Shown here: positions 1 to 64,000 of the stretch, piece by piece | How positions within the stretch are numbered: position 1 is the first letter of the stretch | Layout: every line of letters begins with the position of its first letter | From: Salinispira sp. | Lineage (GTDB): Bacteria > Spirochaetota > Spirochaetia > DSM-27196 > Salinispiraceae | Reading direction: 5' to 3' | Length of the DNA: 64,000 nucleotides | NCBI GenBank assembly: GCA_965602015.1 | Contig: OZ271918.1 | Span: 3,008,001-3,072,000, forward strand | Notes under the pieces: generated by a model | Told to the model about the DNA's origin: nothing | The model's input: the letters and a program-made list of their open reading frames with translations, nothing else | Database searches by the model: none | Program-made: the position numbers and the translations under genes

Positions 1-338
1 TCGGCCTCTACCCCGTTGTGTCTGATTGTGGGAATACAGAATGCCTTGAGCAGCTGCTCGATTACGGGAAATTGGGCCTTAAGGTCCTCGGGGGTCTTGT
101 CCCGGGTTTTTTTATACTCGGAATACATTTCATCGCGGAAGGTGGGGGTGCGGCTGTCCAGGCTTACGGCAAGCAGTCCGGGTTCATAATCCTTGAGGAT
201 GCTCAGGAGCACCCGGGTAAACCCGTGAATTGCCGAAACATTAAATCCGTTGGAGGTTAAGAGCGGGCTTCTGATAAAGGCAAAGTAGGCCCGAAAAATG
301 AGGGCATATCCGTCGATGACATAAAGAGGAGTTTTCAT
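1..338 (-). CDS. polA: DNA polymerase I, N-terminal 5'-3' exonuclease domain (partial; runs off window start)
   Basis: Not in the ORF track. Manual minus-strand translation from ATG at 338 gives MKTPLYVIDGYALIFRAYFAF...SAIHGF...DSRTPTFRDEMYSEYKKTR...PEDLKAQFPVIEQLL...GVEAD, the typical PolA 5'-nuclease motifs. Confidence 0.93.
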   Translation of the reverse strand, partial: MKTPLYVIDGYALIFRAYFAFIRSPLLTSNGFNVSAIHGFTRVLLSILKDYEPGLLAVSLDSRTPTFRDEMYSEYKKTRDKTPEDLKAQFPVIEQLLKAFCIPTIRHNGVEA

Positions 339-344
339 AACCAA

Positions 345-373
345 AGAATATGGGCTCGATGCCGTCCTGTCCA
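345..373 (-). promoter_or_regulatory. sigma70-type promoter of polA, probably leaderless
   Basis: TGGACA-N17-TATTCT-N6-ATG; no Shine-Dalgarno. Confidence 0.6.
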
Positions 374-377
374 GAGC

Positions 378-1460
378 TCAGTTGTTTATGTCTCTTGTGC
401 TAAACACCCGGTTTTTCCCGCCTTCCTTTGCCTGATACATCAACTCGTCAGCCGCCTGGATTAACTGGTTTGTCGCGCCGTCTGCCGGGCATTCAACTAC
501 CCCGATACTGCAGCTTATGCTTCGCCCTATTCCGGGGAAGACGTAATCCGCAAAGCTTTTCCGCAAACGCTCCAAAACGACCAGAGCATCTGACAGGCCG
601 GTCATGGAGAGTATCACCATGAATTCATCGCCCCCGTAACGGGAAACCACGTCGCTTTCTCTCAAGTGATCAAGGAGCATCCAGGCATAGTTTTCCAGCA
701 CCGAGTCGCCGACCAGGTGTCCGAACTCGTCGTTTATTGATTTAAAATTATCGACGTCTATTATCGCAAGGCAAAAAATATGGTCGTAGCGCTTACGACG
801 CTGAACCGTTCGCTCAAGCTCTTCAATAAAAAACCGGCGGTTGTACACATCGGTGAGGGGATCGACGATACTCTGCTCAACCAGCTGCAGATGGGTTTCG
901 AACCGGCCCCGGCGGTCCTTTTCCCGAAGAATTCCCAGGGCGATTCCCATAACGGCGAACAAAATGAGCTGCAAGAGCATGTGAAGGGATATACTGTCCC
1001 CGTTTATCCATAGCCCGAGAATAATGGCGATAACCGAAAGGGAAAAAAGCGACACCAGTACGATGGGGCGGTTCCGGAGGATGAGTCCGCTGAGAACGGC
1101 GACAGTCACATACGCGGTCAGTCCGGCGCCGTAACGAAAATCAAGGATGGTCAATGCAACTGCCACCGCTAGCAAAAAAACCATCAGCCCAATCTGCACA
1201 ATGCTTTCTTGCACAATCCGGGCTTCCTTCCCCCGTTTAAGCAGGGCATAGGCCATAGCAAAAAGCCCCCCCGCAACCATCGAAACAAAAATCACCCCGT
1301 AGGACAGGCCGTCTGCGGAGGAGATTTCCCCCGGGGCTCCCAACAGCTGTTCCAGAAGAAAAAAAACTCCGATGCCCGTTATACCGTAAGACAAAAGCAG
1401 AATTCTCTGCCTGTTGTCGTAGAGGAGATCTTTCTGATAATTATGCTTTTCGGGGTTCAT
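378..1460 (-). CDS. Membrane-bound diguanylate cyclase (GGDEF)
   Basis: About 6 hydrophobic helices, then DPLTDVYNRR, DVDNFKSINDEFGHLVGD, I-site RESD and intact RYGGDEF. ATG 1460 is preceded by GGAG. Confidence 0.92.
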   Translation of the reverse strand: MNPEKHNYQKDLLYDNRQRILLLSYGITGIGVFFLLEQLLGAPGEISSADGLSYGVIFVSMVAGGLFAMAYALLKRGKEARIVQESIVQIGLMVFLLAVAVALTILDFRYGAGLTAYVTVAVLSGLILRNRPIVLVSLFSLSVIAIILGLWINGDSISLHMLLQLILFAVMGIALGILREKDRRGRFETHLQLVEQSIVDPLTDVYNRRFFIEELERTVQRRKRYDHIFCLAIIDVDNFKSINDEFGHLVGDSVLENYAWMLLDHLRESDVVSRYGGDEFMVILSMTGLSDALVVLERLRKSFADYVFPGIGRSISCSIGVVECPADGATNQLIQAADELMYQAKEGGKNRVFSTRDINN

Positions 1461-1584
1461 AGACGGCTCCACTTCCAGTTTTAGTCAGCGGAGCGAGGAA
1501 ATCAAGCCTGAGATTTATTTACCGGTATGGGTTAATAAAAGGCCTTACAACCGGGCGTAGGGAAAACGAAGGGCAGGCTGATCT

Positions 1585-2088
1585 TCAGCAGCTTATATCG
1601 ATCATTCCGGGCCCCTTGTCCTTGGCGTAAATCGATTTGGTTCCCTTGGGAATGCGAAGGGCGGCAATTCGGGTTTTAAGTTCGTCGCGCTGGCGGCCCA
1701 GGAGCTCCCGGTTGAGGCGGTTTCGCTCGAGAACCTGCTCGCGCAGATTTTCGAGACTGGACTGCAGCTGGGTAATCTCTTCTTTTCGACGGGGATATGC
1801 CTTCTGATACATATCATCAAGTGGCGCGACAACTTTCTGTACCGATAGAATTTCCCGGACGATTTGCTGCTCCATAACGGCCTGGGCCTCCAGAGCATCG
1901 ACATTGCCGTCGCTGATGGCAGTCTCCTGCTTCTCGAGAACCGTCAGGTATTCACGGAATTTATTTCGCTGGATTTCAAGCATCTGCCGGAACCGTTTGA
2001 GAAGGGCCACCCGCTCTTCGATCTGACGATCGCTCAGGTCCAGAACGTTTTCCGCTGCGCTTTTGCGTTTTTCCATGGTACTCAGCAT
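1585..2088 (-). CDS. flgN: FlgN-like flagellar export chaperone
   Basis: All-helical coiled-coil protein downstream of fliS, with its own sigma28 promoter; GGAGGAG before ATG 2088. Confidence 0.7.
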   Translation of the reverse strand: MLSTMEKRKSAAENVLDLSDRQIEERVALLKRFRQMLEIQRNKFREYLTVLEKQETAISDGNVDALEAQAVMEQQIVREILSVQKVVAPLDDMYQKAYPRRKEEITQLQSSLENLREQVLERNRLNRELLGRQRDELKTRIAALRIPKGTKSIYAKDKGPGMIDISC

Positions 2089-2132
2089 AACTCCTCCCGT
2101 CTCATCAGGCAACGTGCGCCTATTCTTTAAGA

Positions 2133-2159
2133 ATATCGGCGGGAGAATTCCATTGTTGA
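2133..2159 (-). promoter_or_regulatory. sigma28 (FliA) promoter of flgN
   Basis: TCAA-N15-GCCGATAT against consensus TAAA-N15-GCCGATAA. Confidence 0.75.
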
Positions 2160-2171
2160 GCTCTATGCACG

Positions 2172-2201
2172 AAAAAACCCGCATGCTTGCGGGCCTTTTT
2201 T
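2172..2201 (-). terminator. Intrinsic terminator after fliS
   Basis: CCCGCA-agca-TGCGGG hairpin followed by T6, with an A-tract on the other side. Confidence 0.75.
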
Positions 2202-2235
2202 GATTCAGAATTGAAGAGGCTTTGCGGAAATTCCC

Positions 2236-2667
2236 CTACCCGGCGATGTTCACTCCGCCGCCTTGATCGTCACGCCGTTCGACGCTGGTCTTGCCGGCAA
2301 TTTGGTTCCAGGCCTCGCGTATTTCACTCATCATGTCCCGGACCTGGAGAACAGGTTCGCTGCTCTTTTTGAGATTTCCTTCCATCAGGCGTTCATTAAA
2401 CCACTGGTAGAGGGAAAACATCTGGTTGGCAAATTCACCGCCCTGTTCCATATCGAGGGAAACCATCAGCTCGGTCACAATGTCCCGGGCCTTGGATATG
2501 GCGTTATTGACCTGGTCCAGTTGTTTGGATTTTTTTTCTATCAGATCCACCGCAATATTGAGCTGCTTTATCGCCTCGTCATACAGCATCACGATGATGC
2601 GGCCCTGGGAGGCGGTTTTCACCTTTGTTTCTTTATATGCGTTTGTCTGATAGTTGGTCATGGGCAT
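2236..2667 (-). CDS. fliS: Flagellin chaperone FliS
   Basis: AYKETKVKTASQGRIIVMLYDEAI...ARDIVTELMVSLDMEQGGE...LYQW...IREAW are FliS signatures. Confidence 0.96.
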   Translation of the reverse strand: MPMTNYQTNAYKETKVKTASQGRIIVMLYDEAIKQLNIAVDLIEKKSKQLDQVNNAISKARDIVTELMVSLDMEQGGEFANQMFSLYQWFNERLMEGNLKKSSEPVLQVRDMMSEIREAWNQIAGKTSVERRDDQGGGVNIAG

Positions 2668-2689
2668 GCTTGCCTCTCCTTTTTCTGCA

Positions 2690-2716
2690 GTATCGGCCTA
2701 ACGGGCATTATCCATA
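2690..2716 (-). promoter_or_regulatory. Possible sigma28 promoter of fliS
   Basis: TATG-N15-GCCGATAC; good -10, weaker -35. Confidence 0.55.
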
Positions 2717-5025
2717 AGGGTGGTAACCGGGACGATATCGTAACCCAGCTCAAGTAAATTATTGATGAGGATATCCAAATTTTTATACAAGTAGTCTTCC
2801 CTGCCGCCGTCCTGGCGGTCGCTGGCCGGTGTGCCCACCGTCATACTTATTATAGATCCCGGTTTTTTTAATTCGATAATTCGTTCTATGAGCTGCGCAG
2901 ATGGATAGTACAATCGAGAAATCCCATTATCATCGCGGGTGGGTACCCAGTCAAGACTGTCGACATCCCTTCCGATGTATGTGTAGTTCATATTTTGGCT
3001 CGCAGCGATGATTTCGGGACTGACGAAGTAATAAGGCGCATGCCACAGCAAAGACAGCTCCTCCCCGGTCAGTTCGAAGTACTCGTCCTCGTTCGCGGCC
3101 AGTCCCTGGCGGATAAAATCCCGGGTCACCTGGAATCGTGAATCGCTCATATTGAAATAGATATTAAATAGGGATCCCACTTCGTGCCCGCTTTGGGCAA
3201 TTTCCCTGGTCGCGCCGGGGTATCGGCGGATGAAGTCGCCGTTCACAAAAAACGTTGCCCGTACATCGTAGTCTTCCAGGGTGTTGAGAATATCCGAGAG
3301 CCCTTCGGCGGAATCAATGGCGTTAAATACCATGCTGACCTCCCGGCGCCGGATTCTCGATCCGTGCCGGAATGTGGTAAAGCTCACCTCTTCATCCCTG
3401 GAGGGGAAGGGCTCATAGGATTTTACCGGCGGGTTGAACATGCTGATGGTGCCCAGGGCATCGGAGCTCCGCTGCATTCTCCTGATCATTATCATGTTCT
3501 GATAGCTTCCTGAGCTCAGGTTCTGGAGATAAACCCGGTAGTCTTCAGCGGCGACACTAAAGGCTTCGATGGCAAAGCTGTCACGCTGGAACCACCTGCC
3601 GGTTTCCAGATCGTACTCCTGTATGGTATCGCCGGTCTGCAGGAGTATTTCCCCGTTTGAACTGCTGAACCCCGCAGAATCCGCCCGGGAAAACGCGATA
3701 AAGCGTCGGGAATCGTCATCGGTGTTGACCAGCTCGATAATATCCGATCCGGCTACAATAATTTCCGAGCCGTTTACATAGAGCACGTGAAGGGGATTGG
3801 GGTGACTGACGCTTTTTTCGACGCTCCAGTCGGCGACGTTGTACAGTTCAACGCTGCCGTCAGTCAGAAGGGCAATGCTTGCCTCGTCGGGGCTCAAAAC
3901 CATCGAACGCACATTTCCCGTTTCCAACTCGTTAAAATCGTACTGTTCAGCCTGACGGGACATATCCAGCCGATACAACGTGGTATTTCGCTGACCGGAA
4001 AACACCCCTTCCACAAGAAGTGTCACCAGACCTTCGCTTGTCCACAGGACCTCCTGAACTCCGGCATTGCGCGGAAGAAAGAGGTAGGGAAGCTGAAGGG
4101 TACTCCGGGAATCGGCGAATTCGTCGGTCTGCAAAAAATAGAGGTAAATATTTCGTCCGCCCTTGTCCAGGAGCACCTGGGTTCCGTCGGGAGAAATCCA
4201 GAATCTGTCGAAATTCGGATCGAACAGAAAGGGTATTTTTCCGACGATACGCCCGATCCTCAGGAATTCCTGATAGAGCGACCGGGTAAAAAATTCAACG
4301 CCGAGAATCTGATACACCACCGTCCCGGAAATGTAATAGAGCTCGTTGTCCCGGCCCCACCGGATGCTGGAGAGCTGTCCGTCGCCGATTTTGCGGAAAT
4401 CCTCGCTGAGCAGCCTGTTGCTCTCGAACTGGTCCACCGAGAAGTAATACAGTTCGTTGGCTTTCTGGTAGATAAAAAAGTCCGACTCGGGGCTCCATGC
4501 CACCGGAAGGCTGTCAAGATTCAGCTCGACCCGGCGGCTGATTACCGTCCGGCTCGAGTCGGAGAATCGGGTCAGCACCAGATTTCCCAGAGCCGGGGTC
4601 TGGGGTTCGAATGAGATCATGTACCGGCCGTCGGGACTGACATCGACGGGGCTTATTTTGCCGGTGAGGATATCAGATCCGCCGACAAAACTCGCAAAGC
4701 CCTCCAGAGGCGCGATGTTTTCGAGGTCGCTGTTAGTTCGGAACAAGCCGAAACGGTTGTGGATTTGAAGCTGGCCCGAACTCGAAAGGTATGCGACCCG
4801 CTCGGGAAAAAAGCTGAGCTGGGTAATATCAATGTCCGCCCCGTCATTCCTGATGGCGGCGGTGAATGCAGTGCTGTATGTCCGAAATTCCGGCGCATGT
4901 ACCTCCGCCTCGAAAAGCGTGCGGTTCTCGTCGTTAATGGTCAGATCGGTAAACTCGACCTCCGCGACGGCGAGACCGGAAATCAGCGCCGACAGCATGA
5001 GGGAAAGCAGCATTATTCGTTTCAA
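2698..5025 (-). CDS. Exported protein: beta-propeller-like region plus C-terminal NodB/polysaccharide deacetylase-like domain (catalytically degenerate)
   Basis: Signal peptide (KRIMLLSLML...AVA), SPDG/WSP propeller-type motifs, C-terminal ATFFVNG...GHEVGS...APY...DSLDW. Start is TTG 5025 or ATG 5013; the track start at 5130 lies upstream of the promoter. Confidence 0.8.
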   Translation of the reverse strand: MKRIMLLSLMLSALISGLAVAEVEFTDLTINDENRTLFEAEVHAPEFRTYSTAFTAAIRNDGADIDITQLSFFPERVAYLSSSGQLQIHNRFGLFRTNSDLENIAPLEGFASFVGGSDILTGKISPVDVSPDGRYMISFEPQTPALGNLVLTRFSDSSRTVISRRVELNLDSLPVAWSPESDFFIYQKANELYYFSVDQFESNRLLSEDFRKIGDGQLSSIRWGRDNELYYISGTVVYQILGVEFFTRSLYQEFLRIGRIVGKIPFLFDPNFDRFWISPDGTQVLLDKGGRNIYLYFLQTDEFADSRSTLQLPYLFLPRNAGVQEVLWTSEGLVTLLVEGVFSGQRNTTLYRLDMSRQAEQYDFNELETGNVRSMVLSPDEASIALLTDGSVELYNVADWSVEKSVSHPNPLHVLYVNGSEIIVAGSDIIELVNTDDDSRRFIAFSRADSAGFSSSNGEILLQTGDTIQEYDLETGRWFQRDSFAIEAFSVAAEDYRVYLQNLSSGSYQNMIMIRRMQRSSDALGTISMFNPPVKSYEPFPSRDEEVSFTTFRHGSRIRRREVSMVFNAIDSAEGLSDILNTLEDYDVRATFFVNGDFIRRYPGATREIAQSGHEVGSLFNIYFNMSDSRFQVTRDFIRQGLAANEDEYFELTGEELSLLWHAPYYFVSPEIIAASQNMNYTYIGRDVDSLDWVPTRDDNGISRLYYPSAQLIERIIELKKPGSIISMTVGTPASDRQDGGREDYLYKNLDILINNLLELGYDIVPVTTLMDNAR

Positions 5026-5056
5026 AATACCTACCCCGCTTCTATTTTCTCTTTGA

Positions 5057-5083
5057 TTATCGGCAGGCCGGAGGAAGAGTTGA
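5057..5083 (-). promoter_or_regulatory. sigma28 promoter of the deacetylase-like gene
   Basis: TCAA-N15-GCCGATAA, with a perfect -10 element. Confidence 0.75.
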
Positions 5084-5138
5084 GGACAGATTTGAAAAAA
5101 ACGGAGGGAATCGCCGGGCGGGACTGACAATCCGCGGT

Positions 5139-5318
5139 TTAGACAGATTGACGACTGGCCAGAAATTCGTCCAGTTCGCGCTCCAGGGCTTCGAGCTTCT
5201 TGAGGGAGTTGTCGAGCCGGAGCAGGTTGTGTTGACGGCGGCGCTCTTCGATTTCCCTGAGGCTGACATCGACAATTTCTTCGAGATCCAGAACTGTGGC
5301 TTCCTCGTTACCTGCCAT
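5139..5318 (-). CDS. Small 59-aa coiled-coil hypothetical protein
   Basis: Not in the ORF track. MAGNEEATVLDLEEIVDVSLREIEERRRQHNLLRLDNSLKKLEALERELDEFLASRQSV; fills the intergenic gap; TATAAT 7 nt upstream. Confidence 0.65.
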   Translation of the reverse strand: MAGNEEATVLDLEEIVDVSLREIEERRRQHNLLRLDNSLKKLEALERELDEFLASRQSV

Positions 5319-5359
5319 GGCGTTAATTATAATCCCTCATACTCTTTTCGGCGAATTTT

Positions 5360-6679
5360 TCACAATAATTCAGCGGCAAGCTCAGCAAGAGTGCTGCGCT
5401 CAGATCGTTCCAGGGTTATGTGCCCCGACAGCTGCTGAGATTTAAATGCTTCCACCAGGTAGCTCAAACCATTCGAACTTGAATCGAGATATGGGGAGTC
5501 GATCTGATAGGGATCTCCGGTGAGAACCACCTTGCTGCCCTCCCCTGCACGGCTGACAATGGTTTTTATCTCATGCGGAGAGAGGTTTTGGGCTTCATCG
5601 ATAATGATGTACTGGCTGGGGAGGCTGCGGCCCCGAATATAGGACAGGGCCTCAAGCTCGATTACCTTGCTGTTCATCAGATGATCCAGATTTTTGATGT
5701 TTTGCCGCTTGTACACCGAAAGTATGTACTCCAGGTTATCAAAAAGGGGCTGCATCCAATGGCTGAGTTTTTCATCCTTGGCCCCGGGGAGAAATCCGAT
5801 GTCTTTTCCCATGGGTATTACGGGCCTGCTGACCAAAACCCTGCTGTAGGTTTTATCTTCCATGGTGAGCTTTAAGCCGGCGGCTATGGCCAGCAGGGTT
5901 TTGCCTGTGCCCGCCTTGCCGACCAGGCTTACCAGTTGGACGTCGGGATCGAGCAAGAGGTCCAGGGCCATGCGCTGCTGATGGTTCAGCGGACGCACCC
6001 CGGCAATCGCCGGCATTTTGTAATCGACCAGCTTGAGAATTCCCCTCTTTGCAATAAACCGCGCCAGAAGTTCCTCGTCGGGGTTGTTCGCCGACGTCGA
6101 ACTGTGCATTACAAAGAAGAAATTGGGCGGCAGGGTTTCATGCCATGGAATCTCCTCGTCCTGCTCCAGGGCCCGAAGGGTGTCGGCGGAACTCTCGATT
6201 TGGCCATATCCCGAATAGAGCTTCGAAATATTTATTTTTTGTTTTTCGTAGTCCACTGCTCGAATGCCCAGGGCAGTGGCCTTTACCCGCGCGTTGATAT
6301 CCTTCGACACGAAGAAAACATGCCCCCCCGCCTGTTTGATTTCATAGGCAGCGAGAATGATCTTGTTATCCATTTTGTCCTGAAGGATGCCCGCAGGGAC
6401 GTTCTCCGTGTGAGTCAGCTTGACCTTGAGAATGCTCCCGTTATCCAGCTTGACGCCTTCGGACAGGTCGCCGTTCCTGCTGCATTCGTCGAGAAAGCGG
6501 ATGGCATGGCGGGCATTCCGGCCCCGTTCATCGCTGTAGGTTTTGAGCTTATCCAACTCCTCGAGAACCCACAGGGGAATAATCACCTCGTTATCCCGGA
6601 AACTCATAATGGCGTCGGGACGGTGTATGAGTACGTTGGTATCGATTACGAAGGATTTAACCGGAACTTTGTCGGGCAT
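5360..6679 (-). CDS. PIN-PhoH family protein (PhoH2-type PIN nuclease/ATPase)
   Basis: PIN motif VIDTNVLIH...VLEELD...DNKI...SKDIN; PhoH Walker A GKAGTGKT, GFLPG, IRGRS, IIDEAQN, GDPYQID. Confidence 0.93.
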   Translation of the reverse strand: MPDKVPVKSFVIDTNVLIHRPDAIMSFRDNEVIIPLWVLEELDKLKTYSDERGRNARHAIRFLDECSRNGDLSEGVKLDNGSILKVKLTHTENVPAGILQDKMDNKIILAAYEIKQAGGHVFFVSKDINARVKATALGIRAVDYEKQKINISKLYSGYGQIESSADTLRALEQDEEIPWHETLPPNFFFVMHSSTSANNPDEELLARFIAKRGILKLVDYKMPAIAGVRPLNHQQRMALDLLLDPDVQLVSLVGKAGTGKTLLAIAAGLKLTMEDKTYSRVLVSRPVIPMGKDIGFLPGAKDEKLSHWMQPLFDNLEYILSVYKRQNIKNLDHLMNSKVIELEALSYIRGRSLPSQYIIIDEAQNLSPHEIKTIVSRAGEGSKVVLTGDPYQIDSPYLDSSSNGLSYLVEAFKSQQLSGHITLERSERSTLAELAAELL

Positions 6680-6765
6680 GGCGGCTCCTTGGGGGCGTAC
6701 GGGATTCCTTCTACCAGTATAAGAGCTTGTCAGCCGGGCTTCTACTAATTAGATTAGATTCATCA

Positions 6766-7992
6766 ATGAAAGATTTGCAAAAACGCATACGGAACCTGGC
6801 GGCGGCTTACTCGGCCGACGGCATTGAACTGCGAAGACAGCTTCACCGTCACCCCGAGCTCTCGTTTCACGAGTACGAAACGTCAAAATTCATCGCCACT
6901 ACTCTCGAAAACATGAACATCGCCTACCGGCGGATGACCGGCCCCGACGGAAACGGTACGGGTATAGTTGCGGACATCATCGGTCAGGCGGAGAAACCTC
7001 CGGGCATCTCCAAGGCGCCGGTCGTCGCCCTGAGGGCGGACATGGACGCCCTGCCGGTAAGCGAATTAAACGATATAGACTTTCGAAGCCGGAATCCCGG
7101 GGTGATGCACGCATGCGGGCATGATGTCCACACGGCGGTGCTGCTTAGCACCGCCCGTATTCTCAAGGAACTTGAGGAAGATTTCCACGGCAGTTTCCGC
7201 CTGATTTTTCAGCCTGGCGAGGAGAAAAGCCCCGGCGGCGCGATTCCCCTCATCGAACAGGGCGCCCTGGAAGGGGTTGACCGCATTCTCGGTGAACACA
7301 TAAATCCGGCCCTTCCCGCCGGCAGCGTGGGATTCCGTCCGGGGCTCATGATGGCCAGTGCGGACGAAATTTACCTGACCGTCAGGGGCGTAGGCGGACA
7401 TGCCGCCGGTCCGCACAAGCTGGTGGACCCGGTACTTATCGCCAGTCACATCATCGTCGCCCTCCAGCAGATTGTCAGCAGACGGGCGGATCCGGAAGTG
7501 CCGAGCGTGCTCAGCTTCGGGCGGGTAATCGCCGACGGTGCGATGAATGTAATTCCCGCGGCGGTTGAAGTGGCCGGCACCTTCCGGACAGTAGACGAAA
7601 CCTGGCGGGCGGAAGCCCTGCATACCCTGCGCGAGCTGTCGCAGACCCTCGCCCGCGGAATGGGCGGAAGCTGCGAGGTGGAGATCATCAACGGATATCC
7701 CGTGTTGGAAAATGATCCGGCTCTGACAGCCCGCAGCCGGCAGGCCGCCGTTGCCTACCTCGGCGAGGACCGTATCCAGGACCTGCCCCTGGTAATGTGG
7801 GCCGAGGATTTTGCCTATTACAATCGAAAGGTTCCCGGGTGTTTCTACAACCTGGGTGTTGCCAACCTGGAACGGGGTTGGACCAGTCCCCTTCACAGTC
7901 CCACCCTCATGGTGGACGAGTCAGCAATTGAGACCGGAAGCGGTCTGATGGCCTATCTGGCGTTGAGTGAATTGCAGGCCCTTGTCAAATAA
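6766..7992 (+). CDS. M20D amidohydrolase
   Basis: RRQLHRHPELSFHE, LRADMDALP, MHACGHDVH, FQPGEE, GGHAAGPH, AEDF. Confidence 0.93.
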   Translation: MKDLQKRIRNLAAAYSADGIELRRQLHRHPELSFHEYETSKFIATTLENMNIAYRRMTGPDGNGTGIVADIIGQAEKPPGISKAPVVALRADMDALPVSELNDIDFRSRNPGVMHACGHDVHTAVLLSTARILKELEEDFHGSFRLIFQPGEEKSPGGAIPLIEQGALEGVDRILGEHINPALPAGSVGFRPGLMMASADEIYLTVRGVGGHAAGPHKLVDPVLIASHIIVALQQIVSRRADPEVPSVLSFGRVIADGAMNVIPAAVEVAGTFRTVDETWRAEALHTLRELSQTLARGMGGSCEVEIINGYPVLENDPALTARSRQAAVAYLGEDRIQDLPLVMWAEDFAYYNRKVPGCFYNLGVANLERGWTSPLHSPTLMVDESAIETGSGLMAYLALSELQALVK

Positions 7993-8006
7993 GGTACCCT
8001 GACCAG

Positions 8007-9707
8007 ATGTTCTCAAGTCCCGGAAGCCCCCTGATCATACAGGGCGATCAGACCATATTGTTAGACCTCCACGATCCCCTGGCCGATGAGGCCCGGAAGG
8101 CCATCGCTCCCTTCGCCGAGCTGGAAAAATCGCCGGAACACATGCACAGTTACCGGCTCAATCCCCTCTCGCTGTGGAATGCCGCGGCGGCGGGCTATGA
8201 CAGCTCCCGCATTATGGAAATCCTGGACGGTTACAGCCGTTATCCGGTTCCCCAATCAGTGGCGAGAAATATGACCGAGCTCATGGAGAGATTCGGAAAA
8301 ATCCGGCTGCTGCCCGCCGAGGATTCCGCCGGAAATGCCAACGGTCTCTACTTCCTGGAAGTACGGGATCAAAGGCTTTTTGCTATACTCGATAATCAGC
8401 GCTCAATAAAAAAGCTGGTAATTCCTGCGGAACATATGTCCAAGGCCCGGAGGGGATTTCTCATTCATCCGCTGCAACGGGGAAGCGTCAAACAGGAGCT
8501 CATTTCCCTGGGTTATCCCGTCGAAGACCTCATCCCCCTGAGAAGCGGAGAAAAAATAGAGATACCCCGGAGAGAGCAGACCCTGTCCGGCAAGGATTTC
8601 GAAATTCGGGATTATCAGCGCCAGGCCGCCGACTCCTTCCTGGGGAATCTTGAGGGCGGCACGGGCTACGGCACCGTGGTACTGCCGTGCGGCGGGGGAA
8701 AAACCATTGTCGGAATCGACGTAATGAGCAGGCTGAACACCCACACACTGATTCTCGCACCAAACGTTTCGGCGGTTCATCAATGGCGTCGGGAACTTCT
8801 GGATAAAACCAGTTTGACTGAGGACGATATCGGCGAGTACAGCGGGCAGCGAAAGGAAATCCGTCCGGTGACCATCGCCACCTACCAGATCCTGGTGTAC
8901 CGTCCCGAAGTCGACGGCGATTTTCCCCACTTCAACCTGGTAACCCGGGAAGCCTGGGGCCTTATCATCTACGACGAAGTCCATCTGCTGCCCGCCCCCA
9001 TATTCCGGGTCACGGCCGAAATCCAGGCGGTGCGGCGTCTGGGACTGACAGCGACCCTTGTGCGGGAAGACGGGAAGGAGGGAGAGGTGTTTTCCCTGGT
9101 CGGTCCAAAGCGCTTTGACGTTCCCTGGAAGGACCTGGAAAACCGGGGCTGGATTTCCGAGGCAATCTGCAAGGAAATCCGCACCGAACTCCCGGAGGAG
9201 CTCCAGGTCCCCTACGCCACCGCGGAAAAGCGGAAAAAGTACCGGCTGGCAAGTGAGAACCCCCGCAAGTATGATATCGTCGAATATCTCATTCACCACC
9301 ATCCCCAGGATCAAATCCTGGTAATCGGGCAGTACCTCGATCAGCTGCACCACATTCAGAAGCTCATCGGGGCGCCATTGATTACCGGTAAAACTCCAAA
9401 CAGCCTCAGGGACGAGCTCTACCAGCAGTTCAGAGACGGGGAGCAGCGGATTCTCATAGTCTCAAAAGTCGCCAACTTCGCAATTGATCTTCCCGACGCC
9501 TCGGTGGCAATTCAGGTCTCGGGAAGCTTCGGTTCGCGCCAGGAGGAAGCACAGAGGCTGGGAAGAATCCTCAGGCCGAAACAACATTCGGCGTATTTTT
9601 ACACCCTGATATCCCGCTATACGGTGGAGGAGGAATTCGGCATCAATCGTCAAAAATTCCTCGCAGAACAGGGATATGAGTATCTTCTTGAATTGTGGGG
9701 CGAGTAA
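8007..9707 (+). CDS. Bacterial XPB/Rad25-like DNA helicase
   Basis: PFAELEKSPEHMHSYRLNPLSLWNA N-domain, LPCGGGKT, DEVH, GLTATLVRED, GSRQEEAQRLGRILRPK. Confidence 0.95.
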   Translation: MFSSPGSPLIIQGDQTILLDLHDPLADEARKAIAPFAELEKSPEHMHSYRLNPLSLWNAAAAGYDSSRIMEILDGYSRYPVPQSVARNMTELMERFGKIRLLPAEDSAGNANGLYFLEVRDQRLFAILDNQRSIKKLVIPAEHMSKARRGFLIHPLQRGSVKQELISLGYPVEDLIPLRSGEKIEIPRREQTLSGKDFEIRDYQRQAADSFLGNLEGGTGYGTVVLPCGGGKTIVGIDVMSRLNTHTLILAPNVSAVHQWRRELLDKTSLTEDDIGEYSGQRKEIRPVTIATYQILVYRPEVDGDFPHFNLVTREAWGLIIYDEVHLLPAPIFRVTAEIQAVRRLGLTATLVREDGKEGEVFSLVGPKRFDVPWKDLENRGWISEAICKEIRTELPEELQVPYATAEKRKKYRLASENPRKYDIVEYLIHHHPQDQILVIGQYLDQLHHIQKLIGAPLITGKTPNSLRDELYQQFRDGEQRILIVSKVANFAIDLPDASVAIQVSGSFGSRQEEAQRLGRILRPKQHSAYFYTLISRYTVEEEFGINRQKFLAEQGYEYLLELWGE

Positions 9708-9713
9708 GTTCGA

Positions 9714-11807
9714 ATGAAAGTACATGACCAGACCTGGCGATCCTTCCTCCTCACCCTTGATGACGACGTGTTTTTCGACGTCATCAGAAATTATCTCGGT
9801 CCAGTCAGCACGCCCTACAACAAGCACAAACTCCTCGAGCGATTGGTTCACTACCTGCAGCAGGAGAAAATCCGTAAAAAAATTCTGGGCAATTTGTCTC
9901 CGGAAGATGTGGAACTGCTGTCTTCGGTAGATCTCTTGAAGACCGACGACCTTCATCAGATTTTTATGTTCTTTGAGGGTAGCAGCTCGGCCGGGGAAAT
10001 ATATTCCCGACTTCTCAATCTTACCGACCGGCTGCTGATTTACCGATCGCCGGAAAGCGGAGTCCTGCTGGTGAACCCCCATCTTTCACAGGGACTGACT
10101 GCCGCCGGAATGGGCGGCTCCACACTGTTTCCTTCAACCCCCGCGCCGCCCCTTCGGATGGCCATTCCCTGGGTCAACGACCTGCTTATGCTGGGAAGTT
10201 TGTCCTTGCTGGTCGATGATGATAGCCTTTTAAAAGCCGACGGCACGATAAAAAAGCAGGCAGTAAAGAGATTCGAAGACATCTTTCCCCAGCTGAAGGA
10301 CGGTACCGAGTCTCCCGTCGAAATGATTGTCGATACCCTGAGAATTCTGGGGCTCATGGAACTGAATGATTCCGCCGTAAGCCTGCAACCGGAGGTCTGG
10401 GCCGACTGGGCCGATCTACCCATTGCGGACCGTCACTTTTTATACTGGGCCGCTGCCATCCGGAGCGTGCTGTCAGCCAGAGGAAGCCTGAATCAGAGCG
10501 GCGAGCGTTCCCGCTTTATTGAATTCCAGGAGATCAGCTCCGATGCGGCAATCCTCCGGCAGTTCCTTTCGAGCCTCGAATCCGGACGGGCATACCATCG
10601 GGAAACTCTGGTTCGCATGCTGCAGATTCAGTCGAACGGCAGAGGCATATTCCGGCGCACCGGAGCGGTTATCCGCCTCTGCGGCGAACTCGAACTGATT
10701 TCAGGCGGAGACAACTCCTACCAGCCGAATCCCGCTATCGCCGGGCTTCTGGATGCCGGCCTTTCCGAGCATCGGCCGGCGGGACCGGCGATAATTCTTC
10801 ACAGCGACTACCGGATTACCGTTCACCCCCACGGCGATTTTCGCCGCATGCTCATTCTCGCGTTTGCCGCGGAGATCAGGGAATTTGATCTGCTGTCAGT
10901 ATACGAGATCGGCAGAAGCAGCGTATTTCGGGCACTCGGCCTGGGAATTCCCGGAGCCGAGCTTCTCGACGCTATGGATCGACTCAGCGACCATCATAGC
11001 CCCCAAAACATCATGTTCAGCATAAAGAGCTGGATAGAAGAGTTCGAATCCGTCAGCGTCAGATCGGGCTATATGCTTCGCTGTACGGAGAAATCCCGGG
11101 CGGTAATTCACCTGGCGGCGCAGCACTGCCCGGACGCTGTGGTAATGTCCGATGATTCGGTGCTCTTTCCCCACCACGAATTATCGTGGGCCGACGAACT
11201 GGAAAAAAACGGCCTGCACATTCGTGCCCTGCTGCGTCTGGACAGCCGGAGGCACGAGGGCGGCGGCGGGCATTTTTCCACGCTGCCGCCTCTGGTTCCC
11301 CGTCACAGCAATGCACCGGCCTATGGTTCAGCCGTTGTTACCTCGTCGAAGCCGCTCTCCGAACCCGAAGTCCCGACAGGCGAAGCGATAAAACAATCGG
11401 AAAAAATAGACCGGAAATCCTTGCGAGCATTCATCGAAGACCTCGGCCTGTCGGAAGATATCGAGAAGGAACTGCTTTTGAGGGTGAACAACGGCCTCAT
11501 CCTCGAAGAACACCAGATCAATGCGGGAATCGTACGGCCCGATATCACCGAAGCCCGGGGCCTGAACTACACGGCGAAACTCCGCCTCATCGAGATGGCT
11601 CTGGACAAGCAGGATATCCTGGAATTCTTCCCGTCGGGACAGGAGCGGCCGTTGCTCTTAAAACCCGTGAAAATACACCGGAAGGCAGGGCGGAGCAGCG
11701 ATCTTCTCGAGGCAAAAAGCATCGCAGGTAATGAAGAGTTAACCATACCCATCGCCAAGGGCAGGCTTATCCGCCGCCTGAAAGGAAGTCTTTTTCACCG
11801 GGTGTGA
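9714..11807 (+). CDS. XPB partner protein with a helicase-associated (XPB N-terminal-like) domain and possible C-terminal WYL-like domain
   Basis: FAAEIREFDLLSVYEIGRSSVFRALGLG...PQNIMFSIKSW resembles the XPB N-domain; starts 6 nt after XPB. Confidence 0.75.
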   Translation: MKVHDQTWRSFLLTLDDDVFFDVIRNYLGPVSTPYNKHKLLERLVHYLQQEKIRKKILGNLSPEDVELLSSVDLLKTDDLHQIFMFFEGSSSAGEIYSRLLNLTDRLLIYRSPESGVLLVNPHLSQGLTAAGMGGSTLFPSTPAPPLRMAIPWVNDLLMLGSLSLLVDDDSLLKADGTIKKQAVKRFEDIFPQLKDGTESPVEMIVDTLRILGLMELNDSAVSLQPEVWADWADLPIADRHFLYWAAAIRSVLSARGSLNQSGERSRFIEFQEISSDAAILRQFLSSLESGRAYHRETLVRMLQIQSNGRGIFRRTGAVIRLCGELELISGGDNSYQPNPAIAGLLDAGLSEHRPAGPAIILHSDYRITVHPHGDFRRMLILAFAAEIREFDLLSVYEIGRSSVFRALGLGIPGAELLDAMDRLSDHHSPQNIMFSIKSWIEEFESVSVRSGYMLRCTEKSRAVIHLAAQHCPDAVVMSDDSVLFPHHELSWADELEKNGLHIRALLRLDSRRHEGGGGHFSTLPPLVPRHSNAPAYGSAVVTSSKPLSEPEVPTGEAIKQSEKIDRKSLRAFIEDLGLSEDIEKELLLRVNNGLILEEHQINAGIVRPDITEARGLNYTAKLRLIEMALDKQDILEFFPSGQERPLLLKPVKIHRKAGRSSDLLEAKSIAGNEELTIPIAKGRLIRRLKGSLFHRV

Positions 11808-11885
11808 TGTAGGTCAGGTAAGTTCGGTCGTGTGATGTAGGTCGCGTGATTGAAGTGGCGCGAGTTCGCATGCGTGATTCGCCCG
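11802..11885. repeat. Degenerate 14-bp tandem repeat, about 6 units
   Basis: gtgtgatgtaggtc occurs exactly at 11802 and 11830, with degenerate units in the same 14-nt register. Confidence 0.55.
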
Positions 11886-11947
11886 CCGCAATTCCCGCGA
11901 TAAAAACCCCATGCTGTGACTCGCTCGGAATGTTACCAGGGCGCAAA

Positions 11948-13492
11948 CTACAAGAGCGAGAGGAAATGTTCCGACTGTATGCGTGCCTGGGTAACAAACA
12001 TCTCCCAGCCGTTGATGGTTTTGCATCCCGATGCGGCGGCTCTGCGGATCAGCGGCGTAACCGGAGGCGTGTAAATTATGTCATATACGGTTTCGTCACC
12101 GGAAAAATCGTAAAAATGCAGGGGATCCTCCGAGTCCTTCCCCTCCATTCCAACGGAAGTGGTTTGAACAATTAGTGCGCGGTAGTCCCGAATCAGATCA
12201 AGTGCGGTGGAATCCAGGTCCGCCGACCGGATTTTTCCGGGGAAATGGCGGGAATACCCTTCGACGAGCTCCTGCCGCCTCTGCCTCGTACGATTGAGTA
12301 CCAGCACCTTAACACCCCGGCTGAGAAGCCCGTAGCAGATGGCCCGGGCGGCGCCTCCCGCACCGATAACCACCGCATGGGTGATGTCCCCGCCGTTGGA
12401 GGAAAGTTCGTTTTCGATTGGCGCAAGAAATCCCGGGACATCGCTGTTGTAGCCTTCCCAACTCGTGCTTCTGCGGATTATCGTGTTGCAGGCGCCGGTG
12501 AGTCGGCTGGCATCGTCTTCGGTCTTGAGCAGACGGCGAACGTTCTCCTTATGCGGAATGGTCACCGAGCAGCCGACGAGGTCGAGCTGTTCAGCCAGAA
12601 CAGGAAGCCACAACACATCATCCATCAAAAGGGGGATGTAGCGGGCATCGACATTCTTCCTGGAAAATTCAGCATTGTGGTACTCCGGACTCCGACTGTG
12701 ATCCACGGGATTCCCGACGATGGCGAAGATTTTTGTATCGGCGGAAATCGGCCTGCTCCGGTATTTTTCAAATAATTCCCGGCAATCAACCTGACCGGGC
12801 GCGACTCCGTTTCCCACGGCGGCATAACTCATACAGCTTCCGAGCTTTTCCGGCAAGATTCTGCTGGGAACCCCGTACTTTCCCATTCCCAATAAAATGA
12901 AGCGCCGGCCCGGATGAGCTTCGGCATAGTTCCTGCCGATTTGGAATATCCTTGCAAGATCGGAACTGTCGGCGGGCATAACGGCCAGTTTGGGTACCGC
13001 GCCTCCGGCGCCAAGACTGGCTAAGCGGCTTCCCAGATCGAGGGGACATTCGTGAAAAACATGGGATGATGCAATTTTCGTCAAACCGAGATCGGCAATG
13101 CGCTGAGAGAGGGCGGGCATGTCGGACTGAGATTCTATATCGATAGCCAGGACCCTTCTTATATTTTCCCAGTCCGGCATTCCCTCAAGGGCGAGGAGAA
13201 TTTCAAGGAAGATAGTCTGGGCAGTCTCCTCTTCCGCTCCGAAAATTCCACCGTCTTCCGGGCGGCGGAGGGTCAGGATAACAGAAAAATCGCCATCGTC
13301 CTGCAATTCAAGGGCTTTGGCAAGCTCGCCGTCCTGAAATACCTGCCCAAGGAAATCCGGAACCCGGTGCAGATCTGAAAGGAGATAATCGAGTCGCACC
13401 TCGAAGGCCGAATACGTGCCGGCATACTGGTGAAGAAACTGAAGGTTTGACCGGCAATCGGGTCCGGGAAGGGTCAGGCATATTCTGGACAT
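11948..13492 (-). CDS. aroDE: Bifunctional type I 3-dehydroquinate dehydratase / shikimate dehydrogenase
   Basis: AroD motifs EVRLD, TLRRPEDGG, SSH, PKLA, GMG, APGQ; AroE motifs HSRSP, VTIPHKE, GACNT, NSD, GAGGAA. Confidence 0.92.
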   Translation of the reverse strand: MSRICLTLPGPDCRSNLQFLHQYAGTYSAFEVRLDYLLSDLHRVPDFLGQVFQDGELAKALELQDDGDFSVILTLRRPEDGGIFGAEEETAQTIFLEILLALEGMPDWENIRRVLAIDIESQSDMPALSQRIADLGLTKIASSHVFHECPLDLGSRLASLGAGGAVPKLAVMPADSSDLARIFQIGRNYAEAHPGRRFILLGMGKYGVPSRILPEKLGSCMSYAAVGNGVAPGQVDCRELFEKYRSRPISADTKIFAIVGNPVDHSRSPEYHNAEFSRKNVDARYIPLLMDDVLWLPVLAEQLDLVGCSVTIPHKENVRRLLKTEDDASRLTGACNTIIRRSTSWEGYNSDVPGFLAPIENELSSNGGDITHAVVIGAGGAARAICYGLLSRGVKVLVLNRTRQRRQELVEGYSRHFPGKIRSADLDSTALDLIRDYRALIVQTTSVGMEGKDSEDPLHFYDFSGDETVYDIIYTPPVTPLIRRAAASGCKTINGWEMFVTQARIQSEHFLSLL

Positions 13493-13518
13493 TTTTTCTC
13501 CACGACGAATAATAGCAG

Positions 13519-14145
13519 TTAGAAGTCGCTTCGGTAAATATACATGTCCTGAAGAATGCCCTCGGAAAATACCAGACGAAGGCGGACCGGATAACCCCTA
13601 TCGTCGAGGTCGTAGTACAGATTGTCTTCTCCGATGTAATGGGCGGTGCCAAAAATACGCTGTACCTCTTCAACCCCCATACCGGGTCTTACGCCCCCGA
13701 TGTCCCCCTGGAAACGACGGTCGAAGCGAATCTGCCAGACCCTGTCCTGAAACCAGTAGAGGTAGCGGTAGTCGGGATAGAAAAAGACTACGTCATCCTG
13801 CCAATCCTGCTCGCCCCTGAGGGGATACAGACGCAGAGGCGGCCCGAAGATCTCGAAGACCTGGGGAATCATCAGTCCGATGTAATCCGCTTCACTGAGT
13901 GAAAGCGGCGGGCTCAGGAAGGCTCCGTCGGCACCGAGAACGGGACGTGCAGCCATATCGGGAAACCGGTCCTGGGCTTCTATCGCGGCGTTTCCCGGGG
14001 CAATATAAAGAAGGAAAAGAAGCAGATATATGCCTCGAGAGGCGCTAACGGGTCGAATAATCGTTGCTTTCCAAAATTTTTGCGAATTCCTCGCCGGTAA
14101 TCGGCGCGGCGTAATAATATCCCTGAATATAGTGCACCCCTTCAT
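13519..14145 (-). CDS. Hypothetical exported/membrane protein (start uncertain)
   Basis: Hydrophobic stretch IYLLLFLLYIA followed by a globular domain with two similar halves (VFEIFGPP / VQRIFGTA). The only ATG overlaps the upstream gene by about 100 nt. Confidence 0.6.
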   Translation of the reverse strand: MKGCTIFRDIITPRRLPARNSQKFWKATIIRPVSASRGIYLLLFLLYIAPGNAAIEAQDRFPDMAARPVLGADGAFLSPPLSLSEADYIGLMIPQVFEIFGPPLRLYPLRGEQDWQDDVVFFYPDYRYLYWFQDRVWQIRFDRRFQGDIGGVRPGMGVEEVQRIFGTAHYIGEDNLYYDLDDRGYPVRLRLVFSEGILQDMYIYRSDF

Positions 14146-15580
14146 GAAATAGAAGATCCTTTTGTTCCTTTGTCTCTACACCTTCAGCCAGAATTTCGAG
14201 GCCGAGATTCCTGGCCAGCTCTATGATGCTGCGCACCACCAGCAAATTGCTTTCCTTTTCGGTCAGGTCGTCCACAAAGGACTTATCGATTTTCAGGGTA
14301 TTTATCGGCAGTTTCATCAGATAATTCAGTGAGGAATAGCCGCTGCCGAAATCATCAATCGCAATCCGGATTCCCCGGCTCCTGAACTGGTGGAGGATCT
14401 CAATCGATTCGGAGGGATCCTTCATGATCACTCCTTCGGTGATTTCGAGCTTGAGTTGAGACCCCTTCAGCCCCAGGGAATCCAGCATTCCGATGATACT
14501 GTCCACAAGGCCGGGTCGCCCGAACTGGACTGGTGAAAGGTTGACGGATACGTACTCCAGATCATAGCCGGCCTTGGTCCACTGCCTGAACTCAAGACAG
14601 GCCCGGTACAGTATCCATCTGCCGAGCATATCCATTTCGCCGTACTGCTCGGCCAGGCTGATAAAAAGGTCGGGCGACAAGAACCCGAGATGAGGATGAT
14701 TCCAGCGCACCAGAGTTTCGCAGCCGATGACATTCCCCTTGCCGTTGACGAAGGGCTGAAAACGCAGTTCGAAGCCCGCGAACCCGGAGTTACGGGCATT
14801 CCTCAACTCCCGTCGGACCTGCATCCGGTGGTGATGCTCATCGGCGAGGGCCTGCACAAACATGGCAACCCGGGTTTTAAAGCGAAGAGCCGTTGTGGTG
14901 GCAATTTCCAGGTTTTCGCTGAGATCGGCGTAGTTATCTCCGTGGAAGGGAAACACGCACATTCCCACATGACAGCTAAAATGGATTGATTCCCCTTCGC
15001 TCTGGATATGCGGCGTCGAAATAGTTGGAATAATAAAATCGGTGAACAATACCTCCGCCTGTTCAATATTCCTTACGTTCGGCAGGATGACCAGAAAATC
15101 CTCAAGCCGGTCGCCCTGATACAGATTATCCCGGAGCATTTCAATGTCGCTGAGAAGGGTGACAGTTTTGAAGGCCAGAATCTTTTTTACCTGCTCTGAA
15201 GAGATTTGAATAAAGGTTTCATCAAGCTTTATGTGCGCCACCGCGAATGGCTTCACCGGTTCGCTGCCGTCGGTTACAAACTGCTCGTGGCGCTTCTCGA
15301 TAAGACGCCCGAGGTCCTTCATGAACTCCCGTTGGAGTGGAAGCATGGTATCCTGGTTGAGGCGGGCAAGCCCCTCAAGCCGTCGGTTTTCGGCTTTTTC
15401 CGTTTCCAGCTCCTGACGGAGGCGGGCAATATCGGATTTCAAACGAAACACATCGCGCTTTACCTGTAGAAGCTCTTCTCTCAGGCCGTTCATGTCGGCA
15501 TCTTCGTTTTTGATAAAAGCGTCAATATTTTTCAGGTCCACTGCAGTATCAACCTCTGTCGCGGCGTCGTGCTTACTCAA
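14045..15580 (-). CDS. c-di-GMP phosphodiesterase: coiled coil, degenerate GGDEF and EAL domain
   Basis: ETLVRW, SVNLS, LEITE, IDDFGSGYSSL, LKIDKSF, AEGVE, QGY; GGDEF replaced by RLEDF. Start TTG 15580 chosen because the track start lies inside the upstream terminator. Confidence 0.88.
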   Translation of the reverse strand: MSKHDAATEVDTAVDLKNIDAFIKNEDADMNGLREELLQVKRDVFRLKSDIARLRQELETEKAENRRLEGLARLNQDTMLPLQREFMKDLGRLIEKRHEQFVTDGSEPVKPFAVAHIKLDETFIQISSEQVKKILAFKTVTLLSDIEMLRDNLYQGDRLEDFLVILPNVRNIEQAEVLFTDFIIPTISTPHIQSEGESIHFSCHVGMCVFPFHGDNYADLSENLEIATTTALRFKTRVAMFVQALADEHHHRMQVRRELRNARNSGFAGFELRFQPFVNGKGNVIGCETLVRWNHPHLGFLSPDLFISLAEQYGEMDMLGRWILYRACLEFRQWTKAGYDLEYVSVNLSPVQFGRPGLVDSIIGMLDSLGLKGSQLKLEITEGVIMKDPSESIEILHQFRSRGIRIAIDDFGSGYSSLNYLMKLPINTLKIDKSFVDDLTEKESNLLVVRSIIELARNLGLEILAEGVETKEQKDLLFHEGVHYIQGYYYAAPITGEEFAKILESNDYSTR

Positions 15581-15635
15581 GTGTAATCCGCTTTGAGAGG
15601 TTATTGCACCCTGGCCTGAAAAAAAAGTACTGTGC

Positions 15636-15664
15636 AAAAAAAAACGGCCGCCAATCGGCGGCCG
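15636..15664 (-). terminator. Intrinsic terminator of the hydrogenase operon
   Basis: CGGCCGCC-gatt-GGCGGCCG followed by T9. Confidence 0.88.
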
Positions 15665-15686
15665 GTGCATGGATTATGCTCAATTC

Positions 15687-17438
15687 CTACTTCTGATAGA
15701 GGGGACGGGGATGATACTTGGTGTGGAGGTATTTATGGGCCTTGTGACTACCGGGTTTTTCTAGAAAATCGTCGTAGATCTTCTTGATGTACGGGTTCTG
15801 ATGGCTCATCCTCAACTCCTGCTGGACATCATCGGCGTACATTCCCGCAATCCGCTGCTTTCTTACCTCGTCTGTTGCACCGTAGGGTTGACCTCCCCCG
15901 GCGATACAACCGCCCCTGCAGGCCATGACTTCGATGAAGTGGTAGGGAATGTCTCCTCCCTCGGCCTGGGCTTTTTTCACCCGCCGCAGCACTTCCTCGA
16001 TGTTGCCCATCTGATGGGCGACGGCCACGCGGACCTTGGTTCCCTTGATGTCGATTTCCGCTTCCTTGATGCCTTCGATTCCCCGGACGGCTTCGAAATC
16101 CACCGCCTCCAGATCCTCACCGGTCACCATGTTGTATGCGGTCCTGAGGGCAGCTTCCATAACACCGCCGGAAGCGCCAAAGATGGTTCCGGCTCCGGTA
16201 TACATACCGAGGGGGTTGTCTGCTTCCTCTGAGGGTAGACTGTTAAAATCGATTCCCGCCTGCTTGATCATCCGGCTGAATTCCCGGGTGGTAATAACGT
16301 AGTCCAGGTCCTGGGAACCGGTGGAGTACATGTTGTCGTCCCGGGTAATCTCATATTTCTTGGATGTGCAGGGCATGATGGATACCACCACGATATCCTC
16401 AGGCTTAATTCCCTGCTGCTTGGCGTAATAGGTTTTGATCATCGACGCCATCATCATCTGTGGGCTCTTTGCAGTGGAAAAGTGGGGAATCATTTCCGAG
16501 TAATACTTTTCCAGATAGTCGACCCAGCTTGGACAACAGGTGGTGATAAGCGGAAGGGTTTCGCCTTTGGTAAATCGCTGCACGAATTCCGTCGCCTCTT
16601 CCATTATCGTCAGGTCGGCGGCAAAGTTCGTGTCGAAGATGGCGTCGAAACCCATTCTTCGCAATGCGGCGTACATCTGGCCGGTCATTATGGTGCCGGG
16701 CTCGTTGCCGAAGGCCTCGCCGACGGCTACGCGAACCGCAGGTGCGACCTGTACAACCACGTGCTTGCCCTCGCTTCTTAGCTCTCTCCATACCTCACCG
16801 GTCTGGGAATTCTCGTAAATCGCGCCGACGGGACAGTGGGCTGAACACTGACCGCACTTTATACAGGGCGTGTCGTTCAGCTGAATGTCGCCTGCACCGG
16901 CGATACGGGTCTCGTCGCCCCGGCCGATAAACTCGAGGGCCCATACGTTCTGCATGTCCTGACACACCTTGGCGCAGCGTCCGCAGAGCACGCATTTTTC
17001 CGGGTCCAGAATGATCGACGGGGTCGAATCGTCTACCGGCAGATCTCTCAGGTTCTTCTCAAAGGGCTGATCACGGATGCCGAATTCCTGGGCCAGTCTC
17101 TGCAGTTCGCAGTTTTGATTCCGGGCGCAATAGAGACAGTCGTCGGGGTGGTTCGAGAGAATGAGTTCCACTACGCTCTTGCGCACCTCGACAATTTCCG
17201 AATCGTGGGTGAGATAGCTCGCCCCTTCGCTGACCGGCGTGGCGCAGGCCCGGACCATTTTAGGCGAGCCCTCCATTTTGACTACGCAGATACCGCAGGC
17301 CGCCCAGGGATCGAGATCCGGGTGATAACAGAGGGCCGGAACCTTAATCTGGTTCTGCTTTGCGGCGTTTAAGATGGAGGTGCCTTCTTCGACCTTCATT
17401 TCGACGCCGTTTACTTTTATGTTCACCATGTTTGCCAT
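15687..17438 (-). CDS. hydA: [FeFe]-hydrogenase catalytic subunit (group A3, HydA/HndD)
   Basis: H-cluster motifs TTCCPSW, MPCTSKKYE, EVMACRGGCIAGGGQP; N-terminal 2Fe-2S, His-ligated 4Fe-4S and 2x4Fe-4S domains. Confidence 0.96.
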   Translation of the reverse strand: MANMVNIKVNGVEMKVEEGTSILNAAKQNQIKVPALCYHPDLDPWAACGICVVKMEGSPKMVRACATPVSEGASYLTHDSEIVEVRKSVVELILSNHPDDCLYCARNQNCELQRLAQEFGIRDQPFEKNLRDLPVDDSTPSIILDPEKCVLCGRCAKVCQDMQNVWALEFIGRGDETRIAGAGDIQLNDTPCIKCGQCSAHCPVGAIYENSQTGEVWRELRSEGKHVVVQVAPAVRVAVGEAFGNEPGTIMTGQMYAALRRMGFDAIFDTNFAADLTIMEEATEFVQRFTKGETLPLITTCCPSWVDYLEKYYSEMIPHFSTAKSPQMMMASMIKTYYAKQQGIKPEDIVVVSIMPCTSKKYEITRDDNMYSTGSQDLDYVITTREFSRMIKQAGIDFNSLPSEEADNPLGMYTGAGTIFGASGGVMEAALRTAYNMVTGEDLEAVDFEAVRGIEGIKEAEIDIKGTKVRVAVAHQMGNIEEVLRRVKKAQAEGGDIPYHFIEVMACRGGCIAGGGQPYGATDEVRKQRIAGMYADDVQQELRMSHQNPYIKKIYDDFLEKPGSHKAHKYLHTKYHPRPLYQK

Positions 17439-17457
17439 AGTTATTCTTCCTCCGTCC

Positions 17458-19242
17458 TTATTTCACCATTACCGCGTCGAACTTACAGGCTTTGTCGCAT
17501 TCGCCGCACTTGATACACGCGTCCTGGTCGATGGTATAGGGTTTACGCTTCTCTCCGGTGATACAGGGTACCGGGCACTTGCGGGCGCAGAGTCCGCATC
17601 CGATACATTTTTCGGGATCGATTTCGTACTTCACCAGGTCCTTGCAGACGCCAGCCGGACAGGTCAGCTGCTCGATGTGGGCCATATACTCGTCCCAGAA
17701 ATAGTTCATCGATGACAGCACGGGATTCGGTGCGGTCTGACCGAGGCCGCAGAGGCTCGCCCGCTGCATGGCCTTGCCGATATCCTTGATGCTTTCCAGT
17801 TCCTCGATGCTCGATTTGCCCATGGTCACCCGGTCGAGAATATTGTAGAGCTTGCGTCCCCCGATGCGGCAGGGAGCGCATTTTCCGCAGGATTCTTCCA
17901 CGGTAAAGCCCAGGTAGAACTTGGCGACGTCTACGATACAGTCGTCTTCGTCCATAACAATCATACCGCCGGATCCCATAATCGAGCCCAGCTCAGCAAG
18001 ATGCTCATAGTCTATGGGTACGTCGATGTAATCCGCGGTAATAACACCGCCGGAGGGTCCGCCGGTCTGGACGGCCTTAAACTTGCGGCCGTTGGGAATT
18101 CCGCCGCCGATGTTGTACACGATGTCCCGAAGTGGGGTTCCCATGGGAACTTCAACCAGTCCGGAGTTCGAAATCTTCCCGGTCAAGGCGAACACCTTGG
18201 TTCCCGTGGACTTTTCGGTTCCGATGCCGGCGAACCAATCGCCGCCCCGGTTGATAATCACCGGAATATTTGCCCAGGTCTCGACGTTATTGATGACAGT
18301 CGGCTTGCCCCAAAGTCCTTTGACCGCAGGGAAGGGAGGGCGGGGAACCGGCATGCCCCGGTTTCCTTCGATAGAGGCCAACAGGGCGGTTTCCTCGCCG
18401 CACACGAAGGCACCGGCGCCGAGACGGACTTCGATGTCGAAAGAAAAATCCGTTCCGAGAATGTTGTCTCCCAGGAGACCCATTTCCCGGGCCTGCTTGA
18501 TGGCGATGTTCAGCCTGTCGATCGCCAAAGGATACTCGGCCCGAATGTAGATAAATCCCTTGTCCGCACCGACGGTGTATCCCGCAATTGCCATGGCTTC
18601 GAGAACCGTATGAGGGTCGCCTTCAAGGACCGAGCGGTCCATGTATGCACCGGGGTCTCCCTCGTCGGCGTTACAGACGATGTATTTCTGATCTGCTTCG
18701 ACGTTTTTGGTGAATCCCCATTTACGCCAGGTGGGAAAACCCGCGCCGCCGCGACCCCGGATTTTGGATTTTTCCAGTTCGCCGATAACTTCGTCGGGGC
18801 TCATTGAGCTGAGGACCTTGTCCAGCGCGGCGTAGCCGTCCCGGGCAATGTACTCTTCGATGTTTTCAGGATTGATAAATCCGCAGTTTCTCAGAACAAT
18901 GCGCACCTGCTTCTGGTAAAAGGAAATATTGTCGATTCCCTGGGTGGTGCTGCCCTCTTCCTTGTACAGAAGACGCTTCACCTGCCGGCCTTTGACGACG
19001 TGCTCTTCGATGATTTCCTTCGCATCATCGGGCTTCACTTCGACATAGAAGCTCTCATCGGGAAGAACCTTGCAGATGGGGCCCTTTTCGCAGAATCCGA
19101 AACAGCCGGTTTTGACAATCTGAACGTCGGAATCAACGCTGTTTTCCTCGGCGCTCTTTTTCAAGTTTCGGTAGATATCGTCGGCCTTGCTGGACTCACA
19201 GCCCGTACCGCCGCATACCAGTATGTATTGGTTATATGCCAT
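17458..19242 (-). CDS. hydB: NuoF-like NADH/FMN diaphorase subunit (HydB/HndC)
   Basis: RGRGGAGFPT, NADEGDPGAYMDRS, GAFVCGEETAL, GGPSGG, ESCGKCAPCRIG, C-terminal 2x4Fe-4S. Confidence 0.96.
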   Translation of the reverse strand: MAYNQYILVCGGTGCESSKADDIYRNLKKSAEENSVDSDVQIVKTGCFGFCEKGPICKVLPDESFYVEVKPDDAKEIIEEHVVKGRQVKRLLYKEEGSTTQGIDNISFYQKQVRIVLRNCGFINPENIEEYIARDGYAALDKVLSSMSPDEVIGELEKSKIRGRGGAGFPTWRKWGFTKNVEADQKYIVCNADEGDPGAYMDRSVLEGDPHTVLEAMAIAGYTVGADKGFIYIRAEYPLAIDRLNIAIKQAREMGLLGDNILGTDFSFDIEVRLGAGAFVCGEETALLASIEGNRGMPVPRPPFPAVKGLWGKPTVINNVETWANIPVIINRGGDWFAGIGTEKSTGTKVFALTGKISNSGLVEVPMGTPLRDIVYNIGGGIPNGRKFKAVQTGGPSGGVITADYIDVPIDYEHLAELGSIMGSGGMIVMDEDDCIVDVAKFYLGFTVEESCGKCAPCRIGGRKLYNILDRVTMGKSSIEELESIKDIGKAMQRASLCGLGQTAPNPVLSSMNYFWDEYMAHIEQLTCPAGVCKDLVKYEIDPEKCIGCGLCARKCPVPCITGEKRKPYTIDQDACIKCGECDKACKFDAVMVK

Positions 19243-19256
19243 GCCTTCCTCCAGGG

Positions 19257-19649
19257 CTACTCGGACATCAGGTCCGCTGCCGGCCGATCAAAAACGTGCT
19301 CGTTTACCAGTTGCTTCTCAAGAATGTGCTTTTCCACGATCTGCCGGGCAACCTTGGCGTCTACCCGACCGTAAATCGTGTCGGGCATGCCGGTCATTTT
19401 TACCTCGACAACCGGTTCGGCATGGTCCAAACCGAGGCTTCCGGCCTGCCGAAGTGCGACGTTGCTCAGACCGTACTTATTGAGTTCCTCGGTAAACGCC
19501 TTGAGGGCGTCTTTGGCTCCTGCGGCTATGCCGCTGGTTCCCATGCCGACGATAATCTGGACGGTTTTGTTGCTCGTGTCCCGCATATCCATGTCTTGCT
19601 TCTTTTCGTTTCGAAGTTTGCGTAAGTCTTCAAGGGTCAGTTTCGCCAC
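19257..19649 (-). CDS. hndB: Thioredoxin-fold ferredoxin-like subunit (HndB/HydD), cysteine-free
   Basis: IIVGMGTSGIAAGA...GSLGLDHAEPVVEV...YGRVD...IVEKHI, and its position in the operon. Confidence 0.85.
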   Translation of the reverse strand: MAKLTLEDLRKLRNEKKQDMDMRDTSNKTVQIIVGMGTSGIAAGAKDALKAFTEELNKYGLSNVALRQAGSLGLDHAEPVVEVKMTGMPDTIYGRVDAKVARQIVEKHILEKQLVNEHVFDRPAADLMSE

Positions 19650-20193
19650 GGAAATCCTCCTGTGATTCCAGATATTGCGTCAGGAGCCCGAGGGCTTGGG
19701 GATCTTCCAGGCCGCCCAGAGCTTCAAGAAGCTCCGAGCGGGTGATCCGGTACTCTTCACCTGCCCGGCTCCGCTGCAATTCAAGTTCAAAGTCACCGGG
19801 GTAGCTGAACAGGCTCATGAGCGCTCCAGCCAAATCCCCGATCGGCGGGGTGTCGACGTGGTCGACGTTGAACCGGCATGTAAGCCGGGTTCCCCTGCCC
19901 TGCTCGGATTCCAGGCGGAAGCTTCCGCCGGTATCCTCTAGCAGTTGTTTCATAAAGGCGAGTCCCAGACCCACCTTTCTTCCGGGATGTTTTTTACCGT
20001 CGGTATAAAAGGGATCGACCACGCGTCGGAGAGTTTCCTCATCCATCCCGCATCCGTTATCCCCTACCTCCAGGAAAAACTCCCGGGTGCCCCCGTCGAT
20101 GGTCTCATTCAGCGAAAGCGCAATGTGTGTCGAGCCCGCCTCAATGGCGTTCTGCACGGCATCCATTACATAGTCGCTGAGCGAAAAATGCAT
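19630..20193 (-). CDS. Stand-alone GHKL/HATPase_c ATP-binding protein
   Basis: N box QNAIEA, G1 DNGCGM, DPFYT, G2 GLGL, GRGT; no H-box. Confidence 0.85.
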   Translation of the reverse strand: MHFSLSDYVMDAVQNAIEAGSTHIALSLNETIDGGTREFFLEVGDNGCGMDEETLRRVVDPFYTDGKKHPGRKVGLGLAFMKQLLEDTGGSFRLESEQGRGTRLTCRFNVDHVDTPPIGDLAGALMSLFSYPGDFELELQRSRAGEEYRITRSELLEALGGLEDPQALGLLTQYLESQEDFRGETDP

Positions 20194-20207
20194 CGTCGGG
20201 CGGCCGT

Positions 20208-20690
20208 TTAACTGTTGCGGTGTTTGGCTATGATATCCGCCAATTGGTCCGTTTTGACCTTGCCGTACACCTCGTTATTCACCGTGACCACCGGGGCGAG
20301 ACCGCAGCAGCCGACACAGCGAACCGCCTCGATGGAAAACTCGCCGTCATCCGTACTGGTGTTGATCCCGGTTCCGAGCAGGTTTTCGAACTCCTGGATG
20401 AGGTCCTTGCCGCCCTTGAGGTAACAGGCGGTTCCCATACATACGGAGATGATGTTGCGCCCGGGTTTCTCCAGTTTGAAATAGTGGTAAAAGGTGATGA
20501 CCCCGTAGATCTTTGCAAGGGGCACATCGATATCCTTCGCGAGATCCTTCGCGATCTTACGCGGAATATATCCGTATTCCTGTTGGGTTCTGTGGAGAAT
20601 CATGATGAGATTTCCGGGTTTGTCTTTCCATTCTTCGACAAACTCGCGGAGTGCTGGCGTGATCTCCAGGGTTTCAGCGCTGGTGGGCAT
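20208..20690 (-). CDS. hydC: NuoE-like 2Fe-2S subunit (HydC/HndA)
   Basis: CMGTACYLKG...RCVGCCGLAP; AGGAGG precedes ATG 20690. Confidence 0.95.
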   Translation of the reverse strand: MPTSAETLEITPALREFVEEWKDKPGNLIMILHRTQQEYGYIPRKIAKDLAKDIDVPLAKIYGVITFYHYFKLEKPGRNIISVCMGTACYLKGGKDLIQEFENLLGTGINTSTDDGEFSIEAVRCVGCCGLAPVVTVNNEVYGKVKTDQLADIIAKHRNS

Positions 20691-20914
20691 GGAACCTCCT
20701 TTGTCTTCGCACCGGTGTTGTGGTAGTAAACCGGATCCGTCCGTTGAATTATTCCGCAAAAACTGATGCCGAAGGGGATCCGCTAAGACGGCGTGGTACG
20801 CGCGCGCCCGGCTGGTACAGGATACGACCCTGGTCGGCATCAGAGAGGCAGACCCACCGGCTCCGGGGAGCCGGTGATTGCGGGAATCTGCCTTTCGCAG
20901 TCTCTGGTCGGATT

Positions 20915-20943
20915 ATTCTAATACCCCCCCGGTTATTGTGCAA
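20915..20943 (-). promoter_or_regulatory. sigma70 promoter of the hydrogenase operon
   Basis: TTGCAC-N17-TAGAAT; the spacer contains G7. Confidence 0.7.
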
Positions 20944-20953
20944 GTTCTGTAAA
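20936..20953. promoter_or_regulatory. Possible Rex operator overlapping the hydrogenase -35
   Basis: TTGTGCAAGTTCTGTAAA; one good half-site against TTGTGAA-N4-TTCACAA. Confidence 0.4.
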
Positions 20954-21036
20954 TATTAAAATTATGATTTTATTTAAAATAAGGGTGTATATTATTTGAT
21001 GGGAACCTCACATCTATGTATAATAAATCAATATTG

Positions 21037-21054
21037 TTGTGAAAAATATTACAT
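21037..21054. promoter_or_regulatory. Probable Rex operator upstream of rex (autoregulation)
   Basis: TTGTGAA-aaat-ATTACAT against the Rex consensus TTGTGAA-N4-TTCACAA. Confidence 0.6.
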
Positions 21055-21070
21055 TATAGAGCGGGTATGT

Positions 21071-21742
21071 ATGACAGATAAATTGAGCAAGGGAATGATC
21101 CTCAGGATGGTCAAATACCTCAGGGTTCTGCGCAAATTGAAAACTCTGGGAATCGTCAACGTCTTTTCGAATAATCTCGGGGACGCCCTCGGCGTCACTC
21201 CTGCGGTCGTGAGGAAGGATTTTTCCCAGATAAACATTACGGGTAACAAGCGCGGCGGCTACAATATCGACGATTTAATGATGAGCCTTGAAGAGCAGTT
21301 GGGCCGCCGGGAAAGCAAGGAAGTGATAATCGTTGGCTGCGGCCGTATCGGTCAGGCGCTTATGGCGTATAAGGAATTTCCCAAGGAAGGTATCAACATA
21401 GTCGCCGGTTTCGACAGCAACGAAGCAAAAATCGATAGGGAAGCTTCCACTCCTATTTTGCCCGTCGCGGAAATGGAAGCGTATATAAGAGACAATTCAG
21501 TCGATGTGGCCATAATCGCCGTCCCGGAGACCGTGGCCAACGACGTGTTTGAGCAGATGCTGGAGGCAGGCATCCGGGGAGTTCTCAACTTCACTCCGGT
21601 GGAGCTCAAATGCCACGGAAGATGCGACAGGGCAAATTGTCCGAAAAACTGCACGGTTCACACGGTGAACATCGGGCTGGAACTGGAGAATTTATTCTAT
21701 CTCATTAACATCCATGAAATGGAAGTGATGCAGGCCGGCTAA
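21071..21742 (+). CDS. rex: Redox-sensing transcriptional repressor Rex with Cys-rich insertion
   Basis: wHTH VVRKDFS...GNKRGGY, Rossmann IVGCGRIGQAL, AGFD, IIAVP, GVLNFTP. Confidence 0.93.
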   Translation: MTDKLSKGMILRMVKYLRVLRKLKTLGIVNVFSNNLGDALGVTPAVVRKDFSQINITGNKRGGYNIDDLMMSLEEQLGRRESKEVIIVGCGRIGQALMAYKEFPKEGINIVAGFDSNEAKIDREASTPILPVAEMEAYIRDNSVDVAIIAVPETVANDVFEQMLEAGIRGVLNFTPVELKCHGRCDRANCPKNCTVHTVNIGLELENLFYLINIHEMEVMQAG

Positions 21743-22095
21743 TGACCTACGAAAAACTGATAGACCTGCTCAAGGCCGAAACCCATACCCGTTGCAAGAC
21801 CTTTAATGACGCAAATATTACCAACTTCGTCGCCTCGGACTTGATGAGCGACGTGCTGACCGTCGACGACGAAAATTTCCTGCTCATCACGAGCTTGAGC
21901 TCCGAACAGGTTGCCCGCACCGCGGATATCGTCGGAGCCCGGGGAATACTGCTGGTTAACGGAAAAACTCCTCAGCCGCGACTGATAGAACTCTGCGGGG
22001 AATTCAACATAAGTCTGCTGACAACTCCCATGAGAATGTTCACCAGCTGTCACAAACTCGCCAGCGAGCTGGAAAGCGAAGGTATTTCCCTGTGA
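21742..22095 (+). CDS. DRTGG-domain protein
   Basis: ASDLMSDVL...LLITSL...RTADIV...LVNGK; the family found beside [FeFe]-hydrogenases. Confidence 0.8.
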   Translation: MTYEKLIDLLKAETHTRCKTFNDANITNFVASDLMSDVLTVDDENFLLITSLSSEQVARTADIVGARGILLVNGKTPQPRLIELCGEFNISLLTTPMRMFTSCHKLASELESEGISL

Positions 22096-23183
22096 AATCC
22101 TTTCCCCTGGACACGGAGAACAGCCCTTCATACATCCTGGAAATGCTGTTCGATTTAAAGGTCCGGGACGTAATGCACAAGGAGCTCATAACCGCCGAGC
22201 GGGACGATCCTCTGCAAAAAATCCAGGCGATTATGCGGGAAAATCGAATAAGCGGCGTGCCCATCATCGATAAACGCCGGCTCATCGGGCTGGTCAGTAT
22301 GGATGATATCATACAAGCCCTGGCTGATGGGAAAATCGAGGAAGGCGCGGAGACCCGCATGACCCGCAACCTCATCGTTCTTGAAGATGATATGCCCCTG
22401 TCATTTGCTATTTCCTACATGGAAAAATACCGTTTCGGCCGGTTTCCCGTTATCAACCGCAACCGCGAACTGGTTGGCATCATCACCAGCCGCGACATTA
22501 TCGTCCACCTTCTCATAAACATGAACCGAGAGATGGAACAGATAGAAGAGCGTCAACGCATCCTCTCGGGGAATCCGGAACTGCGCTTCAGCCTTCCCAC
22601 CACCAGCACCGGCTCGGCCAATGCAGATCAAGACGAGCTCTCCCCCGTCGGGGCCGGAGACAACGAACAGCCCGGATGCAGCGACCTCAACCCGGATGAC
22701 GGTATTAAAACCGAGCCGTCGAGCAAAGCAGCAGCCATACCCGATCTAAGCATGCAGTGGCATACGAGAAAGTTCGATTTCGAAGAAGCGGGAAAGGCCA
22801 GCACGGAAATCAAGAAAACTCTGCGGGAACACCGACCGGACCTTCCGGCCAAACTGGTGCGGCGCATCGCCATCGCCAGCTATGAACTGGAAATGAACCA
22901 GGTCGTGCATTCCGAGGGCGGGAAGATCTGCTTCCTGCTTGAAAAGCATCAGGCGAAAATCATCGCCGAGGACCGGGGACCGGGGATAGACGATATCGAG
23001 GCCGCGCTTACCGAGGGCTGGTCCACCGCCACCGAATGGGTTCGAAGTCTGGGCTTCGGAGCCGGAATGGGTTTGCCCAATACCCGACGGGTGGCAGACG
23101 ACTTCGCCATTGAATCCGGACCGGACGGTACCACCGTGGAGGTGGGCTTTTCCCTTCCGGTTCAGGAAGAGGCAGTACGATAA
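22092..23183 (+). CDS. CBS-pair plus RsbT/anti-sigma-type HATPase Ser/Thr kinase fusion
   Basis: CBS motifs VRDVM, ISGVPII, FGRFPVI...GIITSRDI; kinase YELEMNQVVH, DRGPGI, GWSTA, GFGAGMGLPN. Confidence 0.88.
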   Translation: MKSFPLDTENSPSYILEMLFDLKVRDVMHKELITAERDDPLQKIQAIMRENRISGVPIIDKRRLIGLVSMDDIIQALADGKIEEGAETRMTRNLIVLEDDMPLSFAISYMEKYRFGRFPVINRNRELVGIITSRDIIVHLLINMNREMEQIEERQRILSGNPELRFSLPTTSTGSANADQDELSPVGAGDNEQPGCSDLNPDDGIKTEPSSKAAAIPDLSMQWHTRKFDFEEAGKASTEIKKTLREHRPDLPAKLVRRIAIASYELEMNQVVHSEGGKICFLLEKHQAKIIAEDRGPGIDDIEAALTEGWSTATEWVRSLGFGAGMGLPNTRRVADDFAIESGPDGTTVEVGFSLPVQEEAVR

Positions 23184-23239
23184 ACATCCGGATCAGCTCA
23201 GCTGATGCGGTAGAGCAGCACAGTACCGGGAGGCAAGAC

Positions 23240-23593
23240 ATGAAGGAAATAGTACTTACGGACGTGGTAAAACTCTGCGGCGCCAGAATATTGCAGGAAA
23301 AATCAGGCGCGGAAAGCATAAACGGCGCCTATTCCTCCGACCTGCTGAGCGACGTGATGGCAAATGCGGAAGAAGGCCAGGCGCTAATCACCATTCAGGC
23401 GCACAAAAACACCATCGCGGTTGCCAGCCTGTTCGGCGCACCGTGCATCATAATCTGCAATGACCGGCCGGTGCCCGAAGACATGATTGCCGCCGCTGCA
23501 GAGGAAGAAATCGCGATTTTCGTCAGCCCCATGAGCCAGTTCGAAGTTTCCGGAAAACTCTACCAGGGACTCTTCGGCTCGGAATCAGCTTGA
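23240..23593 (+). CDS. DRTGG-domain protein (second copy)
   Basis: AYSSDLLSDVMAN...ITIQAHKNTIAVA. Confidence 0.8.
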   Translation: MKEIVLTDVVKLCGARILQEKSGAESINGAYSSDLLSDVMANAEEGQALITIQAHKNTIAVASLFGAPCIIICNDRPVPEDMIAAAAEEEIAIFVSPMSQFEVSGKLYQGLFGSESA

Positions 23594-24294
23594 CCGTCCA
23601 TTGCGATCTGCACATTCATTCCTGCCTGAGCCCCTGCGGCAGCCTGTTCAGCTCGCCCTCGGCAATCGCACGCCGCGCCGCGGAAATCGGTCTCCAGCTC
23701 ATTGCCCTTACGGATCACAACAGCAGTCTGAACTGCCCGACCTTTCTCGATGCCTGTCGGCGGGAAGGAATAGCGGCAATGTGCGGAATGGAAGCCACGT
23801 CGGCGGAAGAAGCCCACTGCCTTTGTCTGTTCGAAGATCTGGAAAGCTCCCTGGAATTCAGCAAATTCATTGAGGCGCATCAACAGGTAATTCCCCTCAA
23901 GCCCGAGCGGATGGGCGACCAGGTGATTGTAGATCTTGATGAAAACATCCTGGGAACCGTTGACCGTCTTCTCATCAGCGCGACGGATTTGAGCATTGAC
24001 CGTTTGGCTGCCGAGGTTCACGCCAGGGAAGGTCTGTTTATCCCCGCCCACGTTGACCGTGCCGCCTTCAGCCTTACCAGTCAATTGGGCTTTATTCCCC
24101 AGGGAGATTTCGACGCCCTGGAATGGTATCACAGAGATAATCCGGAAAAGGCCCGATACGCCGCCTACCCTGCAGTCACCAACTCCGATGCCCATTATCC
24201 GGAGGATATAGGAAGGCGCAGCTTTACTTTTACCGGAGAGAGGGCAGATTTCGCGGGTCTAAAATCTTGGCTGCAAAGGCAGCGGCAGGATTAA
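23590..24294 (+). CDS. PHP-domain metallophosphoesterase
   Basis: DLHIHSCLSPC, ALTDHN, GME...EEAH, PAHVDR, NSDAH. Confidence 0.9.
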   Translation: MTVHCDLHIHSCLSPCGSLFSSPSAIARRAAEIGLQLIALTDHNSSLNCPTFLDACRREGIAAMCGMEATSAEEAHCLCLFEDLESSLEFSKFIEAHQQVIPLKPERMGDQVIVDLDENILGTVDRLLISATDLSIDRLAAEVHAREGLFIPAHVDRAAFSLTSQLGFIPQGDFDALEWYHRDNPEKARYAAYPAVTNSDAHYPEDIGRRSFTFTGERADFAGLKSWLQRQRQD

Positions 24295-25988
24295 TCAGGG
24301 GACATCCTGGGAAAGCGTAACGTCATTCTGTTCCAGTCTCCTCTGGCATAGCCCAATTTGCCCCCCAATTGCTGCGCGGTGGAGAGAAGAAGGGATATTC
24401 CAAGAGATTGTCCTTCATTTTCTTCGAGAACCGAAGGATCCATTCCCACTCCGTTATCCGAATACGAGAAGTCTATCATTTCATCAGTGAGTAACAGACC
24501 AATCCGGATCCGCCGCTCCCCATCAAAGCCCGGGGGAAATGCGTGCTTAATACTGTTGGTTACCAACTCGTTGATGATAATGCCCAGGGGCAGCACCTGG
24601 TCAATATGCATGACAATGTTCCCGGAATCCAGGTCCAGATGGACCGAAGCGGCGTCTGTCTGACTTTTGAGAACCTCTACAAGGTCAATGAGATAATCCC
24701 TGATGTTCATCGCCAGAATTTCCCGATGCCTGTATAACTGGGTGTGTATGAGAGCGATTGCCTGTATGCGGTTCATGCTGCCCTGAATAATATCGTTCAG
24801 GAGGGGGGATTCGCTTTCGTGCATCTGCAATCCGAGAATGCTGTAGGCCATGGTTAAACTGTTGCGCACCCGGTGATGTATTTCCCGTACCAGGGACTTC
24901 TTTCGCTCGAGACTGTCCCGTAAATATCTGGCCTGCTGAAAAACCGTGGTGGTATCAATAATGGACACCAACACCCGGGAATAGCTCTTTTCCGCACCGG
25001 GCAGGGCACTCCAGTGGATAACGACATACTGCTTTTCGCCCTGGAGATTCCTGATTACCGTGCTTGTCATAAAAAACCGCTTTTTTCCCCGAATAGCCAG
25101 CATTTGCTGAATAACTGCGTGGGAGAATTCTTCGGTCGATGTTTCCTTCAGCCGGCTGAGCAGCTCGTCCTTGGACGAGGCCCCCGACAGCTGGACCGCC
25201 GCCCGGTTGAGCCCGAGGATTTTGATCATTTCAAAGAATTGCCAGACGTTCGGGAGCAATGAACCGATATTGCCCGTATGAACTTCTTCCGGATGGGTTT
25301 CCACATAGCGGGTAAGTTCCGAAAAGTCCTCTTCCCATAGGGGCACCGGTGCATACTCAAACAGATGATAGTAACGCCTCTCGTTCGTCTTTAACTGCTT
25401 GCGGAGAAGCAGGGAGTCGCTATTCATCTTCATCAGCCACGCGGCAAGTAATCCCCCAACGGGATAGAATAACGCTGCGGCAAGCATTTCCGCCAAAAAA
25501 TCGGGTAAAGGTTGTTCGCCGATTATGATTCCCGCGAACACGGCAATAAAAGTTAGGATCGAAACAATCGCAGACGCAATCCCCATTTCGACGACGATGG
25601 TCCAGCCCCGTACCGAAGCGCTGCGGCGGACGAGAACCATAATCGGCGTGCAGCTCAAAGCGAGGATTATTGCCGGCACAGCCCCGACTCCCCCCAGGGC
25701 GAGGCGAAAAACCCCCACTACCATGGCCGTAGCAAAACCGGACATGGGGTTCAGGTAACGGGCGCTCATGAGGATGATAAGGAAACCCAAATCAATACCC
25801 AGGTCGGGGAGTAAGGCCCAGGGATACATCATTCCAAGCAAAGCCGCTGAACAGAAGATAAACACATTGAGACTGTCATACAGCAGCCTTGAAAAGCGAT
25901 GCCTTCGTTCTTCCACGGCCCCGAATGCCAGCACAAGGAATGCAAGGACAGCCACATTCATTAGCAGGTCGTAGAGCAGGTTATGCAT
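24291..25988 (-). CDS. Membrane sensor histidine kinase (LytS-like TM region, PAS-like domain, HisKA_2, HATPase)
   Basis: EIHHRVRNSL H-box, NELVTNSIKHAF N-box, DNGVG G1, SLG G2. Confidence 0.9.
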   Translation of the reverse strand: MHNLLYDLLMNVAVLAFLVLAFGAVEERRHRFSRLLYDSLNVFIFCSAALLGMMYPWALLPDLGIDLGFLIILMSARYLNPMSGFATAMVVGVFRLALGGVGAVPAIILALSCTPIMVLVRRSASVRGWTIVVEMGIASAIVSILTFIAVFAGIIIGEQPLPDFLAEMLAAALFYPVGGLLAAWLMKMNSDSLLLRKQLKTNERRYYHLFEYAPVPLWEEDFSELTRYVETHPEEVHTGNIGSLLPNVWQFFEMIKILGLNRAAVQLSGASSKDELLSRLKETSTEEFSHAVIQQMLAIRGKKRFFMTSTVIRNLQGEKQYVVIHWSALPGAEKSYSRVLVSIIDTTTVFQQARYLRDSLERKKSLVREIHHRVRNSLTMAYSILGLQMHESESPLLNDIIQGSMNRIQAIALIHTQLYRHREILAMNIRDYLIDLVEVLKSQTDAASVHLDLDSGNIVMHIDQVLPLGIIINELVTNSIKHAFPPGFDGERRIRIGLLLTDEMIDFSYSDNGVGMDPSVLEENEGQSLGISLLLSTAQQLGGKLGYARGDWNRMTLRFPRMSPD

Positions 25989-26355
25989 TCCGTAGGCCCT
26001 CTAGTTGCTTCACCACTTCCTCAATGCCGCTCGGCGCCAGGGGCTTTTGAATTACGCCGAGAAAGTATTTTCCCCGGGGCAGCTCAGAGCTTTCAAGCTC
26101 ATAGGCTGTCACAAAGGCCACGGGAATCTCAAGCCGAGGAGCAAAATCGGCGGCAAGTTCTATGCCGGTTTTATCTCCCTGAATTCGTATATCCATTAAC
26201 ACAAGATCGGGCCTCGTTCGAACGACTAAATCCATAACTTCGTCGCTATGGCCGGTCTCCCCGACCACTTCAACTCCCAGTGCTTCGAGCTGTTTCCTGG
26301 AGTACATACGGATAAGAACTTCATCCTCCACCACAACGACCTTCAGACTGTCCAC
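25981..26355 (-). CDS. Single-domain response regulator
   Basis: VVEDE, LMDI, TA, KP motifs; no output domain. Confidence 0.92.
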   Translation of the reverse strand: MDSLKVVVVEDEVLIRMYSRKQLEALGVEVVGETGHSDEVMDLVVRTRPDLVLMDIRIQGDKTGIELAADFAPRLEIPVAFVTAYELESSELPRGKYFLGVIQKPLAPSGIEEVVKQLEGLRNA

Positions 26356-28097
26356 ATGACCTCCTGCAGGGGAGATTCAATGGTGCACAAAAAGTCCTTT
26401 CCGGAAAACTCCACAGCTATCCGTCCGTTTATCTGCTCAACCAGGGAATAACACATGGTGTGCCTGAGGCTTGCCTCGGGGAGCACCCTGGCTCCAGAAG
26501 TCTCATTGGCAGCATCGTCCACGGCCAGGAATTGGCCGGCAAAAACCACGCGAATCTCCTCACCGGTCTTTTCAATTTCCAGAGACGCGGCGACCCGCTC
26601 ATCCCGAGGATCGGAAAAGGAAGTCATATCGGGAGTACAATACGCCGCGCAGATGCTTCCGCCTATCAGCTCGTTTACGATGAGCCCCAGAGGCAGCAAC
26701 TGGTCGATGTGCAAAAGAACGGAAGGGTAGTTCGTATAAAATCCGTTGATCTTTCCCTCTTCCTGACGACTTAACTGCTGAACCAGATCGTCCATATACG
26801 CCCGAAGGTCCAGGGCGAGGATCGACTTAGTCTGGTACAGCCGCGTATGGATTAACGATATGCTTAAAATGCGGTTTTGCATCTCGGTCAGGTTGCGGCG
26901 CTGCCTCTTATCATGTAGCTTCATTTTCTGGAGGCCCAGTACCGAATACGCTATGGAGAGGCTGTTTCGAACCCGATGGTGGATTTCCTTAATAAGCATT
27001 TCCTGGTTATTCAGGCTCTCCTGCAGTTCATTCGCCTGAGCGATGACCTCGGTGGTGTCGATAATGGAAACAATGACCCGGGCGTAATCCTGCTCGTGTC
27101 CAGGCAAAACATTCCAGTGAATCTGAACGAATTGACGATCTCCTTCCAGACTCTGAATTTCCGACCTTGTGGTGCAGCTCGTCTGCCCATCTCGTAAAGC
27201 TCGCAGTTCGGGCAAAAAAGACCGTCCGGTTTCGGGCACGAAGGTTTCCGGAAGCCTTCGAAGAAGTTCCCCTTTTGATGATGCGCCGGCAAACTGCACC
27301 GCCCGCTGATTGATATCGATGATGCGGATCTTCCCGAAGTACTCGCCGATGTTTTGCAGCAGCTGATCGATGTTTGCATCATCGGCAAGCTCGGGATTCT
27401 CCCGTATGAACCGGGCGGCCCTTGAGTAATCCTCCTCCCAGAGCGCCACCGGCGCATATTCAAAGAGATGGCGGTAGTTTTTTTCGCTGCTCTCGAGTTG
27501 GCTGGTCAGATTGCGGTAATTCCACGGAAGACTGAGAAAACTACCCATAACAAGCGTGGCCGGCGGATGTATAGCGATGAGGGCCAGAGCCAGTGTGATG
27601 GAAGTGGCGGTGTCCAATTCCAAGGCTGTGGGAATTCCCGCAAGTATGGTTATAAAGGCAACTGCAAGCCCCAAAATCAACAGGCGTTTTGACCTGCCGG
27701 CATTTTTTACCGAAGGAATGCGAAGGATAAAAAAGCAAATAGTCGGCGTAAGAATCATCAGAGGTGCGGTCCTCAACAGATCCTGGGCGTCGGATAAAAT
27801 GCCGTATAATAGCTCGGCGGCGGCCACGGCTGCTGCGGCCCAGGGCCCCATGGAATGAAGAGCCAGGGCGGAAACTACCAGCCGGGAATCCAAACCGAGA
27901 CCCGGCGCAAGTATCTGAGTTGTGGACATGGCGAGGACCGCCGCCAGAATAAATACCGAAGTTTCGAGGACAAAGCCGGTTCTGGGGCTGAATATCGGCG
28001 TGAGCCGGCCGACCAGGCCGTAAAACAGGACAATGGATGAGAGGAGAAAAACGTTTTCGGAGAACTGCAAAAGGACTTCGAAAAACAGCCTGATCAT
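26343..28097 (-). CDS. Paralogous membrane HisKA_2 sensor with degenerate ATPase domain
   Basis: Shares HLFEYAPVxLWEEDxS and EIHHRVRNSL with 24291..25988; N-box is NELIGGSICAA and the DxGxG box is absent. Confidence 0.85.
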   Translation of the reverse strand: MIRLFFEVLLQFSENVFLLSSIVLFYGLVGRLTPIFSPRTGFVLETSVFILAAVLAMSTTQILAPGLGLDSRLVVSALALHSMGPWAAAAVAAAELLYGILSDAQDLLRTAPLMILTPTICFFILRIPSVKNAGRSKRLLILGLAVAFITILAGIPTALELDTATSITLALALIAIHPPATLVMGSFLSLPWNYRNLTSQLESSEKNYRHLFEYAPVALWEEDYSRAARFIRENPELADDANIDQLLQNIGEYFGKIRIIDINQRAVQFAGASSKGELLRRLPETFVPETGRSFLPELRALRDGQTSCTTRSEIQSLEGDRQFVQIHWNVLPGHEQDYARVIVSIIDTTEVIAQANELQESLNNQEMLIKEIHHRVRNSLSIAYSVLGLQKMKLHDKRQRRNLTEMQNRILSISLIHTRLYQTKSILALDLRAYMDDLVQQLSRQEEGKINGFYTNYPSVLLHIDQLLPLGLIVNELIGGSICAAYCTPDMTSFSDPRDERVAASLEIEKTGEEIRVVFAGQFLAVDDAANETSGARVLPEASLRHTMCYSLVEQINGRIAVEFSGKDFLCTIESPLQEVMWTV

Positions 28098-28103
28098 ACC
28101 TAT

Positions 28104-28132
28104 ATGTTAGCTCAGCGGCGGCAAATCCGCAA
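28104..28132 (-). promoter_or_regulatory. sigma70 promoter, probably leaderless
   Basis: TTGCGG-N17-TAACAT-N6-ATG(28097). Confidence 0.55.
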
Positions 28133-28134
28133 TT

Positions 28135-29328
28135 TTACGGGGTTAGGCCGACCGGTTTGTGGTATATCTGGTACGCCCGGTAGACGCGGGCGCCCATCCG
28201 CCTCGCCAGGTCCGGCGTGTATGGGTTTTTTTCGTTGGTGAGCGAGAGGTCGACCCAACGGTATCCTGAAGCAAGGGCTTTGCGGAACAGTTCGCTAAAC
28301 AGCCGGATGCTCACTCCCTTTGCCCAGTATTCAGGGGGAATCAGCACTGATTTTACCGTCATGCATTCCCGGGGGCCTCTCAGAGATAACAGGAAGGGAA
28401 TCCACTGCCAGGGGTAGCGCAGTCCACCGGCGTCAACGAGGATTTCATTAAGGTTTGGCAGACCGGGGAGAAAGCCCACGGGTTCCCACCCCTCCACCAA
28501 GGGTTGATTGCCCGGGCTTCTGCTCAGGGGGCTGCCCTCGGGTAATTCGGCGAAGAGTATGAGCTGGGGATCGGCAAATGAGCGAAATTCCCGGAGCAAA
28601 TCGCGTAGATCCTCGCGGTTCCAGGGTTTGAAATCCTCAATATGCGCCAGGCTCTTGTTGATGAGGTAGTACACCCGCTCAACTTCGTTTTCGAAATCCG
28701 CGAAGTTTGCGGGCCGCACGCGAATCTCTCCGCGTTTGGCCAGGCGGTCGCCAAGCCTGAACAGCTTTTCCATTTCGCTGTTTTCGCTCCCAAGAGGCAG
28801 TTCGAACGCCAGATTTCTTCCCCTGGCCGGGACGAATCCCGATGCTTCGAGCATCTTCCTAAACCAGGGCTTGTTATGGGAGCACAGCATTGCGGGCAGA
28901 CGATCTTCACCTTCGACGGCGATGCCGTAACTGTTTTCGTAATCCAGGTCGAATGGTCCGATGAGCCGATCAAGGGAGCGGCTTTTCGCAAAGTCCTCCG
29001 CGGAATCGAGAAGAAGCCGGAACACGCTTTCGTCATCAACCAGTTCCATAAAACCAAAAACGCAGTCCCTCAGGCCGGTTTCCCGGTTTTTAAATTGATC
29101 CTCTGCGGCGCAGATGCTTCCCACCACCTGACCGTCGCGTTCGGCAATGAAGAAGTCCGCATTCCCGTGAGTATAAAACGGTCCGGTTTTTGGGTTAATG
29201 GCCCGCATTTGCTCGGAAAACCGGGGAGGCACCCAGATCGGATCGCTGCGGTAGAGCCGATGAAAGAAATTTATCAGCCGGATGCGCTCTAAGCGCCTGC
29301 TCATATCCGCCTTGCGTACGCTGAGCAT
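28135..29328 (-). CDS. YghO-like double-GNAT acyltransferase (resembles the bacterial ceramide synthase family)
   Basis: LYRSDPIWVPP...PFYTH...FFIAERDGQVVGSI...FGFMEL..DD...IGPF...HNKPWF pattern. Confidence 0.75.
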   Translation of the reverse strand: MLSVRKADMSRRLERIRLINFFHRLYRSDPIWVPPRFSEQMRAINPKTGPFYTHGNADFFIAERDGQVVGSICAAEDQFKNRETGLRDCVFGFMELVDDESVFRLLLDSAEDFAKSRSLDRLIGPFDLDYENSYGIAVEGEDRLPAMLCSHNKPWFRKMLEASGFVPARGRNLAFELPLGSENSEMEKLFRLGDRLAKRGEIRVRPANFADFENEVERVYYLINKSLAHIEDFKPWNREDLRDLLREFRSFADPQLILFAELPEGSPLSRSPGNQPLVEGWEPVGFLPGLPNLNEILVDAGGLRYPWQWIPFLLSLRGPRECMTVKSVLIPPEYWAKGVSIRLFSELFRKALASGYRWVDLSLTNEKNPYTPDLARRMGARVYRAYQIYHKPVGLTP

Positions 29329-29331
29329 GGC

Positions 29332-30666
29332 TCAGGTCCTTTCGGCCAGGGTTTCCCGGCGGACCGGATAGCGAACTGCTGAAATAACCGCAATAATGAG
29401 AAAAATCGCCGGCAGGGGTCCGAAAAGCAGAGAAAGGGTAAAGGCCGAACTGTCGCTCTGAACCGCATTGGCTTCATACCCGGATACCTCCAGGAGGAAG
29501 AGAACCAAACCGACGGTCAGCTTGCTGGCGGTCTTCCGCATGAACCCGACGATGCTGTAGTACAACCCTTCCTGATTTCGCCCCCGAATATCCCCTACAT
29601 CTATGCTGTCGGGAATCATGGACCAGGAGAACACATGGACTGCGCCCACTCCGATTCCCGCGAAGCCCCCGATTATCAGAATCAGGACCAGGGGAGTGGC
29701 CGGGGTGAACAGCACGAGTAAAAGCTGCATGGCCAGCCAAAACGAGGTTCCCACTATGAAGCTGATGCGTTTATCGCTTCGTTTCGAGGCAATTTCCCAG
29801 AACGGCACGGAAATCAGGGCCATCACGAACACCGTAGCCATAATCACCGCGCTATGTTCGGGCATGCCGAGCCGGTATTTAATGAAGTAGAGCAGGGTCG
29901 CCTGGACAACCTCGATTGCCAGCCAGCTGAAAAGGAACAGCATCAACGCCCATAGGAAAGCCCGGTTGGCCGAAATCAGCTTGAGAGACTCGACAATGCC
30001 GGGAAATCGGCCCTGCCGCTCCCGGATGTTGTCCCGGCTGCTGTCCCTCCTGTCTTCCCTGATTATCAGACCGATGAGAAAAAAGGGCAAAAAGCACAAC
30101 ACGGCGGTAATAACCCCGACAAGCCGTATCGCCGGAAAATTTTCCGGGACGAACTCCCCGATGACCATCATGGGAAGGGAGAATACCAGCAGGCTCCCGA
30201 GTATGGAGAAGATCATCCGCCGGGACGTCAGGGCATTGCGCTCGTCATAATCTGCCGACAGTTCGGGAGTCAGAGCTAAGAAGGGCATGTTCACCAGGGT
30301 CGAGGCTGACTGGAAGAGGATCAGAATGATCGGATAATAAAAAAGATTGAACTCGGGGCTGAGCCACCGGGGTTGCCACCAGATCAGCGCATACAACAGT
30401 GCGTATGGCAGGGCTCCGTACAAAATAAAGGGCCGTCGCCGGCCCATCTTTAGTCTGCTGCGGTCGGAGATCGTTCCCATTACCGGGTCGGTGATGGCAT
30501 CCCAAATACCGCCGATTATAATAAACAACGAGGCGAAGCCCGGACGAATGCCGACGGCATCCGTCAGATAAATTGAAAAAAAGGCGCCTATTGAGGTATT
30601 GGCCAGGCTGAAGGAAAGATCGCCCGTGCCGTAAAGCCATTTTATCGATTCTTTTATCTTCTTCAC
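29332..30666 (-). CDS. MFS transporter, GPH (glycoside-pentoside-hexuronide) family
   Basis: YGTGD, WDAITDPVMGTISDR..GRRRPF, ALTPELSADYDER; about 12 TM helices. Confidence 0.92.
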   Translation of the reverse strand: MKKIKESIKWLYGTGDLSFSLANTSIGAFFSIYLTDAVGIRPGFASLFIIIGGIWDAITDPVMGTISDRSRLKMGRRRPFILYGALPYALLYALIWWQPRWLSPEFNLFYYPIILILFQSASTLVNMPFLALTPELSADYDERNALTSRRMIFSILGSLLVFSLPMMVIGEFVPENFPAIRLVGVITAVLCFLPFFLIGLIIREDRRDSSRDNIRERQGRFPGIVESLKLISANRAFLWALMLFLFSWLAIEVVQATLLYFIKYRLGMPEHSAVIMATVFVMALISVPFWEIASKRSDKRISFIVGTSFWLAMQLLLVLFTPATPLVLILIIGGFAGIGVGAVHVFSWSMIPDSIDVGDIRGRNQEGLYYSIVGFMRKTASKLTVGLVLFLLEVSGYEANAVQSDSSAFTLSLLFGPLPAIFLIIAVISAVRYPVRRETLAERT

Positions 30667-33152
30667 ATAATATCCTTGTTTCGGAGAATCTCCCGGGGTT
30701 TCGAGCCGTTCGCCGGCCCGACGATTCCCATCTCCTCCATCTCTTCGACGAGTCGTGCCGCCCTATTATAGCCGATACTCAGACGGCGCTGAAGGTAGCT
30801 CGCCGAGGCTTTGTTGGCAGTGCACACGATATCGATGGCCTTTTGCATCAGTGGGTCGTCGAGGTCCCCCGTTGAAATGGAATGATCGTCATCTTCGATA
30901 AATATCTCATCATCAATATAGTCCGGGCTCCCCATCTCTTTCACGTGCTTGACCACTTCTTCTACTTCGGCTTCGGAGAGAAAAGCCCCCTGAATGCGCT
31001 TGGGAAAGGGGTCCCAGGATGAGGTAAAAAGCATATCACCCTTCCCGAGCAGCTTTTCCGCTCCCACCGCATCTATAATAATCCGGCTGTCGACCTTGCT
31101 CGATACCATAAAGGCGATTCGGCTGGGAATGTTCGCCTTTATCAGACCGGTGATAACATCGGTGGAGGGCCTCTGTGTCGCGAGGACGAGATGGATGCCC
31201 ACGGCCCGGCTCATGGCCGCCAGCCGAGCCAGGGTTGACTCAAGCTCCTTGCCGCTGGTTGCCATCAGATCCGCGAACTCGTCCACAACGACAACAATGT
31301 ACGGCAGCTTCACCGTGGCGATTTTTTTCTCGACGATTTTCCGGTTATAGCTCTTGATGTCCCGAACCGCCATGGCATCGAGAAGGCTGTATCGCCGCTC
31401 CATTTCAAATAGACACCACTGGAGTGCCTGGAACGCCTTTTTCGGATCGGTTATGACCGGGGTGAGCAGGTGCGGGATGTCGTTGTAAAATTTCAATTCG
31501 ACAATTTTCGGATCGATGAGAATCATATTGACGTCGTCCGGGTCGCGGCTGTAGAGAACCGAGGTGATTATGCTGTTCACGCACACCGACTTACCCGCTC
31601 CGGTGGCCCCGGCGATAAGCAGGTGGGGGGTCTTGGTTAGGTCGACGATTTGAGCTTCGCCGGTTATATCCTTGCCAAGGGCAACGGGTATCCCATGATC
31701 TCCCTGGAGAAAATCCTTTTCACCGAGGATTTCCGAAAAGGTCACCAGGTGGCGATGTTTATTCGGCACTTCTATTCCCACGGCATGCTTCCCGGGAATA
31801 GGCGCAACGATACGGACGCTGGCCGCCGCCAGGGCGAGAGCGATGTTCTCTGCGAGGTTAACTATCCGGCTCAGTTTCACCCCCGGGGCCGGGAGAATTT
31901 CGAACATGGTAATGACCGGTCCTTTCCGGATTCCCGTCACCTCTGCTTCTATCCCGAACTCCTGCAAGGTGGACTTGAGTATTTCAGACTGTTTCGTCGT
32001 TTCTTCGTCGATGATCCAGTAGGCTTCCATGCTCTGAGCCCGAAGCACCCCTTCCACGGGTATTTCATAGGGTCCGTCTTTCCTCGAAAAATTGAGCTCA
32101 TCGCTTTCTTCCGGATGGGGCAGGAGATCCTCGTTTACCGGCAGGTCGTCATCATCATCGATGAGAGTTTCATCATCCTCTTCAATCTCAGAGTCCCGGG
32201 GAGGGATTTCCTCCGGAGGGGCATCGCTCACCGGCTCCGGCGCGTAGTTTGCCGGGACAAAATCATCGATGTCCAGATCGACCCCCGCCCGGGGCGTCTG
32301 TATTTCGGGATTCTCCGTATGTACATTCTGATTCTGTCGCAGCAAATTCAGATAGATGATCTCATCTTCGCCTTCCAGCTCCTCCAGTTCCTCTTCAAAG
32401 CTCGGAAGGTCAGGCTCGGCTGTTTGCCGGGAGAAACCCATGTCAATTTCCATGTCGCTTTCGTGCCGCCAGTTCGAACTCTCATTGACGGACACAGGAT
32501 CTGCCTTTAGCTCATCGTCACCATCATCCTGGTGCAAAGGCGTAAATTCGGACATTTTTGCGCTGAACAGGCTTTCTACTCCGCTGCCCGGTATATGCTG
32601 TTCCTCGGGCAGGGTCCGGTCCGGAAGAAGAATCTGCGGCCCACTGTCCGACACTGATTCCTCATGATCAGGAATCGATTCTTCAACGGCTTCAGCAACT
32701 TCCGCCGCATCGTACAAGCTCAGGCCAAGCCTGAGCACCAAAATAAGGGCAATCAGGCTGAGGGTTGCGGCTATGGTTGCGGCCCCGGCGAGGGAGAAAT
32801 TGGTAACCAGGAAACCGCCGATGAGGGTTTCGGAAAAACCCGGATCCAGAAGCAGGCGGAACACCGCCGCAAGACTGAGAGCGGGCAGCGATAGAAGGCT
32901 GCTGCAGTACAGACTCATGCGGGTATCACGTTGGGTCGCCACCATTATGCCGTTGAATATAAGATAGGCGGGGAGGAAAAACGCCATCAGGGAAAACGTG
33001 GTAAACAGGAAATCCCCGGGAACTGCCAAGAGCCTGATAAGAAAACTCGACTGGAGACCAGGCACCATGGCACCAAAAACCGAGGCCAAAAGGTAGAATC
33101 CCGAGATGCTAAATATGCCTCCAAGGGCACCGGACTGGTATGTGCTGCGCAT
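30663..33152 (-). CDS. ftsK: DNA translocase FtsK
   Basis: N-terminal TMs, PHLLIAGATGAGKS, VDEFADLM, LATQRPS, gamma domain LQRRLSIGYNRAAR. Confidence 0.97.
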   Translation of the reverse strand: MRSTYQSGALGGIFSISGFYLLASVFGAMVPGLQSSFLIRLLAVPGDFLFTTFSLMAFFLPAYLIFNGIMVATQRDTRMSLYCSSLLSLPALSLAAVFRLLLDPGFSETLIGGFLVTNFSLAGAATIAATLSLIALILVLRLGLSLYDAAEVAEAVEESIPDHEESVSDSGPQILLPDRTLPEEQHIPGSGVESLFSAKMSEFTPLHQDDGDDELKADPVSVNESSNWRHESDMEIDMGFSRQTAEPDLPSFEEELEELEGEDEIIYLNLLRQNQNVHTENPEIQTPRAGVDLDIDDFVPANYAPEPVSDAPPEEIPPRDSEIEEDDETLIDDDDDLPVNEDLLPHPEESDELNFSRKDGPYEIPVEGVLRAQSMEAYWIIDEETTKQSEILKSTLQEFGIEAEVTGIRKGPVITMFEILPAPGVKLSRIVNLAENIALALAAASVRIVAPIPGKHAVGIEVPNKHRHLVTFSEILGEKDFLQGDHGIPVALGKDITGEAQIVDLTKTPHLLIAGATGAGKSVCVNSIITSVLYSRDPDDVNMILIDPKIVELKFYNDIPHLLTPVITDPKKAFQALQWCLFEMERRYSLLDAMAVRDIKSYNRKIVEKKIATVKLPYIVVVVDEFADLMATSGKELESTLARLAAMSRAVGIHLVLATQRPSTDVITGLIKANIPSRIAFMVSSKVDSRIIIDAVGAEKLLGKGDMLFTSSWDPFPKRIQGAFLSEAEVEEVVKHVKEMGSPDYIDDEIFIEDDDHSISTGDLDDPLMQKAIDIVCTANKASASYLQRRLSIGYNRAARLVEEMEEMGIVGPANGSKPREILRNKDIM

Positions 33153-33183
33153 AGATTCCCTCCCGGTTTCACTATCGGTAAAA

Positions 33184-33990
33184 TCAGAGGAAAATTAAGC
33201 CGATGATCCCCAGGGGAATGAGATAGAAGGCAAAATAAAACAGCTTGCCCTTGCGCACCAATTTCATGAGAAATATCAGAGCAAGAAGTCCGCTTATGAA
33301 TCCGGCAGCCATTCCCGAGATGAGGGCCGGCAGCCCGATATCGCCGCTCAATTGCCCGATATCCCCGAGTTTTAACACTGCCGCGCCGAGAATAGCCGGA
33401 ATCGACAAAATAAAACTGAACTCCCCGGCCTCTTCGCGTTTTAATCCCGCAGCCAAACCGGCGGAAATGGTAATTCCCGAGCGGCTGATTCCCGGAAACA
33501 CCCCGAGTCCCTGGGCAATCCCGGCGAACAGGGCTCTGCCCGGTCCGATCCGGTCATAGCCCCGCTGGCCTTCGGTTATCCGGGATGTTGCAAGAAGGAT
33601 GAAGGCGGTGACGATAAACAAGGCGCTTACCAACGTGATATTTTCCGACGGTTGAATGACCTCTTCAATCCCCACTCCGAGGACCCCCGTCACTGCGGTC
33701 GCAAGAATAATGAGCCCTGCCAGCTTGACGTGAACCATATCCCCGTCATCGGCCCTTCTGGTAGTCCAGCGGAAGAGGCTGACCAGGATCATCCAAATCC
33801 GCCGCCGAAACACTATGACCACCGCCGCAAGAGTGGCAACGTGAAGTAAAATATCAAAGAGAATGGAAATATCCTGGTACCCCCAAATCTCCTTGAGCAG
33901 GGCAAGATGTCCCGAACTCGATACGGGCAAAAACTCGGTCAGGCCCTGTAAAAGGCCAAAAACAGCAGCTTCAATAACATTCATCTTCAC
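33184..33990 (-). CDS. uppP: Undecaprenyl-diphosphate phosphatase
   Basis: GLLQGLTEFLPVSSSGH, PGISRSG. Confidence 0.96.
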   Translation of the reverse strand: MKMNVIEAAVFGLLQGLTEFLPVSSSGHLALLKEIWGYQDISILFDILLHVATLAAVVIVFRRRIWMILVSLFRWTTRRADDGDMVHVKLAGLIILATAVTGVLGVGIEEVIQPSENITLVSALFIVTAFILLATSRITEGQRGYDRIGPGRALFAGIAQGLGVFPGISRSGITISAGLAAGLKREEAGEFSFILSIPAILGAAVLKLGDIGQLSGDIGLPALISGMAAGFISGLLALIFLMKLVRKGKLFYFAFYLIPLGIIGLIFL

Positions 33991-34029
33991 TCCTCGCTTT
34001 ACGCGGAACCTTTGGCTCTGTCAGGCGGA

Positions 34030-36519
34030 TTATCGGGGAATAAGCGGCCGAATCAATTCCCGGCTTACCGCTGCCGTATCGCCGTCGTAGAGGTATTCGT
34101 ATACGAACCAGGATTGAAGCACCCGGGGAACATAGTCCCTGGTTTCCTCAATTGGCAGGTAGAGTAATAGCATAAAAACCTGTGCCGGGTCTGCCAGTCT
34201 TTCCAGATCGGCGATCCAGCGATCGGTTCGGCCCTGTCCGCCGTTATACGCCGCCAGGGTTTCGGGGATGCTGAAGAAGCGGCTTCGCAGATACGCGAGA
34301 TATGAAGCCGACATGGCTATATTGTCTTTGGGATTCGTCAGGTCGTAGCTGTCCAGACGCATGCGCCGCGCGATATCCACCGCAGTTTCGGGAATTATCT
34401 GGCCGAGCCCTATGGCCCCTGCATGACTGTCGGCGGACGCATCGAAGCGGCTCTCCTCCCGCATTAAGGCATAGAGCAGTCCGTCGGGCAAGGCGGCGTG
34501 ACGGGTTTCGCGCTCCACTACTTCCCGGTACGGCCGGGGATACAGGAGGGAAAGGACTGACTCAACATCTCCCGCCGCAGATATCCATGCATCCAGATTT
34601 TCCTCGTAGATCCGGCTGCGGTACACGGCGCTTTCCATGAGCCTCATTCCTCCGTACCAGTCGCCGAGTTCATAGGCTCTTCTTACCAGGGGGATGATGT
34701 CCGAAGGCTCCCAGCGATACTCCGGGGGGGCGGCGGCGAGGATATCCGCGGCTTCCCGATACATGGTGAAATCCCCAAAGCCCTGAACCAAAAAGGCCAA
34801 TTGGCTGTCGGGCTCCCGGCTTTGAATCAGGTTAGCGGTTTTTGATGCGGGTACGCTTCTGGTGAGGGGAAGCAGGTATTCCAGGTCTTGTGAATCCAGT
34901 TCCCCGGTAAAATCCCGGTTCACCATGGCCTGCACGACCTGCGGCGATTCGACTGAAGCCTTTCCCGCAAGGCGCTGCAGTTCCGCGCTGAGGTTGTCAT
35001 CGCCAAAATCCCGGATCCGTTCATCCAGGAGGCGGAGGCTCAGGGCATTCCACAGGGGAGGCAAACTGCCCTCGGCCCCGGTCACCAAGCGGGCAAGTTC
35101 AGGCCACCGGGAAGCGGAAACCAGACTGGCGATATGCTCCCGGCTGATATCCCGGAAATATGCGGGATTTCGAATCTGAGGAAAGGCCCGCCGGACATCG
35201 GGATTCAGACCGCCGTCAATGCGCATGGAAGCTGATATCCAGAGCCATAAAAGACGCTCGCGGGCATTATCCAGTTCGCGAATATCGGTATAGCTATCTG
35301 CTTCAATGCGGTCCGCGCTTCCCTCGGGCTTGAGAATAGTATCATATTCCGTGAGCAGTTCCTCAAGGCGGTAGAACTCCCGCTCAAAAATGAGGGAAGC
35401 GCTTCGCGGATCACCGGAAGCCATGGCCAGACGGCCGCGATACTCATGTATCCGGCTTCGGAAACGATCTTCGGCAAAGATTATCGCACCGCCGGTGCTC
35501 AGGTCTCGTGCGTCATTCCCGAGCCCAAGCTCTGTGGAGTCCATATCAATTTCGAGAATGCGGCTGAGAATTTCATTGCCGTCGTCAAAACGGCGGGTTT
35601 CCGAAGCGGCGATAAACACATCCCTGATAATCCCCTCATCGAGGCGAAGGGCACCCAGGCTCACGAGATCGGTCATGCTCGTCATGGTAAAGTCCGGATT
35701 CAGGCGGTCGGTCAGCTCAAGAGCAATGTCCAGGGCGCGGCCGTGGTCCGAGCGGATGCGTGCGGACTTACCATCAATCCACGCGAAGAACGCCGCATCC
35801 TCCCGGGACGGGGTTCCCAGAATCTCCCGGAGCTGGCTATGGCCGTTTCGCGCATCGGAAACAAACACATATGGCTCTATAAGCTCCCGGACTTCCCGGC
35901 TCGGATTTTGATGCGCAGCGATAATGGCCTGATAGTACATCAGGCCGTGGGAAAAATCCCCGCTCCGGAAAAAATCCGGAAAGTTGCTGCGAAGATCCAA
36001 TAATTCGGCGAATGCCCTATCGTACTGCCCGAGCCTCAGGCGGGCTTCGAATCGCTGTGAATAGTGCCAGTCATGTACAGCAGGATCCGGCGCCCGCCGC
36101 CGGGAGGGTTCAAAAGTCAGTGCTACAACTTCATTGTAGGCTCCGCGGGCCAAAAGCAGGCGGTTCAAGGAACGCAGGGCGGGAAAATACCAGGGACTCT
36201 TCTGAGAATCCAGGCTTTCGCGAAAAAAGAACTCCGCCTCATCGCCCCTTCCCCGGGAAACGAGAAGTTCGCCGATGATGTAGGTAGATCCGGGATAACT
36301 GTTTTTCAGCTTCTGCACATCGCGGCCCTCAGGAAGGGCTTCCCGGGACACATCCCATTCTCCGGAGTACAGCGCTTTCTGGAAACGGGGCAGACTCATT
36401 CCATAGACCGACGTTTCCCCTTCGCAGGAGACAATAAAAGCGGCCAGAATTAAAGCGGCCGGAAAAAATACAATGAGATTCCAGGCCGGTTGGAGACGAA
36501 AAGATTTATTGCGATTCAT
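34030..36519 (-). CDS. Slt70-like lytic transglycosylase, possible lipoprotein
   Basis: Lipobox-like FIVSC, helical/TPR body, C-terminal MREESRF...GAIGLGQ...AAYNGG...ETRDYV. Confidence 0.9.
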   Translation of the reverse strand: MNRNKSFRLQPAWNLIVFFPAALILAAFIVSCEGETSVYGMSLPRFQKALYSGEWDVSREALPEGRDVQKLKNSYPGSTYIIGELLVSRGRGDEAEFFFRESLDSQKSPWYFPALRSLNRLLLARGAYNEVVALTFEPSRRRAPDPAVHDWHYSQRFEARLRLGQYDRAFAELLDLRSNFPDFFRSGDFSHGLMYYQAIIAAHQNPSREVRELIEPYVFVSDARNGHSQLREILGTPSREDAAFFAWIDGKSARIRSDHGRALDIALELTDRLNPDFTMTSMTDLVSLGALRLDEGIIRDVFIAASETRRFDDGNEILSRILEIDMDSTELGLGNDARDLSTGGAIIFAEDRFRSRIHEYRGRLAMASGDPRSASLIFEREFYRLEELLTEYDTILKPEGSADRIEADSYTDIRELDNARERLLWLWISASMRIDGGLNPDVRRAFPQIRNPAYFRDISREHIASLVSASRWPELARLVTGAEGSLPPLWNALSLRLLDERIRDFGDDNLSAELQRLAGKASVESPQVVQAMVNRDFTGELDSQDLEYLLPLTRSVPASKTANLIQSREPDSQLAFLVQGFGDFTMYREAADILAAAPPEYRWEPSDIIPLVRRAYELGDWYGGMRLMESAVYRSRIYEENLDAWISAAGDVESVLSLLYPRPYREVVERETRHAALPDGLLYALMREESRFDASADSHAGAIGLGQIIPETAVDIARRMRLDSYDLTNPKDNIAMSASYLAYLRSRFFSIPETLAAYNGGQGRTDRWIADLERLADPAQVFMLLLYLPIEETRDYVPRVLQSWFVYEYLYDGDTAAVSRELIRPLIPR

Positions 36520-36531
36520 GGGTCCGGTATA

Positions 36532-37245
36532 TTACAGAACAATCCCGCTTGCGCGGGATACGGCGATGCGCATACCATCCTCGACAGCCGGCAGCATGCT
36601 GTCTATCGGAGGAATTTCCGAGCCCCTCATGAGCTGAAAAATAAGAAAGCTTGCTCCGACCGTCACGCTGCAGGCGACCAGGACCAGCGCCGCGACTATC
36701 CCGGGCTTCAAGCCCCGCCGTTGGGGTTCGGAGAACTGGTCATCCGGGGAGAGCTCCCATTCCGGAGCCTCGGATTCGCCAAGGGAACCCCCATGCAATG
36801 AGGCCTCCTGGTGAAGAGCTTCCATGTCTTCCTTGTCTCCGATGAAGTCGCCGGGGTCAGGGAGAGATACGTCGTCATCCAGGGAGAAATCATCTCCGGC
36901 AAAGAGGTTTTCATCTGTCATTGCCTCTGCGCGGGTCTGGAGAATCAATTGACGTTCATCGCCGCCGTCTTCGTCCCGGGCACTTACTTCAAGCTGATCC
37001 TGGTCATTTACCGATATAAAAATCGCGATGTTTTTTTCATCTTTGGAACCCGGGGAGAGGTGCTCGAGGTTCACGCTTCCCAGGTATTCGGGGCTGATAA
37101 AGGCATCGCTATCGTCCCGAAAAAACTGTATATGCACCGCTTGCTGGTTGTCATTTGCCGGGCCGAGCACCATGCGCTTTCTGGTTTTCCGAGTTTCATC
37201 CATCACCGGATAGTAGCTGCCGTCAGCGAGGCGGATTCCGATCAT
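36532..37245 (-). CDS. Membrane-anchored Hsp70 substrate-binding-domain-like protein
   Basis: NDNQQAVHIQF...YLGSVNLEHL...IAIFISVNDQDQLEVSARD resembles the DnaK SBD-beta; acidic linker; C-terminal TM. Confidence 0.65.
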   Translation of the reverse strand: MIGIRLADGSYYPVMDETRKTRKRMVLGPANDNQQAVHIQFFRDDSDAFISPEYLGSVNLEHLSPGSKDEKNIAIFISVNDQDQLEVSARDEDGGDERQLILQTRAEAMTDENLFAGDDFSLDDDVSLPDPGDFIGDKEDMEALHQEASLHGGSLGESEAPEWELSPDDQFSEPQRRGLKPGIVAALVLVACSVTVGASFLIFQLMRGSEIPPIDSMLPAVEDGMRIAVSRASGIVL

Positions 37246-37326
37246 ATAGTACCCCCTGGTCTTATATCAGTGTAGGACTCCGGGCATTTCTTGACAAGTA
37301 TTGCAGCTGTACAGAATAATTACCCT

Positions 37327-38700
37327 ATGAACTTGTTTCCCATCATAGTCGCCGGCCTGGCAGTCCTGCTGCTCGGACTTATTACACTTACTGTTCTGAT
37401 GCGGGGTCGCGGTGAGGATGATGAAGATAGGGCAAAAAAGAAGAAGAAATCAAAGAACCGGGACCAGATAATCAAGGAGGCTAACCGCAAACTTGCGGCG
37501 AACCCGAAGGATATCGAAGCGCTTCAAAGCCTCGGAGAGATTTATTTCAAGGACCAGGACTGGGAAAAATCTCTGAGAACAAACGCCATGCTCCTTGAAA
37601 TGGCCAGCAGCCATCCTGAAATCGATGAAAAAACCGTAAATCTCCGCCACGCGCTCTCAGCCTACAACCTGAATATGCTCGATGACGCCTATAAAGGCCT
37701 GCTGATCGCCCGCACCTTCGATTCGGATTTATTTGAGATTAACTATCACCTGGGTGTCATAGAATACAAACGGAAGAACTACGAAAAATCCGCAGGCTAC
37801 ATGAATAATGCCGCCAGGGTTAATCCTGAGCATTTGGACAGCGCCAAGTACCTTGGGCTCTCATTATTCAGATTGAAGCACCATAAAGAAGCGGTTATGA
37901 AACTGCGGAAAGTCGTCGACCAAAGACCCGACGAGAAGGAAGCGTTGTACTTCCTCGCCCAGAGTTACTATGAAATCGGACAGAATGACAAAGCGGTTCA
38001 GATTTTCGAGCATCTCCGGCCCGACCCGGGCTTCGGCCCCCATGCGGCGGTCATGGCGGGCAGCATTCACTTTAAGCAAAATCATCTCGATCAGGCCCAG
38101 CTCGACTTCGAAATCGGACTCCGCCACCAGAATATCAAGCCCGACCTGCAAATGGAGTTAAAATACCGCTTGGCGGCAACCCTGATGAAGCAGCAAAACG
38201 TCGCCGAGGCCCTGGGACATCTCAACGAGATTTATCAGGTAAACCCGAATTACAAGGATGTGGCGGCCCAAATTAAGCGAAGCAGCGAACTTTCGAAAAA
38301 CGAGTACCTGCAAACCTACCTGATGGCAAACGATGCGGACTTCGTGTCCCTCTGCCGACGCCTGGCAGGTCTGTTTTTTAAGCGCGCGAACACCAAGATT
38401 ACCGACATCCAGGTCAGGAAAGGCGAGTATTCGGACATCCTCGCAGAGGTCGAGACTGCCAGCTGGGCGGACATTGTTCTGTTCCGATTCGTGAGAACCA
38501 CCGGGGTCGTGGGGGAATTCGTTCTTCGGGACCTGCATTCCAGAATAAAAGAGACGAAGGCCGGTCGGGGGTTCTGCATTTGTGCGGGTACATTTTCCGA
38601 GACCGCCCAAAAATTCGTCGAGGCCCGGTTCATCGACCTGGTCGATAAGCCCGCGCTCCTCAAGACAATGCACAAGCTGGGCTTCAAAGGGCGTTTATGA
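37327..38700 (+). CDS. Membrane-anchored TPR protein with C-terminal Mrr-like domain
   Basis: N-terminal TM, many TPRs, C-terminal SDILAEV...FRFVRT...VGEFVLRDL...GTFSETA...IDLVD. TTGACA-N18-AATAAT-N6-ATG upstream. Confidence 0.85.
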   Translation: MNLFPIIVAGLAVLLLGLITLTVLMRGRGEDDEDRAKKKKKSKNRDQIIKEANRKLAANPKDIEALQSLGEIYFKDQDWEKSLRTNAMLLEMASSHPEIDEKTVNLRHALSAYNLNMLDDAYKGLLIARTFDSDLFEINYHLGVIEYKRKNYEKSAGYMNNAARVNPEHLDSAKYLGLSLFRLKHHKEAVMKLRKVVDQRPDEKEALYFLAQSYYEIGQNDKAVQIFEHLRPDPGFGPHAAVMAGSIHFKQNHLDQAQLDFEIGLRHQNIKPDLQMELKYRLAATLMKQQNVAEALGHLNEIYQVNPNYKDVAAQIKRSSELSKNEYLQTYLMANDADFVSLCRRLAGLFFKRANTKITDIQVRKGEYSDILAEVETASWADIVLFRFVRTTGVVGEFVLRDLHSRIKETKAGRGFCICAGTFSETAQKFVEARFIDLVDKPALLKTMHKLGFKGRL

Positions 38701-38728
38701 GCTCAGGGTAATCGGCCCGGCAAGGCGT

Positions 38729-39415
38729 TCAAAGCCCCCGGGCGGTCACCACGAGATGACGCTCATCATCCAGTCCCGGTACCTTTAACGGTATGATATC
38801 CGCATATTCAAACTCAGCACCCATCTCACTGCGAATGGTCTCCATGCGGCCCTTGTAGGCAATCACATAACCGCCGGGGCGAAGGAGGCGGCGCTGTACG
38901 GCAAGCTGTTCGGGAGTTAGATTTCTGAACGCCCGGGACGTGACCATATCAAAGCTCGACGGCGTCACATCCTCAATTTTTTTTTGATGAATGCTTACAA
39001 TGGAGTCAAGGCCGAGTATGGGGACAATATTCCGCAGAAACCCGCAGCGGCGCTGCTGTTTTTCAACCAAATGCACCTCGAGCGCCAGGGAATTCATCAT
39101 TGCCAGGGCGAGAATTAGTCCCGGCAAGCCCGAACCCGATCCCAGGTCCGCTACACACAGGGGATCGCCCTCCCGGTCCAGCTCCCTGCCCTGGATTATC
39201 TCATCGGCTTTTCGAAGAAAAACCGGCACGGCTGCGGCGCAATCGAGAATGTGCTTGAGAATAATGCCCCGTTCATCGGCTTCGATGAGACCGAGCTTTG
39301 GATTCCACAACAGCAGCTCGCTGTAATAGAGTTTGATTTTCGGAAGCAGATGGTCAGCCGGGAGACCTATAGAGTTCAAGCCGGAAACCAGCAAATCCTG
39401 CAATTCGCCTGTCAT
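38729..39415 (-). CDS. rsmG: 16S rRNA m7G527 methyltransferase
   Basis: [29 protein letters not shown]; follows mnmG. Confidence 0.95.
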
Positions 39416-41340
39416 ACCTTGCTGTCGTTCAGCATCTCCTCGCTGAGCGCCTTCTGTTCCTCGGTCTGACCGGGCCTTCTGGCTACCGCGACCATCAAAA
39501 TCGCGATATCCGAGGTTCGGGCACCGCTGATTCTGCTAGCCTGGCCGATGGAGAGAGGGCGTATATCTTTGAACTTTTCCCTGGCTTCGTTGGAAAGCCC
39601 CATTACTCCATCATAGTTGAAGTCTCCGGGAATTTTCATTTTTTCCATCTTGGCGAAGCGCAAAATCTGATCTTCCTGACGGGACACGTAGCCCTCATAT
39701 TTGATGTCGATTTCAGCCTGGCGCACCCACTCCAGGGGCATTCCGCTGAGAAGCCCGGAATCGATCCGCATAAGGTCTTCAATATTGGTGGCGGGATTCT
39801 TGAGGATCTGCATAAATGTCTTACCGGGAAGCCGTTGCACATGCTGCCGGGTATCGCTGAGAACCTCGGCAGCCAGGTCAAGCTCCTTCTCGGAAAGTCT
39901 GCGCCCAGCCAGACGCTGTTTTATTTCCTCGAGTCCTTCCTGCTTGGCGCGGAACTCCTCCCAGCGTTGAGGACTGTGAAGTCCCAGGCGCCAGCCTTTT
40001 TCGAACAGCCTCATATCCGAGGAGTCGTGACGGAGGCTGATGCGGTGCTCCGCTCTGGAGGTAAACATCCGGTACGGTTCCTTTGTGCCCAGGGTGACAA
40101 GATCGTCGATGAGCACTCCGATATATGCTTCAGCCCGGCTGAGGATAAGAGGCTCTTCCTCCCGAATGCTCAAGCTCGCGTTGATGCCCGCAAGAAGCCC
40201 TTGAGCGGCAGCTTCCTCGTAGCCGCTGGTGCCGTTGATCTGTCCGGCAAAGTACATTCCCCGGCAGCCTTTTGCCTCGAGGCTGGGGTAAAGCTGGCTG
40301 GGATCGATGTAATCGTATTCCACCGCATATCCCGGCCGCATGATAATGGCGTTCTCCAGACCGGGGATGCTGTGTATGAACTGTTCCTGGACATCTTCCG
40401 GAAGAGATGAAGAGATGCCGTTAAGATACATCTCCTTGGTTTCCATTCCCTCGGGTTCCACGAAAATCTGATGTCTGTCCCGCTGAGGGAACTTGACAAC
40501 CTTATCCTCGATGGAGGGGCAGTACCGGGGGCCCACACCTTCGATGGCTCCGCTGAAAAGCGGAGAGCGGTGCATGTTTTCGTTGATGATCCGGTGGGTT
40601 TCCTCTGTGGTGTAGGTGATATAGCAGGGTTCGTTGGGCCTCCCCTCACCTTCTCCGCTGAAAGAGAAGGGAAGCATCTCGTCATCACCGTATTGAAGTT
40701 CCATTTTCTCAAGGTCGAGGCTGTCCTTGTGTACCCGGGCGGGCGTACCGGTCTTCATGCGTCCCATGCGAAAGCCCAAAGCTCTCAAGGGCTTTTCCAA
40801 CCCCCGGGCAGCGGGCTCTCCGATCCGCCCGGCGCTCATGGAAAACTCGCCTACATGTATCTTCCCGTTGAGGAAGGTACCGGTAGTGATCACCAATTTT
40901 TTACAGCCGAACCTGCGCCCCCGTTCGGTGACAACTCCGCGAATCTCTTCCCCCGAGGCGTCGAGCACAAGATCGACAACGGTGTCCTGAAATAGATCGA
41001 GATTTTCCTGCAGTTCGAGGGTTTTTTTTGCCTCTATCTGATAGCGAATTTTATCGGCCTGGGCCCGGGGAGCCTGAACCGACGGACCCTTTCGGCGATT
41101 GAGTACCCGGTACTGAATCATCGTTTTATCAATAAGCCGGCCCATCTCGCCCCCAAGGGCGTCGATTTCCCGGACCATATTTCCCTTGGCGAGACCGCCT
41201 ACCGCAGGATTGCAGGAGAGCTTACCGATGGTGTCGAGGTTCATGCTGATCATGAGGGTTTTGAAACCTAGACGGGCTGGAGCGAGGCTCGCTTCTATTC
41301 CGGCGTGACCGCCGCCTATCACTATTACGTCAAAATCCAT
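39412..41340 (-). CDS. mnmG: tRNA U34 carboxymethylaminomethyl modification enzyme
   Basis: [52 protein letters not shown]. Confidence 0.98.
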
Positions 41341-41448
41341 ATTTTTTACCTACTGGGTTGTCCGATTCCATTCTTGCACGGTGTTTCTGACTGGGCAGCT
41401 CAACTATACGCAGGGCGGAATTATAGTACGTCTGATAAAAAAAATCAG

Positions 41449-42849
41449 CTATTTACCCACGCAGAAACCGGAAAAAACCCTGTCGAGAATATCTTCACTG
41501 CTGACCTCGCCGGTGATTTCCCCGAGGCAGCGGAGGGCATTTTGCAGATCAAGGGCCACCATGTCCAGAGGCTGGCCGCCGTTAATGCTTTCAGCGGCAG
41601 TCTTTAGACTCTCGCCGGCCTCATCGATGAGCTGCTTCTGACGCAGCGAGTCTATAACCACATCAGCCTCTCCGAATCGCGGTATGTCCGCTGTGAGCAA
41701 ACTGCTCATTGCCTCCTGAAGGGTCTCGAACCCCTGGGCGCTAACGGCAGAGATACCGATAAATCCCTCCGGCGGGTCGATTTTTTTCGGAGTGTCAATC
41801 TTCGTCCACAGCGGAATAGAGCTTATTCCAAGTTCGGCTATTCGCGCCAGTTGCCGGCGGTCAAACTCGTTAATGCCGCCTTCGGACGAACCGTCAACCA
41901 GGTAGAGAATAATGCTGGAGTTTTCGATTATCTGACCGCTGCGGCGGATACCCTCAGCCTCGATAATCTCATCGACATCGCGAAGCCCGGCAGTATCGAA
42001 TAAGCGCACGGGAATCCCGTCGAGATCGAGGGGCGCCTCAATATAATCCCGGGTAGTGCCGTGGATATCCGAAACAATCGACCGATCCTCCCGCAGAAAC
42101 AGGTTAAAAAGACTAGACTTCCCGGCATTTGTGCGGCCCGCAAGGGCGACCCGGACTCCTTCCTGGTACAGCCTGCCGGCGCGATAGCTGGATGACAGCC
42201 TTTCGAGGCCGATACGGGCATCCTCGAGAAACGCCGGATCGACGAGACCCGCTAAATATGCCGAATCGTCCTCTTCGCCGGGGAGTTCATCGTCGGGATA
42301 ATCAAGCTGAACCGTTACCGATGCCATGATGTCGACCAAACGGGATTTTACCCGATCGATTTCTTTATACACTCCTCCGGCAAGCCGGTTAATGGCCATG
42401 CTTTGGGCTTTCCGGCTTCTGCTTTTCACCAGCTCATGGACCGCTTCAGCCGAGCTTAAATCCATCTTGCCGTTCAGGAAGGATCTCAGGCTAAACTCCC
42501 CCGGCTCGGCCTGCCGAAATCCCAGATCGAACAGGAGGGCCATAATCCGCTGTATTCCCGGCAAACTGCCGTGACTGAGGATTTCTACACTCTCCTCACC
42601 GGTGTAGCTGCGGGGGGCCCGAAAAACCGCGAGGGTCACCTCGTCAACCTTCCCTTTTTCATCCTCCAACCACCCGTACACAAGACTGTGCCCCGGACTT
42701 TCCAACAGCGCTTCCGGCCGGGAGAACCCCCGGGCAAGCAGTTCAATAATTCCGGTTCCGCTGGTCCGGATCACGGCCAAGGCACTCTCGCCCGGAGGGG
42801 TTGCCAGGGCGGCGATTGGTTCTTCATACAAGGTTTGATGGGTGCTCAT
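41449..42849 (-). CDS. mnmE: tRNA modification GTPase
   Basis: IAALATPPG, GRTNAGKSS, GTTRD, DTAG, C-terminal FCVGK. Confidence 0.98.
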   Translation of the reverse strand: MSTHQTLYEEPIAALATPPGESALAVIRTSGTGIIELLARGFSRPEALLESPGHSLVYGWLEDEKGKVDEVTLAVFRAPRSYTGEESVEILSHGSLPGIQRIMALLFDLGFRQAEPGEFSLRSFLNGKMDLSSAEAVHELVKSRSRKAQSMAINRLAGGVYKEIDRVKSRLVDIMASVTVQLDYPDDELPGEEDDSAYLAGLVDPAFLEDARIGLERLSSSYRAGRLYQEGVRVALAGRTNAGKSSLFNLFLREDRSIVSDIHGTTRDYIEAPLDLDGIPVRLFDTAGLRDVDEIIEAEGIRRSGQIIENSSIILYLVDGSSEGGINEFDRRQLARIAELGISSIPLWTKIDTPKKIDPPEGFIGISAVSAQGFETLQEAMSSLLTADIPRFGEADVVIDSLRQKQLIDEAGESLKTAAESINGGQPLDMVALDLQNALRCLGEITGEVSSEDILDRVFSGFCVGK

Positions 42850-42911
42850 TGGTAAAACATATCAGACAAATAACGCAAAAAAAAGCATTCGAACCTCTGG
42901 CTGGCGGTCTC

Positions 42912-42940
42912 TTGGCAACGGAGAGTCAAGAGACTATTAT
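42912..42940 (+). promoter_or_regulatory. sigma70 promoter, probably leaderless
   Basis: TTGGCA-N17-TATTAT-N6-ATG(42947). Confidence 0.65.
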
Positions 42941-42946
42941 TGAAAA

Positions 42947-43423
42947 ATGGATGCCGAGCAAAGTCAAAAGCAATATCTTCACGCCCTTCTCACCCAAAAG
43001 GTGAAGGATCAGCGCGTACTTCAGGAACTGGAAGATCAGCGGGAGCTGTGGTCAAAGAGACTCCAACTCGCCAAGGATCACGGCAGGGGAGACCTCATTA
43101 AGGCTGCCGAGGAGCGCCTTGCTGAAATTGAACTATCCATTCCGGAAATACAGGGCAGAATAGCCCTCGATCAGCGGGAAATTGATGCGGCCCGGAGCGA
43201 TTTAAGCGATGCGGAAATTGACGGAAGCAGGGCAATGAACAGGGCTCAAACAGAGGCCCTCGTCAATCAGCTTCAGAAGGCATCGGGCACCGGCGAACCC
43301 GACCCGCTGGACTTCGAAGCGGTGAAAAAGGCAGAACAGAAAGCGATTGAAGATGAAATCGCGGAAATCGAGTCAGACTCGGAGCTCGATGCCCTTCGCA
43401 AGCGGCTCAAGGAAGAGCGTTAA
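42947..43423 (+). CDS. Short PspA/IM30-like coiled-coil protein
   Basis: WSKRLQLAKDHGRGDLIKAAEER and terminal DSELDALRKRL resemble PspA motifs. Confidence 0.6.
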   Translation: MDAEQSQKQYLHALLTQKVKDQRVLQELEDQRELWSKRLQLAKDHGRGDLIKAAEERLAEIELSIPEIQGRIALDQREIDAARSDLSDAEIDGSRAMNRAQTEALVNQLQKASGTGEPDPLDFEAVKKAEQKAIEDEIAEIESDSELDALRKRLKEER

Positions 43424-44894
43424 TCGCCTCGCGCGCCAAATCACGCCCCAAATTAAAAAAAGCCGAACTGATCGCGCCTGCGCTGCCGGTGCCCCGGCTG
43501 TTTTTAATGCCGCTGCTTCTGAAGATTATCCGGTCCTCACGGTAGTCGTAGACGAGGATTTCTCCCCGTACCTTTACGATATAACCGTCCCGTTCATCCA
43601 CCTCGACAATAGATCCTCGACCGAAAACGAGACGGGGAATTTCGCCTTCATATTCCGACCGGAACCATTCGATGAGGGCCTGCTGACCTGATTCCAAGCG
43701 CTCTGCTTCCCGGGGATTTAGTTCCTCTATGATGAAGCCGGAAGCCGCGAGTTCCTGGAGAATTCCGTCACGAGTACCGCTGCCCTCAATGGGAAATCCC
43801 GCGATGTCGGTCTGAAGGTACAAAACAGCTGTGGGAATTTCCGGAGATAGTGATTGGACGGAGAATGAGACCCTGAGCCGCAATTCCGCAGACCGTTCCT
43901 CCACCGACCGCAGCCGGTTTTGGTCAGCCAACCCGGCCCGCCTGAGGTTATCAATAGCGGGTGTGGTATCGAGGCTGAAGCTGATAAACCCCTGCCCCAG
44001 TCTCCCGCTTATGCCCGGCAACAGGTCCCCGGAAAAAACCGCCGTACCATCGGCAGCGCTGAGCGCACGAACCTCCATCTGGCGGGCACCCGCCGGCCTG
44101 ATTTCCCGGTAGGAGGCGATTACCGCAGCCCGAGGTACCGGGCGGCCGTCGGAATTTGTAACGCGAACAGAGAACCCGTCCTCAAGGCTGCGCCCGAGAT
44201 ACATAATGTCCGGAGCGCCGGCAGGTTCGAGCCTGATTGCATCCAAAGCGCGCCGGGCGCCTTCAAGGTTCCGCGCAGTTCTCAGCTCGGCATTCGGCAG
44301 ATCGGACTCCCAGGCTGCCAGGGCGGCGTCCATGTAGGAAACGTAGGCGCTGTAGAGTTCACCCCGAGCCTCGGCTCTCTGACCGCTTTGCTCGGGGAGC
44401 AAAATTCTGTTTTCACGCTCTTGGAGAAGGGCACGTCTGGCATTCCGCTCGGCCTCGAGTTCGACCTTCTCGTAGGATGCCAGGAGATGGACAATTACGC
44501 CGCTTTCTCTCTCCTGAATATAGCGGTCGACTATACGGAAGCCCGCAACCCTGCCGGCCCCGGTTTCGCTGACGCTTTGGCGCAGCTCAGCTTCGAAATC
44601 CTCCAGACTGCCCCGGATCTCCGCGTCACTGACGACGCTGATATCGACGCCCAGAACCCTGTTTATTTCAGTAAGCAGGGAAGCAACGGCAGCTTCCTGG
44701 GCAGCCGGCACACTACCTGCAGAATCCTCTGCGGAAACCGCAAAGTATTCAAATTCCGCATCTGCCGCCGGGGGGTCCAATACCCACCCGGGGACCTCCC
44801 TGCTCGACCCTGTGGCGGTGCAACCCGACGCCGCAAGGATGACCGCCAGTGAAATGCCCAGCAAAATCTGTTTCGCATGGTCTAAAATTTTCAT
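43407..44894 (-). CDS. Lipoprotein with N-terminal LPP20-like domain
   Basis: Lipobox LAASGC, then VPGWVLDPP...AQEAAVASL. Confidence 0.7.
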   Translation of the reverse strand: MKILDHAKQILLGISLAVILAASGCTATGSSREVPGWVLDPPAADAEFEYFAVSAEDSAGSVPAAQEAAVASLLTEINRVLGVDISVVSDAEIRGSLEDFEAELRQSVSETGAGRVAGFRIVDRYIQERESGVIVHLLASYEKVELEAERNARRALLQERENRILLPEQSGQRAEARGELYSAYVSYMDAALAAWESDLPNAELRTARNLEGARRALDAIRLEPAGAPDIMYLGRSLEDGFSVRVTNSDGRPVPRAAVIASYREIRPAGARQMEVRALSAADGTAVFSGDLLPGISGRLGQGFISFSLDTTPAIDNLRRAGLADQNRLRSVEERSAELRLRVSFSVQSLSPEIPTAVLYLQTDIAGFPIEGSGTRDGILQELAASGFIIEELNPREAERLESGQQALIEWFRSEYEGEIPRLVFGRGSIVEVDERDGYIVKVRGEILVYDYREDRIIFRSSGIKNSRGTGSAGAISSAFFNLGRDLAREAINALP

Positions 44895-44936
44895 CGACGG
44901 TTCATCCTCCGCATCCCGGGTTTAGTATCTCAGTCT

Positions 44937-45572
44937 TTATAGACCGCTTTCGAAGATTTCCCGAACCCGTTGCTGGGCGGTCTGTTCCTCTTCTGTATTG
45001 GAAGGCTGACCGCTGATGGCTTCATCAATAAGACGATCGACTTCGCTCTGGTCTATGGTGTACAGGCTGTAATACACATATTCCTCCTGGCCGTTTCGGT
45101 TATCCACCCGGAATATCCAGAAATCATCGTATTTCCTGAAACCGCTGATGCGGGCGTCTGCGAGCACCCTGACCACATTCTCAAAATAGGTTTCGACAAA
45201 ATCGTTGTCTCCGACCTCGGCACCGGCAAATTTCTGCTGTACGCGGAAATTCACCTCCCGGGAAATAGTCGAAGACGCATCGAAGGTGTCGGCAAGCGTC
45301 CTGACGCCGTTCAAATCCTGTCCGACCCGCTCAAAACGGTACAAATACCTGCCTTCGAAGCGCGGTTCTGTTTCCAACGCGCCGATTGCCGTATAGGTCC
45401 ATACGGGGATGGGTCCGCCGAGCTGGGTATTTTTGTGTTCAATCACCGTATACGGTGAAGCCACATCAAGTTCGGCAACCTCGCTCTCCTCGGGTTCAGG
45501 GGGCGGAGTAACACAGGAAGCGAAAATGACCAGAATGAGCAGTACGGCGGTTAATGCGATGCGGATCTTCAT
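44937..45572 (-). CDS. Lipoprotein (LPP20-like)
   Basis: Lipobox IFASC, IPVW motif, strong GGAGG RBS. Confidence 0.75.
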   Translation of the reverse strand: MKIRIALTAVLLILVIFASCVTPPPEPEESEVAELDVASPYTVIEHKNTQLGGPIPVWTYTAIGALETEPRFEGRYLYRFERVGQDLNGVRTLADTFDASSTISREVNFRVQQKFAGAEVGDNDFVETYFENVVRVLADARISGFRKYDDFWIFRVDNRNGQEEYVYYSLYTIDQSEVDRLIDEAISGQPSNTEEEQTAQQRVREIFESGL

Positions 45573-45583
45573 AGTTTATCCTC

Positions 45584-46933
45584 CTATTGAAGCAATCCAG
45601 CGTCAAATGTGAGTGTGTTGCCCCTGGTCAACACCAGGGTTATAAATTCCATACCGGGAAGCTCATCGGCAACCCGATATACCAAATCTTCAAGCTCGTC
45701 GTTTCTGCCAAAAAAAAATGCCTCGTAGCGGCTTTCCTCGGCGCTTTGGCTAATTGTCTCGAGACTCCGCATTTCTTCCCGAAGCCGGGTCCTAAAGCGG
45801 CTCATCAGACGGGGGTCCGCAGTGTTTATAAAATGCAGTTCATAGCGGATGCCTCCGGATATTACCTGCTCGAACTGTGTTCGGCTTTGACGGGTTGCGT
45901 AGGGCATTATCTGGAAAACCGAGCTCTGGAGGGCATTGGACAGCGCATCGTCTTGACTGCTCCTGCTGATAGTTTCGGGGCTGGTGTACGGTGCTGAGGC
46001 CAGGAGCTGTCCGTTGGAAGTTTCGTACATCCGGAGCGTCATTATCGCCTGAGCGAAATGACGTTGTCCGTCGCTGCGGGTGGTGGCACTGGCTCCGATT
46101 TCCACATAAATATCAGCGCGCAGTCTCTGTGCGATCCATCTGATTATCCCCGTTTCGCCGCCGCTTTGCTCCTCGAACACCAGTTCGGCATCCTGACGCA
46201 ATTCCTGGACCTGATCGAGGGCGAATACCCGATACCCCTCACTGGCAAGCCATGAGTTGGCCTGCCCCACCGCAGTGCTCAGAAGGAATGGATCAACCTC
46301 GCTGTCTTCGTCATAGAATACCAGATAGCTCAAATTTTCAACGTAGCGGCGGACGAACTCCCGCTCGCGGGGAGTGACATCCCGCTCTTGAGCAACCTCA
46401 GCCTCCTGACCCTCGGTATCGTCCTCCCTGAGCGCTGCAGCTGCGGCGTTGTCGCCCTGAGTACTCTGCTGCGCAGTTGCGGAGGATTCGGCGGCCGAGC
46501 CTGCGGCTGATATGCCGTTTGCATCCAGCACCCTCTGAACTGCCGGGAGATTTACCCGAATACGAATCTCGTAAATCATATCAAAACTATCGACGTCGCC
46601 GAGGTTTTCCCTGCGCAGGGTTTCCATGGTCTCGGGAAATACATAGCGATTGGGATTGGAGCTATTGTAGAGTACATCTTCCAGGAGTTCACGATTACCA
46701 GCCTCTGCCTGCGCTCCGATAAGACGGACAACGGCCTTACGGACCGCATCCATTTTCGCTTCATTCATAGCCTGAAGAAGGCTTTCGTCCCTGCCGACGC
46801 CTTCATATACCTCGGGGATGCCACCGCTCTCCACGGCTTGCGGCCCCCCGGCGCAGGCGGATACCAGCATTGCGAGCAACAGCACAATTATTCCCAGTGA
46901 TTTAGTCACACGTACACTCCCATAGTTCACCAT
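45584..46933 (-). CDS. Lipoprotein, hypothetical (FlgT-N/LPP20-like N-terminal region)
   Basis: Lipobox LVSAC; AMNEAKMDAVRKAV helix. Start 46933 or GTG 46909; the track start overlaps the upstream gene. Confidence 0.7.
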   Translation of the reverse strand: MVNYGSVRVTKSLGIIVLLLAMLVSACAGGPQAVESGGIPEVYEGVGRDESLLQAMNEAKMDAVRKAVVRLIGAQAEAGNRELLEDVLYNSSNPNRYVFPETMETLRRENLGDVDSFDMIYEIRIRVNLPAVQRVLDANGISAAGSAAESSATAQQSTQGDNAAAAALREDDTEGQEAEVAQERDVTPREREFVRRYVENLSYLVFYDEDSEVDPFLLSTAVGQANSWLASEGYRVFALDQVQELRQDAELVFEEQSGGETGIIRWIAQRLRADIYVEIGASATTRSDGQRHFAQAIMTLRMYETSNGQLLASAPYTSPETISRSSQDDALSNALQSSVFQIMPYATRQSRTQFEQVISGGIRYELHFINTADPRLMSRFRTRLREEMRSLETISQSAEESRYEAFFFGRNDELEDLVYRVADELPGMEFITLVLTRGNTLTFDAGLLQ

Positions 46934-46949
46934 AGTTCTAACACCTGCC

Positions 46950-48353
46950 TTAGCGGAATCTGGCACCGATACCAAACACAATTCCCTGAATATTGCCCCC
47001 GGGGCCCGCAAGACCGAATTGAATTTCATAGCCGGTCTCGAGATACACTTCAGCCCCGTCATCCATGCCGGGCAGGAGATAGGAAATCCCGAGCATGCCG
47101 GTGGTCTTGATAGCCCGGAAGGAAAAATCTTCGCCCTCCTGGAATGGTATCTGTCCAATAATTCCAAGATAGGCCTGCGGGATAAACCGGAGCCTGCGCA
47201 GAAATACATTGTACTCCGCACCCAGGTTCACGCTCACCGGTAATCCTTCGAGGGGCCCCGCAGTACTCGCTTGAGAAAGGAGCACTTCGATGCCGACCAA
47301 TGGGCGGAACGCATAAAACCCCCTGTTGGGAGCCACTTTGACACCAAGCGCCAGACTTTCAATGAGGGGATCGGCCAGGGGTACCAATGCGGAGATGTAC
47401 GGAGTACTGTCCACTCCAATTCGGGGGACCTCCCGCACTTCATCGCCGATTACCGAGGAACTTTCTTCGTAGATAATTTGCGCAACAGAATACTCGCGAT
47501 TGACTTCACGTATCCTCAGCAACGCTATTCGGCGGGCATACTGGTACCCCGCCACTTCGGCAAATCGGGTGATTTCATACTCATCCCCCACCTGAATTCC
47601 CATGTTGCTGCCGAGAGCGAGAACCAGTCGCGATCCGTTCCGGTCCAAAACTGCAGTGCGAATACGGAACTCCTCAATGGAGCGGATCTCAAAATTAAGT
47701 TGACCCGCAATTCCGTCAACCGCATCTCTCATCGCTTCCCGGGGATCCGTGTCATACCCGCTGGATTCGACGGAAAATTCAGCCAGGCTCTCGTAATTCT
47801 GAACATTGACGATGCTGAAATTCGTCACGATCCCCGACTCCCAGTTGCCCGAATCATCGCGGTTGAGCTGGTAATAACTGACAGACGGAACGACGATGAT
47901 AAAACTGTCCACCAGCTGCCTCAGATCTGCTTCGGTGAAAGCCTGCTGACCGAGACGCACAGCCTCGGGTATTTCAACCTGGGCTTCCCGATAACGCTGA
48001 ATCTCATCGATAAACGCAGAAAGGCTCGAGCTTTCCAGGCGTTGGGGATAACTACGAATGGTGAATCGGCCGAGATTCTGAAAAACCTGTCTGATTTGAG
48101 CGTCCACCCCGCTGATCGTGTCCTGAAAGATTCTGTCGGTCTGCGGATTGCCGCTGCCCTGGAGTCGAATATCGAGCTTGCTGTCTCCAATCTGCGCGGA
48201 AATCTCAAGATTTACCCGTTCGGGGGCAGGGGGAGCCCCATAATAATTGAGCCTAAAAATCGAAAGTTCCTGTTTCTCAGATATCTCCTGGGCCGCAGCG
48301 GCACCTGCGAGGAGAGACATTGCCATGAATATGGCTATCACACGATTTTTCAT
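46950..48353 (-). CDS. Exported protein with CsgG/FlgT-like domains and probable C-terminal beta-barrel
   Basis: Signal peptide (AAAAQ), LVLALGSNMGIQVGDEYEI (FlgT-C-like), alternating beta-strands ending GIGARFR. Confidence 0.65.
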   Translation of the reverse strand: MKNRVIAIFMAMSLLAGAAAAQEISEKQELSIFRLNYYGAPPAPERVNLEISAQIGDSKLDIRLQGSGNPQTDRIFQDTISGVDAQIRQVFQNLGRFTIRSYPQRLESSSLSAFIDEIQRYREAQVEIPEAVRLGQQAFTEADLRQLVDSFIIVVPSVSYYQLNRDDSGNWESGIVTNFSIVNVQNYESLAEFSVESSGYDTDPREAMRDAVDGIAGQLNFEIRSIEEFRIRTAVLDRNGSRLVLALGSNMGIQVGDEYEITRFAEVAGYQYARRIALLRIREVNREYSVAQIIYEESSSVIGDEVREVPRIGVDSTPYISALVPLADPLIESLALGVKVAPNRGFYAFRPLVGIEVLLSQASTAGPLEGLPVSVNLGAEYNVFLRRLRFIPQAYLGIIGQIPFQEGEDFSFRAIKTTGMLGISYLLPGMDDGAEVYLETGYEIQFGLAGPGGNIQGIVFGIGARFR

Positions 48354-48456
48354 CAGCCTTCCTGTCTTTCCAATAGTAGTTCGGTAAGTATCACTTTTCA
48401 ATCGGAGGTGATAACAAATAACCTGTTAATGGGTTTTTCTGCGGCGATAGAATGTC

Positions 48457-50391
48457 TTATGGCGTGCCGGTTTCGGCCGGCAAGCCCTGAGGATCAGCGG
48501 CGCCGCCGTCGGCATCTTCATCATCGCCGTCGTCACTCTCGGGATTCTCGTCCAGTACTCCGAGAACCCGCTCGACAAACTCTCCGGGCACGTTCGCCGC
48601 AGCGGCTGAGTCCAGTCGGATGCGAATATCCGCAGCTTCGCCCTGTGAGATGACGAAGCGGAAGCGTCCGTCTTCCGGCGAGGGCAAGAGATATTCATTA
48701 CCGAGTATGCTGAGAAAAATACTTCCCTGAGCCCGAGTGAGTTCGAGATTTATGTTAGCCGGCAACGCAAGGTCGCTTGCAAGGATTTCATCGCCGGAAA
48801 TCAGTTCCCCGTTTCCCTCAAGACGGAAGACCTCGGAAACTTCTTCACCGAGCTGCTGCACAAGGATCATTGAACTGGCGGAGAGATCGTCAGCGGTATT
48901 AAAGCTGGTTTGAATTTCGACCAGGTACTCATCGAGGGCGAAATTCGGTAACTCAACCCATGCTCCCGGCGGAAGCTGAAGATATCCGTTAGCTACGCTG
49001 GCATCGTCGGAATAGCTAATGGCGGAATTGATAGATGAGGCAAACTCAAATCCCTCGGCATAGAGAATGAAGTTGCCGTATTTCTTCTGGAGAATGAGCT
49101 TGAACAAACTTTCCAGGGGCTGCCGGTCTGTTAAGGGTCGAACGGCAAACTCAGTGATCAAGCCGCTGTATATCTCAAGACTCTCGTTGGAATCGGCGCC
49201 CGGGGGAACTTCGGGGGCATCTCCGCTATTTGTGTTTGCCTCACCATCTGAATCGAGGGCGGGAAGGTTAGATACCCGGTCCGCCGACAAAAGGCTTTGG
49301 GCAGAAAAATCAGCATACGAAATCAATTCTCCGCTTAAAACCCGCTGACCGTCCATTATAAGAATGGTCACGTGGCTCTCGCCCTGTAATACATCGAGGT
49401 AGAATGGGCCGGAGGGGATTTGACCGTTGAAGTTTGACTCAAGAACCGCGGCTGATTCTCCCCGCGCAAGCTCAATTATGAGTGAATCCCGGCTAGCACC
49501 GGCAGATAGATGCAACTCCGGTCCCCGCAGTTCAAACAGCTTTTCCGATCCAGAAACTCCCTGGAGCTCGGCGGTAAATTCCAGACGGCTGGACACTCTT
49601 TCATCGAGGTAATACCAAAGATCTTCCTCGAGCCGAAAACCAGCTTCAGGTGAGACCCTCCGGAGTTCACTGTTTTCAAAATCGCCGGTTTCGGTAACCA
49701 GTACTTCGAGACTGTAGAAATCCTGAGAATAACTGTCCTCGTCTATCCGGTAATCGAACCAGGGATACAGATCCAGCCGGAGATCGTATACGCCTCCGTT
49801 GTCCGGGGCTTCCAACTCAAAGTTAAGAGCGCCTTCGGTAACCGTGTCCTCATAGACAACCATTCCGTTAAGCCGAAACTGCGCAAAAGGCGCTGGAGAC
49901 GACGAAGGATCGAGCTCGAGAGAAACAGCGATGGTCTCTCCCGGCAACACCGAATGGGGGTTTACGGTTATCTGGCTCAGCGACAGTGCCTCATTGGTAT
50001 AATAAAACCAGCTCTCTTTTTCCCCGAGGCTCTCACCCCGAGAGAAGAGCTCTATGTTCAGTTGGTAAATATCTTCATCGAGATTTTGAAACACAAGAGG
50101 CGGAAGCTCGGGAAAGCTCAGTTGCTCCCCCTCATAGCGGGCTTCGGCTATGATGCTGCCCAGACCGTCTGTCAACTCGACGGTGACCAGATCGACTTCG
50201 GAATTAAGAGCTTCGGCATCGATCACCAAAGGGATGTCCTGTCCCTCGGCAATCCGGGAACCCGGAGCAACAGAATCGACCGGGAGGTTCACTCCGGCGT
50301 TCTGGGAAAGAAAGGTGCTGCCGGCCCCGCAGGAACCCAGGAAAATAATGAGGATAAATAGGGATGTAGGGCGCAATGCAGGGTTTTTCAT
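48457..50391 (-). CDS. Acidic beta-rich lipoprotein, hypothetical
   Basis: Lipobox FLGSC; Ig-like beta-strand pattern; acidic tail. Confidence 0.7.
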   Translation of the reverse strand: MKNPALRPTSLFILIIFLGSCGAGSTFLSQNAGVNLPVDSVAPGSRIAEGQDIPLVIDAEALNSEVDLVTVELTDGLGSIIAEARYEGEQLSFPELPPLVFQNLDEDIYQLNIELFSRGESLGEKESWFYYTNEALSLSQITVNPHSVLPGETIAVSLELDPSSSPAPFAQFRLNGMVVYEDTVTEGALNFELEAPDNGGVYDLRLDLYPWFDYRIDEDSYSQDFYSLEVLVTETGDFENSELRRVSPEAGFRLEEDLWYYLDERVSSRLEFTAELQGVSGSEKLFELRGPELHLSAGASRDSLIIELARGESAAVLESNFNGQIPSGPFYLDVLQGESHVTILIMDGQRVLSGELISYADFSAQSLLSADRVSNLPALDSDGEANTNSGDAPEVPPGADSNESLEIYSGLITEFAVRPLTDRQPLESLFKLILQKKYGNFILYAEGFEFASSINSAISYSDDASVANGYLQLPPGAWVELPNFALDEYLVEIQTSFNTADDLSASSMILVQQLGEEVSEVFRLEGNGELISGDEILASDLALPANINLELTRAQGSIFLSILGNEYLLPSPEDGRFRFVISQGEAADIRIRLDSAAAANVPGEFVERVLGVLDENPESDDGDDEDADGGAADPQGLPAETGTP

Positions 50392-50443
50392 ATGGTTAAC
50401 CACCATAGATAATAGCACAAAATACCGAGATAACCAAGATTTC

Positions 50444-50472
50444 TTGCCCAGGGGCTACAGCGCCGGTACAAT
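50444..50472 (+). promoter_or_regulatory. sigma70 promoter of alr, probably leaderless
   Basis: TTGCCC-N17-TACAAT-N6-ATG(50479). Confidence 0.7.
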
Positions 50473-50478
50473 GCACAA

Positions 50479-51612
50479 ATGGATGGAACCAGGGCCACAA
50501 TATACCTCGATAATTTGAATCACAACATAAAGGCGCTCAAAGCCGCATCGGGGAACCGGCGCTTTTGCCTGGCAGTAAAGGCAGACGCCTACGGTCACGG
50601 CGCAGTGGAAATTTCCAGGGCCGCGGCCCAGACCGGGGTGGAAAGTCTTGGAGTTGCCCGCATTGCCGAGGCCAGGCAGCTGCGATCATCGGGGATTAAC
50701 CTGCCCATCCTGCTCTTTAGCGCATTCGACCTGTCGGATGCGGCGGAAATCGTTGAGCTGGATATTCAACCCTTCGTGTCTTCCATTGATGCAATAAAAG
50801 CCCTGTCGGCCGCCGCGAACAGGAAAAAACCTGCTGCAGTTCACCTCAAAATCGACACGGGGATGGGCCGAATCGGTTGTACTCCGGAGCAGGCCGTCCA
50901 TGTAGCCCGGTACTGCGTTGCTGAACCGGAAATAATGCTTGAAGGCATAGCTACGCATTATCCCCTGGCCGACAATCCGGATGACCTGACGGCGAGAGGG
51001 CAAATTCGCGATATGGCGGATGTACGAGCCATGCTCGAGGCTGAGGGAATACGACCGCGGTATTATCACGCGGCCAACTCGGGAGGCATTTTTTTCCACG
51101 CAGATGACGGCATGGATATGGTCAGGCCGGGAATATCCGCCTACGGATACTCGCCTGACCGGCATTTCGCCGAGGCGTTGACCGCACGGGGCATTTCGCT
51201 CAAACCGGTAATGGAACTTTCGGCGCCGGTGACCTTTGTAAAAAAGGTAGCCAGGGGACAGGGGATATCGTACGGGCATATATGGCATGCACCGGAGGAT
51301 TGCTGGATAGCAACAATCAACTGCGGCTACGCGGACGGATATCCCCGTTTAAGCTCAGGACATAATTCCGTGCGTATCCGCGGCCGCGATTATCCCCAGG
51401 TGGGCAGAATTTGTATGGACCAGTGCATGGTCAATTTGGGAAGCGATAATCCGGGGGTTTCGCCGGGAGACCGAGCCCTGTTATTCGGGCCCGACGGTCC
51501 GGAGGATGCGGACAGCATCGCCGATCATGCCCAGACCATTTCATATGAAATTACCTGCGGCATCACAAGCCGGGTACCGCGGGAATATTCCCCCAGCACC
51601 GCAAAAAGTTAA
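50479..51612 (+). CDS. alr: Alanine racemase
   Basis: AVKADAYGHG (PLP lysine), KIDTGMGRIG, HAANS, GYADG, GRICMDQ. Confidence 0.97.
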   Translation: MDGTRATIYLDNLNHNIKALKAASGNRRFCLAVKADAYGHGAVEISRAAAQTGVESLGVARIAEARQLRSSGINLPILLFSAFDLSDAAEIVELDIQPFVSSIDAIKALSAAANRKKPAAVHLKIDTGMGRIGCTPEQAVHVARYCVAEPEIMLEGIATHYPLADNPDDLTARGQIRDMADVRAMLEAEGIRPRYYHAANSGGIFFHADDGMDMVRPGISAYGYSPDRHFAEALTARGISLKPVMELSAPVTFVKKVARGQGISYGHIWHAPEDCWIATINCGYADGYPRLSSGHNSVRIRGRDYPQVGRICMDQCMVNLGSDNPGVSPGDRALLFGPDGPEDADSIADHAQTISYEITCGITSRVPREYSPSTAKS

Positions 51613-51678
51613 TCGCGAGCATAAAAAATAGAGAGGGAATGACGAATGTTCCCAAAAAACCTCCGCCGGTCGGTACCG

Positions 51679-52926
51679 TTATTGGACCAGCCGGCTGATA
51701 ATATTCAGCACGACCTTGCTCGCCCGAACCATTGAAGGAAGGGCCACCCACTCGTACCTGCTGTGAAAATTCAGACCCCCCGCAAATATATTGGGCGTGG
51801 GCAGCCCCATCTCCGTGAGCCTGGCGCCGTCGGTGCCGCCGCGGATGCTTTTTTGTATCGGTTCCATTCCGGTGTCCCGAATTGCACCCTCGAGGGTTTC
51901 GAGGATTACGGGCTTTTTATCGAGAAAAGGTTTGAGATTCAAATACATCTGGGTGCTGCGGAATTTTACCTGGGAGCCGGGATTTTGCAGCTCCACGGTC
52001 TTAGCAAGCTGCTCGAGATATTCGAGGCGCCGATGAATCTGATCCTGGTCAAAATCCCTGATAAATATACCGAGGCTGGCCTTCTCCATTGTTCCGCTGA
52101 TCTCCTTTGCAGCGTAGAATCCGAAATCCCCGTCGGTGGCTTCGGGAGTCTCGTTGCGGGGGAGCATGCTGATATAGGTGGAGGCCATGGTAATTGCATT
52201 TACCATTTCGCCCCTGGCGTAGCCCGGGTGAATCATAACGCCGGTAAAATCGATGTCGACACTCCAGGCGTTGAAGCACTGGGCGTTGTATGACCCTTCT
52301 ACATCTCCGTCCAGGGTAAAGCCGAATTGGGAATGAACCCTATCTTTCGGGAATTTAACAGTTCCCCGGCCGATTTCCTCGTCAGGGGTGAAAACAATTT
52401 CGACTTCCCCATGGAGAAATTCCGGGTGCTCCATGATGTATTTTGCGGCGGTCATAATTTCAGCCATGCCGGCCTTGTCGTCGGCGCCGAGCAGGGTGCT
52501 CCCGTCGGTGGTAATTATGGTCTCGCCGATATATTGCTTCAGAAGCGGATTGCTCTCCGGGTCCAGCACATGTTCACCGTCCAGATCGATGGTCCCGCCG
52601 TCATAATTTCTGCGGATCTGGGGTTTCACGTTCTCACCGGAAAAATCAGGCGCGGTATCGATATGGGCGAGAAAGAGGACAGCCGGCGCCGCTGTATTAG
52701 CGGGTATACGGGCAAGAACGTTGCAATGCTCGGTCAGCTCCACATCGCTGATGCCCATCTGATGCAGCTCCTGTACCAGGAGTTTAGCGAGATCCCACTG
52801 ACGCTCGGTACTGGGCGTGGTATCGCTGTGGCTGTCGCTGGTAGTGTGTATTTTCACGTAGCGCTGAAAGCGCTCCAGCACATCGTTTTCAAACCACTCC
52901 CTGTCAATATCCATTGTCTGCGGCAT
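51679..52926 (-). CDS. pepT: Peptidase T (tripeptidase)
   Basis: ERFQRYVKIHTTSD, AHIDT, LLGADDKAG, TPDEEIG, IRGGTDGA, FHSRYEW. Confidence 0.96.
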   Translation of the reverse strand: MPQTMDIDREWFENDVLERFQRYVKIHTTSDSHSDTTPSTERQWDLAKLLVQELHQMGISDVELTEHCNVLARIPANTAAPAVLFLAHIDTAPDFSGENVKPQIRRNYDGGTIDLDGEHVLDPESNPLLKQYIGETIITTDGSTLLGADDKAGMAEIMTAAKYIMEHPEFLHGEVEIVFTPDEEIGRGTVKFPKDRVHSQFGFTLDGDVEGSYNAQCFNAWSVDIDFTGVMIHPGYARGEMVNAITMASTYISMLPRNETPEATDGDFGFYAAKEISGTMEKASLGIFIRDFDQDQIHRRLEYLEQLAKTVELQNPGSQVKFRSTQMYLNLKPFLDKKPVILETLEGAIRDTGMEPIQKSIRGGTDGARLTEMGLPTPNIFAGGLNFHSRYEWVALPSMVRASKVVLNIISRLVQ

Positions 52927-52951
52927 GTCCTACTCCTCAAGGTAATCCTAT

Positions 52952-52980
52952 TTGCCCGATGCTTCCGGACATCGTATATT
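52952..52980 (+). promoter_or_regulatory. sigma70 promoter, probably leaderless
   Basis: TTGCCC-N17-TATATT-N6-ATG(52987). Confidence 0.65.
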
Positions 52981-52986
52981 AGTACA

Positions 52987-53934
52987 ATGCAAGGAATACC
53001 AGAATACCCCGAATTCTCAAAAATTGAGAGGGATTTCAAGGCAGAATTGTACCCGCTGCTCAACAAGCTTCCCGGAGGAATCTCCGAATTCACCTTTACC
53101 GGCCTCTATCTGTTTCGCAACACGTACAAATACGAGCTGAGCTGGCTGCCGGGGAAAAAGCTGCTGATAAAAGGCGAAAAAGAGGGAAAGAGCTTTTACA
53201 GTCTTCCCATGGGCTTCCCGGAAGACAAGCAACTTCGGGAAACCCTTCTTCATGAAGTCAACTATATAAAGAACCTCACGGAAAATCATGCGGACGACGC
53301 CCGCGTCTGGCTCGAGAGCATTGGCTACAACGTGTGCGAAGATCGGGACAACTTCGACTATCTCTACCTTCGTGAAGACCTGGCAACTCTTCGAGGCAAG
53401 AAATACCATAAAAAGCGCAATCAGGTTAACGCATTTATCAACAACTACTCCTATGAAGAACGGCCGCTATGCAGCGACAATATTGCAGACGCTTTTTCCG
53501 TTTTGGATGAATGGCGTCGTTTGAGAGAAGACGACGGGGACTATGAAGCGAGTAAAGAAGCCCTTGAGCAGAAGGATTTTCTTTCTCTGGACGGCTACAT
53601 TGTCTACGTCGACGGCAAACCGGCTGCCTACACCATGGGCGAAGGAATTGCCAACGGAAGTACCTATGTAATTCATGTTGAGAAGGCCATTGGTCACTAC
53701 CGGGGCATTTATCAATTTATCAATCAGGCTTATGCCTCGGTTCTTCACAAAAAGTATCAGTATATTAACCGCGAACAAGACCTGGGCGACGCCGGCCTAC
53801 GCCAGGCAAAAATGACCTATCGCCCTGCGGGCTTTATTAAAAAATACCGGGTGTGCACAATAGGTAGTGTGGAAGTGCCCTTTCACACAGTAAACGCCGG
53901 AGAAGTGCGCGAATATGCGGGAAACCCTCGTTGA
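52987..53934 (+). CDS. DUF2156 / aminoacyl-transferase-like GNAT protein
   Basis: SEFTF, DRDNFDYLY..DLATLRGKKYHKKRN, HVEKA, YINREQDLGDAGLRQAKMTYRP. The track ORF 52327..53934 is over-extended across pepT. Confidence 0.88.
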   Translation: MQGIPEYPEFSKIERDFKAELYPLLNKLPGGISEFTFTGLYLFRNTYKYELSWLPGKKLLIKGEKEGKSFYSLPMGFPEDKQLRETLLHEVNYIKNLTENHADDARVWLESIGYNVCEDRDNFDYLYLREDLATLRGKKYHKKRNQVNAFINNYSYEERPLCSDNIADAFSVLDEWRRLREDDGDYEASKEALEQKDFLSLDGYIVYVDGKPAAYTMGEGIANGSTYVIHVEKAIGHYRGIYQFINQAYASVLHKKYQYINREQDLGDAGLRQAKMTYRPAGFIKKYRVCTIGSVEVPFHTVNAGEVREYAGNPR

Positions 53935-56900
53935 TGAAATACTAGCGATCCACCCCGAACACTCCAGGGAAAAGCTCCAACTCATTCTGGCGGCATTTTC
54001 TCATGCAAAGACCGAAAGACTCCCCCGAAGAGATCTGGCAGAAATTATCCATTACGCCGCCTCCATTACCCCGGCTAATCCTGTGCGATGCCTGCTGAGG
54101 AGAGACAGCGGGCATCAAGACGGTCCCACATCGATATATGTAATCGGACACGATCATGCGATGCTCTTCAGCATTTTAACCGGCGCTTTGGCTTCCGCAG
54201 GCTTTGATATACGCCGGGGCAGCCTTATCACCTCTGAGCGGATCGGCGGAAAGCGTTTAATCATCGATCATTTCTCCGGTAATCTTCCCCGAAAGACCGA
54301 TTCCCCATCGTGGTTCCAAGGCTTCACAAAGACCATGGAAGACATGTATTTCATCCTCGAAAAGGGCGGAAGTCCCGAACAGAAACAGGAACTCATCCAG
54401 CAGCGAATCATCGAAATGGTGAGCACCTCCCTTGAGCAGCGAAGTACGCCAAAAGACAGCCTCTTAAATCCAATAAACCTTCGCATTGAGCAAAAACCCG
54501 ACTCTACCCTCATCGAAATAAAATCCAGCGACACCCCGCTTTTTCTCTTCAGCCTGAGCAGCGTTCTCAGTCTTCACAGGCTTCGAATCGAACAGGTCAA
54601 TATCGAGACTAAAAACGGGAGATTAATCGACAGCATCGAATTCACCGACAATCGGGGCAACCCGATTACCAGCGAGAAAAAGCTCAACCGCATCAAGCTC
54701 TCAATTCTCATCTCCAAGCAGTTCACCTACTTTCTCGACCAGGCTCCGGATCCTACCAAAGCCCTGACGCGCTTTGACGATCTTATTCAGGACGTGCGGC
54801 AGTTAAAAGCCGGGGAGGACATTCGGCAAATGCTGGCGTCCCCGGAATTCCACGGCGAGCTGGCCCGGCTTCTCGGCACCAGTGATTTTATTTGGGAAGA
54901 TTTTATCCGGATCCAGCGGGACAGTATTCTGCCGATGCTCAAAAACGTTAACCGCAGCAGGCTTTTGAGCTTTGAACCTGAGGAGATGGCCGATGCCCTT
55001 ACACGGCACCTGGAAAATTTCGACGGTCCGGATCTCGAACGGGAGCTCAATGCGTTTAAGAACAGACAGAGTTTTCTCATTGATATGGATCATATTCTCG
55101 TACGGGATCTGGATTTCTTCTTCCTGTCGCGAAGACTCAGCGCCCTCGCCGATGCGGTTATTAATGCCGCCTGCGAAATAGCCTATCGGAACTGCGTCGA
55201 TCTGTACGGGGTTCCCCGGACCGCCGGCGGTCTGGAACCACATTGGGCGGTTTTTGGCCTCGGCAAACTTGGCGGTCAGGCAATGGGATACGCCTCCGAC
55301 CTGGAGCTGCTGTTTATCTATTCCGACAGCGGTAAAAGCGACGGCAGCAAAGCCCTCGCGAATCGTGATTTCTTCGAGAAAATGTTCAAGCGGGCTGCGG
55401 GATTGATTTCCGCAAAAAAAGAAGGAATTTTCCAGGTGGACCTGCGGTTGCGGCCCCATGGAGAAGACGGCCCGGTGGCGGTGAAGCTCGACAAGTTCCA
55501 GGCTTATTACGGGGAAGACGGCAAGGCACACAGTGCAGAGCGCCTCGCCCTGGTCCGCCTGCGGCGCATCGGTGGTGAGCAGCGACTTGGAGAAGAAATT
55601 CTATCAATCAGAGACCACATCGTGTATGAAAGCGATTCCATCGATCTGCCGGAGCTGCGGGACCTGCGGCGTATCCAGCTGGAAGAAAAGCTGGAGGAAG
55701 GAAGAATAAACGCGAAGTTCAGCCCCGGAGGCTTGGTCGACCTTGAGTATAATGTGCAAATTCTTCAGGTGATACACGGCCGGGGCCACCCCCACATCAG
55801 AGGCCCGGGTATTCACACAGCGCTGCATGAACTTCAGCGCCTGGGTACCATCGACCGGGACGAAAGCCTGGCAATGATCCAGGCATACCGATTTCATCGA
55901 AACCTCATAAACGGACTGCGTATGCTTCGGGGAAATGCCGACGACCTCTTTCTTCCTGATGCGGCCCAGAGGGAATTCCGCCACCTTGCCCGTCGCATAG
56001 GCTACCGGCGAAACGGGGAACTCAGCGAATCTGATCAGTTAAAAATCGATTTCGAAACCCACAGCGCAAAGGTGCGGCAATTCGTCGAACGGCACCTCGG
56101 CAGAGATGCCATTCCCGGCGACAGGCGCATGACCGTGGTTGATCTGGTTCTCGGTGCGACCATAGACGACGAATCCCCCGGCGAGTTCACCGCCCTTTTT
56201 GCCAGTTCGGGTTTTTCCGAACCACGGAAGGCCCAAGTCAACCTGAAGCGCATTGCTGAGGGACTCGGTTCCCAATCAGATTTTATCAGGCTCATAATAC
56301 TGGCCTGGGAACGCATATGCCGGAGCGCCGATCCGGATATGGCGCTGAACAATTGGGAACAGTTCGTCGCCAATCTCTCGGACCCCCAAGAGCACATCCT
56401 GCAATTGCTGAGTCAGCCACGGCGCATGGACATTCTGTATCAATTGCTCGCCAGTTCCCAATACCTTGCGGACACCCTAATCCAGAATCCCGGGTTTTTC
56501 CTGTGGGCAACGGACCCCATGGTTGTGAACCGTCCCCGGACGCAGATCGATATGGAAGAAACGCTGGCTGCCGAAGCCGCCTCCGCGGTCGATCGACTGG
56601 ACTGGCAAAACCGGATTCGGCTCATGCGCAAGCGGGAAATCCTGCGGATAGGAGTACGGGACATCGCCCTCGGTGTCAAAATCGAAGAAATAATGGGGGA
56701 AATATCCTTTCTCGCCCGGGGCTGCTGCGAAGTATCTCTCAAAGAAGCATGGCGTCGCGAGCAGCAAAAATCCCCCGAGCAGGATATAAAAAGCGCTTCC
56801 CAACGGGTTTCAGTCCTCGCCTTCGGCAAGCTCGGAGGATGGGAACTCAACTACAGCTCGGATATCGACCTTCTGTGCGTATACGACGCCGATCCACATG

Positions 56901-57688
56901 CAAATCGGGACAATGAAAACCAGCTGTACACCCGGGTTTTTCGGGAAATGGTAAAAGATCTCAACGACTTCACCAGCGAAGGCCAGGCCTACCGGGTAGA
57001 TATGCGGCTCAGGCCGTACGGAGCCTCGGGCCCCCTTGTGTCTTCCCTGAGCTCGGCATTTTCCTACTATCAGAAGCAAGCCGAACCCTGGGAATTCCAG
57101 GCCCTGGTAAAGCTCAAACCCGTCGCGGGAAACCTGGTTCTGGGTGAACGGTTCCTGGAGAACCTCAAACCGGTGTTCGACAACGTTTGGGAAGTACACG
57201 ATCCCAGAGAAAACATCAGGAAGATGCGGGAAAAAAGCATTGCCCATCATGTGGGGGGCAGTGGATCGGATCTTAACGATCGGGACGCCGACATCATGGC
57301 GGGATTCGATGTGAAGAATGATCGCGGAGGCATCAGGGACATTGAGTTTTTCATCCAGGGGAAGCAGATGCTGCACAGCGCCGACTACCCGGCGGTACTG
57401 ACGGGGAACAGTCTCCGGGGCCTTCAGCTTTTGCTGCGGGCCGACCTTATTTCCTCCGAGCTCGCCGCCAGATTAAGCGAGTACTACCGTTTTTTCAGAA
57501 AGGTTGAGCATTATCTGCAACTCGCCCAGAATCGCCAGGAGCACCGTCTGCCGGACAAGCAAGAGGATCGGGCGAAACTCGCCCGCTGCATCCAGCCTCA
57601 AAGCACGACAGAGGGTTTTTTCCGATACTTCAGCTCCGCCCTCAAGGAAGTCCACGCGGTGTACCGGGGCTTTATCAGTCAGTCCTGA
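53915..57688 (+). CDS. glnE: Glutamine synthetase adenylyltransferase/deadenylase with N-terminal ACT domains
   Basis: Two nucleotidyltransferase domains (GKLGGQAMGYASDLE...VDLRLRPHG; GKLGGWELNYSSDID...VDMRLRPYG) preceded by ACT-like segments. Confidence 0.9.
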   Translation: MRETLVDEILAIHPEHSREKLQLILAAFSHAKTERLPRRDLAEIIHYAASITPANPVRCLLRRDSGHQDGPTSIYVIGHDHAMLFSILTGALASAGFDIRRGSLITSERIGGKRLIIDHFSGNLPRKTDSPSWFQGFTKTMEDMYFILEKGGSPEQKQELIQQRIIEMVSTSLEQRSTPKDSLLNPINLRIEQKPDSTLIEIKSSDTPLFLFSLSSVLSLHRLRIEQVNIETKNGRLIDSIEFTDNRGNPITSEKKLNRIKLSILISKQFTYFLDQAPDPTKALTRFDDLIQDVRQLKAGEDIRQMLASPEFHGELARLLGTSDFIWEDFIRIQRDSILPMLKNVNRSRLLSFEPEEMADALTRHLENFDGPDLERELNAFKNRQSFLIDMDHILVRDLDFFFLSRRLSALADAVINAACEIAYRNCVDLYGVPRTAGGLEPHWAVFGLGKLGGQAMGYASDLELLFIYSDSGKSDGSKALANRDFFEKMFKRAAGLISAKKEGIFQVDLRLRPHGEDGPVAVKLDKFQAYYGEDGKAHSAERLALVRLRRIGGEQRLGEEILSIRDHIVYESDSIDLPELRDLRRIQLEEKLEEGRINAKFSPGGLVDLEYNVQILQVIHGRGHPHIRGPGIHTALHELQRLGTIDRDESLAMIQAYRFHRNLINGLRMLRGNADDLFLPDAAQREFRHLARRIGYRRNGELSESDQLKIDFETHSAKVRQFVERHLGRDAIPGDRRMTVVDLVLGATIDDESPGEFTALFASSGFSEPRKAQVNLKRIAEGLGSQSDFIRLIILAWERICRSADPDMALNNWEQFVANLSDPQEHILQLLSQPRRMDILYQLLASSQYLADTLIQNPGFFLWATDPMVVNRPRTQIDMEETLAAEAASAVDRLDWQNRIRLMRKREILRIGVRDIALGVKIEEIMGEISFLARGCCEVSLKEAWRREQQKSPEQDIKSASQRVSVLAFGKLGGWELNYSSDIDLLCVYDADPHANRDNENQLYTRVFREMVKDLNDFTSEGQAYRVDMRLRPYGASGPLVSSLSSAFSYYQKQAEPWEFQALVKLKPVAGNLVLGERFLENLKPVFDNVWEVHDPRENIRKMREKSIAHHVGGSGSDLNDRDADIMAGFDVKNDRGGIRDIEFFIQGKQMLHSADYPAVLTGNSLRGLQLLLRADLISSELAARLSEYYRFFRKVEHYLQLAQNRQEHRLPDKQEDRAKLARCIQPQSTTEGFFRYFSSALKEVHAVYRGFISQS

Positions 57689-57819
57689 TAAAAAGAGAAT
57701 CTATCAGAATGTCTTACCTTTTATGGGAATATCCTTTTAAATAGTCGAAAAGTTGAAAGATTGGTAACAGATTCAGGGTTTTGCCATGTTCTATACGTAG
57801 ATTCACTCGGGAGAATGGT

Positions 57820-58293
57820 TTGCAGATCGATATCGAAAAATACTATTCAACATACGCGCCGATGGTGTACCGCCGATGTCTGGCAATCGTCAAAAACGAC
57901 GATGCGGCATCGGACATCATGCAGGACGTGTTTGTTAATCTTCTACGATTCCAGGAGCGCCTGGAACACAAGGGACCGTCCAGCTTGTTGTACACAATGG
58001 CGACCAACTTGAGTCTCAATTACCTTCGTTCACAAAAGTTGAGGCAGTACACTCCGGTCGATGAATATGATCCGGGTTGGAGCGATCCCAGCGGTGAGAC
58101 CATTCTCGCCAGGCACTTTCTCGACCGTCTTTTCTCGATCGAGGATGAGAAGACTCAGACCATTGCCTGGCTGCATTATGTCGACCGCTTCACCCTGGAA
58201 GAAACCGCAGAACAGGTCGGCATGTCGGTATCAGGCATCCGAAAACGTCTGAGAAAGCTCCAGAGCCGGGGCAAATCCCTGAAGGAGGCCTAG
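57820..58293 (+). CDS. ECF RNA polymerase sigma factor
   Basis: Region 2 DAASDIMQDVFVNL...LYTMATNLSLNYLR, region 4 TLEETAEQVGMSVSGIRKRL. TTG 57820 follows GGGAGA. Confidence 0.93.
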   Translation: MQIDIEKYYSTYAPMVYRRCLAIVKNDDAASDIMQDVFVNLLRFQERLEHKGPSSLLYTMATNLSLNYLRSQKLRQYTPVDEYDPGWSDPSGETILARHFLDRLFSIEDEKTQTIAWLHYVDRFTLEETAEQVGMSVSGIRKRLRKLQSRGKSLKEA

Positions 58294-58299
58294 GAAACG

Positions 58300-59190
58300 A
58301 TGAAAGCCCAGACTGACCACATTAACGATTTGTATTATGAACAGGCAGCCGTGGATGAGTTGCCCGGCAAGGTACTCGACCGCTTAAAGGAGCAGCCTTC
58401 CTTCAGCGCTGAAGAATTTGAACGGCGGGTTGGCGAACTCCGTGAGGAAAACCGTCAGTTCCACCGGCGCAAAGACAGCCGAAAAATACTTGAGGCAATC
58501 AGGTCCCGGGCCTTTGCCGACGCTCATGACGAAAATCGCGTTTCGGTATTCGCCGATGAGTTTAAGCGCCGCGATGATGCTTCCGACGCAGCTCCCCGGC
58601 AATCAAAATTTCGTATTGCCGGTATGCCCCGCTGGGGAGCCGCCCTGGCGGCCGCCCTACCGGTATTTTTGGCCATCGGCATCATAATGCGGATGGGCAT
58701 CCCCGCAGGCCCAGAAATTCCCGGCGATATCGAGCCCGGCATCCGCACCAAGGGGCTAGAACCCCGGATATTCGTCTATCGCGATATGGGTGACGGCCAG
58801 GCTGAACTCCTGCAGGACAGCACCCAGGTACAGGAAAACGACAGGCTGCAGATTTCCTACCTGGCGGCCGGTATGAACTACGGCGCCATCCTCTCGATTG
58901 ACGGCTCATCGGTGATTACCCTTCATTATCCCGAAAATTCCAATATGCTCCCTCGATTACAACCCAGAGATGAGGTATATCTACCATATGGTTATCTGCT
59001 TGACGATGCGCCGGATTTCGAACGATTCTTTTTCGTAACCTCCAATGAAGCATTTGACGTCAGAGAGCTTATGGCCAGCCTCACCCCTCAATTACGGAGC
59101 AATGCATGGGCAGAACAGGGCACCCTGGAAATCCCGGGAGACTTTAAAGTCCATCGTATCAATCTGGTTAAACCCCGGGCACAACGTTAG
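58300..59190 (+). CDS. Putative membrane-spanning anti-sigma factor with extracytoplasmic Ig-like (DUF4384/ActD-like) domain
   Basis: Directly after the sigma gene; cytoplasmic N-terminus, one TM (WGAALAAALPVFLAIGII), RTKG, then ENDRLQISY...SIDGSSVITLHYP...LDDAPDFERFF. Confidence 0.75.
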   Translation: MKAQTDHINDLYYEQAAVDELPGKVLDRLKEQPSFSAEEFERRVGELREENRQFHRRKDSRKILEAIRSRAFADAHDENRVSVFADEFKRRDDASDAAPRQSKFRIAGMPRWGAALAAALPVFLAIGIIMRMGIPAGPEIPGDIEPGIRTKGLEPRIFVYRDMGDGQAELLQDSTQVQENDRLQISYLAAGMNYGAILSIDGSSVITLHYPENSNMLPRLQPRDEVYLPYGYLLDDAPDFERFFFVTSNEAFDVRELMASLTPQLRSNAWAEQGTLEIPGDFKVHRINLVKPRAQR

Positions 59191-59199
59191 GAGGCAGAA

Positions 59200-61812
59200 A
59201 TGAAAATAAATAAAATACTGCCCATACTTTTTATACTATTATCGGTTAGCATTGCAGCGGTCGCCCAAAGCGGCCCTAGCGAACCTCAGGGTGTGCGTCG
59301 ATTCGGTCTGTTTGTCGGTGTAAACGACGGTGGCAGCACTCGTCAGCAGCTGCGCTGGGCGGTAAGCGATGCCCGCAAACTCAGCGAAGTGATGTCGGAA
59401 GTGGGCGGAATACTGCCCGGCGATGCCCTCGTACTTGAAGATCCGGGCACTCGCAGCATTGCATCGGGATTCGACAGGGTTAACCGGCTCATCGAAATTG
59501 AAGAAGCCAATGCTCGCCGTGTCGAGTTTGTCTTTTACTATAGCGGACATTCCGATGAAACCGGTTTGCTTTTGGGCGATGATCACATGGCCTACAGCGA
59601 CCTGAGAGAGGCGATACAATCGGTAAATGCCGATGTCCGCGTAGCGATTCTCGACTCATGCGCCTCAGGGGCGTTTACCCGCTCCAAGGGCGGGGAACGA
59701 ACGCAGCCCTTCCTCATCGGCGACAGTTCGGATATGACCGGCCATGCTTTTCTCACCTCCAGCTCGGAGGATGAGCTGGCTCAGGAATCCGACAGGCTGG
59801 CGGCATCGTATTTTACGCACTTTATGATTTCCGGCCTTCGCGGCGCGGCGGACCATTCCGGAGACCGGAAGGTTACCCTAAACGAAGCTTACGAATACGC
59901 GTTCAACGAGACCCTCTCGGTTACCAGTAGCAGCGTCGCCGGCCCCCAGCATCCGTCATACAATATTGAACTCAGCGGTTCCGGGGACCTGGTCCTCACC
60001 GATCTGAGCAACCCGATTAGCTCACTGGTTCTCGACAGCGATCTGGCAGGACGGATGTTTATAAAGGACGGTCGGGGGAATATAATTGCCGAGGTCAATA
60101 AAGCTCCCGACAAGCTCATCGAAATCGCCCTCGATCCGGGCCTCTACTCTGTAGAGCTCAACGCCGCTAACGGCGGGTTTTACCAGTACCAGTTCAACCT
60201 CTCATACCGGAGTCAGCGTTTACTGGGCATGCGCGATATGAATCCCATTCAGCCAATCGCCAATCGAACCCGGGGCGGCAGCCCTATCGAACCCTTCCTT
60301 CAAAATCAGGACAGCGCTTCCGCAGAAAACCGGGAAGTGGAAGACGGCACCCTGGACGGACCGGAAGAGCCCGCAGCAGATATTGGGGGGCAGGAACTGC
60401 CTGACAGCTCCGATAGCGGCGAGGCGAATGACTTTTTTATCAATGAAGACGATTTTTTTACCGACGAAGAGGATTTCTTCTCGGATGAATCGGACTTTTT
60501 CGACGATCCCTTCTTTGCCGATGAAGGTGAACAGCCGGCCCGGGATCTGGTACCCGGCAGCGAAAATTCGAGCATCACCGATGCGCGGCCTGAGCAGGAT
60601 AAAATACCGTCGAACAACAGCGGATTAAAGCGGGAGGAGCCCCTAAGTGCCGATCCCCAGCAGTCGCCGGCATTTCGCTATGAGCCGTTTTACGCCACAG
60701 TAGTTCCCGGCATAAGCATTCCCTGGGGCGACGGAAGCGGTATGCACAATAACGTCGCCGTTTCCCCGCTCATTCTTGAAACCGGGATGATTACCGGCTC
60801 AGCGATGAGCGGCATTGTCAGCACTCATGAGGGCAGGGTCATCGGGGCTTCCTTCGCGGGAATCGGAATAGAATTCCGCGACAATCTGGTAGGCGCGGGT
60901 TTCGGCGGGATTTACACCATCGCTTCGGGTCGGGTATTCGGCGCACAGCTGGCCGGGGTGTTCAACATCGCCTCTGAACCGTCCGTAACATTCCAGGCAG
61001 CCGGAGTATTTAATATCGCCGAGGAGCCGATCAGCGGAGCGCAAATTTCCGGCGTGTTCAATGAGGCGGATCACAGAATCGACGGTGTGCAGCTCAGCGG
61101 TGTATTTAACGAAACCGGAACAGTGAACGGCGCTCAGATTGCTGGGGTATTCAACAACGCAGTACAGGTCAACGGGGCTCAGCTCGGTACGGTAAACATC
61201 ACCAAGAACGGCAACGGAGTACAGCTTGGTGTCGTTAACCTGGCCCGCGGCCGACTGAACGGCGTGCAGCTCGGTGTCATAAACGTCGCAGACGACCTGT
61301 ACGGCATTCCCATTGGTCTTATCAGCTGGGTCCGTCAGGGGATTCACGACATCAGCTACTGGACAGAAGACGAAACTACAAGCTTCGTCGGCACTGCCAA
61401 CGGCAGCAGGAATTTTTATGCCATACTCTATGCGGGAATAGACAACCAGGGAGAATTTGATCTGCTCCCTGAACTCACCGCTGGATTCGGATGGGGACTT
61501 CGGATCAGTCTCAAGCCGATATACTTCGATCTCGAGGCGACGGTTCGTCGGGGGACCCGGGGCGAAAGCGCCAACGACAGGATGGTCAGCCTGTTTGACC
61601 CGGAGAACCCTTACATCTATCCGACCGCGCGCTTCATGACCGGCCTTGAGTTCCTTGGGATTGGGTTCTTCCTCGGCTTGAGCATGGATCTCGAACTTGA
61701 GCAGTCCCTCACCGGCGGCCTCGTCAGATACAACGGCAAGGCGAGCGGTGCTCGGCCAATCGAAGGATTCGGAACGATACACCATCGGTTTATGTGGGGA
61801 GTCAGGCTATAA
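59200..61812 (+). CDS. Exported caspase-like (C14) protease with acidic linker, GxQ repeats and possible C-terminal beta-barrel
   Basis: Signal peptide; RFGLFVGVN, LRWAVSDA, YYSGHS (His117), ILDSCASG (Cys154), AQES...SYFTH...GLRGAAD. Confidence 0.9.
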   Translation: MKINKILPILFILLSVSIAAVAQSGPSEPQGVRRFGLFVGVNDGGSTRQQLRWAVSDARKLSEVMSEVGGILPGDALVLEDPGTRSIASGFDRVNRLIEIEEANARRVEFVFYYSGHSDETGLLLGDDHMAYSDLREAIQSVNADVRVAILDSCASGAFTRSKGGERTQPFLIGDSSDMTGHAFLTSSSEDELAQESDRLAASYFTHFMISGLRGAADHSGDRKVTLNEAYEYAFNETLSVTSSSVAGPQHPSYNIELSGSGDLVLTDLSNPISSLVLDSDLAGRMFIKDGRGNIIAEVNKAPDKLIEIALDPGLYSVELNAANGGFYQYQFNLSYRSQRLLGMRDMNPIQPIANRTRGGSPIEPFLQNQDSASAENREVEDGTLDGPEEPAADIGGQELPDSSDSGEANDFFINEDDFFTDEEDFFSDESDFFDDPFFADEGEQPARDLVPGSENSSITDARPEQDKIPSNNSGLKREEPLSADPQQSPAFRYEPFYATVVPGISIPWGDGSGMHNNVAVSPLILETGMITGSAMSGIVSTHEGRVIGASFAGIGIEFRDNLVGAGFGGIYTIASGRVFGAQLAGVFNIASEPSVTFQAAGVFNIAEEPISGAQISGVFNEADHRIDGVQLSGVFNETGTVNGAQIAGVFNNAVQVNGAQLGTVNITKNGNGVQLGVVNLARGRLNGVQLGVINVADDLYGIPIGLISWVRQGIHDISYWTEDETTSFVGTANGSRNFYAILYAGIDNQGEFDLLPELTAGFGWGLRISLKPIYFDLEATVRRGTRGESANDRMVSLFDPENPYIYPTARFMTGLEFLGIGFFLGLSMDLELEQSLTGGLVRYNGKASGARPIEGFGTIHHRFMWGVRL
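60430..60525 (+). repeat. Coding heptad repeat DFFxxEx, about 5 units
   Basis: DFFINED DFFTDEE DFFSDES DFFDDP FFADE; about 21-nt period. Confidence 0.8.
60790..61320 (+). repeat. Coding G-x-Q-x-x-G-V-F-N repeats, 12-15 aa (beta-solenoid-like)
   Basis: GAQLAGVFN, FQAAGVFN, GAQISGVFN, GVQLSGVFN, GAQIAGVFN, GAQLGTVN, GVQLGVVN, GVQLGVIN. Confidence 0.8.
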
Positions 61813-61839
61813 AGCCTTTAAGCAATCCCGGTTGAGAAT

Positions 61840-61880
61840 AAGCCCGGCGTGGCGCCGCATTGCCGCCACCGGGCTTTTTT
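61840..61880 (+). terminator. Intrinsic terminator after the caspase operon
   Basis: AGCCCGG(c)GTGGCG...CGCCACCGGGCT followed by a T tract. Confidence 0.75.
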
Positions 61881-62180
61881 ATGCCCGGAACAGGAATCAC
61901 GGGGCCAGGGTCTGAGCCTATTAGCGGACTGTCCTCATAGCTAAACAGGCCGTGGCCAGTTCTCGACACGCGAATCCCAACAGTCGACTCCATTCACACA
62001 GGGACCGGAATGTTGGCTCTCAACGGAAGTCTCTTAAAAGCCGGATATCACATGCAAGCTCTCGACGGGCCGCTCCCACAAACGAGCTCTCGACGGACCG
62101 CTTCCCGAAGCCGGTGCCACTCGCTCGGCATCAACGCAAATTGTGAAACGAAAAAAACCACAAGCTTCCAGGCACTCTAT

Positions 62181-62217
62181 AAAAAAAAGAGGCCGCCCGG
62201 CGGAGTACCGGACGGCC
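62181..62217 (-). terminator. Intrinsic terminator of glnA
   Basis: GGCCGTCCGG-loop-CCGGGCGGCC followed by TCT8. Confidence 0.85.
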
Positions 62218-62248
62218 AAACACATACAAAACCTTACAGGAGGTCAGG

Positions 62249-63652
62249 TTACACGTCGTAATAGAGCTCAAACTCGACGGGAGTCGGCTGGAGCTTCTGA
62301 ATTTCCACCTCTTCCTGGAGCCGGTAGTCGGTATAGGCTTCAATAAAGCCCTCATCGAATACGTCTCCGGCGGTGAGCCAGTCTTTGTCAGCCAGCATTT
62401 CCTTGATGGCCTCTTCCTGGGTTGCACAGGTGGAGGGAATGGATGCGGCTTCTTCCGCAGGAAGATCGTAGATATTCTTATCCAGAGCGGAACCAGGATC
62501 GATCTTGTTCTTGATTCCGTCTATCATGGCCATCGTCATGGCTGCAAAACCGAGATATGGGCTTCCTGAGCTGTCGCCGCAACGGAATTCGAAGCGTCGG
62601 GCATTATCGCCGGTGACATAGGGGATACGCACTGCCGCGGAGCGGTTCGTCGCCGAGTACGCCAGCTTAACCGGAGCTTCGTAACCGGGAACAAGCCGCT
62701 TATAGCTGTTACCCGTAGGATTGGTAAATGCCTGGATGGATCGGCCGTGCTTTAACAGTCCGCCGATGGCATACAATGCAGTCTCGGAGAGGTTTGCATA
62801 TTCATCCCCGGCGAAGGTGTTTTTTCCGTCCTTCCAGATAGAAGTGTGGACATGCATACCCGATCCATTATCTCCAAACATGGGCTTGGGCATAAACGTC
62901 GCGCTTTTTCCGTACTGATAGGCGGTATTCTTAACTGCATACTTGTATTTGTGAACCAGGTCGCCGGCTGTGATGATTTCACCGAACTTCACGCCGATCT
63001 CTCCCTGGGCTGTGGCCACTTCATGGTGGTGCAGGAACACGGTTAAGCCCATGGATTCCATGTTCGCCACAATGTCGCCGCGCAGATCCATCAGGGTGTC
63101 CTGGGGAGTGGCGGGGAAGTATCCCATTTTATGACGAATCTTGTGTCCGAGGTTAACCCCCTCGTTTCCGGCAGTCCAGGGACCTTCACCGGTTTCAACT
63201 TCGAAAAAGCTCGAGTTTGCGGAATTGCCGATGCGAACAGAATCAAATATGAAGAATTCCGGCTCGGGCCCGAAATATATGGTATCGCCAATTCCAAGAC
63301 TCTTCATGTATTCCTGGGCTCGGTAGGCGATGTTCCTGGGTGCCCGCTCATAGCGCTCGCCGGTCCGGGGCTCGTAGATATCGCCAAAAAGAACCAGAGT
63401 TTTTCGTTCTCGGAAGGGATCCACGAATGCTGAACTCAGGTCCGGCTTGAATACCATGTCCGATTTATCAATGCTCTTCCAGGCCCGAATGCTGGAACCG
63501 TCGAAGGGAATACCGTCGGTAAGCTGCTCTTCATCCATATTCTTTGCGACAAAGGTGGTGTGCTGAAGCATACCGAACATATCGCCGAACTGGAGATCCA
63601 GATACTCGATTCCTTCCTTCTTAATCATTTCAAGAATGGCTTTGGCTGACAT
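62249..63652 (-). CDS. glnA: Glutamine synthetase type I (beta, adenylylatable)
   Basis: FDGSSI, GPEPEFF, HHEVA, TFMPKP..DNGSGMHVH, SYKRLVPGYEAP, NRSA; adenylylation loop DKNIYDLP. Confidence 0.98.
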   Translation of the reverse strand: MSAKAILEMIKKEGIEYLDLQFGDMFGMLQHTTFVAKNMDEEQLTDGIPFDGSSIRAWKSIDKSDMVFKPDLSSAFVDPFRERKTLVLFGDIYEPRTGERYERAPRNIAYRAQEYMKSLGIGDTIYFGPEPEFFIFDSVRIGNSANSSFFEVETGEGPWTAGNEGVNLGHKIRHKMGYFPATPQDTLMDLRGDIVANMESMGLTVFLHHHEVATAQGEIGVKFGEIITAGDLVHKYKYAVKNTAYQYGKSATFMPKPMFGDNGSGMHVHTSIWKDGKNTFAGDEYANLSETALYAIGGLLKHGRSIQAFTNPTGNSYKRLVPGYEAPVKLAYSATNRSAAVRIPYVTGDNARRFEFRCGDSSGSPYLGFAAMTMAMIDGIKNKIDPGSALDKNIYDLPAEEAASIPSTCATQEEAIKEMLADKDWLTAGDVFDEGFIEAYTDYRLQEEVEIQKLQPTPVEFELYYDV

Positions 63653-63703
63653 GAAAACTCCTTTTTCGTAGCCCTTGGCTCTCGTTAATACAATTTCGTA
63701 GTA

Positions 63704-63732
63704 AATATAGTTGTGACCTTCTTTTTTGTAAA
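63704..63732 (-). promoter_or_regulatory. Probable sigma70 promoter of glnA
   Basis: TTTACA-N17-TATATT, about 50 nt upstream of the ATG. Confidence 0.5.
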
Positions 63733-63900
63733 GCTAGTACACCGTAAATTTGCAAGTAAATACGCTTTTTTTTCGATAATTATTCATAATTCCTGATCAG
63801 CGGGCAGCATAGATCATGTTTAGGTCCGCCCAGGGATATCCCCCGGAGTATCTGGATAAATCCTGTTAGATTTACTATCCTTCCTGCCACAGGAGAAACC

Positions 63901-64000
63901 ATGGCAAATATAAACTACATAAATTTTGACAAGACTGAATCGATTAAACGCTTACAAAAACTCACAGCCCCCCGGCTTCAGGATGTTTTGGACGCTGAGC
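63901..64000 (+). CDS. 5' end of a CDS, possibly spirochaetal glucose-6-phosphate isomerase (partial)
   Basis: AGGAGA RBS then MANINYINFDKTESIKRLQKLTAPRLQDVLDAE, reminiscent of the treponemal Pgi N-terminus; only 33 codons are visible. Confidence 0.45.
   Translation, partial: MANINYINFDKTESIKRLQKLTAPRLQDVLDAE

Follow-up and report, generated by a model that had tools for sequence, protein, structure and literature searches.

Lys/Arg-Gly pairs shared by an anti-sigma factor and a caspase-like protease of one operon: candidate cleavage sites in envelope signaling

An operon of the spirochaete Salinispira sp., located in the 64,000-nucleotide stretch of DNA that was analyzed (hereinafter the window), encodes an ECF sigma factor, a membrane anti-sigma factor and an exported C14 protease, in this order (Table 1). 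Three Lys/Arg-Gly pairs, one in the stalk of the anti-sigma factor (site 1) and two in the protease (sites 2 and 3), are probably cut by this protease, which would thereby release itself from its anchor and shed the anti-sigma factor ahead of RseP. More tentatively, the system can be viewed as a widespread trans-envelope switch: a relative of the caspases, stationed at the outer membrane, would read the Lys/Arg-Gly pair three times (to activate, to untether and to shed), and the outcome would be envelope-stress transcription, not death.

Table 1. Features of the operon, with positions in the window
Feature	Positions	Strand	Remarks
ECF-type promoter-like element, GTAACA-N17-TGTT	57764..57790	+	upstream of sigma gene; conserved
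ECF sigma factor gene	57820..58293	+	Sigma70_r2, E 5.8e-12; TIGR02937 over cut-off
Single-pass anti-sigma factor candidate, 296 aa	58300..59190	+	helical N-terminal part, TM helix, stalk, DUF4384-like beta-sandwich
Predicted TM helix, about residues 112-132	58633..58695	+	hydrophobic run; model helix 120-132
Site 1, R149-T-K151-G152	58744..58755	+	predicted cut between K151 and G152, in stalk
DUF4384-like beta-sandwich, 144 aa	58756..59187	+	modeled; domain that would be shed if site 1 is cut
Exported C14 caspase-like protease, 870 aa	59200..61812	+	PF00656 over cut-off; putative signal peptide, residues 1-23 (by eye)
Caspase-fold catalytic domain	59284..60012	+	H117 (59548-50), C154 (59659-61)
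Site 2, R161-S-K163-G164	59680..59691	+	loop after catalytic Cys; predicted cut between K163 and G164, or self-docking loop
Small all-beta (Ig-like) domain	60013..60240	+	strands 274-342, high pLDDT
Site 3, R356-T-R358-G359	60265..60276	+	core R358-G359 (60271-76); putative site of release
Acidic disordered linker, 131 aa, 38 Asp/Glu	60277..60669	+	far shorter in many homologues
Beta-helical repeat region, LA_2272-type	60670..61332	+	NF047436 over cut-off; some homologues without it
Predicted small outer-membrane beta-barrel anchor, eight long strands	61333..61812	+	model strands 715-869

The sigma factor consists of regions 2 and 4 only, in fewer than 200 amino acids, and is accordingly classed as an ECF sigma factor; a sigma match is present in 76 of 80 loci. 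The gene appears to start at the TTG at 57820, behind a GGAG and 3′ of the promoter-like element, rather than at 57781 as set by the ORF caller. An element of the form GT[AG]AC[AG]-N17-[TC]GTT was present ahead of the sigma gene at 61 of the 74 loci inspected, and autoregulation of this gene is likely; scans for sigma-70 promoters and terminators gave results no better than chance. The flanking genes are taken, from a reading of the ORFs by eye, to be glnE-like and glnA-like, and the long ORFs between 50000 and 64000, read in the same manner, presumably are housekeeping genes.

The second protein shows the layout of a single-pass anti-sigma factor: it is encoded after the sigma factor and combines a cytoplasmic helical domain, one TM helix and an outer domain (its ‘ActD-like’ label derives from source names). 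Matches to zf-HC2 and RskA_N were detected in 1 of 70 homologues each, and DUF4384 (PF14326) in 25 of 70 aligned homologues at E ≤ 0.05 (best 2.3e-4), with none in the anti-sigma factor itself. The fold search with this protein gave no solved-structure match at E ≤ 0.001, and its profile hit nothing meaningful among PDB sequences.

The protease belongs to peptidase family C14 (clan CD), with a PF00656 score of 30.6 bits against a cut-off of 21.4, and yielded no match to CHAT or TPR domains. The best fold match of the catalytic domain is Arabidopsis metacaspase 4 (6w8r_A; Z 20.1, rmsd 2.9, 208 aligned residues), tied within 1 Z unit with caspase-7 (Z 19.5) and MALT1 (Z 19.2). The last residue is F, L or I in 103 of 120 homologues, and the Ig-like domain occurs also in paralogues that have no protease domain. 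D57, H117, D152 and C154 are retained in 175/175 proteases, and S115 and E196 in 174/175. Besides the His-Cys dyad, these include the candidate residues of an acidic S1 pocket of the C14B type (D57, S115, D152, E196). In alignments with fungal and plant metacaspases, the counterpart of D57 is the Asp of GCIND; by our mapping, which relies on spacing to the dyad and on partial accounts of the reference enzymes, D57, S115 and D152 would correspond to D95, S156 and D211 of TbMCA2, and E196 would be placed, by position only, where E500 of MALT1 lies. A basic P1 (Arg/Lys) is predicted from this pocket, in agreement with the first-pass annotation of the window, which had expected such a specificity from the known caspase relatives. 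MALT1 often cuts Arg-Gly bonds.

That annotation had proposed R-[ST]-[KR]-G as a shared cleavage code. RTKG, RSKG and RTRG, correctly positioned and numbered there, are the sole matches to this pattern in the anti-sigma factor and the protease, the first following a Pro/Gly-rich stalk and the second lying seven residues past the catalytic Cys. Given 70 matches in 1,055,061 residues (2,453 ORFs) of the same genome, 0.08 would be expected in 1,166 residues, and P(≥3) is about 7e-5, for a pattern that was picked after the fact. The code itself does not hold among homologues: Ser or Thr precedes the site-1 Lys in just 31 of 162 anti-sigma factors, and Leu takes its place in the site-2 linker of 84 of 120 proteases. 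What persists, down to 30% protease identity, is the [KR]-G core, the only element common to all three sites and nearly invariant, in the midst of flanking linker columns that vary freely. The same dipeptide is found in spirochaetes, myxobacteria, Aminicenantes and Acidobacteriota; exceptions to the core are RLTG, RVKD, RIKS and, at site 3 of one locus (L118), KRYS. In the predicted structures, all three motifs are in or beside loops of low pLDDT.

At site 1, K-G occurs within 40 residues after the TM helix in 160 of 162 pairs, the remaining 2 having R-G, compared with a mean of 37 and a maximum of 53 in 500 shuffles; in the following two 40-residue windows, the counts are 14 and 12 of 162. 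The core is present also in 137/138 further anti-sigma cluster representatives. In the model, pLDDT is below 50 at residues 146-149; as a point against cleavage, K151-G152 adjoins the folded domain (pLDDT 87 for block 151-160). Arg two residues before the Lys is preferred at sites 1 and 2 only (136/162 at site 1); as this Arg varies and Lys-Gly is constant, Arg as P1 at these sites is disfavored. The P3 Arg co-varies with the protease linker or D198 (133/136 against 14/26 in raw counts). A code specific to each protease/anti-sigma pair was considered on this basis and rejected, the counts reducing on the tree to 2-3 independent pairs (sign test, p 0.25-0.5); the P2 residue is identical within 32 of the 162 pairs (19.5 after shuffling), a figure that ignores kinship and was not counted as evidence. 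Orphan sigma/anti-sigma pairs of Archangium keep the motif with no adjacent protease; these were discarded as a no-protease control given that family proteases are encoded elsewhere in 9/9 genomes checked, and four more genomes with orphan pairs have a full trio among the 80 loci.

Site 3 carries [KR]-G in 167 of 175 proteases and, unlike sites 1 and 2, has no conserved first Arg; pLDDT is below 50 from residue 356 on. Its basic residue is Arg in 90/94 near and Lys in 74/81 divergent proteases, a swap by clade that is the behavior expected of a basic P1. The proposal that one specificity serves all sites thus stands at P1-P1′ and fails beyond it; one simple specificity does not explain the almost strict Lys at sites 1 and 2 next to the frequent Arg at site 3. 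A [KR]-G anywhere in the site-3 linker was found in 3 of 42 protease-less paralogues, which represent two or three independent losses rather than 42, as opposed to 6/6 protease-bearing sisters. Furthermore, site 3 is retained in homologues without the beta-helix, and a degenerate tandem protease copy (L120) has lost both sites 2 and 3. Site 3 therefore seems, from these patterns, to track the protease domain rather than the anchor.

The scheme is weakest at its auto-activation step, site 2, because MALT1 needs no cut in the corresponding loop, being active with it intact, at least in the available accounts, which also describe conserved activating cuts in type II metacaspases (PMC4357240, PMC3304489). 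It is conceivable, although unlikely, that cleavage is confined to sites 1 and 3 and that the site-2 loop stays intact and is regulatory: its Lys would either occupy the S1 pocket of a neighboring protease molecule or order the active site. Both K163 and G164 (174/175 proteases for either residue) are fixed, with K163 at Cys154+9, amid a stretch conserved throughout (S156, G157, G165, F171), whereas the flanks of sites 1 and 3 vary, and Cys+9 seems too close for cutting in cis. Against this, the site-2 consensus T-R-x-K-G agrees with site 1 at P4 through P1′, the block has a pLDDT of only 57, and the metacaspase precedent favors cleavage.

Rather improbable, in our estimation, is that the motifs are pseudo-substrates or docking elements, such that the stalk binds the protease and keeps it inactive, or vice versa, while release of the sigma factor depends on titration or on another protease. 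A substrate and a competitive inhibitor are indistinguishable from sequence, a binder that is tight and slowly cut could account for the strict Lys of sites 1 and 2, and PCi, an inhibitor of a bacterial caspase, is described in the accessible part of the report as being cut while still inhibiting (bioRxiv 2023.06.23.546230). However, the catalytic dyad is intact in all 175 proteases, shedding by a cut at site 1 is in keeping with the invariant P1′ Gly and with a position flanked by the TM helix and a bulky domain, and site 3, which separates the enzyme from its anchor, is well placed for release.

Exposed basic sites would suit any trypsin-like enzyme, and further proteases are encoded in the genome, among them another C14 protein that is unrelated to this one; cascades in which one protease activates a bacterial caspase are, moreover, known (bioRxiv 2023.06.23.546230). 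The pairs could thus be a tripwire for foreign proteases or a breached outer membrane, cut by an outside or host trypsin-like protease, with the operon protease only amplifying the signal or acting on other proteins. This appears quite improbable: a dipeptide that is conserved across four distant groups is better explained by the one enzyme common to all, and site 3 is lost along with the protease domain. Finally, R214-G215 in a core helix of the protease is kept in 153 of 175 proteases, so that conservation of [KR]-G alone is no mark of a cut, and sites 1 and 3 adjoin beta-sandwich domains, but coincidentally similar structural turns at domain edges are a very improbable explanation of a dipeptide that is common to three unrelated contexts of low model confidence and is dispensed with by the Ig-like domain once the protease is gone.

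Cleavage of all three pairs by the operon protease can be arranged in a scheme that combines what is observed (the operon, the motifs, their conservation, the dyad with the acidic pocket, and an rseP gene over cut-off in the genome) with what is modeled (the loop positions and the barrel). The P1 residues would be K151, K163 and R358, which makes these the right residues to mutate, with Gly as P1′. The protease would reside in the periplasm, tethered at the predicted outer-membrane barrel and out of reach of site 1, some 7-35 residues away from the inner membrane. By our guess, clustering of the protease might be prompted by a cue received at the barrel or the beta-helix; self-cleavage at site 3 would then free it from the predicted anchor, and a cut between K151 and G152 would shed the periplasmic domain of the anti-sigma factor. 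RseP, which is known to degrade a myxobacterial anti-sigma factor after loss of the periplasmic domain (PMC11506125, accessible sections), would cut the remnant, and the freed sigma factor would turn on an autoregulated envelope-stress regulon.

The family comprises about 670 stretches in a one-genome-per-species collection and has a match in 78 of 121 sampled myxobacterial genomes; the anti-sigma family includes 2,263 clusters at E ≤ 1e-30. No paper on the motif or the mechanism was found in the literature searched, mostly open-access, nor was the word ‘caspase’ found in the accessible part of the ECF re-classification supplement. To our knowledge, the host substrates of bacterial caspase homologues are a long-standing gap. 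With the motif, a specific substrate and bond can be put forward, together with a promoter for a reporter, which reduces the question to a few point mutants. Should the scheme be correct, a C14 enzyme would join the site-1 proteases, with control by distance across the periplasm, and a large bacterial caspase family would gain a native substrate and cut site.

The comparisons that follow draw on the accessible parts of the cited sources. Sigma-70/metacaspase operons, which resemble the present one in joining a sigma factor gene to that of a caspase homologue, have been reported, four of them in Myxococcus xanthus and others in Anaeromyxobacter, Haliangium, Sorangium, Ralstonia and Fibrobacter, in a survey that gave no function for 70 of 217 operons (Asplund-Samuelsson et al., 2012; PMC3501461). 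Matched by description and going by the 78 myxobacterial genomes, these very likely belong to the same family; the available text of the survey names no anti-sigma factor, motif, substrate or mechanism. In DdvS/DdvA of M. xanthus, an ECF sigma factor is likewise held by a single-pass anti-sigma factor, a caspase-fold protease is proposed as the site-1 enzyme acting on the stalk, and RseP was shown to degrade the truncated form (PMC11506125). There, however, the anti-sigma factor itself contains the protease as a TPR-CHAT domain, the cut is putative with no site mapped, and the regulon is CRISPR/CBASS, whereas here a separate C14 protease has a predicted anchor, the 296-residue anti-sigma factor with its 144-residue beta-sandwich is not of the DdvA type, and envelope genes are the candidate targets.

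In Craspase, the caspase-like protease Csx29 cuts the anti-sigma factor Csx30 at one site and releases the ECF factor CASP-sigma, and some Csx30 C-terminal domains are DUF4384, a family that the outer domain here may resemble (PMC10028731; bioRxiv 2022.08.17.504292). Craspase is, however, cytoplasmic, RNA-triggered and of the TPR-CHAT type, cutting between M427 and K428; the present protease is a C14 enzyme with neither domain matched, and its operon, read by eye, has no flanking CRISPR genes, which sets it apart from type III-E CRISPR. The SAVED-CHAT/PCaspase/PCc-sigma/PCi system of Haliangium also places a cleavage-activated C14 caspase beside a sigma factor, but PCaspase is cytoplasmic, activated by a second protease and of broad specificity, and cuts the sigma factor itself, with no membrane anti-sigma factor in the available description (bioRxiv 2023.06.23.546230). 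MALT1 and the metacaspases share the caspase fold, the acidic S1 pocket and the basic P1, and in MALT1, too, the protease domain is followed by an Ig-like domain (PMC4357240, PMC3304489), whereas the present enzyme is bacterial and exported, has Lys-dominated sites and is 18% identical over the catalytic domain. A parallel to the inferred order of events, site-1 shedding followed by an intramembrane cut, is DegS/RseA/RseP of Escherichia coli sigma-E (PMC10028731); in contrast to DegS, the site-1 enzyme here would be a cysteine protease of clan CD that is suspended from the outer membrane and whose predicted self-cut sites copy the site of its substrate.

The three adjoining genes of the trio encode an ECF sigma factor, a single-pass membrane protein (the anti-sigma) and a caspase-like protease that is a member of family C14 (see the table). 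The nearest named homologues carry the label Salinispira pacifica, and the operon is flanked by genes at 53915-57688 (+) and 62249-63652 (-), which from sequence reading we take to be glnE-like (glutamine synthetase adenylyltransferase) and glnA, respectively. The first-pass annotation proposed R-[ST]-[KR]-G as a common cleavage code at three sites: RTKG in the anti-sigma stalk (site 1, R149-G152), RSKG in the protease loop after Cys154 (site 2, R161-G164) and RTRG in the protease linker (site 3, R356-G359). All three motifs are found exactly where reported and are the only matches in the two proteins, against 0.08 expected from the proteins of the same genome, an expectation qualified by the post hoc choice of the pattern.

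Coordinates of the trio, its motifs and related features in other loci
Feature	Position	Strand	Remark
ECF sigma factor	ends 58293	+	first gene of three adjoining
Single-pass protein (anti-sigma), 296 aa	58300-59190	+	
Caspase-domain protein, 870 aa	59200-61812	+	
RTKG (site 1)	58744-55		in anti-sigma
RSKG (site 2)	59680-91		in protease
RTRG (site 3)	60265-76		in protease
Protease-less paralogues (signal peptide, Ig-like domain, small barrel)	L030:10616-11191; L041:4923-5873; L044:8170-9261 and 9442-10332		downstream of trio
Other best-scoring promoter-element copies (loci L224-L228)	G000:C1 near 141972, 3655122	-	own genome
	G000:C1 near 2783555, 1008367, 3417597	+	own genome

The 189 loci gathered (80 from a genome scan, 29 close myxobacterial and 80 divergent myxobacterial, the last hand-picked among the matches listed to favour low identity and cover a range of genomes) yielded 175 protease ORFs of 30-55% identity. 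The upstream membrane protein passed the filter for 162 of these; the 13 dropped pairs comprise 5 without an upstream ORF in the locus and 8 failing on hydrophobicity or size. Each of R149, K151 and G152 is retained in 80/81 anti-sigmas, with different exceptions, so that the full R-x-K-G is present in 78/81, and position 150 is Thr in just 12. K-G occurs within 40 residues past the membrane helix in 160/162 anti-sigmas and R-G in 2, compared with a mean of 37/162 in a shuffled control and with 14 and 12 of 162 for K-G in the following two 40-residue windows; one of the two anti-sigmas without K-G in those 40 residues (L072) has RIKG just outside them. The sole anti-sigma with a true R-G (GIRARG, in L187) has a partner protease in which the linker K-G is displaced by two residues. 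Arg is found at P3 in 136/162 anti-sigmas, with mainly Leu, Ile or Val at P2, and R-x-K-G recurs in 9/9 anti-sigmas fetched from near relatives and in 124 of 138 further representatives (K-G without Arg in 13, RIKS in one).

In 120 proteases, R161, K163 and G164 of site 2 are invariant, most commonly with Leu between R161 and K163, and each of K163 and G164 is found in 174 of the full 175. That site 2 stays uncut is an unlikely reading. Site 3 shows R358 in 119 of the 120 (Lys in one), G359 in all and R356 in just 70, and [KR]-G is present in 167/175 (Arg in 90/94 near, Lys in 74/81 divergent proteases, with two sequences truncated by locus ends). The element common to the three sites across homologous trios is [KR]-G, which points to a predicted cut with Lys/Arg at P1 and Gly at P1'; of the proposed code this core stands, whereas the Ser/Thr does not. 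A single specificity at all sites is predicted from the shared core but would not explain why Lys is near-constant at sites 1 and 2 and Arg frequent at site 3.

The first-pass expectation of a preference for basic residues agrees with the predicted pocket. The residues for basic P1 given in the consulted part of PMC4357240 are C92, D95, S156 and D211 in TbMCA2 and D365, D462 and E500 in MALT1. The metacaspase GCIND Asp corresponds in the alignment to D57 of the protease, S115 and D152 precede the catalytic His and Cys, respectively, by two residues, and E196, by our own mapping, falls in the loop corresponding to MALT1 E500; all four are kept in 174-175 of 175 proteases. Basic P1 is thus a prediction well supported by homology, and cutting itself is likewise predicted. 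D198 (59791-59793) may form an S3 subsite: it accompanies P3 Arg in 133/136 pairs, against 14/26 without that Arg, the losses going together, and the linker Arg behaves alike (130/136 against 17/26). On the tree, only 2-3 informative independent pairs remain, almost all of which agree in direction (p 0.25-0.5), so that the link is not significant and this co-variation is a lead, not evidence.

Aminicenantes proteases lack the beta-helix and have the barrel within about 20 residues, and retain site 3. The same type of locus encodes paralogues, possibly decoys or co-receptors, that combine an Ig-like domain with the barrel without a protease; any [KR]-G in the linker is found in 3/42 of these versus 6/6 protease-bearing sisters (one fragment left out; 39 sequences form one clade, leaving two or three independent losses). 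Locus L120 (239-5147, -) carries tandem protease genes with no sigma or anti-sigma match in the locus, and the second copy, perhaps a pseudogene, has a degenerate active-site region and has lost both sites 2 and 3, a single case. A pseudo-substrate or inhibitor role of the motifs is also an unlikely reading, slightly less probable than an uncut site 2. In L063 (5547-7558), a frameshift, perhaps an assembly error, splits the protease gene just past the catalytic Cys.

Eleven Archangium loci (L011-L014, L017, L020, L023, L029, L033, L036, L043) encode a sigma factor and an anti-sigma with RTKG or RPKG and no adjacent protease. Family proteases are encoded elsewhere in these genomes, so these pairs neither support nor refute the cut model; the kept motif would mean that a paralogue cuts in trans. 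Cutting by an outside protease is improbable given the motif-protease association in the paralogues. R214-G215 in a core helix is kept in 153/175 proteases, and hence a conserved [KR]-G need not mark a cut. Structural coincidence at all three sites is very improbable. The genome that carries the operon described here also has a distantly related second C14 gene, whose product is probably a lipoprotein and lacks the linker K-G (L081, G000:C1:2392486-2393418), and encodes a further, weakly similar anti-sigma-like membrane protein (G000:C1:2522151-2522846, -; E 2.7e-4) whose stalk lacks K-G and among whose neighbouring long ORFs no C14 gene was found.

In the anti-sigma model, N-terminal helices precede a membrane helix near 112-132, pLDDT in the stalk falls below 50 over residues 141-144 and 146-149, and from 156 onwards there is a beta-sandwich; weak DUF4384 matches occur in 25/70 homologues. 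The protease, with a signal peptide read by eye from the sequence, is modelled as a caspase fold (29-271; metacaspase 4, caspase-7 and MALT1 tie as structural matches at a Z of about 19-20), a small all-beta domain, disorder at 356-485, a beta-helix that bears LA_2272 repeats and, at the C-terminus, eight long strands, which we interpret as an outer-membrane barrel. Small barrels usually have a topology that would leave an attached domain on the periplasmic side, and we accordingly infer a periplasmic catalytic domain. So tethered, the protease would be out of reach of site 1, about 7-35 residues from the inner-membrane helix. Some cue would switch the protease on through site 2; cleavage at site 3 would then set it loose, and cleavage at K151 would provide RseP, which the same genome encodes, with a stub of about 20 residues. 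The long linker of this protease might allow reach without release, but short-linker homologues suggest that release is generally needed. Overall, cutting after Lys/Arg and before Gly is the reading we favour, with reasonable confidence.

A promoter-like element of ECF type, GT[AG]AC[AG]-N17-[TC]GTT, precedes the sigma gene in 61/74 loci (here at 57764-57790) and reads as an inverted repeat in several (GTAACA...TGTTAC). The best six of its 22 matches in this genome are the operon itself and five sites shortly 5' of genes for a DUF4097 protein, for HSP20 (a pair), for a probable lipoprotein and for two DUF2807 proteins. These genes form a candidate envelope-stress regulon, and this consensus-based prediction suggests an output of envelope and protein stress, not death.

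The gene order was recorded in 2012, in the part consulted without a mechanism (PMC3501461), and a literature search found no paper on the motif, whose interpretation as cut sites is partly supported once corrected to [KR]-G. The proposed switch would work like DegS/RseA/RseP and resembles the mechanism proposed for DdvA, for which the RseP step was demonstrated with a truncated protein (PMC11506125, in part), although the trio is not of the DdvA type. With Craspase it shares a caspase-like enzyme acting on an anti-sigma, and some Craspase-system anti-sigmas carry DUF4384 (PMC10028731, in part), but the trio is not a member of that system.
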